A DNA stretch of 53,972 nt. It comes from an uncultured archaeon. GTDB lineage: Archaea > Iainarchaeota > Iainarchaeia > Iainarchaeales > 1-14-0-10-31-34. The DNA is taken from the NCBI GenBank assembly GCA_964442255.1, contig CAYTYC010000008.1:1-53972 (forward strand), given 5' to 3'. Under the pieces are notes generated by a model. It saw only the letters and a list, made by a program, of their open reading frames with translations. It was not told the origin of the DNA and searched no databases. A program made the position numbers and the translations under genes. Positions 1 through 53,972 of the stretch are shown here, one piece after another (the first letter of the stretch is position 1; every line of letters starts with the position of its first letter).

Positions 1-1
1 T

Positions 2-55
2 AAAGTCCGCATAACCGGGGCAGAGCCCACTTACCTTTTCGGGGAACTAATTTAG
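2..55 (+). CDS. 3' end of a gene running in from outside the window; TRAM-domain-like C-terminus (possibly MiaB/MtaB-type tRNA methylthiotransferase)
   Basis: Hand translation from base 2: KVRITGAEPTYLFGELI*, typical of the end of a TRAM domain. Confidence 0.5.
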   Translation, partial: KVRITGAEPTYLFGELI

Positions 56-58
56 GGT

Positions 59-844
59 TTATTTTTCCGCGACAATTATCATGTCCTCTGATTTTTCAGT
101 GTAGGGTTCAGTGCTCCAGTAGCCGTAAGCGGCCGTATTTTTGAATCCGGTGTTTTTGCATAATTCAATGAATTCTTCTTTTGAGTAAACCCTCATTGAA
201 TAGTTTTTCTTTGTTTTTTTTCCGTCTTTTTTTAGGATGGTCCAACTGCCATTCATTCTCTTGTTTTCCGGGCTGTAGCTTTCAACTATTGTCAATTTGT
301 TTCCGGATTTTAGGTGGCGGATTTCCTCGAACTTGTGTTTTCCTTTCAAGACCCTTTGGAGGTTTACGTCGGTGTGAAAAAGAAATTTCCCGCCTTTTTT
401 CAGAGAACGGAAAATGTTTTCCAGCGCCTTGAAGTTTTCAGAGTCTTTATCAAAAAAGCCGAATGAGTAAAACAGGTTAATGCATGCGTCGAATTCTTCT
501 TTGTATTTCAGCTTAAGCATGTTCTCTTTTTTCCATTCAACTTTAACGCCTTTTTCTTTTGCATCGTTTTTTGCTTTTTTCAGGTGAACCGGGTTTAGGT
601 CCACACCGGTAACCTTGAAGCCTTTTTTCGCCAGTGCGATTGCGTGCCTGCCATAGCCACACGGCACATCAAGGATTTTTTGGCCTTTTTTGAGTTTAAG
701 AATGGAAATTGCCCCTTCAACTTCTTTTTGTGTCCGTTCCTCCAGTGTTTGAGGTAAACTTTGATATCCTTCCAGGGAGTTGTCCCCTTCCAGGTAGAAT
801 CCCCCAAAGAAGCCGTTTTTGTCTTCCCACCATTTTTTTCCCAT
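59..844 (-). CDS. Class I SAM-dependent methyltransferase
   Basis: Motif I ILDVPCGYGRH, VTGVDL, FDACINLFYSFG, LKKGGKFL; start taken as ATG 844 (MGKKWW) to avoid overlap with the divergent gene. Confidence 0.9.
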   Translation of the reverse strand: MGKKWWEDKNGFFGGFYLEGDNSLEGYQSLPQTLEERTQKEVEGAISILKLKKGQKILDVPCGYGRHAIALAKKGFKVTGVDLNPVHLKKAKNDAKEKGVKVEWKKENMLKLKYKEEFDACINLFYSFGFFDKDSENFKALENIFRSLKKGGKFLFHTDVNLQRVLKGKHKFEEIRHLKSGNKLTIVESYSPENKRMNGSWTILKKDGKKTKKNYSMRVYSKEEFIELCKNTGFKNTAAYGYWSTEPYTEKSEDMIIVAEK

Positions 845-928
845 AATTAGACGTAGTCCTGGGTTCTTTATATATTTTTTTCTGGCCTGAGCGAGGGGTT
901 TAAAAGAAATTAGAGGAATAATGGTTTT

Positions 929-1660
929 ATGGCGAAAGGGCTTGTCAGGAACTCGTTCAAGGAATATTTGAAGCACTTCAGGTTCAGCCTCGCTTTCGGG
1001 GTTTTGCTTGTTTTCGTGTTTTTTTTCCTTTTGTTTGAAAACGTTTACGTGACTGCCGGAACAATTTTCGCGGAATACACCTTATTGAGCGGGGCGACAG
1101 CAATGCTTGCGCTGCAGCTCTTGGCAGTGGTTGTCTTCCTTTTGTTTTACTCGATTTTTGTTTCATTCATTATCTTTAATGTCAGAAAAAACCTTTCAAA
1201 GGTGAGAATAGACTATTACTTGAGCGAAAAACTGCACAGGTTCGGCTTCGCATTGTTCGCGTTCTTCCTGTTGTTTACCTTGCTCCTTTTCCTTTTCGCC
1301 TCCATTGCCGCCTTTTTCGGCGCCCCGGTGGAGGGGATGGCAGCTGTGTTGTTCATTGTTTCTTTGTTCTTCTTTTTTGTGCCCCAGTCCATTGTCGTGG
1401 ACGAGGCGCCTGTTTTAAACTGCATAAAAAACGGGTTTGAGTTTTTTCTGCATGAGCCCGCCTCGGTTTTAAAGATTTTTGCTTTAGGCGTTGCACTGGT
1501 TGCGCTGCTTCCCTTCATTGAATTCGCGTTTGACTTCTTTCACTTTATGGGAAGGTATGTGTCCTTGCTTCTTTTGCTTGTGTTCGTGCTTCCGTTCATT
1601 GAAATCCTGAAGACCCGCGCGTACATGGGAAAGTTTGGGCTCCTGAAGCACGAGGTTTAA
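929..1660 (+). CDS. Hypothetical integral membrane protein (about 6 TM)
   Basis: 243-aa ORF with several long hydrophobic segments; TTTAAA box upstream. Confidence 0.75.
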   Translation: MAKGLVRNSFKEYLKHFRFSLAFGVLLVFVFFFLLFENVYVTAGTIFAEYTLLSGATAMLALQLLAVVVFLLFYSIFVSFIIFNVRKNLSKVRIDYYLSEKLHRFGFALFAFFLLFTLLLFLFASIAAFFGAPVEGMAAVLFIVSLFFFFVPQSIVVDEAPVLNCIKNGFEFFLHEPASVLKIFALGVALVALLPFIEFAFDFFHFMGRYVSLLLLLVFVLPFIEILKTRAYMGKFGLLKHEV

Positions 1661-1759
1661 AACAAAAAGCCAACCTCTTGCACGTGTTTTCAGGCAAAAA
1701 GCGAATTCTTTTTTTCAGAAAACAAACTTTTAAATCAACTATGCTTAGAATAATGTATT

Positions 1760-2239
1760 ATGCCTGACAGGGTGGAATTGGACAAAATTGACCACAAAAT
1801 CATTGAGCGGCTTTTGGAGGACGGCAGGACTTCTTTCAGCTCAATCGCAAAGGAAGTCAGGCTTACTGATGTCGCGATTAAAAAGCGTTTTGATTCTTTG
1901 TTCAGGAAAGGCGTGCTGAAAAAGGTGGGCGCGGACCTTAACTTAAGGGCCTTGGGCTTTGAAAACCCTGTTTTCATTCAGGTGCGGACTGAAGCGGGAA
2001 AAAACCGTGAACTGTTCAAGAAACTGGATTCAATGGATTACGTGCAGGAGTTGTACCATGTTTTGGGGGAATACAATTTGCTTGCAAAGCTGATTGTGCC
2101 GGACTTGAGTTCCGCGGAAAAAGTCATTAGCCAGATTGGGGTGATTGACGGAGTCATAGACATGAAAACGCAGGTCGTTTTAAGCGAATTAAAGAAAAGC
2201 GTTTCCCTTCCCTCCCAGTCCTTCCAGAAAAGGTTTTAA
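1760..2239 (+). CDS. Lrp/AsnC family transcriptional regulator
   Basis: LDKIDHKIIERLLEDGRTSFSSIAKEV HTH; VLGEYNLL in the C-terminal RAM domain. Confidence 0.92.
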   Translation: MPDRVELDKIDHKIIERLLEDGRTSFSSIAKEVRLTDVAIKKRFDSLFRKGVLKKVGADLNLRALGFENPVFIQVRTEAGKNRELFKKLDSMDYVQELYHVLGEYNLLAKLIVPDLSSAEKVISQIGVIDGVIDMKTQVVLSELKKSVSLPSQSFQKRF

Positions 2240-2336
2240 AAACCCCTTTCCGGGAACCCCGCCCATTTTAATGGGCGGATGAATTGTTTCCGTCAGGGAA
2301 AAAAAATTTGGGGGCTTTAACCCGCCGTAGTTTTAA
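2236..2336. repeat. Palindromic repeat family A, copy 1
   Basis: AAACCCCTTTCCGGGAACCCCGCCCATTTTAATGGGCGGATGAAT...GCTTTAACCCGCCGTAGTT, homologous to copies at 6151, 13022 and 15349; flanked by TTAA on both sides. Confidence 0.9.
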
Positions 2337-2363
2337 TGAATTTTTTTTTTCCGGCGGAAACGC

Positions 2364-3578
2364 CTAAACCGCGTTCCCTTTCTCTTTTTCCCTTTTTTCC
2401 TTCATTTCCCTTAACTGCTCTTTCACCGGCTTTTTTTCTTTTTCCTCTTTTTCAACCAAAAGGCTCATGAAAAGCAGGGAAAAAAAGATGCTTAAAATTA
2501 TTGCATAGAACACAAGCTTCACAACCACCTCTGAGCCCACTATTCCCGTCGCGAGAATCAACGGAGCCAGTGCCGCGGGGGCAATGCCTTTAGGGGAAAC
2601 CAGCCCCACAGTCAGCCTTTCCCTGAAAGTCAAGTCCGATTTGAACAGCACAATTAAAGTGGAAATCAGCCGCCCCAAAAACAGCGCCACAATTACGGCA
2701 AAAATTTCGGCACGGGTTATTGCAAGCTCCCCGAAAGTGAATTCCGCCCCCAGGAAAAGGAACACCAGCACGGTGAAAAGGAACGCCAATTCCTTGTTGA
2801 ATTCGCCGAGGGAACGCTTTCCCGGAATCTTTGAGCTTGTGAGTAGAAGGGAGCAGGTTGCGACCGCGAGGATTCCGGAGCCATATAAATTTTCCGCCAG
2901 CACATACACAAGGAGCACAATAACCAGCGCAATTATTTCCTCGTGCTTTCCTTTTGCCGCATTCAGTATTTCCTGCCCCACAAAATACCCGATCAAACCG
3001 AACAAAAAGCCCATGAAAAGCAGGACAAAAAACATCGGGACATTAAGCAATGCCAGCTCCGGGGAAAGCACCATGTCAAGGAGGAAAAGCGGGATAATTA
3101 TTGTGAGCGGCTGGTTGAAAATGCTTTCCGCCCTCAAAATGGTCAGCACCTTGCTTCTTGCCTTTTTTTCGCTTGAAGAAATCACTGCCGGGTCTGTTCC
3201 GCTCAAAAGCGCCCCAATAAATGCCGCGGCAATCACGGGAATGTACAGGAGCTGAAAGGTCGTCAGCGCGATGATGCTTGCGGTTATCAGAACGCCGAAG
3301 GTTGCAAGCCCGACAATTGTCCTTGACTCTTTCCTTATGTCCCGGAGGTTGATGTAAAACGAGGCATTGAACACGATTATAATGAGCGCAAGGGTGCGGA
3401 TGAGTTCGGGAAGCGGCTGAAGGGAATCCAGGTTAACCCAGCCGTATGTTGCCAGAAATGTTCCCGCCAAAATCAGGAGAACAATGTACGGCACACGGAT
3501 TTTGTCCCCAACCGCCTTGAGCACTATTCCCGCCACGAGCACAAGCGCAACCTGGGTCAAAATATTCATCACAGGCAT
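2364..3578 (-). CDS. CPA1 family cation:proton antiporter (NhaP-like)
   Basis: About 12 TM helices; LSGTDPAVI, ILRAESIFNQP and SPKGIAPAALA motifs; start may be 3578 or 3569. Confidence 0.88.
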   Translation of the reverse strand: MPVMNILTQVALVLVAGIVLKAVGDKIRVPYIVLLILAGTFLATYGWVNLDSLQPLPELIRTLALIIIVFNASFYINLRDIRKESRTIVGLATFGVLITASIIALTTFQLLYIPVIAAAFIGALLSGTDPAVISSSEKKARSKVLTILRAESIFNQPLTIIIPLFLLDMVLSPELALLNVPMFFVLLFMGFLFGLIGYFVGQEILNAAKGKHEEIIALVIVLLVYVLAENLYGSGILAVATCSLLLTSSKIPGKRSLGEFNKELAFLFTVLVFLFLGAEFTFGELAITRAEIFAVIVALFLGRLISTLIVLFKSDLTFRERLTVGLVSPKGIAPAALAPLILATGIVGSEVVVKLVFYAIILSIFFSLLFMSLLVEKEEKEKKPVKEQLREMKEKREKEKGNAV

Positions 3579-3637
3579 AAAAGGTGAACGCATTCACTGT
3601 TTAAATGCTTTTTGCGCCAGAAAACCTTTTAAAAAAA

Positions 3638-3741
3638 CATTGTAAACGCTTCGCGTCGTTAAAAAACATTGCGGTTTTTTGACGCGTCGGAAACCTGCAG
3701 GTTTCCAACGTTACGATGCCTCGCAAACCATTTGTTTGCAA
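3638..3741. other. Multi-hairpin palindromic element upstream of topA
   Basis: Perfect 18-bp palindrome GGAAACCTGCAGGTTTCC (3689-3706) with nested stems CGCGTC/GACGCG, AAAAAAC/GTTTTTT and CATTGTAAACG/CGTTACGATG. Confidence 0.6.
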
Positions 3742-3792
3742 GGAGTTTTAACAAAAAAGCCTAACGGCAAAAAACACCAGAGCGGGTTTGGA

Positions 3793-5862
3793 ATGAAACT
3801 GGTTGTAACCGAGAAAGCGATTGCGGGGAAGAGAATTGCCTCAATTCTGGCCGACGGCAGCGTTTCAGCTTCAGGCGAAATGCGCGCCCCGCTTTTCTCT
3901 TTCTCCAGGAAAGGCGAAGAGTTTGAGGTGGTGCCGCTGAAAGGCCACATCGTGGACGTGGATTTTCCCAAAAAGTTTTCTTACTGGGTTGGAACAGACT
4001 TAAAGAGGCTGGCTTCCACGGAAGTGGATTATGTGGGAAAAGAAAAACAGATAATTTCTTTGCTTAAAAAAAAGGCTTCAGAGGCGGATGAAATAATTGT
4101 TGCAACCGACTCTGACCGCGAAGGGGAAGCGATTGGGGTTGAGGCTTTGCGCTTCCTGACCGAAAAAAACCGGAAAATTCCGGTGAAAAGGGCGAATTTT
4201 TCCGCCATTACCCCCCAAGACATTGAGCAGGCGTTTGAAAGGCTCGGTAAAGTGGACTACCATTTCGCTGACTCCGCTGACGCGAGAAGGGAAATTGACC
4301 TGATTTGGGGCGCGGTTTTAACCCGGTTTCTTTCACTGGTTTCCGGAAGGCTTGGAAGGGAGTATTTGTCGGTTGGAAGGGTTCAGTCACCCACGTTGGC
4401 CATAATTGTGGACAGGGAAAAGGAAAGGCTGGCGTTCAATGAAAAAAAGTACTGGGAGCTGAAGGCTGAGTTTGAAAAGGACTCCAAAAGTTTTGAGGCA
4501 TTCCATAAAAAGGGAAGGTTTTGGGAGAAGGCGGAGGCCGACAAGGCGCTTGGAAAAAAGGCGGAAAAAGGAAGGGTAGTGAATGTAAGAAGGACAGAGC
4601 GCGTACTGAAAAAGCCGTTTCCGTTCAACACAACACAGTTTTTGCGCGCCGCCACCGCAATAGGGTTTTCCGCAGGGGAAGCAATGAATGTTGCGGAAGG
4701 GTTATATATGAAGGGATTCATTTCCTATCCGCGCACAGACAACTCCGTTTACCCGAAAAACCTGGATTTAAGCGAGATTTTGAATAACCTGATGCACGTG
4801 AAGGAATTTTACTCCCTGGCTGAAAAAATTTTTGCTTTAGGGGAACTGAAGCCGAGCAGGGGAAAGGAAACAAAAGACCATCCCCCGATTCACCCCGTTA
4901 CCCCGGTGCAAAAGGAAAAGCTTTCCCCAAGGGAATGGAAAATCTATGAGCTTGTTGTGAGACGGTTTTTTGCAACCCTTGCGCGGGACGCGGTGACGGA
5001 AAACCTTTCCGTTGAAATTGGCTTGAATTCAGAGCCGTATGTGGCGAAAGGGCAGCTGATAAAAGAAAAAGGGTGGAAGGAGTTCTACCCTTACTCTGTG
5101 CTCGCGGAAGTGATTCTTCCTCCGCTGAAGAAAGGCAATGAAGTTAAGCTGGTTGACCTTGAGCTGCAGGAAAAGAAAACCCAGCCCCCTGCGCGCTACT
5201 CCCAGGGAAGCTTAATCAAGTTAATGGAGCAGGTGAACCTTGGCACAAAAAGCACCAGATCCGAAATTCTAACCAAACTCTATTACAGGAAATACATTTC
5301 CGGGCTGAAAGCCCTGGAGCCGAATAAAATTGCGTTTGCGGTGATTGATTCCCTTGAAAAGTATTCCGAAAAAGTTGTGAAGCCGAAGATGACAGCCGAT
5401 TTGGAGAAGGAAATGGATTTGATTGCGGCAGGCAAGAAATCAAAGGAAGAGGTTGTAAAGGATTCAAGAAACCTTTTGCTGGAAATATTGGATGAATTGG
5501 TGAAGAACAAGGATTCAATCGGAAAAGAGTTAAGGGCGGCAATGCGCCAGGACTCCATTGCCGGGAAATGCCCTGCGCCGAACTGCGGCGGAATGCTTTT
5601 GGTGAGGATGAGCAGGAACAACAAGCGTTTTCTCGGATGCAGCAATTACCCCAAATGCACGACCACTTTTCCTTTGCCCCAAAAGGGCTCAATAACCTTT
5701 ACGGGGGAAGAATGCGAGACTTGTAAAATGCCAATGTTTAAAGTTGTGGGCCGAGGTTTCCGATATTCTATGTGCATCAATATAGATTGTGAATCAAAGA
5801 AAGATTGGAAGAAGAAAACAGAAAAAGCCAGTTCCAAACAATCAAAAGAGCCACAGTCGTAA
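3793..5862 (+). CDS. topA: DNA topoisomerase I (type IA)
   Basis: LVVTEK, ATDSDREGE (TOPRIM), SVGRVQSPTL, catalytic ISYPRTD, C-terminal Cys4 zinc ribbons; ATG at 3793. Confidence 0.97.
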   Translation: MKLVVTEKAIAGKRIASILADGSVSASGEMRAPLFSFSRKGEEFEVVPLKGHIVDVDFPKKFSYWVGTDLKRLASTEVDYVGKEKQIISLLKKKASEADEIIVATDSDREGEAIGVEALRFLTEKNRKIPVKRANFSAITPQDIEQAFERLGKVDYHFADSADARREIDLIWGAVLTRFLSLVSGRLGREYLSVGRVQSPTLAIIVDREKERLAFNEKKYWELKAEFEKDSKSFEAFHKKGRFWEKAEADKALGKKAEKGRVVNVRRTERVLKKPFPFNTTQFLRAATAIGFSAGEAMNVAEGLYMKGFISYPRTDNSVYPKNLDLSEILNNLMHVKEFYSLAEKIFALGELKPSRGKETKDHPPIHPVTPVQKEKLSPREWKIYELVVRRFFATLARDAVTENLSVEIGLNSEPYVAKGQLIKEKGWKEFYPYSVLAEVILPPLKKGNEVKLVDLELQEKKTQPPARYSQGSLIKLMEQVNLGTKSTRSEILTKLYYRKYISGLKALEPNKIAFAVIDSLEKYSEKVVKPKMTADLEKEMDLIAAGKKSKEEVVKDSRNLLLEILDELVKNKDSIGKELRAAMRQDSIAGKCPAPNCGGMLLVRMSRNNKRFLGCSNYPKCTTTFPLPQKGSITFTGEECETCKMPMFKVVGRGFRYSMCINIDCESKKDWKKKTEKASSKQSKEPQS

Positions 5863-5924
5863 GAAAAAAAATTCCTTATTGGAGGGGGTAACGGTTTCTT
5901 GCGAATACATTGGAACAGGTTTTC

Positions 5925-6464
5925 TTATTTTCTGGAACCCTTTACGATCCAACTGAGGAAAGCGTAAGCCACACAGCTTCCTTTTACAAGGTTGTGAAGG
6001 GTTAGTAGAGTTTCTTTTGGTGCCGTCATGCTCCTTGATTCTTCTATCCACCAGTCATTCCGTTTATCAAAAAAGGGCTTTAATTCTCTGAATGCATCGT
6101 CGGCTTGGTCTACTTTATCCTTTAACAGTCTAATGTTTTTGAGGTCTTCTTTAGAAACCCCTTCCGGGAATCCCGCCTGTTTCAATGCACGGATGAATCG
6201 GGGTTTTTGCAGGCCGTTTACGGGAAAAAAAAACCGGCATGCTTTAATCCGCCGCAGTTTAGAGTATTCAATCTTCCTGGTGCTTATATGCTCTTCGGGT
6301 CCGGCTGTTTTTCGGTAAAAGGATTTGAGAAGCGAAGAAAAGGCGGTTCTTTCTTTTTCTGTGTTCATTATCGGAAGGCAAGCAAGTTCCAGCGCGTGCA
6401 TCCCAACCAATCTTGAACTAGTCATTGCAGTTTCGTGCTCTTCCCTTGAACGGTGCATTCCCAT
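5925..6464 (-). CDS. Hypothetical protein containing an in-frame 108-bp repeat insertion
   Basis: 179-aa ORF reading through family A copy 2; no recognisable domain. Confidence 0.45.
   Translation of the reverse strand: MGMHRSREEHETAMTSSRLVGMHALELACLPIMNTEKERTAFSSLLKSFYRKTAGPEEHISTRKIEYSKLRRIKACRFFFPVNGLQKPRFIRALKQAGFPEGVSKEDLKNIRLLKDKVDQADDAFRELKPFFDKRNDWWIEESRSMTAPKETLLTLHNLVKGSCVAYAFLSWIVKGSRK
6151..6262. repeat. Palindromic repeat family A, copy 2 (inside a CDS)
   Basis: TTAG at 6151-6154 and 6259-6262, 108 bp apart; same sequence family as the other copies. Confidence 0.92.
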
Positions 6465-6474
6465 CGGATTAAAC

Positions 6475-6701
6475 TTAACAACCCAAAGAAATCCGCTGCC
6501 TTCAGGCAGCGGTTTGCGGATTTCTTCCCAAAAAACTTTTTAAGAAAAAGTTTCACCAAAACAAACTTTTTGAAAAAAAAAAGTTTGGCCAAAAAACTGC
6601 CTTCGGCAAGTGGCTTACGCCATGCGGCTTCGCCTTTAACGGAAAAAGACAGCCTCAACGAATTCAGGGAAACCCATTGCTTTAGCCGTGGAAGGATGTC
6701 A
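6475..6701. repeat. Composite palindromic element: family C arm plus family B, ending in an IS200/IS605-like hairpin
   Basis: 6475-6512 matches 15495-15530; 6533-6701 matches 33676-33836 (core 6599-6634 is 35/36 identical to 33739-33774); ends ...CTTTAGCCGTGGAAGGATGTCA. Confidence 0.85.
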
Positions 6702-6826
6702 TATTTTTCTGCAATGTCTTTTGCAGGCAAAGTAATTCGGTTTTCATTGTCCCCTTTTGTTTTTACCTTTGCGACTCGCTCAGCAAGCGTTCGTTTTGGG
6801 GGGGTCTTGGAACTCTGCGCATACAA
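6702..6826 (-). pseudogene. Possible 5' fragment of a gene interrupted by the composite repeat
   Basis: ORF 6422-6826 has an ATG with a TTTAAA box upstream, reads about 42 codons and then enters repeat sequence. Confidence 0.35.
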
Positions 6827-7107
6827 GATATTCGTTTCTTGGGCTTTAAAATTGTATTGAACAAGAATCAGTTTATGGGAGGAAAGGGGACCTAACTTTT
6901 TTTGTTTTTTTTACCGTTTTAACCCGGTGAGCCTATCCCCTTTCCTCTCCTTTTATTTTTTGCTTATTTTTTGTGTAGTTTATGTGTTCCCTCCTAATGC
7001 TATTTCAATAAAAGATACGGCTTCCCTTTATTTATTAATTATCCGCTTTATGCTGTCCAAAAAGTAACACTTAAATCTTTTTTGGTGCGCCATTTAAATG
7101 GTTTAAA

Positions 7108-7647
7108 ATGGCTGTGCAGATGCAAATTGATGACGAGGTGAGGCTGAAAATAATTGAGGCTTTGCTCAAAAAACGTTCCATTGTCCCGAACATCCGCCAA
7201 ATCCAGAAATACACATCTTACCATAAATCCACAATCAAAAGTTCCCTGGATTTTCTCACTGAGCAAGGCCTGCTCCATGGTTTTGGCCCGAGGATTAATT
7301 TCAGGACCTTTGGGCTAAAACTTGAGGCAATCGAACTGCTGCAAATGGATTTCAGCGAAAAAGAGCTCTTCACCAAATACGTGAAGGCAGTGGAAAAAGA
7401 CCCCCACACCTACCGCGCGTCCGCGGTAATCGGCTCCGGAAACCTGAATGTCGTTGCCCGCCATTTCTATGAGGACATTGAGTCCTTCCACGAGAACACG
7501 CAGAAAACCTATTACGAAAAAATTCCCGGCCTCTTCAAGCTAATAAGGGACAGGGAAATTTTTTACTCAACCGACCCATTGTACAAGGCGGAGTCACGGA
7601 CAAAAAGCATTATCGAAATAATAAAGAAAAAAAAGGGGTTGGAGTGA
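7108..7647 (+). CDS. Lrp/AsnC-like winged-helix regulator
   Basis: IDDEVRLKIIEALLK...IRQIQKYTSYHKSTIKSSLDFL HTH, GPRINFRTFG linker, VIGSGNLN. Confidence 0.75.
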   Translation: MAVQMQIDDEVRLKIIEALLKKRSIVPNIRQIQKYTSYHKSTIKSSLDFLTEQGLLHGFGPRINFRTFGLKLEAIELLQMDFSEKELFTKYVKAVEKDPHTYRASAVIGSGNLNVVARHFYEDIESFHENTQKTYYEKIPGLFKLIRDREIFYSTDPLYKAESRTKSIIEIIKKKKGLE

Positions 7648-8483
7648 AGCTGCAGCTTGATTTGAGGAAGTCGCTTACGGAAAACGCGAACGACTGCTTT
7701 GAAAGGGGCAAAAAGGCCAAAAAAAAGCTGAAAGGGCTGGAAAAAGCGCTGAAGGATTCGGAAAAAAAACTTTCGGAAATGGAAAAGAAAAAGGAAACCG
7801 GATTCAAGGCCGCGGAGCCTGCAAAAAAAAGGAAAAAAAAGTGGTTTGAAAAATTCCGCTGGTTTCACTCCAGTGAAGGCTTTTTGGTTTTGGGCGGAAG
7901 GGACACGCAAAGCAATGAGGAAATAGTGAAAAAGCACATGGGGAAAAGTGATTTGTATTTTCACGCGGAAATTTACGGTGCGCCGCACTGTGTGCTTAAA
8001 ACAGCGGAAAACATTATGGAAAAAAGCCCCCAAAAAAAGCCTTCGCCAAAAAAACCGGGCAAAAAAACCCTGGAAGAGGCGGCGAGATTTGCTGCCTCCT
8101 ATTCCAATGCATGGAGGGAAGGATTAAGTTCAGCGGATGTGTACTCGGTTTCCCCGGGGCAGGTAAGCAAATCCGCTCCATCCGGTGAATCCCTGGGGGC
8201 GGGGGCGTTCATGATTCACGGGAAAAGAAACTGGTTCAAAAAAACCCCCCTTGATTTGGCTGTTGGGGTGAAAGGGGAAAACATCTCGCTGCAAATAATC
8301 TGCGCCCCGATTTCCGCAGCCAAAAAACACTCCAAAATCGTCTTCAGGCTTAAGCAGGGGAAAATGAAGAAAGGCGAAGCCGCAAAGAGCCTTAAGGCGC
8401 GTCTTGAAAAAAAAACAGGGAAAACCGTGGATTTGGATGAATTGCTTTCAATGCTTCCAAACGGCGGCATTGGGATAGAATAA
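7644..8483 (+). CDS. NFACT RNA-binding domain protein (DUF814; Rqc2-like C-terminal part)
   Basis: KWFEKFRWFHSSEGFLVLGGRD, YFHAEIYGAP, QVSKSAPSGESLGAGAFMIHG. Confidence 0.9.
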   Translation: MKLQLDLRKSLTENANDCFERGKKAKKKLKGLEKALKDSEKKLSEMEKKKETGFKAAEPAKKRKKKWFEKFRWFHSSEGFLVLGGRDTQSNEEIVKKHMGKSDLYFHAEIYGAPHCVLKTAENIMEKSPQKKPSPKKPGKKTLEEAARFAASYSNAWREGLSSADVYSVSPGQVSKSAPSGESLGAGAFMIHGKRNWFKKTPLDLAVGVKGENISLQIICAPISAAKKHSKIVFRLKQGKMKKGEAAKSLKARLEKKTGKTVDLDELLSMLPNGGIGIE

Positions 8484-8528
8484 ATTTATATTAGTTTTAT
8501 CGGAGAGCCTTATTTGAGGAAAAAAAAA

Positions 8529-10712
8529 ATGCCTGAAAACGAGAAAAAAGAATTGATTCTTAAGGTCCAGGACCCTGATCCAAGCCATGTGGGCAGGAAC
8601 ATTGTCACGCTTGACAGGGTTTCCAAGCAAGCGCTGGGGATTACTTCCGGCGACATAGTGGAAATTGAGGGAAGCAAGAAAACCGCCGCAATAATCTGGC
8701 CCGCCCGCCAGGAGGATGAAGGAAGGGGAATTGTGCGGATGGACAACCTCATAAGGCACAATGCGGGGGTGAGTTTGGGCGAAAAGGTTAAGGTAAGGAG
8801 GGCCGACTACAAGGAGGCAAAAAAGGTTGTCCTCGCGCCCACACAGGAAGTGAGAATAATTGCTTCAGGCTATGACCGCATACTCAAAAAAACGTTCATT
8901 GGAAGGCCGATTACCAAAGGCGACAACGTGTGGATTTCGGTTTTCGGCTCCGGGTTCATTTACTCGGTGGTTGACACAAACCCCCGGGGAACTGTGAAGG
9001 TCACGGACTTCACGCAATTCGTTTTAAGGGAAGAGCCGGTTAAGGAGGCAGTTGAAGCGATAGGCAGGATAGCCTACGAGGACATCGGCGGATTGGATGA
9101 ACAAGTGCAAAAGGTAAGGGAAATGATTGAGCTCCCGATGCGCCACCCTGAACTATTCCGCAAGCTCGGAATAGACCCCCCAAAAGGGGTTCTCCTTTAT
9201 GGTCCCCCGGGAACTGGAAAAACCCTTTTGGCCAAAGCCGTCGCAAACGAAACCGCGGCGCACTTCATTTCAGTTAACGCCCCCGCAATAATGAGCAAGT
9301 TTGTCGGGGAAGCGGAGGAACGAATTCGGCAAATGTTCAAGGAAGCCGAGGAAAACGCCCCAAGCATTATTTTCATCGACGAACTGGACGCAATCGCCCC
9401 CAAAAGGGAGGAAGTTATTGGGGAGGTTGAAAGAAGGGTTGTGGCGCAGCTGCTTTCATTGATGGACGGTTTGGAGGCAAGGGGAAACGTTATTGTAATC
9501 GCCGCAACAAACCGGTTAAATTCATTGGATGAGGCGTTGAGGCGCCCGGGAAGGTTTGACCGCGAGATAGAGATCGGGGTGCCGGACAAAAGGGGAAGAA
9601 AGGAAATCCTTTACATTCACACGAGGGGAATGCCCCTTGCAAAAGACGTTGACCTGGAAAAGTTTGCTTCAATCACCCATGGCTTTGTGGGCGCGGATTT
9701 GGCTGCGCTTGCAAAGGAATCCGCGATGAAAGCTTTGCGGAGGTATCTCCCAAAAATAAACCTTGAAGAGGACACAATTCCAACAGAGGTGCTGGAATCC
9801 CTGGAAGTAAACAAAAAAGATTTTCAGGAAGGATTAAAGGAAGTGCAGCCCTCTGCTTTAAGGGAAGTGATGGTTGAGGTTCCAACTATTAAGTGGGCGG
9901 ACATCGGCGGACTGGGGGAAGTGAAAGAGGAGTTGGCTCAGGCAATTGAATGGCCGTTAAGGAACCCGCAGGCATTCAGGAAAATGGGCATTACCCCTCC
10001 CCGCGGAGTTTTATTGTTTGGGCCTTCCGGAACAGGCAAAACCCTTTTGGCCAAGGCGGTTGCAACGGAAAGCGAAGCAAACTTCATTACAGTTAAAGGG
10101 CCGGAGCTTATAAGCAAATTCGTCGGGGAAAGCGAGAGGGGAATCAGAAAAGTTTTCAGGCGCGCAAGGCAGGTAAGCCCGGTTATTGTTTTTTTTGACG
10201 AAATTGATTCAATTGCTTCTTCACGCGGCGGAAGCCATGATTCCGGCGTAAGTGAAAGGGTTGTAAACCAGTTGTTAACTGAATTGGACGGAATAGAGGA
10301 AATGAAGGATGTCGTGTTTATCGCAGCCACAAACCGCCCTGATTTAATTGACCCAAGCCTGCTCCGCCCCGGAAGAATGGATAAGCTGATCAGGGTTTCT
10401 TCCCCTGATGAAAAAGCGCGGTTGGCGATTTTCAAGGTGCACACAAAAGGAGTTCCTCTTGAAAAAGGCGTTGATTTGGGGGAGTTGGCGAAAAAAACAG
10501 AAGGATTCAGCGGGGCAGACATTGAAGGCCTTGTAAGAGAGTCTGCGTTGATTGCGTTAAAGGAAAGCAAAATGAGGCCGCAGGCCGTGAGCAAAAAGCA
10601 CTTTGACGAGGCAATCAAAAAAATCTTTCCGTCAATCACAAAGGACACGGAGCAGGCATACGAGGAATTCCGGGAACAGTACTCTTCATTTAAACCGAGT
10701 TACGTGGGATAA
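8529..10712 (+). CDS. cdc48: CDC48/VAT AAA+ ATPase
   Basis: N-domain plus two AAA modules ([14 protein letters not shown] and [14 protein letters not shown]), RPGRFDR. Confidence 0.97.
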
Positions 10713-10713
10713 A

Positions 10714-10743
10714 TTTATATATGCCTGTGTACACATATATGTG
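10714..10743 (+). promoter_or_regulatory. vapBC promoter/operator
   Basis: TTTATATA box followed by overlapping palindromes TGTGTACACA (10726-10735) and CACATATATGTG (10732-10743) just before the antitoxin ATG. Confidence 0.6.
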
Positions 10744-10744
10744 C

Positions 10745-10966
10745 ATGAGCACTAAGACACTTTCCATCAGGACAGAGGTCTATACTAAACTCCTCCACGC
10801 TAAGCATAGGGGGGAGAGTTTCTCAGATGTATTGGACAAACTCGTTTCAAGGAAAAAAAAGCTTAGTGATTCTTTTGGGAAATGGGCTGTTTCTAAGGGG
10901 GAGTGGGGCAAATCAAGAAAGGAACTAGATAAAATGTGGAAGCATTGGGGAAAGGACTTGGAATGA
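10745..10966 (+). CDS. vapB: VapB-family antitoxin (DUF217-like)
   Basis: MSTKTLSIRTEVYTKL...GESFSDVLDKL; ATGA overlap with the PIN toxin. Confidence 0.88.
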   Translation: MSTKTLSIRTEVYTKLLHAKHRGESFSDVLDKLVSRKKKLSDSFGKWAVSKGEWGKSRKELDKMWKHWGKDLE

Positions 10967-11349
10967 AGTGCTTTGACACTGATTTTTTGGTGTTTCTGTT
11001 GCGGGGGGATGAGGCAGTAAAGAGGCAAGTGAATGAATTAGACCAAGAGCATGCTTTATCCGTTTCGGCTATAACTGCTTTTGAATTACTTTATGGGGCA
11101 AAAAGGTCAGGCAGAGTGCAGGAAAATGTTAAGGAAGTGCTTAACCTGCTTAATGGGTTGGTTCTTCTCCCATTTGACTTGGAAGCTGCTGAAAAGGCAA
11201 GTTCCATTCAGGCAGCCCTTGCTTCAAAGGGGAAAATGGTGCCAATTAGTGATTTGTTTATTGCCGCAATTGCTGTTGCCAACGGCTGCGAACTTGTCAC
11301 GCTAAATAAGAAGCATTTTTCTGGCATCCCCGGGTTGAAGGCGGAGTAG
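10963..11349 (+). CDS. vapC: VapC PIN-domain toxin
   Basis: FDTDFLV, SAITAFELLYG, DLFIAAIA, LVTLNKKHF. Confidence 0.93.
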   Translation: MKCFDTDFLVFLLRGDEAVKRQVNELDQEHALSVSAITAFELLYGAKRSGRVQENVKEVLNLLNGLVLLPFDLEAAEKASSIQAALASKGKMVPISDLFIAAIAVANGCELVTLNKKHFSGIPGLKAE

Positions 11350-11478
11350 GCGCCCAACTTGTTCTTGGCTGCGGCATAAAAAGCAGCTATTTATGTGCCT
11401 GGCTTGGCTCTGCGGAATTCAGCTGCCTGGGATGGTTAAAAAACTTTTTGTTTTATTGGTTTGTAGGGGGGCAAGCAG

Positions 11479-11781
11479 GTGGGCTCAAGCGGTAAAGTTA
11501 TGCAACTAAGGGTCGGAATTAATGTAACCGGGCCTGAATATGTGTTGGGGGATTTGAGATTAAGCGCAGACTCCAAAGGGGGCCGCGTGTTTTATTCTCT
11601 CGGCCCTTCCTCAACGAGAATTCCTTCAGTTGTCTTATCAATATTTTCCCGTGTTTGGAATGGTTTGCCTGGAGAAATTAGCAGAACGGAAATAGATGAC
11701 AAGGCTGGGCTCAAAAAAAAGTCCATGCTAAATCGATATTTAAGGCGGCGCCTGCCAGCGCAAGCGGAGACGTGTTTGTGA
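11479..11781 (+). CDS. Hypothetical protein; possibly the N-terminal part of a gene frameshifted at A8
   Basis: GTG start after a GGGGGG SD-like run; no known motif. Confidence 0.4.
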   Translation: MGSSGKVMQLRVGINVTGPEYVLGDLRLSADSKGGRVFYSLGPSSTRIPSVVLSIFSRVWNGLPGEISRTEIDDKAGLKKKSMLNRYLRRRLPAQAETCL

Positions 11782-12044
11782 TAAATTTTAGTAAAATTCG
11801 GCTAGGGCACGAGGAATACTGGCAAGCATTCTATAAGTTGGGAGCTAGAGGGGCCCACCAGTTAATGGAGCTAAGAACCAGTAGTGGAAAAATTCATTAC
11901 ACGCCTACTTTGCACAGGCTATTCACTTTCGCGAGATCACGCGTTAGGCAGGATTTAAGGTCGCTTAATGAGCCAATGAGGCTTTCGAAGAAGGCTTTGG
12001 ATATGCGCCCTAAAGTTAGGGCTAAATTGAGAAGAGGCGTGTAA
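11772..12044 (+). CDS. Hypothetical protein with a basic tail; possibly the C-terminal part of the frameshifted gene
   Basis: Frame is open from 11700, across the A8 tract at 11713-11720. Confidence 0.4.
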   Translation: MFVINFSKIRLGHEEYWQAFYKLGARGAHQLMELRTSSGKIHYTPTLHRLFTFARSRVRQDLRSLNEPMRLSKKALDMRPKVRAKLRRGV

Positions 12045-12051
12045 ACGGGTT

Positions 12052-12720
12052 TTAAAGAACAAAGAAAACCATTGCGCCCGCAAACCCTATTGCGGCAAGC
12101 CAGGCGAAAACATTCCACGCGATTACCTTGCTTCCGTCCAGGGGCGGAATCGGGAGAAGGTTGAAGAACGCAAGGAAAAAATTTACGTAGGACCCTATAA
12201 ATGAAAGGATAAAAACAAAGTCAAAAAGGTTTGCTATCGAGGAAACAGCCAGAATCGGGTTAGGGCTTTGCTGCAAGGCGGAAAGGAATGATTCAGACAT
12301 CATTCCGGAGACGGCAACCAAAACAAACAAGACAAGGAAAAACAGCGCAACCCCTATGTTTGTCAAAGGCCCGGCGATTGAAATCAATCCGTTCTGCCTT
12401 CTTGAAAGATACTGCTTGTAAATGTACACCGCGCCGGGCGCAGCAAAAATGAATCCCAAAAAAGAAGAAAACAACGCAAGCATTAACCCAAAATTCCATG
12501 CCCTGAATTCCGCGTGTGCGCCAAAATGCCTTGAAACCTGCCTGTGCGCCAGTTCATGGAAAATAAAACCAGCCCCTACCGCAATAAGCGAAATCGCCAA
12601 GGCCATTCCGTAAACGAAAAAGTCTCCCGCAAACAATGCGCCCCGGGAAAGCACTATGGCAAAGGCTATCCCCAAAACAATCCATGAAAGCAGTATCTGG
12701 TTTCTTTCCCTTGCGTCCAT
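12052..12720 (-). CDS. Site-2 protease family (M50) membrane metalloprotease
   Basis: HELAH, ISIAGP and FNLLPIPPLDG motifs. Confidence 0.93.
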   Translation of the reverse strand: MDARERNQILLSWIVLGIAFAIVLSRGALFAGDFFVYGMALAISLIAVGAGFIFHELAHRQVSRHFGAHAEFRAWNFGLMLALFSSFLGFIFAAPGAVYIYKQYLSRRQNGLISIAGPLTNIGVALFFLVLFVLVAVSGMMSESFLSALQQSPNPILAVSSIANLFDFVFILSFIGSYVNFFLAFFNLLPIPPLDGSKVIAWNVFAWLAAIGFAGAMVFFVL

Positions 12721-12857
12721 TTATTTCACTTCCGGATAAAATATTGGAAGCCTTAAGCTTTAAAAACTTGGTAAAATGCCGGGATAAACAGGACAATTGT
12801 GTTTCGCTTTTCAACGAATGAAACCATTTAAATTCCCTCCCTTCCCGCAACTTAAAT

Positions 12858-13025
12858 ATGTTTTCCGAAAAGGCGCAGATTTCAATTGAAATGATAATTG
12901 TTTTGGCCGCGCTCGTGGCTTTGGGGTTGCTGCTTGTAACCCAGCTCCAGAAAACAGGCGCAAAAGGCGCAAAAGTTTTTGACCAAAAGGCGGACAAAAT
13001 CTTCGATAAAATAGGCGACATTTAG
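12858..13025 (+). CDS. Small pilin-like protein with class III signal peptide (55 aa; below the ORF-track cutoff)
   Basis: Hand translation MFSEKA|QISIEMIIVLAALVALGLLLVTQLQKTGAKGAKVFDQKADKIFDKIGDI*; KA|Q cleavage site, E at +5, hydrophobic helix. Confidence 0.85.
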   Translation: MFSEKAQISIEMIIVLAALVALGLLLVTQLQKTGAKGAKVFDQKADKIFDKIGDI

Positions 13026-13131
13026 AAACCCCTTCCGGGAATCCCGCCTGTTTCAATGGGCGAATGAATTGTTTCCGTCAGGCCGTTTACGGGAAAAAAA
13101 ATTCGGCGGGCTTTAACCCGCCGCAGTTTAG
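13022..13131. repeat. Palindromic repeat family A, copy 3
   Basis: TTAG at both ends, 106 bp apart; lies between the pilin stop codon and the AGGTGA SD of the next gene. Confidence 0.92.
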
Positions 13132-13139
13132 GTGAAAAG

Positions 13140-13556
13140 TTGCGCAAAGGACAGGTTTCCCTTGAATACCTTATCGTTCTCGCCGCGCTTTTAATGTTTC
13201 TTGCATTTTTTGTGCCCGTGCTGGAAAAGCTTCAGAACGCGGGATGGTTTGCCGCGGAAACCATGAAAGCAAAGGAATTCGGGCGGGAACTGGTTTCCGC
13301 AATAGAGGAAACCGCTATTTTGGGGGAGGGAACACAGAGAATTCTTGAAGTTAAGCCGTTAAGCAAATGGGAAATTGAAGCGAACCAAGAAGGGTTATGC
13401 GTAAGTCTGCATTCCGCTGAACTCAAAAAATCCAAGGAAATCTGCTTTGAATTGAATTACGCGGTGCAAATGAAAAAACTTTTTCCCCATCCGAAAAAAG
13501 AAAACCAATTATTGGTGCGGAAAGAAAAAGGGGCAATTTCAGTAAAACACCTTTAG
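13140..13556 (+). CDS. Class III signal peptide (pilin-like) protein
   Basis: MRKG|QVSLEYLIVLAALL; TTG start with AGGTGA SD. Confidence 0.85.
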   Translation: MRKGQVSLEYLIVLAALLMFLAFFVPVLEKLQNAGWFAAETMKAKEFGRELVSAIEETAILGEGTQRILEVKPLSKWEIEANQEGLCVSLHSAELKKSKEICFELNYAVQMKKLFPHPKKENQLLVRKEKGAISVKHL

Positions 13557-13889
13557 CCTGATTTCCTCCATTTTTCCGTTCCAGTCCAGCCTGAATCCGC
13601 GCGCAACAACTGCCCTTTTCTTTGAAGAGCTTTCCCGCAAAACAAGTTTTTTTCCCCCAATAAAGAGTTCCCCGCCCTGCAAAGGAAAAAACATCTGAAA
13701 ATCTTTAATCAACTCAGTTTCCTGCCACTCGTCTTCAGCAACCCACACCTTCAGCAGATCATCCGCCTTTTGCAGCACAACAACTGAATCGAATTCCGGG
13801 GTTTTCGGAAAAGAAAAAACGGAAACAAGAAAAACAACTGAAAGAAATCCCAGCGCGGCATCCAAAGAAAAACAAAACCCCTTACCCAC
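13539..13889 (-). CDS. Pilin-like protein, class III signal peptide-like
   Basis: GTG start coupled to the upstream stop; MGKG|FCFSLDAALGFL. Confidence 0.65.
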   Translation of the reverse strand: MGKGFCFSLDAALGFLSVVFLVSVFSFPKTPEFDSVVVLQKADDLLKVWVAEDEWQETELIKDFQMFFPLQGGELFIGGKKLVLRESSSKKRAVVARGFRLDWNGKMEEIRLKVFY

Positions 13890-14316
13890 AGAAAACCACC
13901 CTAAGCAGGCCCTTTGAAGGCGAAGGCGTTCCCTTAACAAGCACAAGCCTTTCCACGGAAAAACAGTTTCCTTCCGCCCCTTCATCCATTTCCTTGAACT
14001 CCTTTCCCCCAATGAAAATTGAAACCTTTTTCACCCCGAGCCCCGAAAGCTCCGCTGTTTTGAGTTTACCCAAATCCAGGAAATTGGCTTTCACCCTTTT
14101 CTTTTCCAAATCCATTTCACCGAGCCCAAAGCCTTCCCCGTTTTTCACCATTGAATCCGTTGCCATAAGCGCCTTTTCCCTGAGTTTCGCCATCCTCAAA
14201 GAATTTTCCTGTTCTTCAATTCCAGACCCAAAATGCCACAAAAAAAGAAACACCGTTGAAAAAATGATTATTCCCGCCCAAACCAAATCCAAACTCAAAA
14301 CAATCCCTTTTTCCAT
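13882..14316 (-). CDS. Pilin-like protein, class III signal peptide-like
   Basis: MEKG|IVLSLDLVWAGIIIF. Confidence 0.7.
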   Translation of the reverse strand: MEKGIVLSLDLVWAGIIIFSTVFLFLWHFGSGIEEQENSLRMAKLREKALMATDSMVKNGEGFGLGEMDLEKKRVKANFLDLGKLKTAELSGLGVKKVSIFIGGKEFKEMDEGAEGNCFSVERLVLVKGTPSPSKGLLRVVFCG

Positions 14317-14733
14317 TCACCCACCATAGTGCTCCGCGTTTTTTACAAGCAGTTTTTTCCCTTTTCCCGCCCCCTGCAAGGAGGGAACAAAGGTTTTCAC
14401 TTTCTTTCCCTTGACTTCCATTTCCCCCTCCTTTGCGGTGCAGGAAAAAACCCCTTTCACTTCCTCCGCGCTGTTCGCGTAAAGCCCCTCAACCGCGGAA
14501 ACGCATTCAATTGCATCGCTTTCCGCTTTAAGGCTTTCCCCCGCTTCCTTTGCATTTTCCTTGAATGCCGCCATTGGGGAAACAAGAAATGAAGTGAACA
14601 GCAGAAACCCAAGCAATGCGAAAAGCAGTTCCAGGGTTCCAAACCCTTTTTGCTCCGCAAAAAACCTGCTTTGGCTTAAACCCCTGCGGAAAAGCGTCAC
14701 AAAAAAAAACTTTCGGTTGAAACCTTTTTTCAC
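14317..14733 (-). CDS. Pilin-like protein, class III signal peptide-like
   Basis: QKG|FGTLELLFALLGFLLF after a long basic leader. Confidence 0.7.
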   Translation of the reverse strand: MKKGFNRKFFFVTLFRRGLSQSRFFAEQKGFGTLELLFALLGFLLFTSFLVSPMAAFKENAKEAGESLKAESDAIECVSAVEGLYANSAEEVKGVFSCTAKEGEMEVKGKKVKTFVPSLQGAGKGKKLLVKNAEHYGG

Positions 14734-15281
14734 GCCCCCACCACCAAAACCCTTGCGCTGTATCCCGCGGGAATGAGAAACTTTGTTGAATTTTTTTTTC
14801 CCAGGATTTCCGCGGAAATTGTTTCGCTTTTGCTTGCTCCCCCCGTGTAATTGAATTCGCCGAAATGAAAGTTTTTCAGGGAAACCACGTGAACCTTGGA
14901 GTTTTCCTTCAGCGCCTGGGAAACACTTTTTGGGAAAGGGTAGCCCAAAAACTCGACACCAAACCCGGTTTCAAACTCGTTGCCGTAGAATTCCTGCACT
15001 TCCTTCAGATAGCCTTCAATTTTTTTGTCAAGCAGTTTCTTGAGCTTATCCGGGTTCCGGTTGCCTGCCGCCATTTCCTTTCTCAAAGTTTTTTCCACCA
15101 GCAGGTCCAGATTTTCCTCCATAAGGCTCCGGGCAAGGTTTGCGTTCTCCATTTCCAGCAGAAGATTTCTGCTTTCAAGCATTCCTGACTTTGCGTCAAG
15201 CAATGATTTGGACAGCGCAAGGCTTGCGGAAAGAAAAAACAGCACAATCAACGCGCTTGAAAAACCCCGCATCCTGCCCAT
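14730..15281 (-). CDS. Pilin-like or secreted protein
   Basis: MRG|FSSALIVLFFLSASL; translationally coupled to the downstream genes. Confidence 0.65.
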   Translation of the reverse strand: MGRMRGFSSALIVLFFLSASLALSKSLLDAKSGMLESRNLLLEMENANLARSLMEENLDLLVEKTLRKEMAAGNRNPDKLKKLLDKKIEGYLKEVQEFYGNEFETGFGVEFLGYPFPKSVSQALKENSKVHVVSLKNFHFGEFNYTGGASKSETISAEILGKKNSTKFLIPAGYSARVLVVGA

Positions 15282-15348
15282 GAAAGGAACTGAAAAGGGT
15301 TTTTTTTAAAAGCAGTTTCAATCGTCAATAGCCTAAAATTATCCCGCG

Positions 15349-15461
15349 TTAGAAACCCCTTCCGGGAACCCCGCCCATTTTAATGCGCGGATGAATCGGG
15401 GTTTTTGCAGGCCGTTTACGGGAAAAAAAAACCCAGGGGGCTTTAACCCGCCGTAGTTTAG
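15349..15461. repeat. Palindromic repeat family A, copy 4
   Basis: TTAG at 15349-15352 and 15458-15461. Confidence 0.92.
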
Positions 15462-15540
15462 GCGGTTTAATGCCCCGCCCCTGAAGGCGATTGTTTAACA
15501 ACCCAAAGAAATCCGCTGCATTCAGGCAGGGGAGCAGTCA
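15462..15540. mobile_element. Miniature IS200/IS605-like element (family C)
   Basis: GCCCCGCCCTGAAGGCG (left-end-like) then GAAATCCGCTGCATTCAGGCAGGGGAGCAGTCA (right-end-like); related to 6475 and 51099. Confidence 0.6.
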
Positions 15541-16464
15541 TTTTACCCTGATTTTTCCAGTTCTCCCGAGCATGAATCCGGCTGCCAGAGAAAAAAACAC
15601 CGCGGAAGAAAGCAAAGCGGTTGCGCCCCAAAAAGGGAATTTTCCGGATTCACCTTTTCCTTCTGAATCCCGCATTCCCGAGTAAAGCGGTATTCTTTCC
15701 CTTTTTGTTTCAAGCGTTGTTTCGCCTTGCCCGCCTGAACCTGTTTCCATGTTTTTCCGCAGTTCCCTGCCCGTGTCACCTGTTTCTTCCTTAAATTCCG
15801 ATGAAGAGTTTGCGTCTTCAGTTTCCATGCAGTTTTCATCCCCTGTTCCTTCAGAGCGGTTTGCGTCAGAGGTTTTCATTCCGGAACCGGCGCTTCCGCA
15901 GGGAGGCATTCCGCCGCCATCCGTTCCGCCTGAACCGGTTTCCGGCTCCTTTTCTGTCTCTCCGTCCGCGGGCCCCGCATCAGGCGGGGTTTCATCCAAA
16001 GGCGTTGCCTCTGAAGGCACTTCATCAGGTGTTTTTTCCATGGCTTCCCCTGCTGTTGGCGCAACACCGAATTCGCTTAACGGAAGCATCTCGCCAGCGG
16101 ATGCGGGGGTCTGTGAAGGGGCGATTCCCCCGAAAAACCCGGCAAACAACGCGATTACCGCGATTAACGCTATTCCGCTTGATGCCACGAGCACAAGAAT
16201 GTTTGTTGTGTCCGGTTCAAGCAAATTTTTTCCCTTCCGTGTAAGCGAATAATATTTCCATTTCCTTCCCTCGTCCCTTAATTCAATCAAATCCGATTCC
16301 ACGAGCATCTCCAGGTGCTGCTTGATTGTCGGGGAACTTAACTTCAGCTTTTTCGAGATTTCCGTGAGGGTGTGGTTCCTTTCCTTCAACAGCTTTATTA
16401 TTTGCACCCTTTTGTCTGAGCTCAGTGCCCGGAACTCGTTTGTTGAAAGCGTCACTTCAGCCAT
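15538..16464 (-). CDS. Membrane-anchored ArsR-family HTH regulator with an acidic low-complexity linker
   Basis: FRALSSDKRVQIIKLL...TLTEISKKLKLSSPTIKQHLEML...GRKWKYYSLT, then a TM segment, an E/T/G/P-rich stretch and a second TM segment. Confidence 0.88.
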   Translation of the reverse strand: MAEVTLSTNEFRALSSDKRVQIIKLLKERNHTLTEISKKLKLSSPTIKQHLEMLVESDLIELRDEGRKWKYYSLTRKGKNLLEPDTTNILVLVASSGIALIAVIALFAGFFGGIAPSQTPASAGEMLPLSEFGVAPTAGEAMEKTPDEVPSEATPLDETPPDAGPADGETEKEPETGSGGTDGGGMPPCGSAGSGMKTSDANRSEGTGDENCMETEDANSSSEFKEETGDTGRELRKNMETGSGGQGETTLETKRERIPLYSGMRDSEGKGESGKFPFWGATALLSSAVFFSLAAGFMLGRTGKIRVK

Positions 16465-16475
16465 TTAAAACACCT

Positions 16476-16715
16476 TTAAAGGAACACAACCAAAAGGAAT
16501 CCAACCAAAACAAATATTGAAAATGCCCGGCTGTAGTAAGCGAGAACCCCCGCCAAAAGGGGAAGAAGCAAAAAAAGCGGGTCCATTGAACCCAGCACGA
16601 GTCCAAAAACCGCTCCCAGGAAAAAAAGCAGGAAGATGAATGACACAAACCTCCGGATGGTGTCGGTTAGGTAATCCCCTAACTTTGAAAAAGCGGTGTC
16701 AACCTTGTTCATCAC
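16476..16715 (-). CDS. Small membrane protein
   Basis: 79 aa, mostly hydrophobic, just upstream of the ArsR gene. Confidence 0.7.
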   Translation of the reverse strand: MMNKVDTAFSKLGDYLTDTIRRFVSFIFLLFFLGAVFGLVLGSMDPLFLLLPLLAGVLAYYSRAFSIFVLVGFLLVVFL

Positions 16716-16822
16716 TAAAAATTCCCTGTGGAAGTGGTTTAAAAAAGCACTTATTTTCTTAGGTAAAATTTATATTGTTTAAAAACATATTATTGAGTGA
16801 CAGGGTTTTTGGTGCAAAAAAA

Positions 16823-17731
16823 ATGGCTGAACAGGGCTTAAACGCATTTCTTGCAAAGGGCTGGGAAACCTTTGGCTCAACGAAAGCCTATTTTTCCACT
16901 CTCCTGGAGCAGGTTATGCAGGGAGAACCCACCGCGATAGCGGTTTTTGGGGTAATTGCGCTGATAATTTTTGTTGTGCTGTTCAAGGTTTCTTCATGGG
17001 TTTACGGCTTAATCAAGCGCCTTTTTTTGCTGATAATAATCGCCTTCTCCTTTTACTTTTTCATGGCAAAATACGGAAACGCTTTGCTTGCCGAAGGCAC
17101 CGCAACTTCTGTGCTCATTGTGGGCGCGGTTGGGGCTCTTTTGGGGCTGATTGCGATAATAACCGTGATTTTGTCTTTCCACGGGCACTGGAGCAAGGGC
17201 GCGGAAGAATTGGCGAAAGAGGAAGAGGAAAGAAAAAAAGTCAGGGAAGGAATGAGCGTAATTGAAAAGGTGCGCTCCCAAATCCCGTTCACCCCGACAC
17301 AGGTGCAGCAGCCGGGGATGATGACAAAACAGGGCTACAGCAAACAGCCCGCTCCCTTCAATTTTTTTGACCACCTGAGGAACGACCGCAGCCTTCTCGC
17401 GGTTTTAAGCTATGTGGTTGTTGCGGAATTGGGTGTGTTCACGGCTGTAACCGTTTCGCCCCCCAATGTGCAAGTGGGCCTGACTTTTTTTGCCTTATTT
17501 CTGGTTGCGGCCTTCCTGTTCATCCGCGCAACCTACCACAATTACAAGCTTGCCGTGCTGCACTTAGGGGTTGCTTTGTCCTTTGCCATATTCCTTTCCA
17601 TTATTTTGGGGCACTTTTGGGCGGAAATCCCTTTTTCCGCTCTTTTTTCCCTTGACTACTTTCAAACAAATTCTGTTGTTGCGGTCATAACCGGGATAGC
17701 GGTTTCACTTTTCATGGGAAGCAAAAACTGA
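16823..17731 (+). CDS. Hypothetical multi-pass membrane protein
   Basis: About 7 TM segments; ATG at 16823 (MAEQG). Confidence 0.75.
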   Translation: MAEQGLNAFLAKGWETFGSTKAYFSTLLEQVMQGEPTAIAVFGVIALIIFVVLFKVSSWVYGLIKRLFLLIIIAFSFYFFMAKYGNALLAEGTATSVLIVGAVGALLGLIAIITVILSFHGHWSKGAEELAKEEEERKKVREGMSVIEKVRSQIPFTPTQVQQPGMMTKQGYSKQPAPFNFFDHLRNDRSLLAVLSYVVVAELGVFTAVTVSPPNVQVGLTFFALFLVAAFLFIRATYHNYKLAVLHLGVALSFAIFLSIILGHFWAEIPFSALFSLDYFQTNSVVAVITGIAVSLFMGSKN

Positions 17732-17743
17732 GGGTGAAGAAAA

Positions 17744-19153
17744 ATGCCGAACTTTGGGAAAGCCTTTCGGGCTTACTTCAAAACATACCCGTTTATCCTG
17801 GCAAGGCTTGTGTCCAACGCCTTTTTTGCAATGCTTTCATTCATTCTTTTTTACCTTGTTTTTCGTTACTCCCATTTTTTTGCGGAAATAGACTACAGGA
17901 TTCCGTTTCTTGCGGCATTCGTTTTGTTTCTTATGGCGTGGCATGCCTTCAGGCACTTCATCCTCTTTTACATCAAGTCAATCCACATTGCCGTAATATC
18001 TGAGACACTGAAAAACAGGGAAATCCCGTCAATAAAGGCCCAGCTTTCCTTTGGGCAAAGAAAAGCAAGGGAAAGGTTCGGTTCCTTCAGGAAGCTGAGG
18101 TTCATTGAAAAGGAAGCGAACCAAGCCGCAAGGGAGTTTGAAAAAAACCTTTTCTCCAAAAGCCTCCCTGCGCCTCCATTTCTAAAGCGCACGCTTTCAA
18201 AATTCACAATCGTCCTTATGTCTGCTTTGGGCTCGGTTGTTGAAATGATTGTTGCCTACATAATGATAAACGATGATGTGGATGAATTCAGCGGAGCCAG
18301 GGACGGGATGGCGTTGTTTGCGCAGAGGCACAGGCAAATCCTTTTGGGAAGCATTAAGGCGGTCTTTTTCAGTTATCTTTTGTTTGCCGGAATTTTCTTT
18401 TCCAGCCATTTTTTTTTCCCCCCGTTCCCTGAACCACTTCTCTTTTTCCCGCAATTCTATTCCGTCATTTTTTTCATTCTTTCCCTCTTCGTTTACTCTT
18501 CTTTCATTTCCCCGTTTGTCCTGTGTTTTGGGGTGGTGAACTTCTTCAAGCGGGTTGAAGCGGATGCCCCGGAAGAGGAAACCATGGAGTTTGTCCTCGC
18601 AAACAGCCCCTCTTTCAGGGAAATACTGGACAACGCTTCCCTTGACAGGCCCGCAATTTCAATGAAAGAAAAAGGGCTTATTGAAAGCTGGCACACCCGG
18701 CCCATGGAATTAAGGAAAGAAATTCTGCTGAAACAAGAGGCAAAGGAAGCGGAGGGGGAAAAAACCTTTTCAGGCATGGCGGTGCAGGACAAAGGGGAAA
18801 AGGAAAAAGAAACAGCGGCTGACTTAAGCGAAAAAGCCGACGGCTTTGCTGAAAAAGTGGAGAAAGACGCAATAGTCAAAAGGCTGGTGAAGGAAAGGAA
18901 AAAACGCGAAATGGAGGAGTCAATAAAAAAGGTGGCAATGGAAAAAAAGCAGGCCTCCATAAAAGCACTGAATTCTTTTCTTGAGCAGGTTTCAGTTGAA
19001 TTGGGAAAAGACAACGAAATAGAGGTATTGAAGATTGAGCCGAAAGGAAAAAAATGGAGGGCGGTCGCCAAAATAAACGGCGACCCCTTTGAGTTCACCC
19101 TTTCAGTGCACGGAGAAATAATGGATTACAGGGAGTTAAAGGAGGCGGAGTAA
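17744..19153 (+). CDS. Hypothetical membrane protein with a charged coiled-coil C-terminus
   Basis: 469-aa ORF with GAGGGTGA SD; TM segments followed by a K/E-rich domain. Confidence 0.75.
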   Translation: MPNFGKAFRAYFKTYPFILARLVSNAFFAMLSFILFYLVFRYSHFFAEIDYRIPFLAAFVLFLMAWHAFRHFILFYIKSIHIAVISETLKNREIPSIKAQLSFGQRKARERFGSFRKLRFIEKEANQAAREFEKNLFSKSLPAPPFLKRTLSKFTIVLMSALGSVVEMIVAYIMINDDVDEFSGARDGMALFAQRHRQILLGSIKAVFFSYLLFAGIFFSSHFFFPPFPEPLLFFPQFYSVIFFILSLFVYSSFISPFVLCFGVVNFFKRVEADAPEEETMEFVLANSPSFREILDNASLDRPAISMKEKGLIESWHTRPMELRKEILLKQEAKEAEGEKTFSGMAVQDKGEKEKETAADLSEKADGFAEKVEKDAIVKRLVKERKKREMEESIKKVAMEKKQASIKALNSFLEQVSVELGKDNEIEVLKIEPKGKKWRAVAKINGDPFEFTLSVHGEIMDYRELKEAE

Positions 19154-19186
19154 GGTTTCCGTTTTTGCAGGGATAATCCGCTAGCA

Positions 19187-19378
19187 CTACGCGTAAACCA
19201 TTTCCGCCGGTTCAGTGTACTTTTTCTTTGAGTCAATCGCCCCAAGCAAATCAATCAAGGCATTCATCATTTCCCCTGAATCCTCTGAAACACCCATCAG
19301 GGAAAAAATTTTTTCCTTGTGGAACTCCAAATCCTCCAGCATCATCCCATACAGTTCGGGTTTTCTCATTGACTTCAT
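19187..19378 (-). CDS. Small hypothetical protein
   Basis: Strong SD GAGGTGGTGA before ATG 19378. Confidence 0.6.
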   Translation of the reverse strand: MKSMRKPELYGMMLEDLEFHKEKIFSLMGVSEDSGEMMNALIDLLGAIDSKKKYTEPAEMVYA

Positions 19379-19399
19379 TTCACCACCTCTCAAAAAGCT

Positions 19400-19560
19400 A
19401 CTCCCCCCGCATACTAAACCTTTTCGGGGGGGCACATTTCCTGTGATTTTTCCGCAAACACGCTTTATATTATTTATATATTTTTTATATAAATACTTTT
19501 TCCCTTTTTTTCGGTGATTGCTTCCACAATATCCTTTAATTCTGTTGCCGGTTTTTCCTT
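19400..19560. other. Candidate replication origin region upstream of cdc6/orc1
   Basis: Very AT-rich tract at about 19463-19510; inverted C6G/CG6 strings at 19403-19431; adjacent to cdc6; no clear full ORB consensus. Confidence 0.35.
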
Positions 19561-19564
19561 ATTG

Positions 19565-20695
19565 ATGCCTGCAAACATTTTCAAAAAAACCGGGAAGGTT
19601 AACGAGCTTTTCAGCGACGAAAGAATCCTTTACCCCGAATTCATTCCGGAAAGGCTTCCGCACCGCGACCCCGAAATTGAGTCAATGGTTTTTGCCTTCA
19701 AGCCGGTTGCATCCGGAAAAAAGCCCTCTAACGTTGTTTTGCTCGGCCCCTCCGGGACGGGAAAAACCGTTTGCGCAAAATTTGTGGTGAACCAGCTGGA
19801 GGAATTCACGGGGAGGGCGAAAAAAATTTACGTGAACTGCTTTGAATTCAACACCCGTTCCAGTGTCCTGATAAAAATAGTGAATGCCCTGGGCGTTCCC
19901 CTCCCGAGGCGCGGCCTGGCCGGGGATGAAACATTTTCCCGCCTGCTTGAATGCCTGAAAAAATCCAACGCCGTTCCGATTGTTGTGCTGGATGAAGTGG
20001 ACCAGCTGCTGAGGAATGCGGACGGCTCAGGGGTTTTGTATGATTTGCTCAGGATGTCCGAATTCCAGGAGAACCGCGTGGGGCTGATAATAATTTCAAA
20101 CGATTTTTCGCTTGCCGCAAGGCTTGATCCAAGGGTGAAAAGCAGTCTGGTTGAAGAAAAAATTCTGTTCGAGCCTTACACGGTTAAGCAATTGAAGGAC
20201 ATCCTGAATGAGCGCGCTGAAAACGCGTTTTTTCCCGGAGCGCTGGAAAAAGAGTCCCTTGATCTTGCGGCAGCCCACGCGGCCAAAACAGGCGGGGACG
20301 CAAGGATTGCGATAGAGCTGTTGCTTAAGGCGGGAAGGCTTGCGGAAAAGGAGAACGCGGAAACCGTTTCTTCTTTGCACGTGAAAAAAGCCATGGGGCG
20401 CCTTTCCGACACGCCCGCAAAAAAATCGGTTCCTTTCCTGGGCGAAATGGAAAAAAAAATCCTGAAACTGCTGCTGGAAGGGGGGGAATTTTCCACCGGA
20501 GAACTGCACAGGCTTTACTCCCAAAAATCCGGCAAAAAGGTTTCCCTTCGGCATTTTTCTTCCGCCCTCTCCGGCCTTTCTTCCCGCGGGCTGATTGAAG
20601 CCGAGAAGGTGGTGGAAGGAATGAAAGGCAAAACCCGTAAAATTTCCTTGAAAGCAGGGAAAGAAACCGTGCAAGAAGCGTTGAGAGGAAAATAA
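19565..20695 (+). CDS. cdc6: Orc1/Cdc6 replication initiator
   Basis: [52 protein letters not shown]-terminal winged helix. Confidence 0.95.
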   Translation: MPANIFKKTGKVNELFSDERILYPEFIPERLPHRDPEIESMVFAFKPVASGKKPSNVVLLGPSGTGKTVCAKFVVNQLEEFTGRAKKIYVNCFEFNTRSSVLIKIVNALGVPLPRRGLAGDETFSRLLECLKKSNAVPIVVLDEVDQLLRNADGSGVLYDLLRMSEFQENRVGLIIISNDFSLAARLDPRVKSSLVEEKILFEPYTVKQLKDILNERAENAFFPGALEKESLDLAAAHAAKTGGDARIAIELLLKAGRLAEKENAETVSSLHVKKAMGRLSDTPAKKSVPFLGEMEKKILKLLLEGGEFSTGELHRLYSQKSGKKVSLRHFSSALSGLSSRGLIEAEKVVEGMKGKTRKISLKAGKETVQEALRGK

Positions 20696-20698
20696 TTT

Positions 20699-21469
20699 TT
20701 ATTCTTTGGACAAGTGAACTAAAAAAAGAAGTTTGGAAATCTTTTTTATTGAGTAATGCTTCCCGGTTATTTTACAAATGTCTTCCAGTTCTTTTAGGCT
20801 ATAACTTTTTGATTCCAGTCCTTTCACCCAAGGGTCTTGGAAACAGTAAGTGCAATCCTTTAACTCAAAATTTTTGTGTCCTTTTGATTTATATATTTTA
20901 GCTCTCAGTTTATAGGCGGATTTGTCATAAACTGTAAAAATAAAATGCTTTGATTTCTTTGCAATCTCTTTGAAGGTCTCCCCGCTAATTTGGCTCAGGG
21001 TATTCATCATGCAAACCGTCAAATCAAACTCTTCACTTTTTTTAATAAAGTCCAGTGCATCTTCATTAAATAGGTGGACTTCTTTTCGGGATTCAAAAAA
21101 AGGCTTAATTGTTTCAAACATCTTTTTGTTTTTTTCAACTGCGAAAACTTTTTTTGGGTGCCTTGCGCTCAAAAGAGTGTTAATTATTCTGCCACCCCCA
21201 AAACCCACTTCCAGAACCCTTTTTGGCTTTTTTTCTTCAAGGAATTTTTTGAGTTCCCTGCTTTCCGCGTCAGCCATTTCATACCAGTATTTTAGCGGTT
21301 CAGGAAGTTCCTGCCAGCCTCCCTTTTGAACAGTTATTTCTGTTTCTTTAAGGCAATTGAAGCAGGGATCAGGTGAAATGGCCTCAGTTGGCAGCCGTTT
21401 ATAGAATTCAGGGAGCTTTTTTTCAGGGTATTTTTTAATCAGCTCTTTTTCAGTCGGGGTCTGTGGCAT
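20699..21469 (-). CDS. Class I SAM-dependent methyltransferase
   Basis: VLEVGFGGGR, FAVEKN, NEDAL, FDLTVCMMNTL. Confidence 0.85.
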   Translation of the reverse strand: MPQTPTEKELIKKYPEKKLPEFYKRLPTEAISPDPCFNCLKETEITVQKGGWQELPEPLKYWYEMADAESRELKKFLEEKKPKRVLEVGFGGGRIINTLLSARHPKKVFAVEKNKKMFETIKPFFESRKEVHLFNEDALDFIKKSEEFDLTVCMMNTLSQISGETFKEIAKKSKHFIFTVYDKSAYKLRAKIYKSKGHKNFELKDCTYCFQDPWVKGLESKSYSLKELEDICKITGKHYSIKKISKLLFLVHLSKE

Positions 21470-21537
21470 CTTATCCTTTCTTTGAAGGCAAATGATTTAA
21501 AAGCTGCTTTGTTTATGGAATTATAGGAGGTTTTTTG

Positions 21538-22116
21538 ATGGACCTATTGTTTATCGGCGGATTGGTTGTACTGGGAATAATCGTATTGCTTGGAATAATC
21601 CTCATAGTTATCTACAATTCACTGGTTGCACTGCAGAAAAGGGTAAACAACGCCTGGGCGCAAATTGACGTCCAGTTAAAGCGAAGGGCTGACCTGATTC
21701 CAAATCTCATTGAAACAGTGAAAGGTTATGCAAGGTTTGAAAGAAAAGTTTTGACTGAAGTTACAAACGCTCGTACAGCAATAATGAAGGCAAAAACGCC
21801 CAAAGAAAGTGCTGACGGAAACAACATGCTTGCAGGAGCACTGAAAACAATCTTTGCTGTGGCGGAAAACTATCCGCAGTTAAAGGCAAGCGAAAACTTT
21901 GCAAAACTCCAGGAAGAGTTCTCCGCAACAGAAAACAAAATCTCTTACGCAAGACAATTCTATAACGACAGCGTAATGAACTGGAACACAATGATTGCGC
22001 AGTTCCCGTCAAACATTGTTGCGGGAATGTTTGGAATGAAGAAGCCACGCGAGTACTTTGAGGTTCCGGAAGCAGAGAAAAAGCCGGTGAAAGCTGACTT
22101 CTCTGACCTTGCATAA
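21538..22116 (+). CDS. lemA: LemA family protein
   Basis: AWAQIDVQLKRRADLIPNL, AENYPQLKA, ENKISYARQFYN. Confidence 0.96.
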   Translation: MDLLFIGGLVVLGIIVLLGIILIVIYNSLVALQKRVNNAWAQIDVQLKRRADLIPNLIETVKGYARFERKVLTEVTNARTAIMKAKTPKESADGNNMLAGALKTIFAVAENYPQLKASENFAKLQEEFSATENKISYARQFYNDSVMNWNTMIAQFPSNIVAGMFGMKKPREYFEVPEAEKKPVKADFSDLA

Positions 22117-22130
22117 AAGGGGGCAGGAAA

Positions 22131-23033
22131 ATGTCTTTCTATGAAGAGATTGCGGCAAACAAGAGAATGACTTACTTTCTCTTCATTGTCTTCTTTTTCT
22201 TTATTCTTGCGCTGGGATTTGTTTTCGACTACCTGTTCATTGGGGGCGCATTTTTTTTTGTCCCCATTTTCGTGTTAATCGCAATCGCCTACATTCTTTA
22301 CTCCTACTACAATTCCGACAAAATTGTGCTGAAGATTTCCAAAGCAAAGCCCGCGGACCCGCAAAAACACCGCGTCTTCCATAACGTTGCGGAGGAAATG
22401 GCGATTGCCGGAGGCATTCCAAAACCAAGGCTTTACGTGATTGAGGACACCGCCTTGAACGCTTTCGCCACCGGCCGTGACCCGGAACACAGCGTAATCT
22501 GCTGCACAACCGGCCTGCTGCAGAAAATGAACCGCGAGGAACTTCAGGGCGTTATAGCTCATGAAATGTCGCACATTAAAAACCAGGACATAAAAGTAAT
22601 GACCATTGCCGCGGTTTTGGTTGGAATCGCTGTATTGTTAAGCGACGTAATGCTGCGCATGTTCTGGTTCGGCGGAATGGCGCGGAGCAGGGGAGGAAGG
22701 GAAGCAGGCCAGCTTACCCTGATAATTCTTGTGGTCGCAATCCTTCTTGCGGTTTTGACTCCAATAATTGCGCAGCTCATTAAGTTTGCCATCAGCAGGA
22801 AACGAGAGTATTTGGCGGACGCCTCCGGCTCAATGCTTTCCCGTTATCCGCAGGGCCTTGCTTCCGCGCTGGAAAAAATAAAGGCGGACAAGGAACCATT
22901 GGAGGCGGCAAACAAAGCCACGGCCCACTTGTACATTGCCAACCCATTGAAGGGCCAAAAGCTGTGGATGAAAAGCCTTTTCGCAACCCATCCCAACATA
23001 GATGACCGCATCGCAAGGCTAAGGAAAATGTGA
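22131..23033 (+). CDS. htpX: HtpX-like M48 zinc metalloprotease
   Basis: NAFATG, IAHEMSH, SRKREYLAD, LFATHP. Confidence 0.93.
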   Translation: MSFYEEIAANKRMTYFLFIVFFFFILALGFVFDYLFIGGAFFFVPIFVLIAIAYILYSYYNSDKIVLKISKAKPADPQKHRVFHNVAEEMAIAGGIPKPRLYVIEDTALNAFATGRDPEHSVICCTTGLLQKMNREELQGVIAHEMSHIKNQDIKVMTIAAVLVGIAVLLSDVMLRMFWFGGMARSRGGREAGQLTLIILVVAILLAVLTPIIAQLIKFAISRKREYLADASGSMLSRYPQGLASALEKIKADKEPLEAANKATAHLYIANPLKGQKLWMKSLFATHPNIDDRIARLRKM

Positions 23034-23076
23034 ATCCGCGTTAAGAATATTAAATGATTCAGCCAATTCTTAGTTT

Positions 23077-23439
23077 ATGCCCAAAAAGAAAGCCAAACGA
23101 AAAGCCCGGAAAAAAACGGTTCCAGCCGCTTTCCCAAATCTTCCCGATGAGGAGGTCGCGTACAGGCTGGTGAAACTGTACTTCGAGGAAATCGCCCGAA
23201 TGGGTTTCAAGCGCAAACTGGATTTGGACGCAATAATCAACGCCTACTTTTACGCGTTAAGCAGGCTGAAAAGAAAGGACATTGAATTAAGCGCAATAAT
23301 GCACGCAGTACTGAAAGAGGAAAAAAACCTTGCAAATGAGCCCAAGGAAGAAATGTTTCCCTCAAAGGAAGCGCTTAAGGAAAAGAAAAAATTAATGGGA
23401 ACCGGAACCATTAAAGGAAAAATAAGGGGAACTGGTTAA
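23077..23439 (+). CDS. Hypothetical protein
   Basis: 120-aa ORF with an upstream TATTAAA box. Confidence 0.7.
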   Translation: MPKKKAKRKARKKTVPAAFPNLPDEEVAYRLVKLYFEEIARMGFKRKLDLDAIINAYFYALSRLKRKDIELSAIMHAVLKEEKNLANEPKEEMFPSKEALKEKKKLMGTGTIKGKIRGTG

Positions 23440-24629
23440 GGGCTTAAAATTATCTTCACTACATCCCTGTCCTTCAGTTCGTGGTCTTTCCCTATTTTTT
23501 GCTGTGAACGGCAGTCAACTGCGCCCAAAAACCGTTTTCCAAAGTCGCCGTGGATTTTGAAAGCCAAATCCAAAGCAGTTGAGCCGTTTTTCAATAAGTA
23601 GGCATCCGGTAATCGGTGGCCTTTGCCAGAGGCCCACTTGTGGCTGTCCTGCACAGGGTAAACAACAATCAAGTCCAGCAATTCAAAAGCCGTTTTGTTT
23701 ATTGCCTCCTGCACGCCTGTTCCAGAGTTTTTTTCCATTACTTTTGAGATGAATTCCAGCGCATGCCTTTGTTTTTCAGGCAAATCCCCCTTCAGTATGC
23801 TGAATTCTTTTCCCCCGGGAATGTATTCAATTGCCCCGCTTTTTTCCGCCTTTCTTAAAGCCAACTCCGATTCGGCGGAACACGGAATAACAATGTTTTC
23901 TGGAAACGCTTCCCTGAGTTTTTCCACGTTTTCCTGTGTGCCTTCAACGTCCACCTTGTTTGCCGCAATCAGGATTGGCTTGCTTTTTTTCCTGATCAGT
24001 TCGCTGAAATTCAGCACTTCCTCTTCACCCCAGTCAGCTGGCTTTGAAGAAAGCCCGGCTTCTTTCAAAACCGATTTTATTTCCTCCTCCTTTATTCCCA
24101 GCCCGCTTAACTGTTCCGCCAGAACTCCGCTTGGCCCCTTTTCCTCATGCGAAGCCTGTTTGGAAATTTTTTCCCAGTTTTTTGTTAAAACCCCCTTAAT
24201 CCAGTGCGAAAGCTCTTTCTCCAAAAACTTTACGTCTTCCGCCGGGTCATGGGAAAGCTTTTCCACAGGCTTTCCCTCTTCATCTGTTCCCCCGCTTGCG
24301 TCAACCACGTGAATCAATGCGGATGCCTGCATCAAATCATTCATGAACTGGTTTCCCAACCCCTTTCCAAGGTGCGCGTCTTTCACCAGCCCGGCAACAT
24401 CAATCAGCCTTATGGGCACAAGCCTTTCGCCTTTCATGCATTTGCTGTTAACGGGGTCGCATTTCTCCCCTTTCTCCGGGTGCGGGCACTTTGCCTTCAC
24501 ATAGCTTGTCCCCTGGTTTGCCTTTACTGTGGTGAAAGGGTAATTGGCTATCTCCGCGTCAACCAGGGTGGCTGCGCTGAAAAAAGTGCTTTTCCCGCAG
24601 TTTGGCTTGCCCACAACTCCGATAATCAA
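23436..24629 (-). CDS. ychF: Obg-family YchF/Ygr210-like NTPase with TGS domain
   Basis: GKPNCGKST, ANYPFTT, DVAGLV, ANKVD, TALDLAFKIH. Confidence 0.92.
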   Translation of the reverse strand: MIIGVVGKPNCGKSTFFSAATLVDAEIANYPFTTVKANQGTSYVKAKCPHPEKGEKCDPVNSKCMKGERLVPIRLIDVAGLVKDAHLGKGLGNQFMNDLMQASALIHVVDASGGTDEEGKPVEKLSHDPAEDVKFLEKELSHWIKGVLTKNWEKISKQASHEEKGPSGVLAEQLSGLGIKEEEIKSVLKEAGLSSKPADWGEEEVLNFSELIRKKSKPILIAANKVDVEGTQENVEKLREAFPENIVIPCSAESELALRKAEKSGAIEYIPGGKEFSILKGDLPEKQRHALEFISKVMEKNSGTGVQEAINKTAFELLDLIVVYPVQDSHKWASGKGHRLPDAYLLKNGSTALDLAFKIHGDFGKRFLGAVDCRSQQKIGKDHELKDRDVVKIILSP

Positions 24630-24682
24630 TTGAACCCCATTAATCTCTCTAGGGGAAGAATTTTAATTAAAATCCATAAAAT

Positions 24683-25372
24683 TCATGCAATAAAGGCCGC
24701 CATGAAGCCATATGCCTGGCTTAAGACAAGGCTGTTCAGAAACTCAATTAAAAGGCTGAAATCCAGGTAGGTAAGCATCAGCAGTGCAGCGAAGGAAATT
24801 AATGCCCCCAAAACCACGAGAGCCAAACCCAAAATTGCCAGTCCCCGGTTCCCTGAATTTCTCTTTCTTAAAATTTTTAAACGCGTCTGAATTATTTCTC
24901 CCCCGCTTTTTTTGTCTTCCCTTATAAACAATCCAAAAGCAACCAAAACAACCGCGGAAGAAACCCACATCCAAAGCCAGGGGAGAATGTGTTCCTCAAA
25001 CCCTTTCCAGTTAAGAAAAAAGAGCAGCAAAAGGTTTGCAACAAAACCAAAAGAAAAAAGCAGCGGCTTGTCAAAGAAAAACTTCAGCCGGTTTGACAGC
25101 ATCCGGCTGAATGCCCATGAAACAATTAATGCAAAAAAGACGAAAGGGAATAAAATGCCCGCAAGAATCAATGTAAGCAGAACCGCGCCAAAAAAGGTTT
25201 CAAACAAGGGCGTGCCGCTGGTGAACCCGGAAGCCAGAAACACTGCAAAGAAGAGAAACGCGAGAATTGCTTCAGTTTTTAGGGCCAAAAGGAGTATGCC
25301 TGAAAGCTTTTTCTTTGTCTCCTTCTGCAAGGTTTTCACCAGCTTAAAATAACGCACTCCGCCTTTAAACAC
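24683..25372 (-). CDS. Hypothetical membrane protein
   Basis: About 5-6 hydrophobic segments; true start may be GTG 25339. Confidence 0.65.
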   Translation of the reverse strand: MFKGGVRYFKLVKTLQKETKKKLSGILLLALKTEAILAFLFFAVFLASGFTSGTPLFETFFGAVLLTLILAGILFPFVFFALIVSWAFSRMLSNRLKFFFDKPLLFSFGFVANLLLLFFLNWKGFEEHILPWLWMWVSSAVVLVAFGLFIREDKKSGGEIIQTRLKILRKRNSGNRGLAILGLALVVLGALISFAALLMLTYLDFSLLIEFLNSLVLSQAYGFMAAFIA

Positions 25373-25392
25373 TTTTCTTCCAAGGCTTTAAT

Positions 25393-26790
25393 ATGGCCGG
25401 GCTTTTCACTGAAAAATTTTTTCCTTCTTCCCCGGAGGAATTCGTTGGAAACGTGGAAATAGTGGACAAAACCCTGGCCTGGGCAAAGAACTGGGAAAAA
25501 GGAAACCGCCAAAAGCCGCTGCTTTTTTTTGGCCCCCCGGGAATAGGAAAAACCTGTTTGGTTTACGTTCTCTCAAAGCACCTGGGCTGGGACGTGTTTG
25601 AAGTAAATGCTTCGGACTACCGCTCAAAGGACATAATTGAAAAGGTTGTTTCAGCCGCCGCCCTAAATTCAAGTTTCACAGGAACAAAGCGCCTGGTGCT
25701 GATTGACGAGGTTGACGGTTTGCAGTCCCGTGACAGGGGAGGGGCAGGCGCAATAAACGTAATTTTGAGGGAAACCCGGCAGCCGGTTATTTTGACCGCA
25801 AACAACATTTACGGTGAAAGAAAACTTGACACACTAAAATACGGCTGCGAATTAATGCAGTTCAAGAAAATAAATTATTTAAGTATTGCAAAGCGCTTGA
25901 GGGAAATATGCGAAAAGGAAGGACTCGCGTTTGAGGAAGAAGCCGTGAAGCTCCTTGCAAAAAATTCCGGCGGGGACTTCCGCTCTGCGCTAATGGACTT
26001 GCAGACCCTTGCATTGGGGCAAAAACTCACGATGGAAAGCGTGGAATCACTTGCCTACCGGGAAAGGGCTGAAAACATTTTTAGTGTCCTGGAAAAAACA
26101 TTTAAGGCAACAAACTTCGGGGAGGCAAGAAAGCCAAGGTTTAGAACAGATTTGGATCCGCAAATGCTTTCAAACTGGGTTGAGGAAAACATTCCCGTGC
26201 ATTTCACTGAACCAGAAGACACTGCCTCAGCCTTTGAAAAGCTGAGCAGGGCGGACATCTTCAATGGAAGGATTATGCGCAGGCAGCACTGGGGCTTTCT
26301 GCGCTACAGCATGGACCTTATGACTGCGGGGGTTGCGATGAGCCGAAGCCAGGACTACCACGGCTGGATTAAGTACAGGTTTCCGGGGCTTTTAAGCAGG
26401 CTTTCCCGCAGCAGGGGCGTGAGGAATTTGAAGAAAGGGCTTGCCGGTAAAATAAAGGAAAAAACGCATTCAGGCTCAAAGAAAATAATTTCAACGGATT
26501 TTCCTTTCCTTAAGCAATATTTTAGTGACAAAGTTTTTGCGGAAAACTTTTCCGCGCGCTTTGGCCTGAATGAAAATGAAATAGCTTTCCTGCTTGACAC
26601 GAAACCAAACACAAAAAAGGTCCAAAGCATTTTCACTGAAGCGCAGCAAATAAAAAAAGAGTTCATTGCAAAAAAGAAAAACCCTTCGGTTTTTGAACAA
26701 CAGGCACAGGAAGAAGAACCGGAAACTCCTGCACATCCTGCCGAACCGGATAAAGGCCAGACAAGCCTGGGGGGGTTCGTGAAAAAATAG
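25393..26790 (+). CDS. rfcL: Replication factor C large subunit
   Basis: GPPGIGKT, EVNASD, LIDEVDGL, GDFRSALMDLQ, WVEENI, C-terminal PIP box QTSLGGF. Confidence 0.95.
   Translation: MAGLFTEKFFPSSPEEFVGNVEIVDKTLAWAKNWEKGNRQKPLLFFGPPGIGKTCLVYVLSKHLGWDVFEVNASDYRSKDIIEKVVSAAALNSSFTGTKRLVLIDEVDGLQSRDRGGAGAINVILRETRQPVILTANNIYGERKLDTLKYGCELMQFKKINYLSIAKRLREICEKEGLAFEEEAVKLLAKNSGGDFRSALMDLQTLALGQKLTMESVESLAYRERAENIFSVLEKTFKATNFGEARKPRFRTDLDPQMLSNWVEENIPVHFTEPEDTASAFEKLSRADIFNGRIMRRQHWGFLRYSMDLMTAGVAMSRSQDYHGWIKYRFPGLLSRLSRSRGVRNLKKGLAGKIKEKTHSGSKKIISTDFPFLKQYFSDKVFAENFSARFGLNENEIAFLLDTKPNTKKVQSIFTEAQQIKKEFIAKKKNPSVFEQQAQEEEPETPAHPAEPDKGQTSLGGFVKK
26743..26790 (+). repeat. 48-bp direct repeat, copy 1 (rfcL 3' end)
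   Basis: 43/48 identical to 27824-27871. Confidence 0.9.
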
Positions 26791-26833
26791 GTATTGAGGG
26801 GTTTAATGAGAATTTTGGCTTTAATTTGAAAGG

Positions 26834-27823
26834 ATGGTTTTTTTTGTGGGGAAAAGGTTTTTGCCGGTTTATTTTTTGAAAATGGCCCAGCGGTTAAAGC
26901 AGGGAACCCCGAGGCAGGAAATCATTGCAGAACTGGCTAAAAAATACGGCATTCCCAAGTCAACAATTAATGTTTATCTGAGCCAAATTTTTCCAAAAAA
27001 AGAAGCCACGTCCCCTGAAAGAATAAGCGAGTTATTGTGGAAAAAAAGAAATGCTGTTTTATCGTCTTCTGGCAGGCGTGAGAGGGCTTTGAAGGGTGCT
27101 GCGTCTATGTCTGCTGGGCAGAGGCGTGAGAGGGCTTTGAAGGGTGCTGCGTCTATGTCTGCTGGGCAGAGGCGTGAGAGGGCTTTGAAGAGGGAGGCTT
27201 CTNNNNNNNNNNNNNNNNNNNNNNNNNNNNNNNNNNNNNNNNNNNNNNNNNNNNNNNNNNNNNNNNNNNNNNNNNNNNNNNNNNNNNNNNNNNNNNNNNN
27301 NNGGGAGGCTTCTATGTCTGTTGAGAAGAGGCGTGAGAGGGCTTTGAAGAGGGAGGCGTCTATGTCTGCTGGGCAGAGGCGTGAGAGGGCTTTGAAGAGG
27401 GAGGCGTCTATGTCTGCTGGGCAGAGGCGTGAGAGGGCTTTGAAGGGTGCTGCTTCACGCCGGGCGAATGTTTTTGGAGAATCAAGGCGTGTTGAATATT
27501 TGCCTGTGCTGAATCTTTTAAGTAAAACAGAAAGAAATAACTTGTATGAAAAGCATGTTAAGATAATTGATGAATCAGTGAGAAGGTTTAGGGGAAGAAC
27601 TGATTTTGGCGATGTTCAGGGAACTGCGGACCTTGCTTTTTTTGTTGCTTTGAGTAAGTGGGACAAAAAAGCCGATTTGCCCAAGCTTATTAAAGACCAA
27701 ATAAAATATGATTTGATTGGTTATTTTTCTGCAGAAAAAAGGCATGCCCTTACTGAAGTGCCCTTTGATGAAAGGATTTTGACAGAATCAACAAAACCAA
27801 GAAGAAGGAGAAGAAAACCCTAA
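26834..27823 (+). CDS. Hypothetical protein: N-terminal HTH, 16-aa tandem repeats, sigma70-region-2-like C-terminal segment (spans an N gap)
   Basis: RQEIIAELAKKYGIPKSTINVYL; RRERALKGAASMSAGQ repeats; ERNNLYEKHVKIIDESVRRFRGRTDFGDVQGTADLAFFVALSKWD. Confidence 0.65.
   Translation: MVFFVGKRFLPVYFLKMAQRLKQGTPRQEIIAELAKKYGIPKSTINVYLSQIFPKKEATSPERISELLWKKRNAVLSSSGRRERALKGAASMSAGQRRERALKGAASMSAGQRRERALKREASXXXXXXXXXXXXXXXXXXXXXXXXXXXXXXXXXXEASMSVEKRRERALKREASMSAGQRRERALKREASMSAGQRRERALKGAASRRANVFGESRRVEYLPVLNLLSKTERNNLYEKHVKIIDESVRRFRGRTDFGDVQGTADLAFFVALSKWDKKADLPKLIKDQIKYDLIGYFSAEKRHALTEVPFDERILTESTKPRRRRRKP
27074..27456 (+). repeat. 48-bp coding tandem repeat containing a 100-N scaffold gap (27203-27302)
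   Basis: Unit AGGCGTGAGAGGGCTTTGAAG(GGTGCT/AGGGAG)GCGTCTATGTCTGCTGGGCAG; about 6 visible copies, true number unknown. Confidence 0.92.
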
Positions 27824-27871
27824 GAACCTGATAACAGCCAAACCAGCCTGGGGGGGTTCGTGAAAAAATAG
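27824..27871 (+). repeat. 48-bp direct repeat, copy 2 (duplicate of the rfcL 3' end)
   Basis: Translates EPDNSQTSLGGFVKK* versus rfcL EPDKGQTSLGGFVKK*. Confidence 0.9.
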
Positions 27872-29509
27872 TCAGATTTCTGCCTCAAGAACCGAAACCT
27901 TTTGCTCCAGCCCGAAGTTCTGCAAAACCTTTTCGCTTACTTCGCCTAAAATTCCCTTTTTGTTCCCGACTGAAACCTCGGCGCACCGCCCTTCCTTGAA
28001 TGCCGGGTGCGAGGCTTTTTTCAGCGAAACCTTCAGCCCGAAAGCCAATGCGACTGCATCCAAGGCGGAGCGCACCTCGTTTATGCCTGTTTTAGAGCCG
28101 CTTAACGCAATGCACAGCGTGTTTTTTTCCTTCACCCCTGTCTCGCTTTCCGCGTCCAGTTCAACCGTTTTCCCCAGCTCAAAAATCCTTTGCGGGCAGG
28201 CTGAATGCTTGTTTTTCGCCAAAAAATCAAGCAAATCAGGGAAAACATGTTTCCTGAGCAAAGCCCAGTTCGCTGAAACAGGGTTTTCAATCTCCACAAA
28301 CTCTTCTTCCTTCAGCCCGATTTTTGTTTCCTGGCTTTCCCTTGAGGAAAGCACAAAAGTCAGCACCTCCTGCAAGCCCATGCCCACACAGGTTTCCCGC
28401 AACAAATCCAGTTCCTTTGCCTCTTTCCTTTCTTTTCCGGGAGTAAAGTCCTTCACTTCCAGGGGCCTGATTTTATTGTAGTCCATTGCAATAAGCAGGT
28501 CTTCCACCACATCCACCGGGTGAAGGATGTCGTTCCTGTAAGAAGGAAATTCAGTTAAAAGCTTTTTTCCCTGCACTCTCCCCTTCATTCTTTTCTTTGC
28601 GCACAAACTTTCCAATTCTTTTTTCTTTAATTCCATTCCCGTTATTTCCCCGATTTCCTTTAAGTTCACGGAAATTTTTCCTGTCTTAAATTCAGGCGTA
28701 TTAATTTTCTTTTTTCCATAGCTTACTTCCACTGACTCAATTTTTCCGCCCCTGTCCGCCAAAGCCATGCACACTATCTCCAAAGCGGAATTAATCAGCT
28801 CCTGCCGGAAGCCTGTAACGTCAATAAACAAGTTTCCTGTTTTTTCCGTTATTTTTCCGCTTCCCGCCGAGTTAATTATTGGGGGAAGGGAAAGAACTTC
28901 GTTTTTTTCGTCCACAAGCAACGGAAACTTTTCAAAGCCTTCAATCAGCTTCCCGTACTCTTTTCCTTTCGGGTGCTTCAACATAATTTCCCTTAAGCCC
29001 ATTGGGGAAGAAAAATCCAGCGGAATGAATTCAGTTGAAGGCTCTGCGGCAAAATACTTTACATTCCCATGCACTTTGTCAAAGTCAAATATTCCAACCG
29101 CAACCTCTTTCCTTTTCCTTCCAAACGTCAGGCAGATTTTTTCCTGCAATTGAACCATTTGCCTTATGAGCTCATCATTCACTTTCACGTTCTTCACAAC
29201 CGCGTACGCGGCCTTCGGCCTTATCCCTTTCAGCTTCAAGTCCACGGAAGCCTTTGCCCCGCTTTTCTTTACGCCGTATTTTGGAATTCCTTTTTCTTTC
29301 CCAATCTGCCCTTTTATCTCGCGTGCAATCCCTTCCGCGCTCCACAAATCAGGCCTGTTCGTGTCTTTCACATCAACTTTAACCAGGTCTCCTTCCACGG
29401 CATCCACTTCTCCCTTTGCGAAAAGCACCAATTCTTTGAACTCCGCAAGGGAAACATTTTTTCCCAGCAATTGGGAGAAATCCTTTAATGAAAGCTCAAC
29501 TGTAGGCAT
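27872..29509 (-). CDS. pheT: Phenylalanine-tRNA ligase beta subunit
   Basis: MPTVEL start, DTNRPDLWSAEG, VLSLPPIINS, PSYRNDILHPVDVVED; TAATG coupling with pheS. Confidence 0.96.
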   Translation of the reverse strand: MPTVELSLKDFSQLLGKNVSLAEFKELVLFAKGEVDAVEGDLVKVDVKDTNRPDLWSAEGIAREIKGQIGKEKGIPKYGVKKSGAKASVDLKLKGIRPKAAYAVVKNVKVNDELIRQMVQLQEKICLTFGRKRKEVAVGIFDFDKVHGNVKYFAAEPSTEFIPLDFSSPMGLREIMLKHPKGKEYGKLIEGFEKFPLLVDEKNEVLSLPPIINSAGSGKITEKTGNLFIDVTGFRQELINSALEIVCMALADRGGKIESVEVSYGKKKINTPEFKTGKISVNLKEIGEITGMELKKKELESLCAKKRMKGRVQGKKLLTEFPSYRNDILHPVDVVEDLLIAMDYNKIRPLEVKDFTPGKERKEAKELDLLRETCVGMGLQEVLTFVLSSRESQETKIGLKEEEFVEIENPVSANWALLRKHVFPDLLDFLAKNKHSACPQRIFELGKTVELDAESETGVKEKNTLCIALSGSKTGINEVRSALDAVALAFGLKVSLKKASHPAFKEGRCAEVSVGNKKGILGEVSEKVLQNFGLEQKVSVLEAEI

Positions 29510-30966
29510 TATTCTCTCACCGTTTCCGCGTTCCTCAGCCAGTCCAAATCCTGGCTGAACAGCTGCCTTATGTCCTTTATCCCAAGCTTGAACATTGCCA
29601 GCCTGTCCACGCCCAAACCCCACGCAAGCGCCCTTCCCTTTATCCCAAGGTTTTCCATTATTTCCGGCCTGAAGATTCCCGCGCCCCCGAATTCCACCCA
29701 CCCCAATTCAGGGTGCAACGCGCTGAGCTGAACCGAGGGCTCGGTGAACGGATAGTAGTCCGGGAAAAACTTCACTTTTTCAGCCCCCGCAATCTCTGCC
29801 GCAAAACTCTCCAATAACCCAAGCAAATGCCTGAAACTGTATTCCCCGACAATAAAACCCTCTAATTGATTAAACTCGATTAAATGGCTTGCGTCCACCA
29901 CATCAGGGCGAAAGCAACGTGCGACTGAAAAATATTTTCCCGGAACCTCCACTCCCTGCACAAGCTGCCTTGCGCTGTGCGCCGTTCCATGCGCCGCAGG
30001 CATAAGCCTTGAAGCAATTTCTTCGCTCCACCTGTATCCCCAGCCTTTGGAACTGCTTTTCCCGCCGTTTTCGTGCGCGGCTTTAATTGCGTTCACAATT
30101 TTTTTGCCCGGAAGCCTTCCTTTTTTGGGCTGCTTGAGCTGATAGCTTTCAGTCCAGTCCCTTGCAGGATGGTTTTGCGGCTGAAACAGCACGTCAAAAT
30201 TGTAGAATTCCTGCACAATCAGAGGGGCCGGCATTTCCCTGAACCCAAGTTCGGTGAGCCGCCTTTTCACCTGGTTCAAAAACTGGATGTATGGCTGCCT
30301 TTTTCCGATGAAAATCCTTGGAACCGGGTCAGCCAGATTATAGCTTCTTTTCCCGACCTTTATTTCCCTTGCCTGTTTTCCCAGTTCCGTAACCGAAGCA
30401 AACCCCTTGCTTACGTCCTTCACTTTAATGAAGTCCGGCCTTTTGTTCAGGGACTTTAAAACCTTTTTTTCTTCCTTGTCCAGTTTTTCGGACCCTAACT
30501 CCAGCCCGGAAATTTTTTCCAGCAATTTTTCTTCATCTGTTTTTTCCGGAAAGCTTTTTTCCGGGTTAACTTTTATGGTTACCTTTTCTTTGTCCTTTTG
30601 CATTATGATTAGCGCCTGGTTGTTCATCGGCCCCAGCACCGCGTTCAGTTCCTTTGGGGAGAGGCCCCTTATTTCTTTTAGTCCTGTGCCTCCTTTTTCT
30701 TCAAGCTCTTTTAACAGCCTTCTTTCAGGCATTCCTTCCTCAAGCGCTTTCATTCCTTTTTCTCCAAGCGAAATCCGTTCGCTTTTTTCAGTGCGCAGAT
30801 TGCATAACCCTTTTTCTTTCAGCCACTGCACCGCCCTCCGCACACTATCCAGGTCAACACCGCTTTTTTCGCTTAACTCCTGCAGCGGCAGCTCTTTCTC
30901 TTCCAATGCGGAAAGCGTTTTTCTTTCAATTTCGCTTAACTCCGAAGCGATTTTTTTCACATCCAT
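29509..30966 (-). CDS. pheS: Phenylalanine-tRNA ligase alpha subunit (archaeal type)
   Basis: NFDVLFQPQNHPARD, FRPDVVDASHLIEFNQLEG, YYPFTEPS, AWGLGVDRLAM. Confidence 0.97.
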   Translation of the reverse strand: MDVKKIASELSEIERKTLSALEEKELPLQELSEKSGVDLDSVRRAVQWLKEKGLCNLRTEKSERISLGEKGMKALEEGMPERRLLKELEEKGGTGLKEIRGLSPKELNAVLGPMNNQALIIMQKDKEKVTIKVNPEKSFPEKTDEEKLLEKISGLELGSEKLDKEEKKVLKSLNKRPDFIKVKDVSKGFASVTELGKQAREIKVGKRSYNLADPVPRIFIGKRQPYIQFLNQVKRRLTELGFREMPAPLIVQEFYNFDVLFQPQNHPARDWTESYQLKQPKKGRLPGKKIVNAIKAAHENGGKSSSKGWGYRWSEEIASRLMPAAHGTAHSARQLVQGVEVPGKYFSVARCFRPDVVDASHLIEFNQLEGFIVGEYSFRHLLGLLESFAAEIAGAEKVKFFPDYYPFTEPSVQLSALHPELGWVEFGGAGIFRPEIMENLGIKGRALAWGLGVDRLAMFKLGIKDIRQLFSQDLDWLRNAETVRE

Positions 30967-31163
30967 TTAATTTTCTCCACTTATCCTTTATTTTTTGATT
31001 TATTTAACTTTCTTTCAAGCCCTATTTTTTTTACGGTGTGTCACATTAACTCCTGCCCATCTCCTTCTGCTCGGCTTTCCGCCCGTGTGTTTTGAGGGAA
31101 ACGTTGTGAGCCCGCTTTTTTTGAATCCTGCTTTTCCCGCATCTTTTTTCACCCCATCATACA

Positions 31164-31367
31164 TTACCTTTCCATCCGGTGTCTCTTTTTTGATTTTATC
31201 CTCTTTAACCCTATTTCTTCCCTTAGATCATCCATTTTTTTTCCCAGATGCGATTCCCTGGTCTTGTCCTGGTGGGTTGTTCCAAACCACCCTCTGTTTG
31301 GGCGTGACCTTTTTTTTCTCGGGTTGAACAGCCCTTCCCTGTGTTTTTTCGGAGTTTTCCTCGGCAT
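31164..31367 (-). CDS. Small basic hypothetical protein
   Basis: MPRKTPKKH..., K/R-rich; GTGAGGA SD-like sequence upstream. Confidence 0.4.
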   Translation of the reverse strand: MPRKTPKKHREGLFNPRKKRSRPNRGWFGTTHQDKTRESHLGKKMDDLREEIGLKRIKSKKRHRMER

Positions 31368-31419
31368 AATCCTCACAAACAATTACTTAAAAAGCCTTTA
31401 ATAATACTTTTCCTTTTGC

Positions 31420-31797
31420 ATGCAGGAATTTGTGATGGATTCTCCGGTTATATTGAACAACTTTAATTTCTCTTTTTCGGATGAAGAAAAGTATTTCACA
31501 ACAAATGAAGTATTGGATGAAATAAAGGATTTGAGGAGCAGGCAGCTGGCTGAAGCCGGCTTAAGGCAGGGGCAGCTGGAGTTAAGGGCTCCACCGGAAG
31601 AAGCCCTCCAAAAGGCGGTTTCAGAGGCAAAAAGGCTTAAACTGGACAGAAAGCTTTCCAAAGCGGATTTCTCTGTTCTGGCTTTGGCGATGGGCATCAA
31701 AAAGCCTTTGCTCACAGACGACATTCACTTACAGAAAATGTGCCTGTATTTGGGGCTGGAGTTTGACTCAATTTTCAGGGAACGAATTGAGCACTGA
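31420..31797 (+). CDS. Short NOB1-like PIN-domain protein
   Basis: FVMDS, FTTNEVLDEIKD, LSKADFSVLALA, LLTDD. Confidence 0.8.
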   Translation: MQEFVMDSPVILNNFNFSFSDEEKYFTTNEVLDEIKDLRSRQLAEAGLRQGQLELRAPPEEALQKAVSEAKRLKLDRKLSKADFSVLALAMGIKKPLLTDDIHLQKMCLYLGLEFDSIFRERIEH

Positions 31798-31829
31798 ACT
31801 TAAAAAAGCTTATGTATAAGTAACTTTGT

Positions 31830-32078
31830 ATGGGCCACTGGTTTTTTGCAACAGTTGTCGTGTTTGTTGGGGTGATTTTCCTCTTCCAGTCGGTTGGGGC
31901 AAGCGGCTCCATTTTCCCGGATTTTGCGGAAGACTTTCTTACAAGCATTTTTAGCTACGGGTTGTGGGCGTTTTTGGAGTACGTGTACAGTTTTTTCAGC
32001 TGGTTTTTTTCCGTGTTCTGGCCGGCGATACTAATTTATTTGGGTTACCTTTACTGGAAAAGCAACGGAAAAAAATAG
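31830..32078 (+). CDS. Small membrane protein
   Basis: Two hydrophobic segments; FWPAILIYLG. Confidence 0.65.
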   Translation: MGHWFFATVVVFVGVIFLFQSVGASGSIFPDFAEDFLTSIFSYGLWAFLEYVYSFFSWFFSVFWPAILIYLGYLYWKSNGKK

Positions 32079-32081
32079 CCT

Positions 32082-32876
32082 TCAGTCTATTTCAATGTCA
32101 ATGTCTTCTTCCTGTTCTGCCTCAATTTTTGAGTGCTCCACTATATAGTTTTCAATTCTCGCGGAAATGCTTTGCCTTTTGGAGTAAGCAATGAGCGCAA
32201 GAACCGCCAGCGAAACTATGACCACTGCAAGCTCCCTGCTTTGCAGCAACTCCAGCAAAAACCTGCTTGTGTCCACCGGCCCGGCAATGGGCTTCGGGAT
32301 GGAGGCAGTCAGCCTAAGCCCGGTTGCAACCGTCCCGGGAGGCCATTCAATTATGTTTCCCTCAACCCACCTTCCGGGAGTGAAGGGCTCCTGGATTGAG
32401 GCGTTTGCGGGAAACGAAAACTCTATGGAAGTGTTGTCCGGGACAATAAGGTTTCCCGCTGAAATGAATTCATTGAATGCCGTTGGGTTGATGTTCATGT
32501 TGGTTGTCCTTGGGGCGTCCTCCGGCAAAAAAACGCTTCCCCCAGCCGCCGTATCATAGTTCAGCCGCACATAATACTGCCCTGTCCGGTTCACTGAAAC
32601 TGTTTTGTTTTCAGCGGTTTTCCTGTTCCCTATGTGCACGCTTATCCCTTCATTGTATGCCTCCCATGCCGCAAGGCTTGATCCGTTTATTTCCGCCTGC
32701 GAATTGAAGGTGTTCCTGTCCTCCACATCCGAAAACCTTATGAAGTAATCCTCTGAAACATCCGCCGAGCCGTCCGGCGTCACGTTTATTCCAATTTCGT
32801 GCCTCACTATTTCAAACCCGCAAGCAAAGGACGCAAAGAAAATCAGCGCAACCGCGATAACGGGGGTTTTGTTCAT
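32082..32876 (-). CDS. Exported protein with a C-terminal TM anchor
   Basis: N-terminal signal peptide, beta-rich ectodomain, C-terminal TM segment and acidic tail. Confidence 0.75.
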   Translation of the reverse strand: MNKTPVIAVALIFFASFACGFEIVRHEIGINVTPDGSADVSEDYFIRFSDVEDRNTFNSQAEINGSSLAAWEAYNEGISVHIGNRKTAENKTVSVNRTGQYYVRLNYDTAAGGSVFLPEDAPRTTNMNINPTAFNEFISAGNLIVPDNTSIEFSFPANASIQEPFTPGRWVEGNIIEWPPGTVATGLRLTASIPKPIAGPVDTSRFLLELLQSRELAVVIVSLAVLALIAYSKRQSISARIENYIVEHSKIEAEQEEDIDIEID

Positions 32877-32991
32877 TTTATTTCTCCCATATAAATTGTG
32901 CTGAACCCTATTTATTGTTTTTCTTTTTGCTTGTGTGCTGCAGGAAAAAGCTTAAATTCCAGGATTACCTATTGGTAACCGGAGATTGAAG

Positions 32992-33675
32992 ATGGTGGAA
33001 ATCCTTTACCTTGGGCACTCGGGATTCAAGATAAGTTTTCCCAGCGCAAACGTCCTTGTGGACCCTTTCCTGAAAAGCCCGGAAGACGGGAAAAGAATGG
33101 AGGCGTCCCCCTTTAAGGGAAAAGACCTCCGTGGCATCGCCTTAATACTGGTGACGCATGAACACTTTGACCACTTTGAAAAGGAAACAATTGAGGAGAT
33201 TGCCTCCAGGGACAACGCAATGGTTGTCTCCCATGAAAGCGTTCTGCAAAAGCTTTCCCTTCCATCAAACCGCCTTAAGCCAGTGAATGCAGGGGACAAG
33301 CTCGGCCTCATGAAAGTCAACATTGAGGCCGTTGCGGTGCACCATCCGCATTCCTTTTACCCCCTTGGCTTTTTGCTTGACGAAGGCAAAGAAAAAATTT
33401 TCCACGCCGGAGACGCCTCCTTAACCGACAATTTCTCCAAAATCAGGGCAAACGTGGCTTTGCTTCCCATTGGCGGAAAGTTCACAATGGACTGCGTGGA
33501 CGGGGTGCGCGCGACAAAATCACTTAAGCCTGATTACGTTGTGCCCATGCATTACAACACATTTGAGCAAATCAAATGCAATCCCGAAGAATTCAGGGAA
33601 CGCATTGACAAATCCATCCTGAAAACCCTTCCGGTAATATTAAAACCCGGGCAAAGCCATAACTTCAAGTTTTAG
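32992..33675 (+). CDS. MBL-fold metal-dependent hydrolase (UPF0173-like)
   Basis: YLGHSGF, LVDPF, THEHFDH, FHAGD, LPIGG, VPMHY. Confidence 0.93.
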   Translation: MVEILYLGHSGFKISFPSANVLVDPFLKSPEDGKRMEASPFKGKDLRGIALILVTHEHFDHFEKETIEEIASRDNAMVVSHESVLQKLSLPSNRLKPVNAGDKLGLMKVNIEAVAVHHPHSFYPLGFLLDEGKEKIFHAGDASLTDNFSKIRANVALLPIGGKFTMDCVDGVRATKSLKPDYVVPMHYNTFEQIKCNPEEFRERIDKSILKTLPVILKPGQSHNFKF

Positions 33676-33836
33676 AAACTTTTCAAAAAAGTTTCATCAA
33701 AACAAACTTTTTTCCAAAAAGTTTGATCAAAAAGGGCCGCCTTCGGCAAGCGGCTTACGCCATGCGGCTTCGCCGTTGACGGAAAATTGACGCCCGTATC
33801 AGGAAAACCCCGCACTTCAGTGCGGGGAGGACGCCA
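33676..33836. repeat. Palindromic repeat family B with an IS200/IS605-like right end
   Basis: Two AAACTTTT...AAAAGTTT hairpins, core GCCTTCGGCAAGCGGCTTACGCCATGCGGCTTCGCC, terminal CCCCGCACTTCAGTGCGGGGAGGACGCCA; homologous to 6533-6701. Confidence 0.85.
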
Positions 33837-33841
33837 TTTCC

Positions 33842-34309
33842 CTAATTCAGGGCCCATATCCCGTAATTCAATGCGGAGGCAATGCTGACCCACGCCAAAT
33901 ACGGGAGCATCAAATAAGCTGCTTTTTTTGAAACCCTGTAAAAAAGAATGGTTGCTGCGAGAATTGAAATCCACAAAACAATTATTTCAGCGAACGCGAG
34001 GAAAGGGTTTCTCAGCCCAAAAAACAAAACAGACCACAACGCATTTAACCCAAGCTGCAAAAAGAAAACCCCTGCTGCGGGCTTAACCTTTTCCGTGTTC
34101 AGCCCTTTTTCCCACACAAGGTAGAGCGCCAGCCCCATCAGAGTGTACAGCGTAATCCACACCGGCGCAAAAACCCAGTTTGGAGGCGCAAAAAAAGGCT
34201 TTTGGAGTGAAGCATACCATCCGGGGATTGCGGGGGAAGTGAACACACTTCCTATCACTCCTGCAAGCTGGCAAACAAGTATTGCCGCAATTAATTTCAA
34301 TGCATTCAT
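33842..34309 (-). CDS. tspO: TspO/MBR family tryptophan-rich sensory protein
   Basis: WYASLQKPFFAPPNWVFAPVW, LNALWSVLFFG, PYLAWV. Confidence 0.95.
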   Translation of the reverse strand: MNALKLIAAILVCQLAGVIGSVFTSPAIPGWYASLQKPFFAPPNWVFAPVWITLYTLMGLALYLVWEKGLNTEKVKPAAGVFFLQLGLNALWSVLFFGLRNPFLAFAEIIVLWISILAATILFYRVSKKAAYLMLPYLAWVSIASALNYGIWALN

Positions 34310-35211
34310 TTCACTTCAACCTGCATTAAATCCTCTGCCACCGTGCTTTCAGCAAAAACTGTGCGCGCCTCGTTCTCGAATTTCTGGGAATCCTTCTGCC
34401 TTGCGCTCAAATGCGTCAAAAAAAGTTTCCCGCATTCCGCTTTTTTCGCGATTTCCGCGGCCTGTTTTGCGGTTGAATGGAAGGTCTGCTTTGCCCTTGC
34501 CCTGTGTTCCTCCAAAAAAGTGGACTCGTGCACCAATACGTCCGATTCGTGGATGAATTTAATGCAGCTGTTCAATGGAAGCGTGTCAGGCACAATTGAA
34601 ACCTTTTTGCCGATTTTTTTCTTGCCTGCATCCAAAACCATTTCCGGGGAAAAAGTTTTTCCTTTGACTTTCACTTTTTCGCCTTTCTGGAGCCTGCTGA
34701 ACAAAGGCCCCTCGGGAATGCCTAATTCCAGCGCCTTTTTCCTGTTGAATTTTCCCAGTGAATCCTTTTCCTTGAACACGTAGCCGTAACAGGGAACCTC
34801 ATGCTTTGCCTTGAAAGCGGTTACATTGAAGGTTTCCCTCTCTTCTACCAAACCTTCCTTGACCTCTTTTGCAAGAATTTCAAAGTTCACATTTAACATG
34901 CTTAACTCAAGCGCCTGCTTAACCTTTTCTTTCACTCCCTTTGGCCCGAAAACCTTTAGGGGATAGTCCCTTTGGTGCATGCTCATCGTGGCAAGCAAAC
35001 CCGGCAGCCCGAGAATGTGGTCTCCGTGAAAGTGGCTCAAAAAAATGTGCGAAATCTTCAGGTAGGATACCTTTGCGTGCATCATCTGCCTTTGGGTTCC
35101 CTCAGGGCAGTCAAACAAATAGTTGAATCCGTTGAAGTTCAGGTTCACGCTTGAAAGGTTTCTTTCCTTTGAGGGAGTGGAAGCGCCTGTCCCCAAAAAA
35201 GTCAGCTTCAT
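34306..35211 (-). CDS. rnz: Ribonuclease Z
   Basis: FLGTGAS, DCPEGTQ, SHFHGDH, exosite GIPEGPLF, HEST, HST, THLSAR. Confidence 0.96.
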   Translation of the reverse strand: MKLTFLGTGASTPSKERNLSSVNLNFNGFNYLFDCPEGTQRQMMHAKVSYLKISHIFLSHFHGDHILGLPGLLATMSMHQRDYPLKVFGPKGVKEKVKQALELSMLNVNFEILAKEVKEGLVEERETFNVTAFKAKHEVPCYGYVFKEKDSLGKFNRKKALELGIPEGPLFSRLQKGEKVKVKGKTFSPEMVLDAGKKKIGKKVSIVPDTLPLNSCIKFIHESDVLVHESTFLEEHRARAKQTFHSTAKQAAEIAKKAECGKLFLTHLSARQKDSQKFENEARTVFAESTVAEDLMQVEVK

Positions 35212-35570
35212 TTTTTTTCCTCCGCCATGCGGTTTATTTCCCGGATTATCCTGTCCGCAAGTTCCGCGATTTCTTGACAGTTGTAAGTGTTTCCTTTTGC
35301 CGCAAGCAGCACTTCAGACCATCGCTTTGGATGCTGTTTAGTTAATGCCTCCATAATCATCCTCTCAACATATTCATTTAATTTTTCGCCTTCCTTCGAC
35401 CTGAAGCCGGGTTCTTTTTTCCTGTTCCCATATGCGGTTATTATTGCTTTTTGAAGCCCTGGCGAACGAAGCTCCAAAAGGATTTGCTTTTCCATTGGCG
35501 TGCGCCTGAAAAAACCCATTAATTTTACGGCACCGGATTTGATCGCTTTCAAAATTCTCCGCATTTGCAC
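35208..35570 (-). CDS. Hypothetical protein
   Basis: 120-aa ORF with ATGA coupling to rnz. Confidence 0.6.
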   Translation of the reverse strand: MQMRRILKAIKSGAVKLMGFFRRTPMEKQILLELRSPGLQKAIITAYGNRKKEPGFRSKEGEKLNEYVERMIMEALTKQHPKRWSEVLLAAKGNTYNCQEIAELADRIIREINRMAEEKK

Positions 35571-35629
35571 CAGACTTTCCTAACTTAAACCAAGTTCTTT
35601 TAAATACTTAATTTTATAAGCATTCTAAT

Positions 35630-36664
35630 ATGAAAGAAAATAAAAAAGCGCGGGAAAGCCTTCCTTCAGGCGAATTCGATTCAACCGCCGAATTAAAGGT
35701 GCCCAAAAAGCTGATTGACCAGGTGGTGGGGCAGGAAAAGGCCGTGGAAATAACCCGAAAAGCCGCCGCGCAAAAAAGAAACGTGCTGCTTATCTGCACT
35801 CCCGGAACGGGAAAATCAATGCTTGCGCAGGCAATGGCGGAAATCCTTCCCTTAAGCCAGTTGAATGATTTGCTTGTTTACCCGAATGAATCCGACCCCA
35901 ACAACCCAAAAGTGAGGACAGTGAAGGCGGGTGAAGGAAAAAAAATCGTCCAGCAGACCAGGACTGACGCGCAGGCACAGGAAAACAACACCCGCCTGCT
36001 CGGCTTCATCCTTCCATTGGGCTGGTTTATTTTAAGCATGGTAATCTGGCAGCTTGGCTGGATTTCCGACATCATCTACGCAGCCACACTGATTTTAGGC
36101 GGTTTTTTGGTTGTGGGGTTTGCGCTTGGCACCCAGTTCAGGAGCAAGGCCTCCGGGCAAAGCCCGAAACTTTTGGTTGACAATTCCGGGAAGAAAACCG
36201 CGCCATTCATTGAAGGCACAGGCGCAAGGGCAGGCGCATTGCTCGGGGACGTGAGGCATGACCCGCTCCAGTGCCATTCTGGCTTTAACTCGCTCCTTGT
36301 TCAGAATGGGGAAAACTTTGAGGAAAAGCCTTTTGCAGAGCTTTGGGATGAGATGCATGAAAAATACGGAAAAGAGATTATAAGAAATGAGAAAGGCTAT
36401 GAAGCAATAATGCTGCCTCCGGAGGAAAAGGTTTTCACTTTGGGTTACAAGGACGGCAAGGTTGTTGTGTCCAGAATTCTTTCACTTAACAGGCAGCCCT
36501 TTGAGGGAAAAATGGTTGACTTAAAGGTTGGCGCCAAAACAGTTTCCCTCACGCCTGAACACAAAATTGACACAGCCCAGGGAACAAAGGAAGCGGAAAA
36601 AGTCTCCGAAAAAGACGGGCTGATTAAATTAGTGAAGCATGAGATAGCCAGGATTTTTAATTGA
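35630..36664 (+). CDS. lonB: LonB protease N-terminal half (Walker A and membrane anchor) fused to a 130-aa N-intein
   Basis: LIDQVVGQE, TPGTGKSM, two TM helices, GALLGDVRHDPLQ, then intein Cys1 at 36272 and block B SLTPEHKI; ends in TGA. Confidence 0.93.
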   Translation: MKENKKARESLPSGEFDSTAELKVPKKLIDQVVGQEKAVEITRKAAAQKRNVLLICTPGTGKSMLAQAMAEILPLSQLNDLLVYPNESDPNNPKVRTVKAGEGKKIVQQTRTDAQAQENNTRLLGFILPLGWFILSMVIWQLGWISDIIYAATLILGGFLVVGFALGTQFRSKASGQSPKLLVDNSGKKTAPFIEGTGARAGALLGDVRHDPLQCHSGFNSLLVQNGENFEEKPFAELWDEMHEKYGKEIIRNEKGYEAIMLPPEEKVFTLGYKDGKVVVSRILSLNRQPFEGKMVDLKVGAKTVSLTPEHKIDTAQGTKEAEKVSEKDGLIKLVKHEIARIFN

Positions 36665-36792
36665 AACTCTCTACTTTTGGTCTCACCTGATTTTGCGCTG
36701 ATTCAGTTTCTTCATAACTTTTGGGTGCCCAGAAGCTATTTTACGAAGGACATTAATTCGGGATAATACGCCCGGTGAGGAGGAAATAAAGT

Positions 36793-36879
36793 ATAGCAAA
36801 TGACATAAATATTTAGCCAAAAAATGGTCATTTGCTATCTATCGGGTGACAATAAATGTCCAAAAACTAATGTCACCCG
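36793..36879. repeat. Two adjacent inverted repeats with similar loops
   Basis: ATAGCAAATGAC-22 nt-GTCATTTGCTAT and CGGGTGACA-19 nt-TGTCACCCG; both loops start ATAAAT and contain CCAAAAA. Confidence 0.7.
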
Positions 36880-37064
36880 CTGTATATTAAAGAACTGGCT
36901 GAATCCTGTCCGGAAGAACTGGACGGAAGGCAAATGTGGATTTTGCGGGAATTCATTGAGGAGGGATTCAAATGAATCCTTCTCTTTCTTCCTTCACAGG
37001 AAATGTGCCCCCCTCCAAAAGCGAGTTAAAAACCAAAAAACAATAGTGCAATGTGAGGGGTTGG

Positions 37065-38057
37065 GTGCTGGTCAGCGAACAAGACATACTTAACACGTAT
37101 TCAAAAAAAGAACAGCTCTCCTGCGAGAAATACGGGGAGTACAGGCTGTTGATTGAAGAGAATCCTTCTTTTGGCTATAAAAGATGTGCAAAACTTTTGG
37201 GAATTCCTCAGGGAAGAACAAGGTGGTGGCACACAAAAGGAAAGAAAAACGCGGTTCCATTGGCTTTGAAGGCGGCCAAAAAACTTGAGGGAGGAGATGT
37301 TCTCCCATTTTCTGCTGACCACAAACACTGCAAAACTGTTTTGAGACTTCTCGGAACATTGTTCGGCGATGGAGGAATTGACAGAAGGCTTAACACAATG
37401 GCTTTCATTTCCTCCATAAAGGAAGACATTGACTTATGGAAAAAAGACTTGCTTGAAGTGTTTCCCTTTATTTCAGGCAAAATGAATTTAACGGAGGGAG
37501 GCGAATACGGGCACTCGCATAACATCAGAACTTTTGATAGAAGCGTTATCCGGTTCTTTATTGCTTTGGGTGCGCCGGTTGGGGACAAAGTTGCTTCAAA
37601 CTATTCTTTACCGAAATATGTCTTTGATTTGCCCAGAAGCCACAAAATAGCTTTCTTGGATGGCTTGCTTTCTTCAGAAGTTTCAGTCCCGGTTTTTTGC
37701 GGAGACAAGCGCTGGACTTGGACAAAGCGTTTCACAAACTTTTCATTCGGATTAAGCAAAATAGATGCGTTTGAACAAGAACCCCGCGCATTTCTCAAGG
37801 CGTTTAAAAAACTCTGTGCCTCTGTTGGATTAACCTGCACGCCAAACCTCAGGAAAGAAACAGGCAAGATAACCCAACGAAAAGACGGGCACACTAGTTG
37901 TTGTTATCGGATATTCTTCCAAACGCATTTCCATAAAATATGTGAGTTTGATAAACGGTTTCCTTTAAGATACTCACACGACAAAAAGAGAAGACTCCAA
38001 AATGAGTTGAAGGGGGCGATAGAACACAAAGGCTTAAGAGAAAACATAACTATTTAA
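37065..38057 (+). CDS. Free-standing LAGLIDADG homing endonuclease of the Lon-intein type
   Basis: [13 protein letters not shown] and [13 protein letters not shown] motifs, [35 protein letters not shown] start after GAGGGG. Confidence 0.88.
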
Positions 38058-38080
38058 TCTTTTATTTAAATCATTTGAGT
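38051..38080 (+). promoter_or_regulatory. Putative promoter of the C-intein-LonC gene
   Basis: TATTTAAT (38051-38058) and TTTATTTAAA upstream of ATG 38081, similar spacing to other apparently leaderless genes here. Confidence 0.45.
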
Positions 38081-39502
38081 ATGAAGAGAAAAACTGAAAA
38101 CACCGCGGTTTCAGGCAAAACATCCAGGGAATTCAAGGGCTACGTATACAATGTAACCACGGAAACAGGCAACATTTTTGTTGAAGACGTCTTGGTTCAC
38201 AATTCAGGCGGCCTCGGCACCCCGGCGCACCTCCGTGTTGAGCCGGGAATGGTTCACCGCACAAACGGGGGGGTATTGTTTTTGGATGAAATTTCTTCCC
38301 TCACACAAAAATCCCAGCAGGAACTCTTGACTGCGATGCAGGAAAAAAAGTATTCCATCACGGGCCAAAGCGAGCTGAGCTCCGGGGCCATGACCCGCAC
38401 AGACCCGGTGCCCTGTGACTTTGTTTTGGTTGCCGCGGGAAACTACGAGGACCTGCAAAAAGTGCACCCCGCCTTGAGGAGCAGAATCCGCGGTTACGGC
38501 TACGAGGTTTACATGAACGTTGACATGCCTGACACCCCTGAAAACAGGGAAAAAATCGTGCAATTCGTTGCGCAGGAAGTCACAAAAGACAAAAAAATTC
38601 CGCACTTTTCAAAGGAAGCGGTTGAGGAAATAATTTTTGAGGCAAGGAGAAGGGCCGGCAGGAAAAACCGCCTCACACTGAAACTCCGTGACCTGGGCGG
38701 ACTGGTGCGGGCAGCCGGGGACATCGCAAAGGAAAAAGGCCACCGGCTTGTGCAGGAAGAGGACGTGTTTGAGGCCAAAATGTCCGCCCGCACCCTGGAA
38801 CAGCAGATGCTTGGAATAATTATTGACGAAAAAAAGGATTACGAGGTTTACGTAAACAAGGGCGCAATAATCGGAAGGGTAAATGGCCTGGCTGTTTCCG
38901 GGGACGGGGACGCGGGAATGGTTCTGCCGATTGAAGCCGAGGTTGCGCCGGCTCAAAGCGCCTCCGAAGGAAAGCTTATTGCAACAGGAAAACTCGGGAA
39001 AATCGCGAAGGAAGCCGTGCAAAACGTTTCCGCGCTCCTTAAAAAGCTGAGCGGAAAAGACGTTTCAAGATACGACATGCACATCCAGTTCCTTCAAACC
39101 TACCACGGCGTGGAAGGCGATTCGGCTTCAATTTCCGTTGCAGCCGCGGTGATATCTGCAATGGAAAAAATTCCTGTCAAACAGTCGCTTGCAATGACCG
39201 GCAGTTTAAGCGTAAGGGGAAAGGTCCTTCCCGTGGGCGGGGTCACCGCAAAGGTTGCGGCGGCAATAAAAGCCGGCTTTAAGGAAGTGATTGTCCCGAA
39301 GGCAAACCTCCAGGACATCATTCTTCCGCCTAAGGAACTCAAAAAAATCAACGTGATTCCTGTCGGCACGCTCACAGAGGTTTTGGAGAACGCGTTTGAA
39401 AAAACTCCGGGCAGGAGCCGGCTATTGAAAAACCTTGGAAAGCTCCTTGGATTGGAGCTTCCTTCAGTGCTGAAGAAAAAGGTTTTGAAGTCGGTTAACT
39501 GA
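38081..39502 (+). CDS. lonB: 41-aa C-intein fused to the LonB C-terminal half (Walker B and protease domain)
   Basis: Blocks [23 protein letters not shown] (Ser+1 at 38204), [23 protein letters not shown] (catalytic Ser), PVGGVTAK (catalytic Lys). Confidence 0.95.
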
Positions 39503-39563
39503 TTTTTTTTTCCTGAGCCTGTTCAGCGTTCATTCAAACAAAGCCATTTTGAATCAAAACAGT

Positions 39564-40805
39564 TCAAGTAAGCAGGACCCTGCCTTTCCTTAGCCTGAAA
39601 TTTTTTCTTGCAAGCCTCACGGTTTCCTTGGTTTTGTTGTCCCTGTATTCAATGGATTTGCCGGCCTTGCTTATGTTTTCCACTTTCCCCATCCAGGCGC
39701 CTTCCGCCGAGTAAACAGGCAAACCAACCAGGAGCCTGGTGATGCGCTTTCTCACGTCAAATACGCCGCTTATCCTGTAAGCCGCGAGCAGCACAATGAA
39801 GCTGAACAGCATGCTGAGCAAAAAGAAATTCAAGTCATACTGCCTTGTAATCACCTGTGTTCCGGAATCCAAAATAAACCAGACCAGCAGCACGCTTACC
39901 GCACTCAAAAAATATTTTCTCAAATGGAACGCCTTTTTCAGGTGCACCGCGTCAATGCTTCTCCCGATTATGAAGCTCAATGCGGTCAGCACAAAGAAAA
40001 GGAATGTCGCCTGCGCGGCCTGAACCGACCTGATCAAAAGGTCGGGCTCCATTGTTGAAACGAATTTGCTGTAGCCGGAAATCAGCCCGAAAACCAGGAT
40101 GAAAAGGCTTCCCAAATAAAACGGAAAGCTCAGCCTTTGAATGGAAATTGTGGAAGAAAGTTCCCTGAAGAGGCCCAAAAACTTTTCCTCTATCCCGAAG
40201 CCTTTAAGCAAAAGGTATGCACCGAACACAAGGGAAATGAGCTGAAAGCTCCAGGTTCCCAGCGCAAAGAACAGCAAAAGAAGTATTCCCGGAACCCCGA
40301 AAACAATCCTTGAAACAAAGGGGTCCTTTAAGGCCTCCTTGATTGTGTAATAAGTGGACTCAACCTCTTTCGCCTGCTTTACATAGATTACCTCTTTTGA
40401 AATAACCGGTTTCCTTGACTGCAGTACGGGAATTATTTGGTCGTCTTCTGCCCCGTCGCTCACCAAAACAAAGGCGTCGGCGGGAAATTTTTCCAGCACG
40501 TCATCCAATTGGCGGTTCACTTCATTGTCCGAACGGAAACCGTCTTTTCCGTATCCGGTAAGGGTGGCGACCTCCACCTGCGTGTAAATTTTGCTGATTT
40601 GGTCGAATTTTTTTACAGCGCCAAAAATCGCGTTCGCGTCGCTTTCCCCGGGGTCTGCCACGGCAAGCTTTGCTGCAGCGTTCAGGTTACTGTTTCTTCC
40701 CAACACGGGGCCCTTTGTCCCCGCTTTTCTCCCCAAATCGTTGTCCCTGTCAACGCAGACCACCAAAATGCTTTTTGTGGTGATTTTCTGCTTCTTTTCC
40801 GCCAT
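39564..40805 (-). CDS. DUF373 family membrane protein
   Basis: LVVCVDRDNDLG, DPGESDAN, VSDGAEDD, KQAKEVESTYY. Confidence 0.9.
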   Translation of the reverse strand: MAEKKQKITTKSILVVCVDRDNDLGRKAGTKGPVLGRNSNLNAAAKLAVADPGESDANAIFGAVKKFDQISKIYTQVEVATLTGYGKDGFRSDNEVNRQLDDVLEKFPADAFVLVSDGAEDDQIIPVLQSRKPVISKEVIYVKQAKEVESTYYTIKEALKDPFVSRIVFGVPGILLLLFFALGTWSFQLISLVFGAYLLLKGFGIEEKFLGLFRELSSTISIQRLSFPFYLGSLFILVFGLISGYSKFVSTMEPDLLIRSVQAAQATFLFFVLTALSFIIGRSIDAVHLKKAFHLRKYFLSAVSVLLVWFILDSGTQVITRQYDLNFFLLSMLFSFIVLLAAYRISGVFDVRKRITRLLVGLPVYSAEGAWMGKVENISKAGKSIEYRDNKTKETVRLARKNFRLRKGRVLLT

Positions 40806-40892
40806 AAAAAACCCTACCTATATTTAAAGAAGATAATATTTAATACTTAGCCTGGATTAATTTTTAGGGGTGCCTGCTTGATTTCAAGCCAG

Positions 40893-41837
40893 ATGAAGAC
40901 GGTGGTGTTCATTGCCTTGGTTGTTTTAGTGGCAGCCCTTTTTTTCACTGTCTTAATTAATGCCTCAATTTTCGTGCAAAACTTTCTTTCCATTCTGGTG
41001 ATAGCGGTTTTCCTGTTCATTATCTGGCGCTTTGACTTCATTGTCTTCCTTAAGGACTATGAAAGGGCAGTGATTTTTCGTTTCGGGAAAGTGAAGCGCG
41101 TTGGGGGCCCGGGGTGGGCCTTTCTTGTGCCATTGATTGAATCTTATTCTTTGGTTGATTTGCGGACGCAGACAATTGACATCCCCACCCAGGACGTGAT
41201 TACCGCGGATGGAATTGAAATAAGGGTTGACGCAGTGCTTTACTTGAGCGTTGACCGCGCCCCGCAAAGCGTGGTGAATTCCGTGATTGAAATCCGGGAC
41301 TACAGGAAGGCGTCCATTTTGTTCGTGGTTTCCTCCATGAGGGACATAGTGGGGGGAATAAACATGTTTGACGTGATAGGCAAAATAGAGGAAATAAACG
41401 AGAAACTCAAGAAAGGCCTGGAAAAGATTTCCAAGGACTGGGGAATCCATGTGGAAGCGGTTGAATTGAAGGACGTGGACATTCCGGAAACCGTGTTGAG
41501 TGCAATGCACGGACAAAAAGCCGCGGTGCAGGAAAAGCTTGCCCGATTTGAAGGAGCGGATGCCCACAAACGGGAAATCCTTGCAGTGAAGGAGGCGGCA
41601 AGGGAACTGGATGAAAGGGCTTTAAGCTATTATTATGTGAGGGCGCTTGAAAAAATGGCTGACGGAAAGGCAACCAAAATAATTTTTCCGGTTGAAGTCA
41701 GCCGCTTGGCGGAGGCAATCGGCGGAAAGCTTCACTCCGGCCTGGAAAAAAAGGGCTTTGACTTAAGCAAGGTGCAGGGCTACGATGAAGCCATAAAGGC
41801 CTTCCTCAAGGCGCAGGCAAAAAAGAAGAAAAAATAA
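40893..41837 (+). CDS. SPFH/band 7 (stomatin-like) protein
   Basis: YERAVIFRFGK, VDLRTQTIDIPTQDVIT, WGIHVEAVELKDV; start may be 40878 or 40893. Confidence 0.92.
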   Translation: MKTVVFIALVVLVAALFFTVLINASIFVQNFLSILVIAVFLFIIWRFDFIVFLKDYERAVIFRFGKVKRVGGPGWAFLVPLIESYSLVDLRTQTIDIPTQDVITADGIEIRVDAVLYLSVDRAPQSVVNSVIEIRDYRKASILFVVSSMRDIVGGINMFDVIGKIEEINEKLKKGLEKISKDWGIHVEAVELKDVDIPETVLSAMHGQKAAVQEKLARFEGADAHKREILAVKEAARELDERALSYYYVRALEKMADGKATKIIFPVEVSRLAEAIGGKLHSGLEKKGFDLSKVQGYDEAIKAFLKAQAKKKKK

Positions 41838-41868
41838 CGCGGTTTTTTTTTTCAAAAAATTGTTTTTT

Positions 41869-42762
41869 TTACCCCATCGCAATAAGATAGGCCTCAATCC
41901 ATGCCGCGGCAAACAATAACCCGACCGCGACCGCAATCATCATTCCCGCGTCAGCGAAAACCGTTTGCAGCTCGCGCTTTTTCCGCATTCTCTTGCTTAC
42001 CGCCACGCTTATTATTCCCCCGGCGATTGCGCCAATAAAATAAGCCATTATTTCCGGCAAACCGTGGGGAAGAAAGCCCAAAGCATTGTAGAGCCCGTGC
42101 CCGTATGCAACCGCAAAGCCGGTCGGGCCAAGGAAAGCGTATCCGCCGATTTTTTCCATGACATCCCTTCCGATTACGGTTGCAAGCACAGAGGCATTCC
42201 AGCTCAGCAAAAACACTGCCCCGGCGCCCCAAACAAATGAAAACACCACAGCCAAAAACAACACGAAAGCGTTGTTGAAGAAAATGAGCTCAAACCAGCA
42301 GAAAGCGTTTTCCCCGCAGCCGGAAGCAAGGCCTGTTGCCGCGCCCGAGGAAGGCAGCTCCATTTCTTCCCTTAAACCATGAATCCTGTCAACAGTCCTG
42401 TTCTGCTCCAAAAAAACTTTTGACTGCATTTCCGGGGGCATTACAGCATACCAGAAACTGTACGCGACAATCAGCCCGATGAAAAGGAAAGCGTAAACCT
42501 TTATCACATCCCAATGCCTCTGGAAAAAGGATGCGCTTGACTCAGGCGCAAAGCGGTCCTCCATTTCCTCTTCCACAATAATGCGGTGAATCAAAGGCAT
42601 GAAGGCGATTGTCAAAAAAGCCAGGCTTAAAACAGAGGCGCTGGAAGGAAAAGTGTAAAGCGCAATCCATATTCCCGCGGAAGCCAAAACAAAGCTTGCA
42701 GCAAGCAATACGATTGGATGCTTTTTCGCGAACCAGGAGGGGAGAATTTCGTCCAAAACCAT
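41869..42762 (-). CDS. SpoIIM/DUF95 family membrane protein
   Basis: IFFNNAFV, LSWNASV, LPHGLPEIMAYF, AAWIEAY. Confidence 0.85.
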   Translation of the reverse strand: MVLDEILPSWFAKKHPIVLLAASFVLASAGIWIALYTFPSSASVLSLAFLTIAFMPLIHRIIVEEEMEDRFAPESSASFFQRHWDVIKVYAFLFIGLIVAYSFWYAVMPPEMQSKVFLEQNRTVDRIHGLREEMELPSSGAATGLASGCGENAFCWFELIFFNNAFVLFLAVVFSFVWGAGAVFLLSWNASVLATVIGRDVMEKIGGYAFLGPTGFAVAYGHGLYNALGFLPHGLPEIMAYFIGAIAGGIISVAVSKRMRKKRELQTVFADAGMMIAVAVGLLFAAAWIEAYLIAMG

Positions 42763-42857
42763 GCCTTTTCCCTTTCCACTGTCACATTTATATATATTTC
42801 TTAATCCAACTAATATTTATCTGTTTTTAGGGCAGTTTAAAAAGGAAAGTGTTTTAA

Positions 42858-43424
42858 ATGTCAAAAAAGGTTGTCGTGGTTCCAGGCGAATTCCTCACCG
42901 TTGAAGAGGAGTTTTCCCCGGGAAAAAACACTTTGGAAGACGGGGAAGGAAACATTTACTCCTCTAAAGTGGGGGAAACCGAATTCAATGAAGACAGGCG
43001 GGAAGTTGAAGTAAGGGAAAAAACCCGCGAAATTTCAAGGCTAACCATTGGAAGCGTGCTTTACGGAAGGGTTAAGCTGGTGAAGGATTCAATGGTTTTG
43101 GTTGAGGCGCTGTTTGCGGAAAAAAACGGAAAAGAAGTGATTCCTCACATGCCTTCCGCGACCCTCATGGTTTCAAGGGTCAGCAGGGATTACGTGAAAA
43201 GCCTGCGCGATGAATTCAAGGCAGGCGACATAATAAAGGCAAAGGTCGTTGAAGTAACCACTTTTTCCATAGAGCTTTCAACCGCCTTCCCCGAGTACGG
43301 GGTTTTAAAGGCATTCTGCTCAAAATGCAGGAACCCCCTGAACCAGCACGGAAAAGAGCTGAAATGCCTTAAATGCGGATCAAACGAAAAAAGAAAAACT
43401 TCAGCCGACTATGTTTTAAAATAA
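42858..43424 (+). CDS. csl4: Exosome RNA-binding subunit Csl4
   Basis: VVPGEFL, S1 domain GDIIKAKV, Zn ribbon CSKC..CLKC..EKRK. Confidence 0.93.
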   Translation: MSKKVVVVPGEFLTVEEEFSPGKNTLEDGEGNIYSSKVGETEFNEDRREVEVREKTREISRLTIGSVLYGRVKLVKDSMVLVEALFAEKNGKEVIPHMPSATLMVSRVSRDYVKSLRDEFKAGDIIKAKVVEVTTFSIELSTAFPEYGVLKAFCSKCRNPLNQHGKELKCLKCGSNEKRKTSADYVLK

Positions 43425-43443
43425 AAAAAGGAAGTGAGTTTTA

Positions 43444-43719
43444 ATGGAAATGGAAGTATTGGAGAAAAGCGCAAACCACGCGGAATTCGTTTTAAAGGGG
43501 CAGAGGCACACTTTCCCAAACCTCCTTAAAAACGCCCTCCTGAAGGATTCATCCGTGGACTTTGTGTCCTACAGGCTCGAGCATCCCCTTGGAAAAGACG
43601 CAAGGTTTGCGGTGAAAACAAAGGGAAAAACCGCGAAAAAGGCTTTAACCGACGCAGGCAAACGCATTGACTCGGATTTGGACGAATTCAGGAAAGCCGT
43701 TTCAAAGGCACTCAAATAG
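43444..43719 (+). CDS. rpoL: RNA polymerase subunit L (Rpo11)
   Basis: HTFPNLL, VSYRLEHPL; follows csl4. Confidence 0.93.
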   Translation: MEMEVLEKSANHAEFVLKGQRHTFPNLLKNALLKDSSVDFVSYRLEHPLGKDARFAVKTKGKTAKKALTDAGKRIDSDLDEFRKAVSKALK

Positions 43720-43735
43720 TTTTCCGGGCGCTTAA

Positions 43736-44293
43736 ATGAAATTCAAGCCGTTAATGAGGATAGCCGCAATCGACGACGGCGTTTTCTTTCCCCGCAAATC
43801 AAAGAACTCGCTTTTGGCGGGGGTTGTAAGCAGGCTTGACAACCGGGTGGAGGGAATAATTTCCTGCACGGTGAAGGTTGACGGAACTGATGCGGGAAAA
43901 AAAATACTGGAAATGGTGAAAAAATCAAAATTTGACCGGCAAATAAAGGCCGTGCTTCTCCATGGAATAAATTTTGCGGGCTTCAACATTGTTGACGTTG
44001 AAAAATTAAGCGAAGGGCTTCAAAGGCCTGTGATAGTGTGCTTCAAAAAAAAACCGGACTTAAAAAAAATCAGAAAGGCTTTGCAAAAACTTCCGCAAAG
44101 CAAAAAACGCATTAAGCTGATTGAATCCGCGCCCAAAATAAGGAAATTCCGTTCCATGCGGTTCCAGTGCGCCGGCTGCCAAAAGGAAGAGGCAGGGAAA
44201 ATCATTAAGAAAACGTTGCTGTACTCTTCTTTGCCCGAGCCCTTAAGGCTTGCGCACCTCATTGCTTCAGGCGTAACATCCAAAGGGCGTTAA
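43736..44293 (+). CDS. DUF99 family protein
   Basis: AIDDG, VDGTDA, GINFAGFNIVD, LPEPLRLAHLIA. Confidence 0.92.
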   Translation: MKFKPLMRIAAIDDGVFFPRKSKNSLLAGVVSRLDNRVEGIISCTVKVDGTDAGKKILEMVKKSKFDRQIKAVLLHGINFAGFNIVDVEKLSEGLQRPVIVCFKKKPDLKKIRKALQKLPQSKKRIKLIESAPKIRKFRSMRFQCAGCQKEEAGKIIKKTLLYSSLPEPLRLAHLIASGVTSKGR

Positions 44294-44322
44294 CGGAGAA
44301 AAATAATGAGAAAGGCGGTTGA

Positions 44323-45096
44323 ATGGGCGTAAAGGAAAAATTTTTTTTTCTGAAATGGCTTGACCCCTTCACTTACGTGGAGATTGCGCTGAGAAAAGCC
44401 CACCCAAAACAGCCGGGGGCGGTGCACGAAGGAATTGACTGGGCAGTGTACATTGTTTCCGCGCTTTTTTTTGCGTTCCTGCTTTACTCTTTTCTCGGCT
44501 TCCTGCTTGGAACCTCTTATCCGATGGTAATCGTTTTAAGCGGCTCAATGGAACCGGTTTACTACCGCGGGGACGTGATTGTATTGCAGGGAACGGAAGG
44601 AAAAGACATTTCCGCGCCCTTAGTTGAATTGAATGCGCCCACTTTAAAGGGAGTGGAATTCGATGAAATCGGCTCAACAGTCTGCGCCCATGATTCACTG
44701 AAAGAAGCGATGCCGTGCTCGTTTTTTTACCGTTCCCCTGACGCCCCGAATTTGAATCCGGCAAAATTCAGGGCAACCAAAATAAATTTCCGCGGAACAG
44801 GCCAGTCGGTTAACGTGACAACCAAAGGCGACATAATCGTTTTTTATTCGCCCACCGGGCAAAAGGACATAATCCACCGGGCTGTCGCAAAAATCAAGGC
44901 AGGCGACGGATACTATTTCCTCACCAAAGGCGATTCAGTGAGAAACCCGCTGATTGACCAGGACGAATTGGTGAAAATAAGCTCTTACCCGGTAAAGGAA
45001 TCCGAAATAAAGGGAAAAGCGCTTTTCAGGGTTCCCTTCATTGGCTGGATTAAGCTCCTGATTTTTGACGAGCTTCCTTCCCTTTTTCGGGGCTGA
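44323..45096 (+). CDS. Signal peptidase I (S26B/Sec11-like)
   Basis: VLSGSMEP, GDIIVF, IIHR, TKGD, VPFIGW. Confidence 0.9.
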   Translation: MGVKEKFFFLKWLDPFTYVEIALRKAHPKQPGAVHEGIDWAVYIVSALFFAFLLYSFLGFLLGTSYPMVIVLSGSMEPVYYRGDVIVLQGTEGKDISAPLVELNAPTLKGVEFDEIGSTVCAHDSLKEAMPCSFFYRSPDAPNLNPAKFRATKINFRGTGQSVNVTTKGDIIVFYSPTGQKDIIHRAVAKIKAGDGYYFLTKGDSVRNPLIDQDELVKISSYPVKESEIKGKALFRVPFIGWIKLLIFDELPSLFRG

Positions 45097-45140
45097 GTTC
45101 TCTCGGTTTTTTAAGTTTTGCGTAAAACCAATTAATTAGC

Positions 45141-45890
45141 ATGCCCAAAATAACGGTTGAAAACGCGGTTGAATTCAAGAAGGCAGTGGAGGCAATCTCT
45201 GTTTTGGTGGATGAAGCCGATTTTCTGGTTTCAGGGGAAGGCCTTTCGCTTAAGGCAACGGACCCCAGCCAGATTTCCCTGGTTTCCTTTCACATGCCAA
45301 AAGAGGCCTTCAAAGAATTTTCAATTGAAAGCGGCCAAAAGCTTGGACTGGACCTGGATTACTTGAGCCAGGTGATGGGCAGGGCAAAGGCGCAGGACTC
45401 TCTTGAAATGAGTTTCCAGCCCAGGGACTCAAAAATTGTTTTAACCCTTAAAGGCGGCAGCTCACGAAAGTTTTCAATTCCATTAATCGACGTTTCCTCT
45501 TCAGAGGTTCCGAACCCGAATCTGGAGTTTGACGCAGAGCTGAAACTGCAGGCTGAAGTTTTGCAGGACGCTTTGAAGGACGCAAAGCTTGTAAGCAGCC
45601 ACGTGATGCTTGGAGTTGAAGCCAAGCACTTCTTCATCAAGGCTTCTTCCTCCAAAGGCGAAACCCACAACATAACTGAGGAAGGAAAAAAGAGCCTGCT
45701 GGAATTCAACGCAAAAAGTTCCTGCCATTCAATGTTTCCCCTGGACTACCTTTCCGACATGATTAAGGGCGCTTCCCCGGACACGGAAGTTGAGTTAAGG
45801 CTTAAATCGGATGCCCCCCTGGAGTTAAGCTATTCCATCGGAAAAGCCTCTTTAAGCTATTTCCTTGCCCCGAGAATTGAAACCGAGTAA
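45141..45890 (+). CDS. pcn: DNA polymerase sliding clamp PCNA (paralogue 1)
   Basis: LKATDPSQISLV, GLDLDYL, FSIPLID, YFLAPRIE. Confidence 0.95.
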   Translation: MPKITVENAVEFKKAVEAISVLVDEADFLVSGEGLSLKATDPSQISLVSFHMPKEAFKEFSIESGQKLGLDLDYLSQVMGRAKAQDSLEMSFQPRDSKIVLTLKGGSSRKFSIPLIDVSSSEVPNPNLEFDAELKLQAEVLQDALKDAKLVSSHVMLGVEAKHFFIKASSSKGETHNITEEGKKSLLEFNAKSSCHSMFPLDYLSDMIKGASPDTEVELRLKSDAPLELSYSIGKASLSYFLAPRIETE

Positions 45891-45914
45891 ACGAGTAAAA
45901 GGAGCTGAATTAAA

Positions 45915-46430
45915 ATGGCTACCGCAAGGGCTTCGGGAGAACTGCACAAGGGAAAAAGATTTGCGGTTTATGTGAAGGGCGGCAGGGAAAAAGGCTTTCC
46001 AACAGAGGGACGCGGCAGGCCTGTTGACCCGAATGTGATGATTGCAAACCTCATGATGCAGAGGGAATGGCTTTCCTGGGCTATAGGCGGCAGAAAAGGC
46101 AAATCGCCTCTTCCGCAAAGGAAAGAGGTGGTTAACCCGGAGGACCAGTTTACAAGGCACGGGGAGCCGGAAGGCCAGTGGCCGAGGGGAAGGCTGGTTT
46201 TGGGGCACTTTAACAGCCCGCTTAAAAAAACCCGTGTTTTCGAATACGTTCCGGTCCTTGGTTTTTTGGTTGACCACTCGGAAGCGCCCATATACACAAA
46301 ATGGGGCAAAGAAAGGAACTGGAGCGTAAGGGGAATTGAAGAAATGAAGAGAAAGCGGAAACGAGTCGGGGAAGACCTGGAAAAGTGGATTAACTACCGC
46401 AACCGGAAGCTGGATGAACAGGTGCATTAA
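45915..46430 (+). CDS. Hypothetical protein
   Basis: 171-aa ORF with AGGAG SD, inside an operon. Confidence 0.65.
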   Translation: MATARASGELHKGKRFAVYVKGGREKGFPTEGRGRPVDPNVMIANLMMQREWLSWAIGGRKGKSPLPQRKEVVNPEDQFTRHGEPEGQWPRGRLVLGHFNSPLKKTRVFEYVPVLGFLVDHSEAPIYTKWGKERNWSVRGIEEMKRKRKRVGEDLEKWINYRNRKLDEQVH

Positions 46431-46442
46431 AGGGCGGGTTTT

Positions 46443-47090
46443 ATGTCAGGAAAGGATTTAAGGGAAAGCGGAAAAGAAAAGAAAACAACATTCAATAAGA
46501 AATGGATTGCGGTAACCGTGGCGGCAATTGTTTTGGCTGCCGCGGCAATTCTTTTTTTTCAGCCGGAAAAAATCGGCAACGAAAGGCTTGCCGGAAACTC
46601 GCCTTTTTTGGGTGAAGCCGGTGCGCCGGTTGTGGTGGTGGAGTTTTCGGATTTTTTGTGCGGGCACTGCCGGGATTTCCATGAAAACACTTTTCCCTTA
46701 ATCCGGAAAGAATTCATTGATTCAGGGAAAGTGAAGCATGTGTTCAGGTCTTTTCCCCTGCAGACAACGAAAGGGTTTGAGGCGGCAAAATGCGCCGAAG
46801 AACAGGGAAAATTCTTTGAAATGTTTTCCATTTTGTTTGAACGCGCCCCCTTAATTCACCCGGACTTCATAAAAGACTACGCGTTGGAGCTGGGGCTTAA
46901 TGAAGAAAAATTCAGTTCCTGCATTGATTCAGGGAAATACGCGCAGGCAGCCTTAAAGGACCGGGAGGAAGGGGAAGCATTCGGCGTTCAGGGAACCCCC
47001 ACTTTTTTCGTTAACGGAACCAGGGTCGTGGGCGCAAGGGATTTCCCGTACTTCAAAAACCTGATTGATTCAGAGCTTGCAAAGGCCTGA
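46443..47090 (+). CDS. DsbA/BdbD-like thioredoxin-fold protein
   Basis: TM anchor, EFSDFLCGHC, GVQGTPTFFVNG. Confidence 0.92.
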   Translation: MSGKDLRESGKEKKTTFNKKWIAVTVAAIVLAAAAILFFQPEKIGNERLAGNSPFLGEAGAPVVVVEFSDFLCGHCRDFHENTFPLIRKEFIDSGKVKHVFRSFPLQTTKGFEAAKCAEEQGKFFEMFSILFERAPLIHPDFIKDYALELGLNEEKFSSCIDSGKYAQAALKDREEGEAFGVQGTPTFFVNGTRVVGARDFPYFKNLIDSELAKA

Positions 47091-47150
47091 ATTTAACCAA
47101 ATACATGCATTTAAATTCTTTTCCGTGAAGGAGTTAATTTAAGGAGGTTT

Positions 47151-47960
47151 TTGACAGTGAAAGAGACTCAAAGGTATTTTGCATTCGGCTTAATGATTTA
47201 CACTTTGGTAATCGTTGGGGCTGTTTTTTGGGGGGTAAGCTCAATAAACCAAAACATTAACACCGCTTTGGTTGGCTTAAAGGCGGCAGATTTGGAAGGC
47301 AATGCGCAGCCTGAACCGCAGGTGCAGCCTGAGCCTGAATTAGGGCCTGAACCAGGGCCTGAACCGGAGCCAGAAGCACCGCAGATAAATTTGGCGGAGC
47401 TGGCAAAAGGCGTGGCCTCAATCGGCCCTGAAGACGCAAAGGTAACGGTAGTGGAGTTTTCAGACTTCCAGTGCCCTTATTGCGGGGCCGCATTCGGAAG
47501 CCATGAGGAGTTGGTTGCACAGCTTAAGGCAAGGGACCCAAGCTGGGAAGCGGCAATCCCAAAACTGAAGGAACTTGCAAAGGAAGGGACAATACGTTTT
47601 GTTTACAGGGACTTCCCTTTGGGTTTCCACCAGTACGCGCAAAAGGCTTCTGAAGCCGCACGCTGTGCGGCAGACCAGGGAAGCTTTTGGGACTACCATG
47701 ACACACTTTATGAAAACCAGGATGCGCTGGACGTGGATTCATTGAAGCAGCACGCGGAAGACCTTGGCATGGATTCAGAGGAATTCAGTTCCTGCCTTGA
47801 CTCGGGAAAGCACGGGCAGGCTGTAAAGGACGACTTCGATTACGGCGCAAGCATCGGGGTGAGGGGAACGCCGGCTTTCTTCATTAACGGCGAACTCATT
47901 TCAGGCGCGCAGCCTTTCAGCGTATTCGAGGAAGCAATCAACGGCGCTTTAGGGGAATAA
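47151..47960 (+). CDS. DsbA-like protein with a Pro/Glu-rich linker and a CPYCG active site
   Basis: EFSDFQCPYCG, RDFPLGFH, GVRGTPAFFING, GAQP. Confidence 0.92.
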   Translation: MTVKETQRYFAFGLMIYTLVIVGAVFWGVSSINQNINTALVGLKAADLEGNAQPEPQVQPEPELGPEPGPEPEPEAPQINLAELAKGVASIGPEDAKVTVVEFSDFQCPYCGAAFGSHEELVAQLKARDPSWEAAIPKLKELAKEGTIRFVYRDFPLGFHQYAQKASEAARCAADQGSFWDYHDTLYENQDALDVDSLKQHAEDLGMDSEEFSSCLDSGKHGQAVKDDFDYGASIGVRGTPAFFINGELISGAQPFSVFEEAINGALGE

Positions 47961-48040
47961 AATCCCCCCTTACTTTCTTTTTCTCTTTAAGTTTTTTCCA
48001 AATCTTTAAATTCTGAACGCCCTTATTGTATAGGGCGCAC

Positions 48041-49522
48041 ATGAAACAAAATGTGAAACTCTTTATTAACGGAAAATGGCTTTCCTCTTCCACGGGAGAC
48101 AGGCTGAAAAACCTTAACCCCGCAACAGGCGAATCCATTGGAGCAAGCGAATTGGGGTCAAAAGAGGACGTGAAAAAGGCGGTTGACGCTGCGGAAAAAG
48201 CATTTGAGCCCTGGAGTTCAACACCCGCGCCCCAAAGGGCAAAAATTTTATTGAAGGCCGCTGACTTAATGCAGAAAAGAAAGGAATCCCTTTCCAGACT
48301 GCTTACAAGGGAAATGGGAAAGGTTTTGCCTGAAGCGCGCGGGGACGTGCAGGAAGCAATTGACATCACGCTTTACGCGGCAGGCGAAGGCAGAAGGCTT
48401 TTCGGGGAAACAACGCCCTCTGAACTGAAAGACAAGTTTTGCTTCACAATCCGCCGGCCTCTTGGGGTTGTGGGAATGATTGCCCCCTGGAATTTTCCAA
48501 TTGCAATTCCCTGCTGGAAGGCAATGCCTGCATTGGTTGCAGGCAACACCGCGGTATTCAAGCCGGCTGAGGACACCCCAGTCCTTGCATCCGAAATGGT
48601 TAAAATTCTGCATGAAAGCGGTCTCCCGAAAGGCGTTTTTAACATGGTCACGGGCTCGGGGGAAGAAGCAGGCCAGGCGCTTGTGCACAGCAAAAAAGTT
48701 TCGGCAATCTCTTTCACGGGCTCAAAGGAAACCGGTTCCCTGATAATGTCACAGGCAGCAAAGGACGTAAAGCATGTTTCACTGGAGTTGGGGGGAAAAA
48801 ACCCGCTTATTGTGATGGATGACGCAAAGCTTGACCTGGCCTTGGATGGAATAATCTGGGGCGGCTTTGGAACTTCCGGGCAAAGGTGCACCGCCGCAAG
48901 CAGGGTGATAGTGCACAGGAAAATTAAAGCAAAGCTTTTGAAGAAACTGGTTGCGGCAACCAAGCGCCTGAAGCTCGGAAACGGCTTGAATCCAAAGACA
49001 GATGTCGGCCCCGTAATCAACCGCGCACAGCTGGAAAGAATCGAGCATTACGCGGAAATCGGAAAAACAGAGGCAAAACTTTTAACCGGCGGAAAAATCG
49101 TTCACCCAAAGGGATTGAAAAAGGGCTTTTTCTTTGAGCCCACAATTTTTTCTGATGTTGACGAAAACGCGGTAATCGCGCAGGAAGAAATTTTTGGCCC
49201 CGTTGTTTCGGTGATTGAGGCAAAGGACTTTGGTGACGCAGTCTCCAAGGCAAACAATTCAAAGTACGGGTTAAGCAGCGCAATTTACACTGAAAACTTG
49301 TTCAACGCATTCAAGGCAATTGAAAAGCTTGACACAGGGGTGGGGTATGTTAATGCATCCACAATCGGCGCGGAAGTGCACCTTCCATTTGGGGGAACAA
49401 AGGGAACAGGAAACGGCTTCAGGGAAGCCGGCACTGAAGCGGTGAAAGAGTTTACGGAAATAAAGGCCTGCTACATTGATTTCTCCGGAAAACTGCAGAA
49501 AGCCCAGATTGATGCTGAATAA
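48041..49522 (+). CDS. NAD(P)-dependent aldehyde dehydrogenase
   Basis: PWNFP, FTGS, LELGGKNP, GQRCTA, EEIFGP, PFGG. Confidence 0.96.
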   Translation: MKQNVKLFINGKWLSSSTGDRLKNLNPATGESIGASELGSKEDVKKAVDAAEKAFEPWSSTPAPQRAKILLKAADLMQKRKESLSRLLTREMGKVLPEARGDVQEAIDITLYAAGEGRRLFGETTPSELKDKFCFTIRRPLGVVGMIAPWNFPIAIPCWKAMPALVAGNTAVFKPAEDTPVLASEMVKILHESGLPKGVFNMVTGSGEEAGQALVHSKKVSAISFTGSKETGSLIMSQAAKDVKHVSLELGGKNPLIVMDDAKLDLALDGIIWGGFGTSGQRCTAASRVIVHRKIKAKLLKKLVAATKRLKLGNGLNPKTDVGPVINRAQLERIEHYAEIGKTEAKLLTGGKIVHPKGLKKGFFFEPTIFSDVDENAVIAQEEIFGPVVSVIEAKDFGDAVSKANNSKYGLSSAIYTENLFNAFKAIEKLDTGVGYVNASTIGAEVHLPFGGTKGTGNGFREAGTEAVKEFTEIKACYIDFSGKLQKAQIDAE

Positions 49523-49652
49523 TTCCAAACGCGAATCATGCCCCTTTGTTAATTGAAACAACCCGCCGAAAGGGAAACCGCAGAAAAAGCCCGGGAAGAA
49601 GAAAAACGGGCAGGTAATATCTTTAATTAATGTTTTTCATTGAATTTTTTGA

Positions 49653-50237
49653 ATGAATTTCAGGGAAACACTTTTCTGGCCTGTTTTTTTCCTGAACATT
49701 GCCGGCTTCCTTTATGGGATAACCCTTTTTTACCCGCTTCAGCTCCTTTCAGCCTCCCCTTTTCTCTGGATTTTCATTCCAGACTGCCCGCTGTTTGCAT
49801 TGACTTTTGCGTTAAGCCTCTTGTTTTTGAGGCTCGGAAAGCGCTGGAATTTTTTCTATTTTCTTTCATTCGCTGGCGGATTAAAGTACGGCTTTTGGAC
49901 AGTTTTTGTTTTGGCTTTTTACAGTTCCTTTTATTTTTCCCCGCAAACCGCGTTAATGTACGGAGCGCTTTTCGTTGCGCACATTTTTTTGTTCCTTGAG
50001 CAGTTCGCCTTGCCTGGAAAAGTCCGGGTGAAGGCGTGGTTTCTTCCCGCCGCGCTGCTTTTTTTCTTTTTGTTTGACGTTCCCGACTACCTTTTCTTTT
50101 TCACCCATCCGCCTCTCCCTTTGGAAGGAATTGAATTCATGTTTTACGCAACGCTTGCGATGACCGCGTTTTTTTCTTTTTTCTCCTTTTTTGCGCTGAA
50201 AAAATTTTTCCGCCCGATACTCAATATTTTCCCTTAA
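49653..50237 (+). CDS. DUF1405 family membrane protein
   Basis: WIFIPDCPL, LKYGFWT. Confidence 0.8.
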   Translation: MNFRETLFWPVFFLNIAGFLYGITLFYPLQLLSASPFLWIFIPDCPLFALTFALSLLFLRLGKRWNFFYFLSFAGGLKYGFWTVFVLAFYSSFYFSPQTALMYGALFVAHIFLFLEQFALPGKVRVKAWFLPAALLFFFLFDVPDYLFFFTHPPLPLEGIEFMFYATLAMTAFFSFFSFFALKKFFRPILNIFP

Positions 50238-50327
50238 TTCGCTTTTTTTAAGCCCTTCAACCATCAACCTTTAAATATTAGTTTGTACCTCTTTTACTCA
50301 ACTTATTTGACAGGAGGTGTACGCTTA

Positions 50328-51032
50328 ATGGCGCTTGATACAGGAGCTTTAACGAACGACCTTACGCTTTACGTGAACAATCTTCTCTTCGGCGCAATGG
50401 ATTTCATTGTCGGCCTGGTGCTGGTGCTCATATTCCTTATCATCGGTTACCTGGTTGCGAAGATTGTGAACAGCATAATACTGAAAGCCCTTCAGGGAAT
50501 ACGCCTGGAGGAATGGGTCAAAAACAGAAACCTTCAGGGCGCGCTTGGCGGCTTCACGCTGACAGGCCTTATTTTGCTTTTGGTTAAGGTTTCAATTGTC
50601 ATTGCTTTCCTTGGCGCCGCGGTGCAGGTAGTGCAGGTGGCTTTTTTCACCGAACTGCTCGGCGGGCTTTTGGGCTACATTGTCAGCCTGACCAAGGGAC
50701 TGGTGATAGTTGTCGCATTCCTCTTTGTTTCAAAGTACCTGACAAACATTATCAGGAGCGAAAAGAGGTTCCTTTCAGGGCAGGTGGCTTTCGGAATAAG
50801 GGCACTCCTTGCTTACATTGCCATAATCATAGCGTTGCCTTTCTTCCTGCCGGGAGCGAACGTTGAAGTATTAATTCAGCTGCTTACTTTGCTGCTGCAG
50901 GCCGTTATCCTGGCCTTCGGTTTGGCGGTTGGCTTGGCTCTTGGGCTCGGGTTGAAAGACTCTGTAAGCAAAGCTGCGGCAAAAAACCAGCCGGCGTTCG
51001 ACAGCTTTTTCGGCAAGCTAGGAAAAAAGTAA
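50328..51032 (+). CDS. TM-helix-repeat protein (MscS/CmpX-like membrane domain)
   Basis: LIIGYLVAKIV, AFGLAVGLALGLGLKD; AGGAGGTG SD. Confidence 0.8.
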   Translation: MALDTGALTNDLTLYVNNLLFGAMDFIVGLVLVLIFLIIGYLVAKIVNSIILKALQGIRLEEWVKNRNLQGALGGFTLTGLILLLVKVSIVIAFLGAAVQVVQVAFFTELLGGLLGYIVSLTKGLVIVVAFLFVSKYLTNIIRSEKRFLSGQVAFGIRALLAYIAIIIALPFFLPGANVEVLIQLLTLLLQAVILAFGLAVGLALGLGLKDSVSKAAAKNQPAFDSFFGKLGKK

Positions 51033-51098
51033 CGCCTTTTTTCCCTCTTTCTTTATTTTTTTTTATTTTTTTTTATTGACTTTACCAAATGAAAAATC

Positions 51099-51131
51099 AG
51101 ATGCCCCGGCCTTCAGGCAGGAGAGCAGTCA
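51099..51131. repeat. Isolated IS200/IS605-like right end (family C)
   Basis: GATGCCCCGGCCTTCAGGCAGGAGAGCAGTCA, similar to 15508-15540. Confidence 0.65.
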
Positions 51132-51204
51132 TTTTTTCCAGGCCTTCCGCACGCAAAAGCGAAACATTAAAATACCGGCTCACCCTTTATCTTTTTGATT
51201 AAAA

Positions 51205-51565
51205 ATGTTTGAATTCAGGGGAAAAGGCCTCCGCACACTCGCGTTGACCGTAGTTTGGGGGGCGGTTGCGGCGTCAACTTTTTTCGCGATTTCCGAAGCA
51301 ATTTCCCCGGAATTTTTTGCATTAAACCTTCTTCCCTTGTTTGTTTTCGGCTGGCTTGCAAGCTTCCTTGTTTTAACCAAAAAAAAGAGGGATTGACTTG
51401 CAGCTTGCATATTTTATTGCGGGCGCAATCGCAGGGCTGATTGCCTTTGCGGTTAATGTTCCCGTGCAGTTTTTTTTGCAGGGAAGCATTAACTGGCTTT
51501 CCGCCCTTTCCACCGCGCTTGGGGTTGGAATAATTTTTTCCCTCCTCACGATGCGGCACAAATAG
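51205..51565 (+). CDS. Small membrane protein split at an A8 tract (51379-51386), or two tiny membrane genes
   Basis: ORF 51205-51396 continues in the +1 frame as GIDLQLAYFIAGAIAGLIAF...LLTMRHK* to 51565. Confidence 0.55.
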
Positions 51566-51569
51566 CACT

Positions 51570-52121
51570 TCACTTTTTTCTTTCCAGCAAAACTTTTTTT
51601 CCCACTTCCCTGAACTCGGAGCCCATTGCATGCATCAAATAATCCAGTTCATCCAGTTTGGGGGAATTTCCTTGCATGTGTTCGCATTCCGCGTGCACAA
51701 TTTTTCCTACCACAATCACGTGGTCGCATTCCCTTACTTCCACGGCTTCCTGCAGCCTGCATTCCAGCACGCTTTTTGATTCATTCAATTTGGGAACCTT
51801 TACCTTTGCGCTTTCCTTCAGCGTGAGGCCGCTTTTCTTTATTCTCTCCTTAAAATCCCCGTATTTTTTCTCGCACTCCAAAGCTTTTTGCGCGAAATCC
51901 TCTGAAACAATGTTCACCACAAATTCCTTTGTTTTTTTTATGTTTTCCAGCGTCAGTTTTCCGTGCGCTATCCCGGCAATAAGCATCGCCGGCTCAAACG
52001 AAATCGGGTACACAAAAGAGTAAGGCGCTGCGTTTACCCTCCCTTTTTCGTCCATTGAGGTAATCAGGGCGGTTACCCTTGGGGACAAAAGCCTGGCGCT
52101 ATGCTTCAACTGGACTTCCAT
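51570..52121 (-). CDS. Flavin reductase family protein
   Basis: GRVNAAPYS, TLENIKKTKEFVVNIV, LECRL, DHVIVVGKI. Confidence 0.92.
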   Translation of the reverse strand: MEVQLKHSARLLSPRVTALITSMDEKGRVNAAPYSFVYPISFEPAMLIAGIAHGKLTLENIKKTKEFVVNIVSEDFAQKALECEKKYGDFKERIKKSGLTLKESAKVKVPKLNESKSVLECRLQEAVEVRECDHVIVVGKIVHAECEHMQGNSPKLDELDYLMHAMGSEFREVGKKVLLERKK

Positions 52122-53133
52122 TCAACCCCTCCAGGGAATACTTTCTTGAGCCCAGCCCCTTTTTTTCCAGGAACTCGGTCTGCTTTTCCGGGGAAACGTA
52201 TTTGAGGTGCGAGAACCAGTTTTCCCCGAACGCCTTGTTGATTAAGTCGATTGACGCCTGGTCGATTGCGGCTGGGTCATCCGAGGCAAGCATTCCGGTG
52301 TCTTTCACCATTTTTTTTCCGGGGGCAAGGGCGCAGTCGCATAAGGGCGTGATGTCAGTCAAATAATTGATGTACAGGATTTTTCCTTTTTTGAAGGTGC
52401 CGATAACCGCGCCGGCCGCGTCTGCAAGCACCTCGCCAAACCATCCGGCTTTCGGATTGAGCGCATTTTGCGGGCACTGCTCCACGCATCTCCCGCACCC
52501 GTAACAGCATTTATAATTTATTGAAATCTTTCCGTTTTTCACTTCATTGCAGCCGAAATTGCAGTATTCGGTGCACAGGCCGCAGCCAACGCACTTTTCC
52601 CTGTCAACTTCCGGCTGGGCCGCGCAGTGCACGTCCCACTTGCTTTCCCTGCTCAATCCCCCCATCCCAAGGTTTTTTATCCCGCCCCCGAAACCCGCGG
52701 CAATGTGGCCTTTTCCGTGGGAAAGGACAACCATTCCGTCCGCTTCATCCAGTTCCCTGCAGACCTCGTATTCCATGGACTTTCCCTTCACTTTCCTGCC
52801 CTCATTCCCTATCACAACCTCGCAGCCCATTGTCTCTTTTGTGAACCCGTTTTTCCTTGCGGTTTCCAAATAATCTTCTTTGGTGTGCCTGTTTGCATGG
52901 TAGGCTGTCAGTGAATCGAATACAAACACCCCGCATCCAAGGCTCTTCAGGAATGAAGCAATCCTTCCCGCGACGGGGGGGCGGATGTAATTCAGGTTGC
53001 CGTATTCCCCCATGTGCAGTTTTACCGCAATTTTTTCCCCTTTCCCGAACCGTTTTCCTGCTTTCAGTTTTTCCAGTGCCTTATCCAGGTTGCCTAAAAA
53101 GGGTTCCCCGAAAAACCAAACCTTTGAGGCCAT
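52099..53133 (-). CDS. DUF362 domain iron-sulfur protein
   Basis: AVKLHMGE, SHGKGH, GGGIKNLGMG, two CxxCxxCxxxC ferredoxin motifs, CDC, DPAAIDQAS. Confidence 0.92.
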   Translation of the reverse strand: MASKVWFFGEPFLGNLDKALEKLKAGKRFGKGEKIAVKLHMGEYGNLNYIRPPVAGRIASFLKSLGCGVFVFDSLTAYHANRHTKEDYLETARKNGFTKETMGCEVVIGNEGRKVKGKSMEYEVCRELDEADGMVVLSHGKGHIAAGFGGGIKNLGMGGLSRESKWDVHCAAQPEVDREKCVGCGLCTEYCNFGCNEVKNGKISINYKCCYGCGRCVEQCPQNALNPKAGWFGEVLADAAGAVIGTFKKGKILYINYLTDITPLCDCALAPGKKMVKDTGMLASDDPAAIDQASIDLINKAFGENWFSHLKYVSPEKQTEFLEKKGLGSRKYSLEGLNGSPVEA

Positions 53134-53202
53134 GTGAAGAGTTTTGGGGCAAATGAATTTAAATCTATTATCCCATTAATTTGTTCAGGGGGGCTGAAAC
53201 AG

Positions 53203-53925
53203 TTGATTGAATTAAAGAATGTCGGGCACTTAAGCAAGGCAGTGGGCGCAATCTCCACCTTTATTTCTGAAGGCAATTTCCGCTTCAACGACAACGGGGT
53301 GAGCCTGAAGGCAATTGACCCGAGCCAGATTGTTTTGGTGAATTTCCGGATGCCCAAGGCTTCATTTGAAAAATTTGACCTGGAGCCCTCTTTTATCGGC
53401 CTGGATTTGGTGGAATTGAACAAGATAATGCAGCGCTCGCTCCCCGAGGACAGGCTTTCCCTTGACCTGAATGACTCCGAAATGCGTCTCCTCTTTTTTG
53501 GGGAACTGGAAAGAAGCTTTAATCTTCCGTTGATAGACGTTTCCGAGGACGAGGTCACGATTCCGTCCGCGGAGTTTGAGGCGGAAATCACGATAAAGGC
53601 ACGCATTTTAAAGGAGGCCCTGAAGGACGCCTCATTGTTCGGCTCTTCCGTTGTTTTGCGCGTGAAGGAAGGCTCTCTTTCAATTGAGGCCCGGGGAAGC
53701 CAGGGAACAATGAAAACCCTTGCAAAGCAAACCAAAAACGTTGAAGTCAGGTCCAACAAAGAGGTTGTAAGCAAATATTCGCTGAATTTTTTCTCCAACC
53801 TTTTGAAGGAAGCCGACCCCGACTCCAAAGTTAAGCTGCAGCTGAAAACCGACGCGCCCATGAAGGTAAGCTACAGGCTCGGCAACTCTGAAATAGAATT
53901 CCATTTGGCGCACATGATATTGTAG
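53203..53925 (+). CDS. pcn: DNA polymerase sliding clamp PCNA (paralogue 2)
   Basis: LKAIDPSQIVLV, GLDLVEL, FNLPLID, LKEALKDA, FHLAHMIL; TTG start inferred after a GGGGGG SD. Confidence 0.9.
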   Translation: MIELKNVGHLSKAVGAISTFISEGNFRFNDNGVSLKAIDPSQIVLVNFRMPKASFEKFDLEPSFIGLDLVELNKIMQRSLPEDRLSLDLNDSEMRLLFFGELERSFNLPLIDVSEDEVTIPSAEFEAEITIKARILKEALKDASLFGSSVVLRVKEGSLSIEARGSQGTMKTLAKQTKNVEVRSNKEVVSKYSLNFFSNLLKEADPDSKVKLQLKTDAPMKVSYRLGNSEIEFHLAHMIL

Positions 53926-53972
53926 AAAGTGACTGGCAACCATGGTATTGTAGAAAGTGACTGGCAACCATG
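53913..53972. repeat. 28-bp tandem duplication at the window end
   Basis: CATG(A/G)TATTGTAGAAAGTGACTGGCAAC twice, plus CATG. Confidence 0.85.

What the first reader, a model, noticed from the sequence alone, without database searches (positions are those of the whole stretch)
35630..39502. LonB protease encoded as two genes joined by an apparently naturally split intein
Seen: ORF 35630-36664 is LonB up to ...GDVRHDPLQ, then Cys1 (36272), a block B TPEH motif and a stop after 130 intein residues. ORF 38081-39502 starts with its own ATG and 41 residues ending [20 protein letters not shown], followed by SGGLGTPAH and the rest of LonB. Joining the exteins restores [13 protein letters not shown]. 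Splicing residues (C1, block B T/H, penultimate H, terminal N, S+1), Walker A lysine, Walker B and the Ser-Lys dyad are all present. Known: this is the site used by contiguous Thermococcales Lon inteins; natural split inteins are known in cyanobacterial DnaE, Nanoarchaeum equitans Pol and phage 'fractured genes'. Inference: mature Lon is made by protein trans-splicing of a membrane-anchored half to a soluble half. I do not know of a described split Lon intein but cannot search to confirm this. It could also be a new trans-splicing tool.
Basis: partly seen in the sequence, partly recalled or inferred. Interest (0 to 1): 0.92.

Follow-up and report, generated by a model that had tools for sequence, protein, structure and literature searches.

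The report
Naturally split intein in archaeal LonB
In this small DPANN archaeon the only gene for the membrane protease LonB is broken into two separately expressed genes by a split intein with its homing endonuclease as a third gene in between, so the protease is most likely stitched together after translation, as in dozens of related species.

Summary
ORF1 (35630-36664) is LonB residues 1-214 plus a 130-residue N-intein. ORF3 (38081-39502) is a 41-residue C-intein plus the rest of LonB. Between them lies an intact free-standing LAGLIDADG endonuclease gene (37053-38057) in another frame.

It is not an assembly error or a pseudogene:
- It is the genome's only LonB.
- The same layout occurs in 49 of 196 genomes of the same order (Iainarchaeota/Diapherotrites) and in Micrarchaeota.
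- The gap varies from 0.3 to 4.3 kb and sometimes holds unrelated genes. In some genomes the halves are unlinked; in one the C-half lies 28.5 kb upstream of the N-half.
- Residue 1 (Cys or Ser), TPEH, the terminal Asn and Ser+1 are conserved.
- IntN, IntC and the endonuclease are under purifying selection.
- 31 of 36 C-half genes have their own archaeal TATA-type box 21-27 nt before the ATG.
- A complex model scored 0.80, against 0.01 for the best control.

The best reading is protein trans-splicing, which has not been shown directly. My nine literature searches found no description of it. The nearest known case is the 'fractured genes' of Dassa et al. 2009. This scan has noted the same family before on other DNA.

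The parts
35598..35604 (+). TATA-like box (TTTTAAA) ending 26 nt before the ATG of the N-half gene
   Evidence: Similar boxes at this distance occur upstream of 21 of 34 N-half genes.
35630..36271 (+). N-extein: LonB residues 1-214. Holds Walker A (PGTGKS, 35801-35818) and two hydrophobic segments (aa 121-170, about 35990-36139).
   Evidence: TIGR00764 positions 3-200, E 2.4e-61; hydropathy and motifs.
36272..36664 (+). IntN: 130 residues from Cys1 (36272), block B TPEH (36551-36562), then stop codon 36662-36664
   Evidence: Profile A1 hits solved inteins (best 2jmz, E 3.1e-07). In 37 relatives IntN is 122-138 aa and always followed by a stop.
36665..37052 (.). Spacer between IntN and the endonuclease gene. 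Holds an unexplained 89-aa ORF (36824-37093) with no family match.
37053..38057 (+). Free-standing LAGLIDADG homing endonuclease gene, 334 aa. GTG start at 37053 or 37065, in a different frame from ORF1 and ORF3. Motifs LFGDGG (37359-37376) and FLDGLLSSE (37653-37679).
   Evidence: NCBIfam hits only the intein part of RtcB_rel_intein (6.2e-17). AF2 model pLDDT 89.9. Foldseek hits I-Tsp061I (1.4e-07), I-DmoI, PI-SceI and PI-PfuI. 24 intact homologues at 51-70% identity. No paralogue in the genome.
38051..38057 (+). TATA-like box (TATTTAA, within AACTATTTAAT) ending 24 nt before the ATG of the C-half gene. It overlaps the endonuclease stop codon.
   Evidence: The same box ends 21-27 nt before the ATG in 31 of 36 C-half genes, against 1.3% of random positions.
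38081..38203 (+). IntC: 41 residues with their own ATG, blocks F/G (YNVTTETGN ... VLVHN), terminal Asn
   Evidence: Asn is invariant in 36 of 36; penultimate His in 28 of 36.
38204..39502 (+). C-extein: starts with Ser+1 (SGGLGTPAH). Holds Walker B (38270-38290), the AAA lid and the Lon protease domain with GDSAS (39116-39130) and GGVTAK (39236-39253). Stop at 39500-39502.
   Evidence: TIGR00764 positions 193-606, E 1e-194; Pfam Lon_C and LonB_AAA-LID; motifs.

Best explanation
The window holds a 'fractured' lonB gene. A mobile intein at the DPLQ|SGG site of the AAA+ module has come apart into three genes:
1. N-extein plus IntN.
2. A free-standing LAGLIDADG homing endonuclease, which is the intein's former endonuclease domain.
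3. IntC plus C-extein.

Each LonB half is transcribed from its own archaeal TATA-type promoter and translated separately. The membrane-anchored N-half carries Walker A, a two-helix membrane hairpin and IntN. The soluble C-half carries IntC, Walker B, the lid and the protease domain. IntN and IntC pair into a HINT fold.

Splicing then follows the standard route. Cys1 attacks the preceding peptide bond. The N-extein is passed to Ser+1. The terminal Asn cyclises. The two halves end up joined by a normal peptide bond as full-length LonB (...HDPLQSGGLGTP...).

The endonuclease most likely cuts intein-free lonB alleles and so spreads the whole cassette.

Shown here: the gene anatomy, its conservation, selection on it, the promoter boxes and the endonuclease fold. 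Inferred: transcription, association of the halves in the cell, the splicing chemistry and homing.
For: **Single copy.** G000 (93.8% complete) has one LonB above the family cut-off: 864 bits, but only when read through the stops. The other three matches cover only the protease domain at 39-47 bits.

**Recurrence in the order (196 genomes).**
- 40 genomes have an N-half ending in IntN in an open frame of 290-440 aa. G171 and G002 have the same plus a further intein upstream. G005 has fragments.
- 42 genomes have an IntC-led C-half.
- 49 genomes show one or the other; 37 show both.
- Most of the rest are intein-free. 6-7 carry a contiguous intein at the same site.

**The gap is not one frame.** In 29 loci with both halves on one contig, the gap is 287-4331 nt (median 2072).
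- 20 hold an intact endonuclease gene, 2 a broken one, 1 a remnant and 6 none.
- G109's gap holds only a 477-aa open frame on the other strand.
- G024's halves sit on different contigs among unrelated genes.

**Micrarchaeota.** In 5 of 5 genomes examined the halves are apart. In G197 the C-half lies 28.5 kb upstream of the N-half. In G196 the N-half sits mid-way along a 437-kb contig and the C-half is on another contig.

**Splicing residues.**
- Residue 1 is Cys in 18 and Ser in 19 of 37.
- T and H of TPEH are invariant in 37 of 37.
- The terminal Asn is present in 36 of 36, and Ser+1 in 36 of 36.

**Selection.**
- For G101/G102, dN/dS is 0.08 for IntN, 0.23 for IntC and 0.08 for the endonuclease.
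- For G087/G089, it is 0.14 for IntN and 0.15 for IntC.
- For the window against its nearest relatives, it is 0.11-0.13 for IntN where dS is not saturated.

**Promoter.** A box with consensus AACCTATTTAAT ends 21-27 nt before the ATG in 31 of 36 C-half genes. The rate is 1.3% at random positions and 1.6% at other ATGs. At two other offsets in the same upstream regions it is 0 of 36 and 1 of 36.

**Collinearity.** In the contiguous intein of G007 the IntN, endonuclease and C-extein matches lie in one frame in this order, 6 codons apart at the IntN-endonuclease boundary.

**Complex model of IntN with IntC.**
- Score 0.80; best of 3 controls 0.01.
- The mark was reached by 116 of 157 solved complexes and 2 of 215 mismatched pairs.
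- Runs agree in at least 92% of contacts. Partner pLDDT is at least 78.
- My own alignments were used, so the counts hold only roughly.

**Synteny.** The same metallo-beta-lactamase-type gene (RNase Z-like by recall) lies upstream and the same membrane-protein gene downstream, as at intein-free lonB loci.
Against: - There is no direct evidence of transcripts, of the two polypeptides or of the spliced product. No RNA run holds the stretch.
- The only independent sample's contigs do not cover the two stop codons.
- Intein family models barely see IntN. TIGR01445 scores 17.3 bits against a cut-off of 24.5. PF14890 did not report it in the genome scan.
- The penultimate residue is not His in 8 of 36 relatives (Ser, Cys or Lys).
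- The endonuclease in the window starts with GTG, not ATG.
- Synonymous sites are saturated for most pairs, so dN/dS rests on a few close pairs.
- Split-intein complexes have been solved, so the complex score may reflect likeness to a known fold. The nearest solved intein is only E 3e-07 by profile.
Confidence: 0.85

Rival explanations
1. The intein halves serve only as a non-covalent docking module. The two LonB pieces associate through IntN and IntC and work as a two-chain enzyme without peptide-bond formation.
For: A precedent exists by title and abstract only: a fragmented phage ribonucleotide reductase assembled by interaction domains derived from a mobile element (PMC3045599, seen in the listing). 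The penultimate His is replaced in 8 of 36 relatives. The complex model speaks only to binding, not to chemistry.
Against: The residues needed only for chemistry are kept. Residue 1 is Cys or Ser in 37 of 37. T and H of block B are invariant in 37 of 37. The terminal Asn is present in 36 of 36 and Ser+1 in 36 of 36. The break lies inside the AAA+ module, between the membrane hairpin and Walker B. A 171-residue intein left there would sit within the ATPase ring; that is my inference.
Confidence: 0.06
2. The locus is a decaying pseudogene. A contiguous intein-bearing lonB was inactivated by stops and frameshifts, and LonB function is lost or taken over by another protease.
For: DPANN genomes are reduced. 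The genome is 93.8% complete, so another copy could be missing. Some relatives have broken endonuclease genes: G087, G136 and G016.
Against: Both LonB halves and both intein halves are intact and under purifying selection. The same stop/start layout is kept in 49 of 196 genomes of the order and in a second phylum. The C-half has a conserved promoter box and ATG. Random decay would not stop at the two domain boundaries in every lineage.
Confidence: 0.04
3. The locus is an assembly or sequencing artefact of a contiguous 644-residue intein.
For: The window comes from a metagenome assembly at modest depth (8.5 in the likely source run). The second sample does not cover the stops.
Against: The middle ORF is in another frame. 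It is separated from IntN by 388 nt that holds stops in the frame of ORF1 and ORF3. 26 stops are counted when the locus is read through. Dozens of independent assemblies show the same breaks, with gaps that differ in length and content.
Confidence: 0.02
4. The intervening DNA is removed or skipped at the RNA level or during translation, by an intron or by ribosomal bypass.
For: None was found. Dassa et al. raise translational bypass as a formal alternative for fractured genes (PMC2677866, passage read).
Against: The gap is 0.3-4.3 kb. It encodes a selected protein, sometimes holds genes on the other strand, and in some genomes spans tens of kilobases or separate contigs. Intein blocks flank the break exactly.
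Confidence: 0.01

Closest known systems
'Fractured genes' of marine metagenomes (Dassa, London, Stoddard, Schueler-Furman, Pietrokovski 2009, PMC2677866; abstract and passages read)
   Same: A conserved enzyme gene is broken in two at an intein, with both halves kept in the original order and orientation. IntN ends the first gene and IntC starts the second. [quoted passage not shown]
   Different: [quoted passage not shown] Here the host is a membrane protease.
- Their endonucleases are GIY-YIG or Vsr-like, and the text has no occurrence of 'LAGLIDADG'. Here the endonuclease is a LAGLIDADG enzyme collinear with the endonuclease domain of contiguous inteins at the same site. That suggests fission in place, not invasion by a foreign endonuclease gene.
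- The host here is a cellular DPANN archaeon.
- Relatives show every stage from contiguous to fully dispersed.
[quoted passage not shown]
   Same: A canonical split between blocks B and F, with an N part of about 100-130 aa and a C part of about 35-40 aa. The host gene is single-copy. The halves can be far apart in the genome, as in the Micrarchaeota relatives.
   Different: The host protein and the domain of life differ. The DnaE halves have no endonuclease gene between them. There is no clear opposite net charge here: the median is +1 for both halves, and the window has IntN -2 and IntC +1.
Nanoarchaeum equitans PolB split intein (Neq Pol; recalled, not read here)
   Same: A natural split intein in a DPANN archaeon, with halves on separate genes.
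   Different: It is a single species and a DNA polymerase, with no endonuclease gene. The LonB family spans at least two phyla and dozens of species.
Contiguous LonB inteins (10 listed for Euryarchaeota in Novikova et al. 2016, PMC4760082, table passage read; contiguous inteins at DPLQ|SGG in G023, G007, G039, G046, G071 and G129)
   Same: Same host protein. For the genomes of this order, the same insertion site and a LAGLIDADG domain. G007 and G039 match the window at 31-32% identity in the endonuclease part and 35-38% in IntN.
   Different: They are one open frame of 1066-1158 aa that splices in cis. Whether the Thermococcales inteins use this exact site was not tested.

Membership tests
Intein (HINT protein-splicing element) | Cys/Ser/Thr nucleophile as first residue, directly after the N-extein | tested here: met
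   Cys at 36272. Residue 1 is Cys in 18 and Ser in 19 of 37 relatives.
Intein (HINT protein-splicing element) | Block B TxxH | tested here: met
   TPEH at 36551-36562. T and H are invariant in 37 of 37.
Intein (HINT protein-splicing element) | C-terminal Asn (usually His-Asn) followed by a Ser/Thr/Cys +1 | tested here: met
   VHN|S in the window. Asn in 36 of 36, Ser+1 in 36 of 36, penultimate His in 28 of 36.
Intein (HINT protein-splicing element) | Insert absent from orthologues, and the exteins join to the uninterrupted host sequence | tested here: met
   Intein-free orthologues read DPLQSGGLGTP. TIGR00764 is matched over 3-200 and 193-606.
Intein (HINT protein-splicing element) | Match to curated intein models or solved inteins | tested here: inconclusive
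   TIGR01445 scores 17.3 bits against a cut-off of 24.5. PF14890 did not report it. Profile A1 hits the solved intein 2jmz at E 3.1e-07 and others more weakly.
Intein (HINT protein-splicing element) | Splicing activity | not testable with these tools
   Needs expression and mass spectrometry.
Naturally split (trans-splicing) intein | IntN ends in a stop, and IntC has its own start on a separate gene | tested here: met
   Stop at 36662 and ATG at 38081. The same holds in 37 N-halves and 36 C-halves.
Naturally split (trans-splicing) intein | Independent expression signals for the second half | tested here: met
   A TATA-type box ends 21-27 nt before the ATG in 31 of 36 C-half genes, against 1.3-1.6% in controls. 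Transcripts were not observed.
Naturally split (trans-splicing) intein | Both halves kept under purifying selection across species | tested here: met
   dN/dS is 0.08-0.33 for IntN and 0.15-0.23 for IntC in the closest pairs.
Naturally split (trans-splicing) intein | The arrangement works when the halves are unlinked | tested here: met
   This holds in relatives, not in the window. G024's halves are on different contigs among unrelated genes. In G197 they are 28.5 kb apart in reversed order, and in G196 on different contigs.
Naturally split (trans-splicing) intein | The two halves bind each other | tested here: met
   This is a model only. Score 0.80 against 0.01 for the best of 3 controls. 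The mark was reached by 116 of 157 solved complexes and 2 of 215 mismatched pairs. Contacts agree in at least 92% and partner pLDDT is at least 78. The result may reflect likeness to solved split inteins.
Fractured gene (Dassa et al. 2009) | [quoted passage not shown] | tested here: met
Fractured gene (Dassa et al. 2009) | Endonuclease of the GIY-YIG or Vsr-like type, as in all described examples | tested here: not met
   The fold is LAGLIDADG. I treat this as a difference and not as a defining feature.
LAGLIDADG homing endonuclease | Two LAGLIDADG-type motifs with conserved acidic residues | tested here: met
   LFGDGG and [10 protein letters not shown]105, D106, G107, F201, G204 and E209 are invariant in 25 sequences. 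Assignment of the catalytic residues is by recalled comparison with PI-SceI.
LAGLIDADG homing endonuclease | LAGLIDADG fold | tested here: met
   AF2 model pLDDT 89.9, pTM 0.89. Foldseek hits I-Tsp061I (E 1.4e-07, TMt 0.65), E-DreI, I-DmoI, PI-SceI and PI-PfuI.
LAGLIDADG homing endonuclease | Match to curated sequence models | tested here: not met
   No Pfam family at E up to 0.1. No PDB sequence at E up to 1. Only the intein part of an NCBIfam RtcB model matches.
LAGLIDADG homing endonuclease | Cleaves the intein-free allele | not testable with these tools
   Needs a cleavage assay.
Archaeal LonB protease | TIGR00764 over its cut-off; Walker A and B; membrane insertion within the AAA+ module; Ser-Lys protease domain | tested here: met
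   864 bits against a cut-off of 516.6, but only across both ORFs. Motifs and hydropathy.

The most novel reading that the evidence does not exclude
The window holds one member of a large, undescribed and still mobile family of natural split inteins. The family arose when a LAGLIDADG intein in LonB came apart in place. It shows every stage side by side in living lineages: contiguous; fractured with the endonuclease as its own gene; fractured with cargo genes or no endonuclease; fully dispersed halves; and three-piece LonB that needs two different split inteins acting in tandem. About half of the members use Ser1 and Ser+1, and several of those have no cysteine at all.
Probability: 0.75. Interest if true: 0.8.

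Novelty: new variant of a known kind. Interest (0 to 1): 0.72.

Why it matters
Natural split inteins are few, and they are the basis of protein trans-splicing tools. By my recall and the papers read, the known cellular ones are the cyanobacterial DnaE group and the Nanoarchaeum polymerase. The 'fractured genes' come from marine metagenome reads and are all DNA-metabolism enzymes.

This case adds several things:
- **A new host.** It would add a family in a membrane-bound quality-control protease of archaea, present in about a quarter of the species of one order and in a second phylum.
- **A route to splitting.** It shows how a mobile intein can become split: its own endonuclease domain turns into a separate gene, and then the halves drift apart.
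- **Dependence on trans-splicing.** The organism's only LonB would depend on it.
- **Tool-building material.** The family offers many diverged pairs. About half use Ser1/Ser+1 chemistry, and several of those have no cysteine in either half. The listings for PMC11923092 and PMC12707363 (title and abstract start only) describe cysteine-less split inteins as rare and sought after. Relatives with three-piece LonB carry two pairs that must not cross-react.

Tried and rejected
**Reads.** No RNA holder is listed for the stretch. Of two DNA runs laid, one is probably the source. The other covers only pieces, and none crosses the stops. Reads therefore add almost nothing.

**Searches that found little.**
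- A longer-protein search with IntN found only 2 proteins, both N-halves with an extra upstream intein.
- A paper search for 'Pho Lon', 'Pab Lon', 'Lon intein' and 'Tko Lon' gave nothing on the insertion site.
- Pfam gave no family for the middle ORF or for the 89-aa ORF 36824-37093. A PDB sequence search with the endonuclease profile gave nothing. The fold search settled the endonuclease.

**Analyses that failed or misled.**
- My first promoter pattern was badly written and matched only 11 of 36 C-half genes. I replaced it with a list of TATA-type heptamers and octamers and ran the controls on that list.
- The idea of opposite net charges on IntN and IntC, as in DnaE inteins, was not borne out. 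Medians are +1 and +1.
- Most 'halves on different contigs' cases in the order turned out to be contig ends just after the N-half (G084, G119, G106, G181). I do not count them as unlinked.

**Literature.** Nine searches found no description of a split Lon intein. The one 'intein' mention in a Micrarchaeota paper (PMC5498576, passage read) is a subsystem name and is unrelated.

**Database names.** Public databases call the N-halves 'ATP-binding protein', 'Lon-like ATP-dependent protease' or 'hypothetical protein'.

Full report
**The observation**

The window has three same-strand ORFs at the stated place.

- ORF1 (35630-36664, 344 aa) matches NCBIfam LonB TIGR00764 over model positions 3-200 (E 2.4e-61). 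It carries Walker A PGTGKS at 35801-35818 and two hydrophobic segments, aa 121-139 and 148-170.
- After ...GDVRHDPLQ comes Cys at 36272. There are then 130 residues with TPEH at 36551-36562, and a stop at 36662.
- ORF3 starts at ATG 38081. Its first 41 residues end ...[19 protein letters not shown]. Then follows SGGLGTPAH and LonB model positions 193-606 (E 1e-194), with Walker B, the LonB lid and the Lon_C protease domain.
- Intein-free orthologues read DPLQSGGLGTP without a break.

**The middle ORF**

ORF2 (37053-38057, 334 aa, GTG start) is in a different frame.

- It has no Pfam family. It matches the intein portion of an NCBIfam intein-containing RtcB model (6.2e-17).
- With an alignment of 25 homologues, AlphaFold2 gives pLDDT 89.9 and pTM 0.89.
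- Foldseek finds LAGLIDADG homing endonucleases: I-Tsp061I at E 1.4e-07, then E-DreI, the TliVMA intein endonuclease, I-DmoI, PI-SceI and PI-PfuI.
- The motifs LFGDGG and FLDGLLSSE have invariant acidic residues.

So the locus is N-extein+IntN, then a free-standing LAGLIDADG gene, then IntC+C-extein.

**Not an artefact or a pseudogene**

The genome (93.8% complete, 0.23% contaminated) has a single LonB. It passes the family cut-off only when both ORFs are read through 26 stops (864 bits). The other three hits cover only a protease domain, at 39-47 bits.

*Census of the order (196 genomes, G000 included).* Record titles name these genomes Candidatus Iainarchaeum or Diapherotrites.

- With ORF1 as query, 186 of 196 genomes matched, and 150 rows were listed with 48 left unlisted.
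  - 40 genomes have an N-half that runs into IntN in an open frame of 290-440 aa.
  - G171 and G002 have the same behind an extra intein. G005 has fragments.
  - 6 genomes hold the match inside a frame of 1066-1158 aa, which means a contiguous intein.
- With the first 100 residues of ORF3 as query, 184 of 196 matched, and 150 rows were listed with 41 left unlisted.
  - 42 genomes have an IntC-led frame of 186-665 aa.
  - 7 have a contiguous frame.
  - The other listed rows start at query residue 34-41, so they have no intein.
- With G019, whose IntN end I found in a fetched locus, 49 of 196 genomes show at least one half and 37 show both.
- Unlisted rows rank below the intein-bearing ones, but I did not see them.

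*Fetched loci.*

- IntN is 122-138 aa and is always followed by a stop. Its tail is conserved (..D.LIKLVK.E.AK.F). IntC is 38-48 aa with its own ATG.
- G139 and G136 have no ATG in the expected range, so I left them out of the IntC set.

*The gap.* In 29 loci with both halves on one contig the gap is 287-4331 nt, median 2072.

- 22 hold an endonuclease homologue. 2 of these are broken: G087 by a frameshift and G136 by an internal stop.
- G016 keeps a 60-aa remnant. 6 have none: G002, G124, G139, G188, G109 and G047.
- G047's gap is only 287 nt. G109's gap holds only a 477-aa open frame on the opposite strand.
- G019 has an unrelated 552-aa ORF between the end of IntN and IntC.
- G024's N-half is followed by 2.4 kb of unrelated genes to the contig end. 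Its C-half, on another contig, is preceded by 3.4 kb of unrelated genes.
- Several other 'different contig' cases are only contig ends just after the N-half, and I do not count them as unlinked.

**A second phylum with dispersed halves**

- Among the 80 loci returned by the search for related loci, 14 Iainarchaeota-type and 16 Micrarchaeota-type N-halves stop 114-163 residues after the junction.
- I examined 5 of the 16 Micrarchaeota genomes, choosing mainly those on long contigs. All 5 have an IntC-led C-half of 457-480 aa elsewhere in the genome.
  - In G197 it lies on the same 99.6-kb contig, 28.5 kb upstream of the N-half.
  - In G196 the N-half sits at 242 kb of a 437-kb contig, and the C-half is on another contig.
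  - In G198, G199 and G200 the halves are on different contigs. G200 keeps the endonuclease gene beside the N-half.

**Wider databases**

- A profile of IntN run against 1.84 billion cluster representatives gave 36 proteins at E up to 1e-10. In roughly 20 of them, by my reading of the table, the match ends at the protein's C-terminus.
- The word-indexed search found 34 clusters of 209-367 aa. Their sources call them 'ATP-binding protein', 'Lon-like ATP-dependent protease' or 'hypothetical protein', never intein.

**Is the splicing machinery kept?**

- Residue 1 is Cys (18) or Ser (19) in 37 N-halves. T and H of TPEH are invariant.
- The terminal Asn and Ser+1 are invariant in 36 C-halves. The penultimate residue is His in 28, Ser in 5, Cys in 2 and Lys in 1.
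- Nei-Gojobori dN/dS was computed over pairs with dS between 0.1 and 2. Most pairs are saturated, and median pS is about 0.78.

| Part | Median dN/dS | Pairs |
|---|---|---|
| N-extein | 0.20 | 115 |
| IntN | 0.31 | 182 |
| Endonuclease | 0.24 | 37 |
| IntC | 0.22 | 161 |
| First 72 C-extein residues | 0.08 | 151 |

- The closest pairs give 0.08 (IntN), 0.23 (IntC) and 0.08 (endonuclease) for G101/G102. They give 0.14 and 0.15 for G087/G089.
- For the window against its nearest relatives, IntN gives 0.11-0.13 where it can be estimated.
- The IntN profile finds solved inteins only weakly. The best is 2jmz at E 3.1e-07, so this family has no close solved relative.

**Complex model of IntN with IntC**

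- The chains were IntN plus 6 extein residues and IntC plus 6 extein residues, with my own alignments.
- The score was 0.80 and the best of 3 controls 0.01.
- The mark was reached by 116 of 157 solved complexes and 2 of 215 mismatched pairs.
- Runs agree in at least 92% of contacts, and partner pLDDT is at least 78.
- Split-intein complexes are solved, so this pass may reflect likeness to them. It supports binding but does not show it.

**Separate expression**

- Upstream of the C-half ATG there is a box with consensus AACCTATTTAAT.
- Its last base lies 21-27 nt before the ATG in 31 of 36 genes. In the window it is TATTTAA at 38051-38057, ending at -24 and overlapping the endonuclease stop codon.
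- The control rates are 1.3% at random positions, 1.6% at other ATG triplets, and 0 of 36 and 1 of 36 at two other offsets in the same upstream regions.
- The five misses have similar boxes a little further upstream.
- Similar boxes precede the N-half genes at the same distance (21 of 34).
- By established knowledge of archaeal BRE/TATA promoters, this spacing fits leaderless or short-leader transcripts. No transcript was observed.

**Origin and mobility**

- In the contiguous intein of G007, the matches to the window's N-extein, IntN, endonuclease and C-extein lie in one frame in that order. Only 6 codons separate the IntN and endonuclease matches.
- The stop after IntN and the endonuclease start therefore sit at a domain boundary of a contiguous relative. 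This suggests that an intein came apart in place, and not that a foreign endonuclease gene invaded a mini-intein as Dassa et al. proposed for their loci.
- Quick maximum-likelihood trees of 33 genomes need 16 changes of taxonomic family label on the extein tree (minimum 15) and 19 on the intein tree.
- The intein tree has two starred clades, one roughly of Cys1 'HYGFN' type and one of Ser1 'FIDE' type. Families f1, f4, f20, f23 and f24 each have members in both. The window (f1) and G002 (f1) fall in different clades.
- In G139, G147 and G154, IntN dS is 0.05-0.15 while N-extein dS is 0.8-1.0.
- Split and intein-free alleles occur in the same genera, for example g61, g54, g50 and g33.
- Together these observations fit continuing horizontal spread. 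Old polymorphism is not excluded, and the trees are unrooted quick trees of short alignments.

**Comparison with what is known**

- The closest described system is the 'fractured gene' (PMC2677866; abstract and passages read). [quoted passage not shown] The text has no 'LAGLIDADG' and no Lon.
- Nine full-text searches found no split Lon intein. Subscription journals and supplements are not covered.
- This scan had already noted the same family on other genomes. I saw those notes after my own analysis, and they agree with it.

**Verdict**

It is a naturally split, probably still mobile intein that makes the cell's only LonB depend on protein trans-splicing. It is a new variant of a known kind: a fractured gene in a new host protein, in archaea, with a LAGLIDADG endonuclease derived from the intein itself. 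Relatives show every stage up to dispersed halves and three-piece genes. The splicing reaction itself remains inferred.

Noticed in passing
L022 (G016), L023 (G033), L024 (G002), L032 (G122), L038 (G048), L055 (G181), L057 (G171): LonB is in three pieces. The middle ORF (622-665 aa) is IntC(a), a 70-aa extein (SGGLG...AVP) and a second intein's N part, which is still fused to its LAGLIDADG domain (507-516 aa after Cys1). In 7 of 7 loci its stop overlaps or abuts the ATG of a third ORF; for L055 I read the overlapping ATG from the printed DNA, since the script chose one 22 nt further on. The third ORF is IntC(b), about 40 aa, followed by CDFVLVAAG... By open-frame size, 8 of 196 genomes show this. 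It implies two split inteins acting in tandem.
   Followed up: partly
L025 (G007) and L026 (G039): The contiguous inteins at the same site appear to start with Thr (DPLQ|TIFPN..., DPLQ|TFFPD...) and end ...ISN|SGG and ...AAN|SGG. Both the first residue and the penultimate residue are unusual.
   Followed up: no
L024 (G002), L056 (G171), L064 (G047): LonB has further intein sites. G002 and G171 have a contiguous intein inside Walker A (GTGK|C...HN|S). G047 has another intein soon after the C-extein start (HLRVE|C...).
   Followed up: no
L039, L065, L066 (G139, G147, G154): IntN is nearly identical between these species (dS 0.05-0.15), while the adjoining N-extein has dS 0.8-1.0. This looks like recent transfer or gene conversion of the intein part.
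   Followed up: partly
L016 3069-3794 (G018) and L024 3746-4522 (G002): A conserved 242-259-aa ORF of unknown function (...FLFTHEW.AKL.L..LKKK..ISNY.NIDDYFFGAIAPDIRYI...) lies in the gap between the LonB halves in two families. It is a passenger gene of the cassette.
   Followed up: no
window 36824-37093: An 89-aa ORF with several Cys pairs lies in the spacer between IntN and the endonuclease gene. It has no Pfam match and may be spurious.
   Followed up: no
G000 contigs C32, C1, C23, C9, C13, C7 (outside the window): The genome has at least five other ORFs of 757-1348 aa that match the Pfam intein splicing domain. So it carries several contiguous inteins besides the split one.
   Followed up: no
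window 34306-35211 (-) and 39564-40805 (-): The flanking genes are a metallo-beta-lactamase-type protein (RNase Z-like by recalled motif HFHGDH) and a 413-aa membrane protein. The same neighbours occur at intein-free, contiguous and fractured lonB loci of relatives, so the fractured gene sits in the ancestral locus.
   Followed up: partly
G129 contigs C43 and C44: One assembly holds both a fractured lonB, on a 3.4-kb contig, and a contiguous-intein lonB. This is either a strain mixture or contamination (3% by the table).
   Followed up: no
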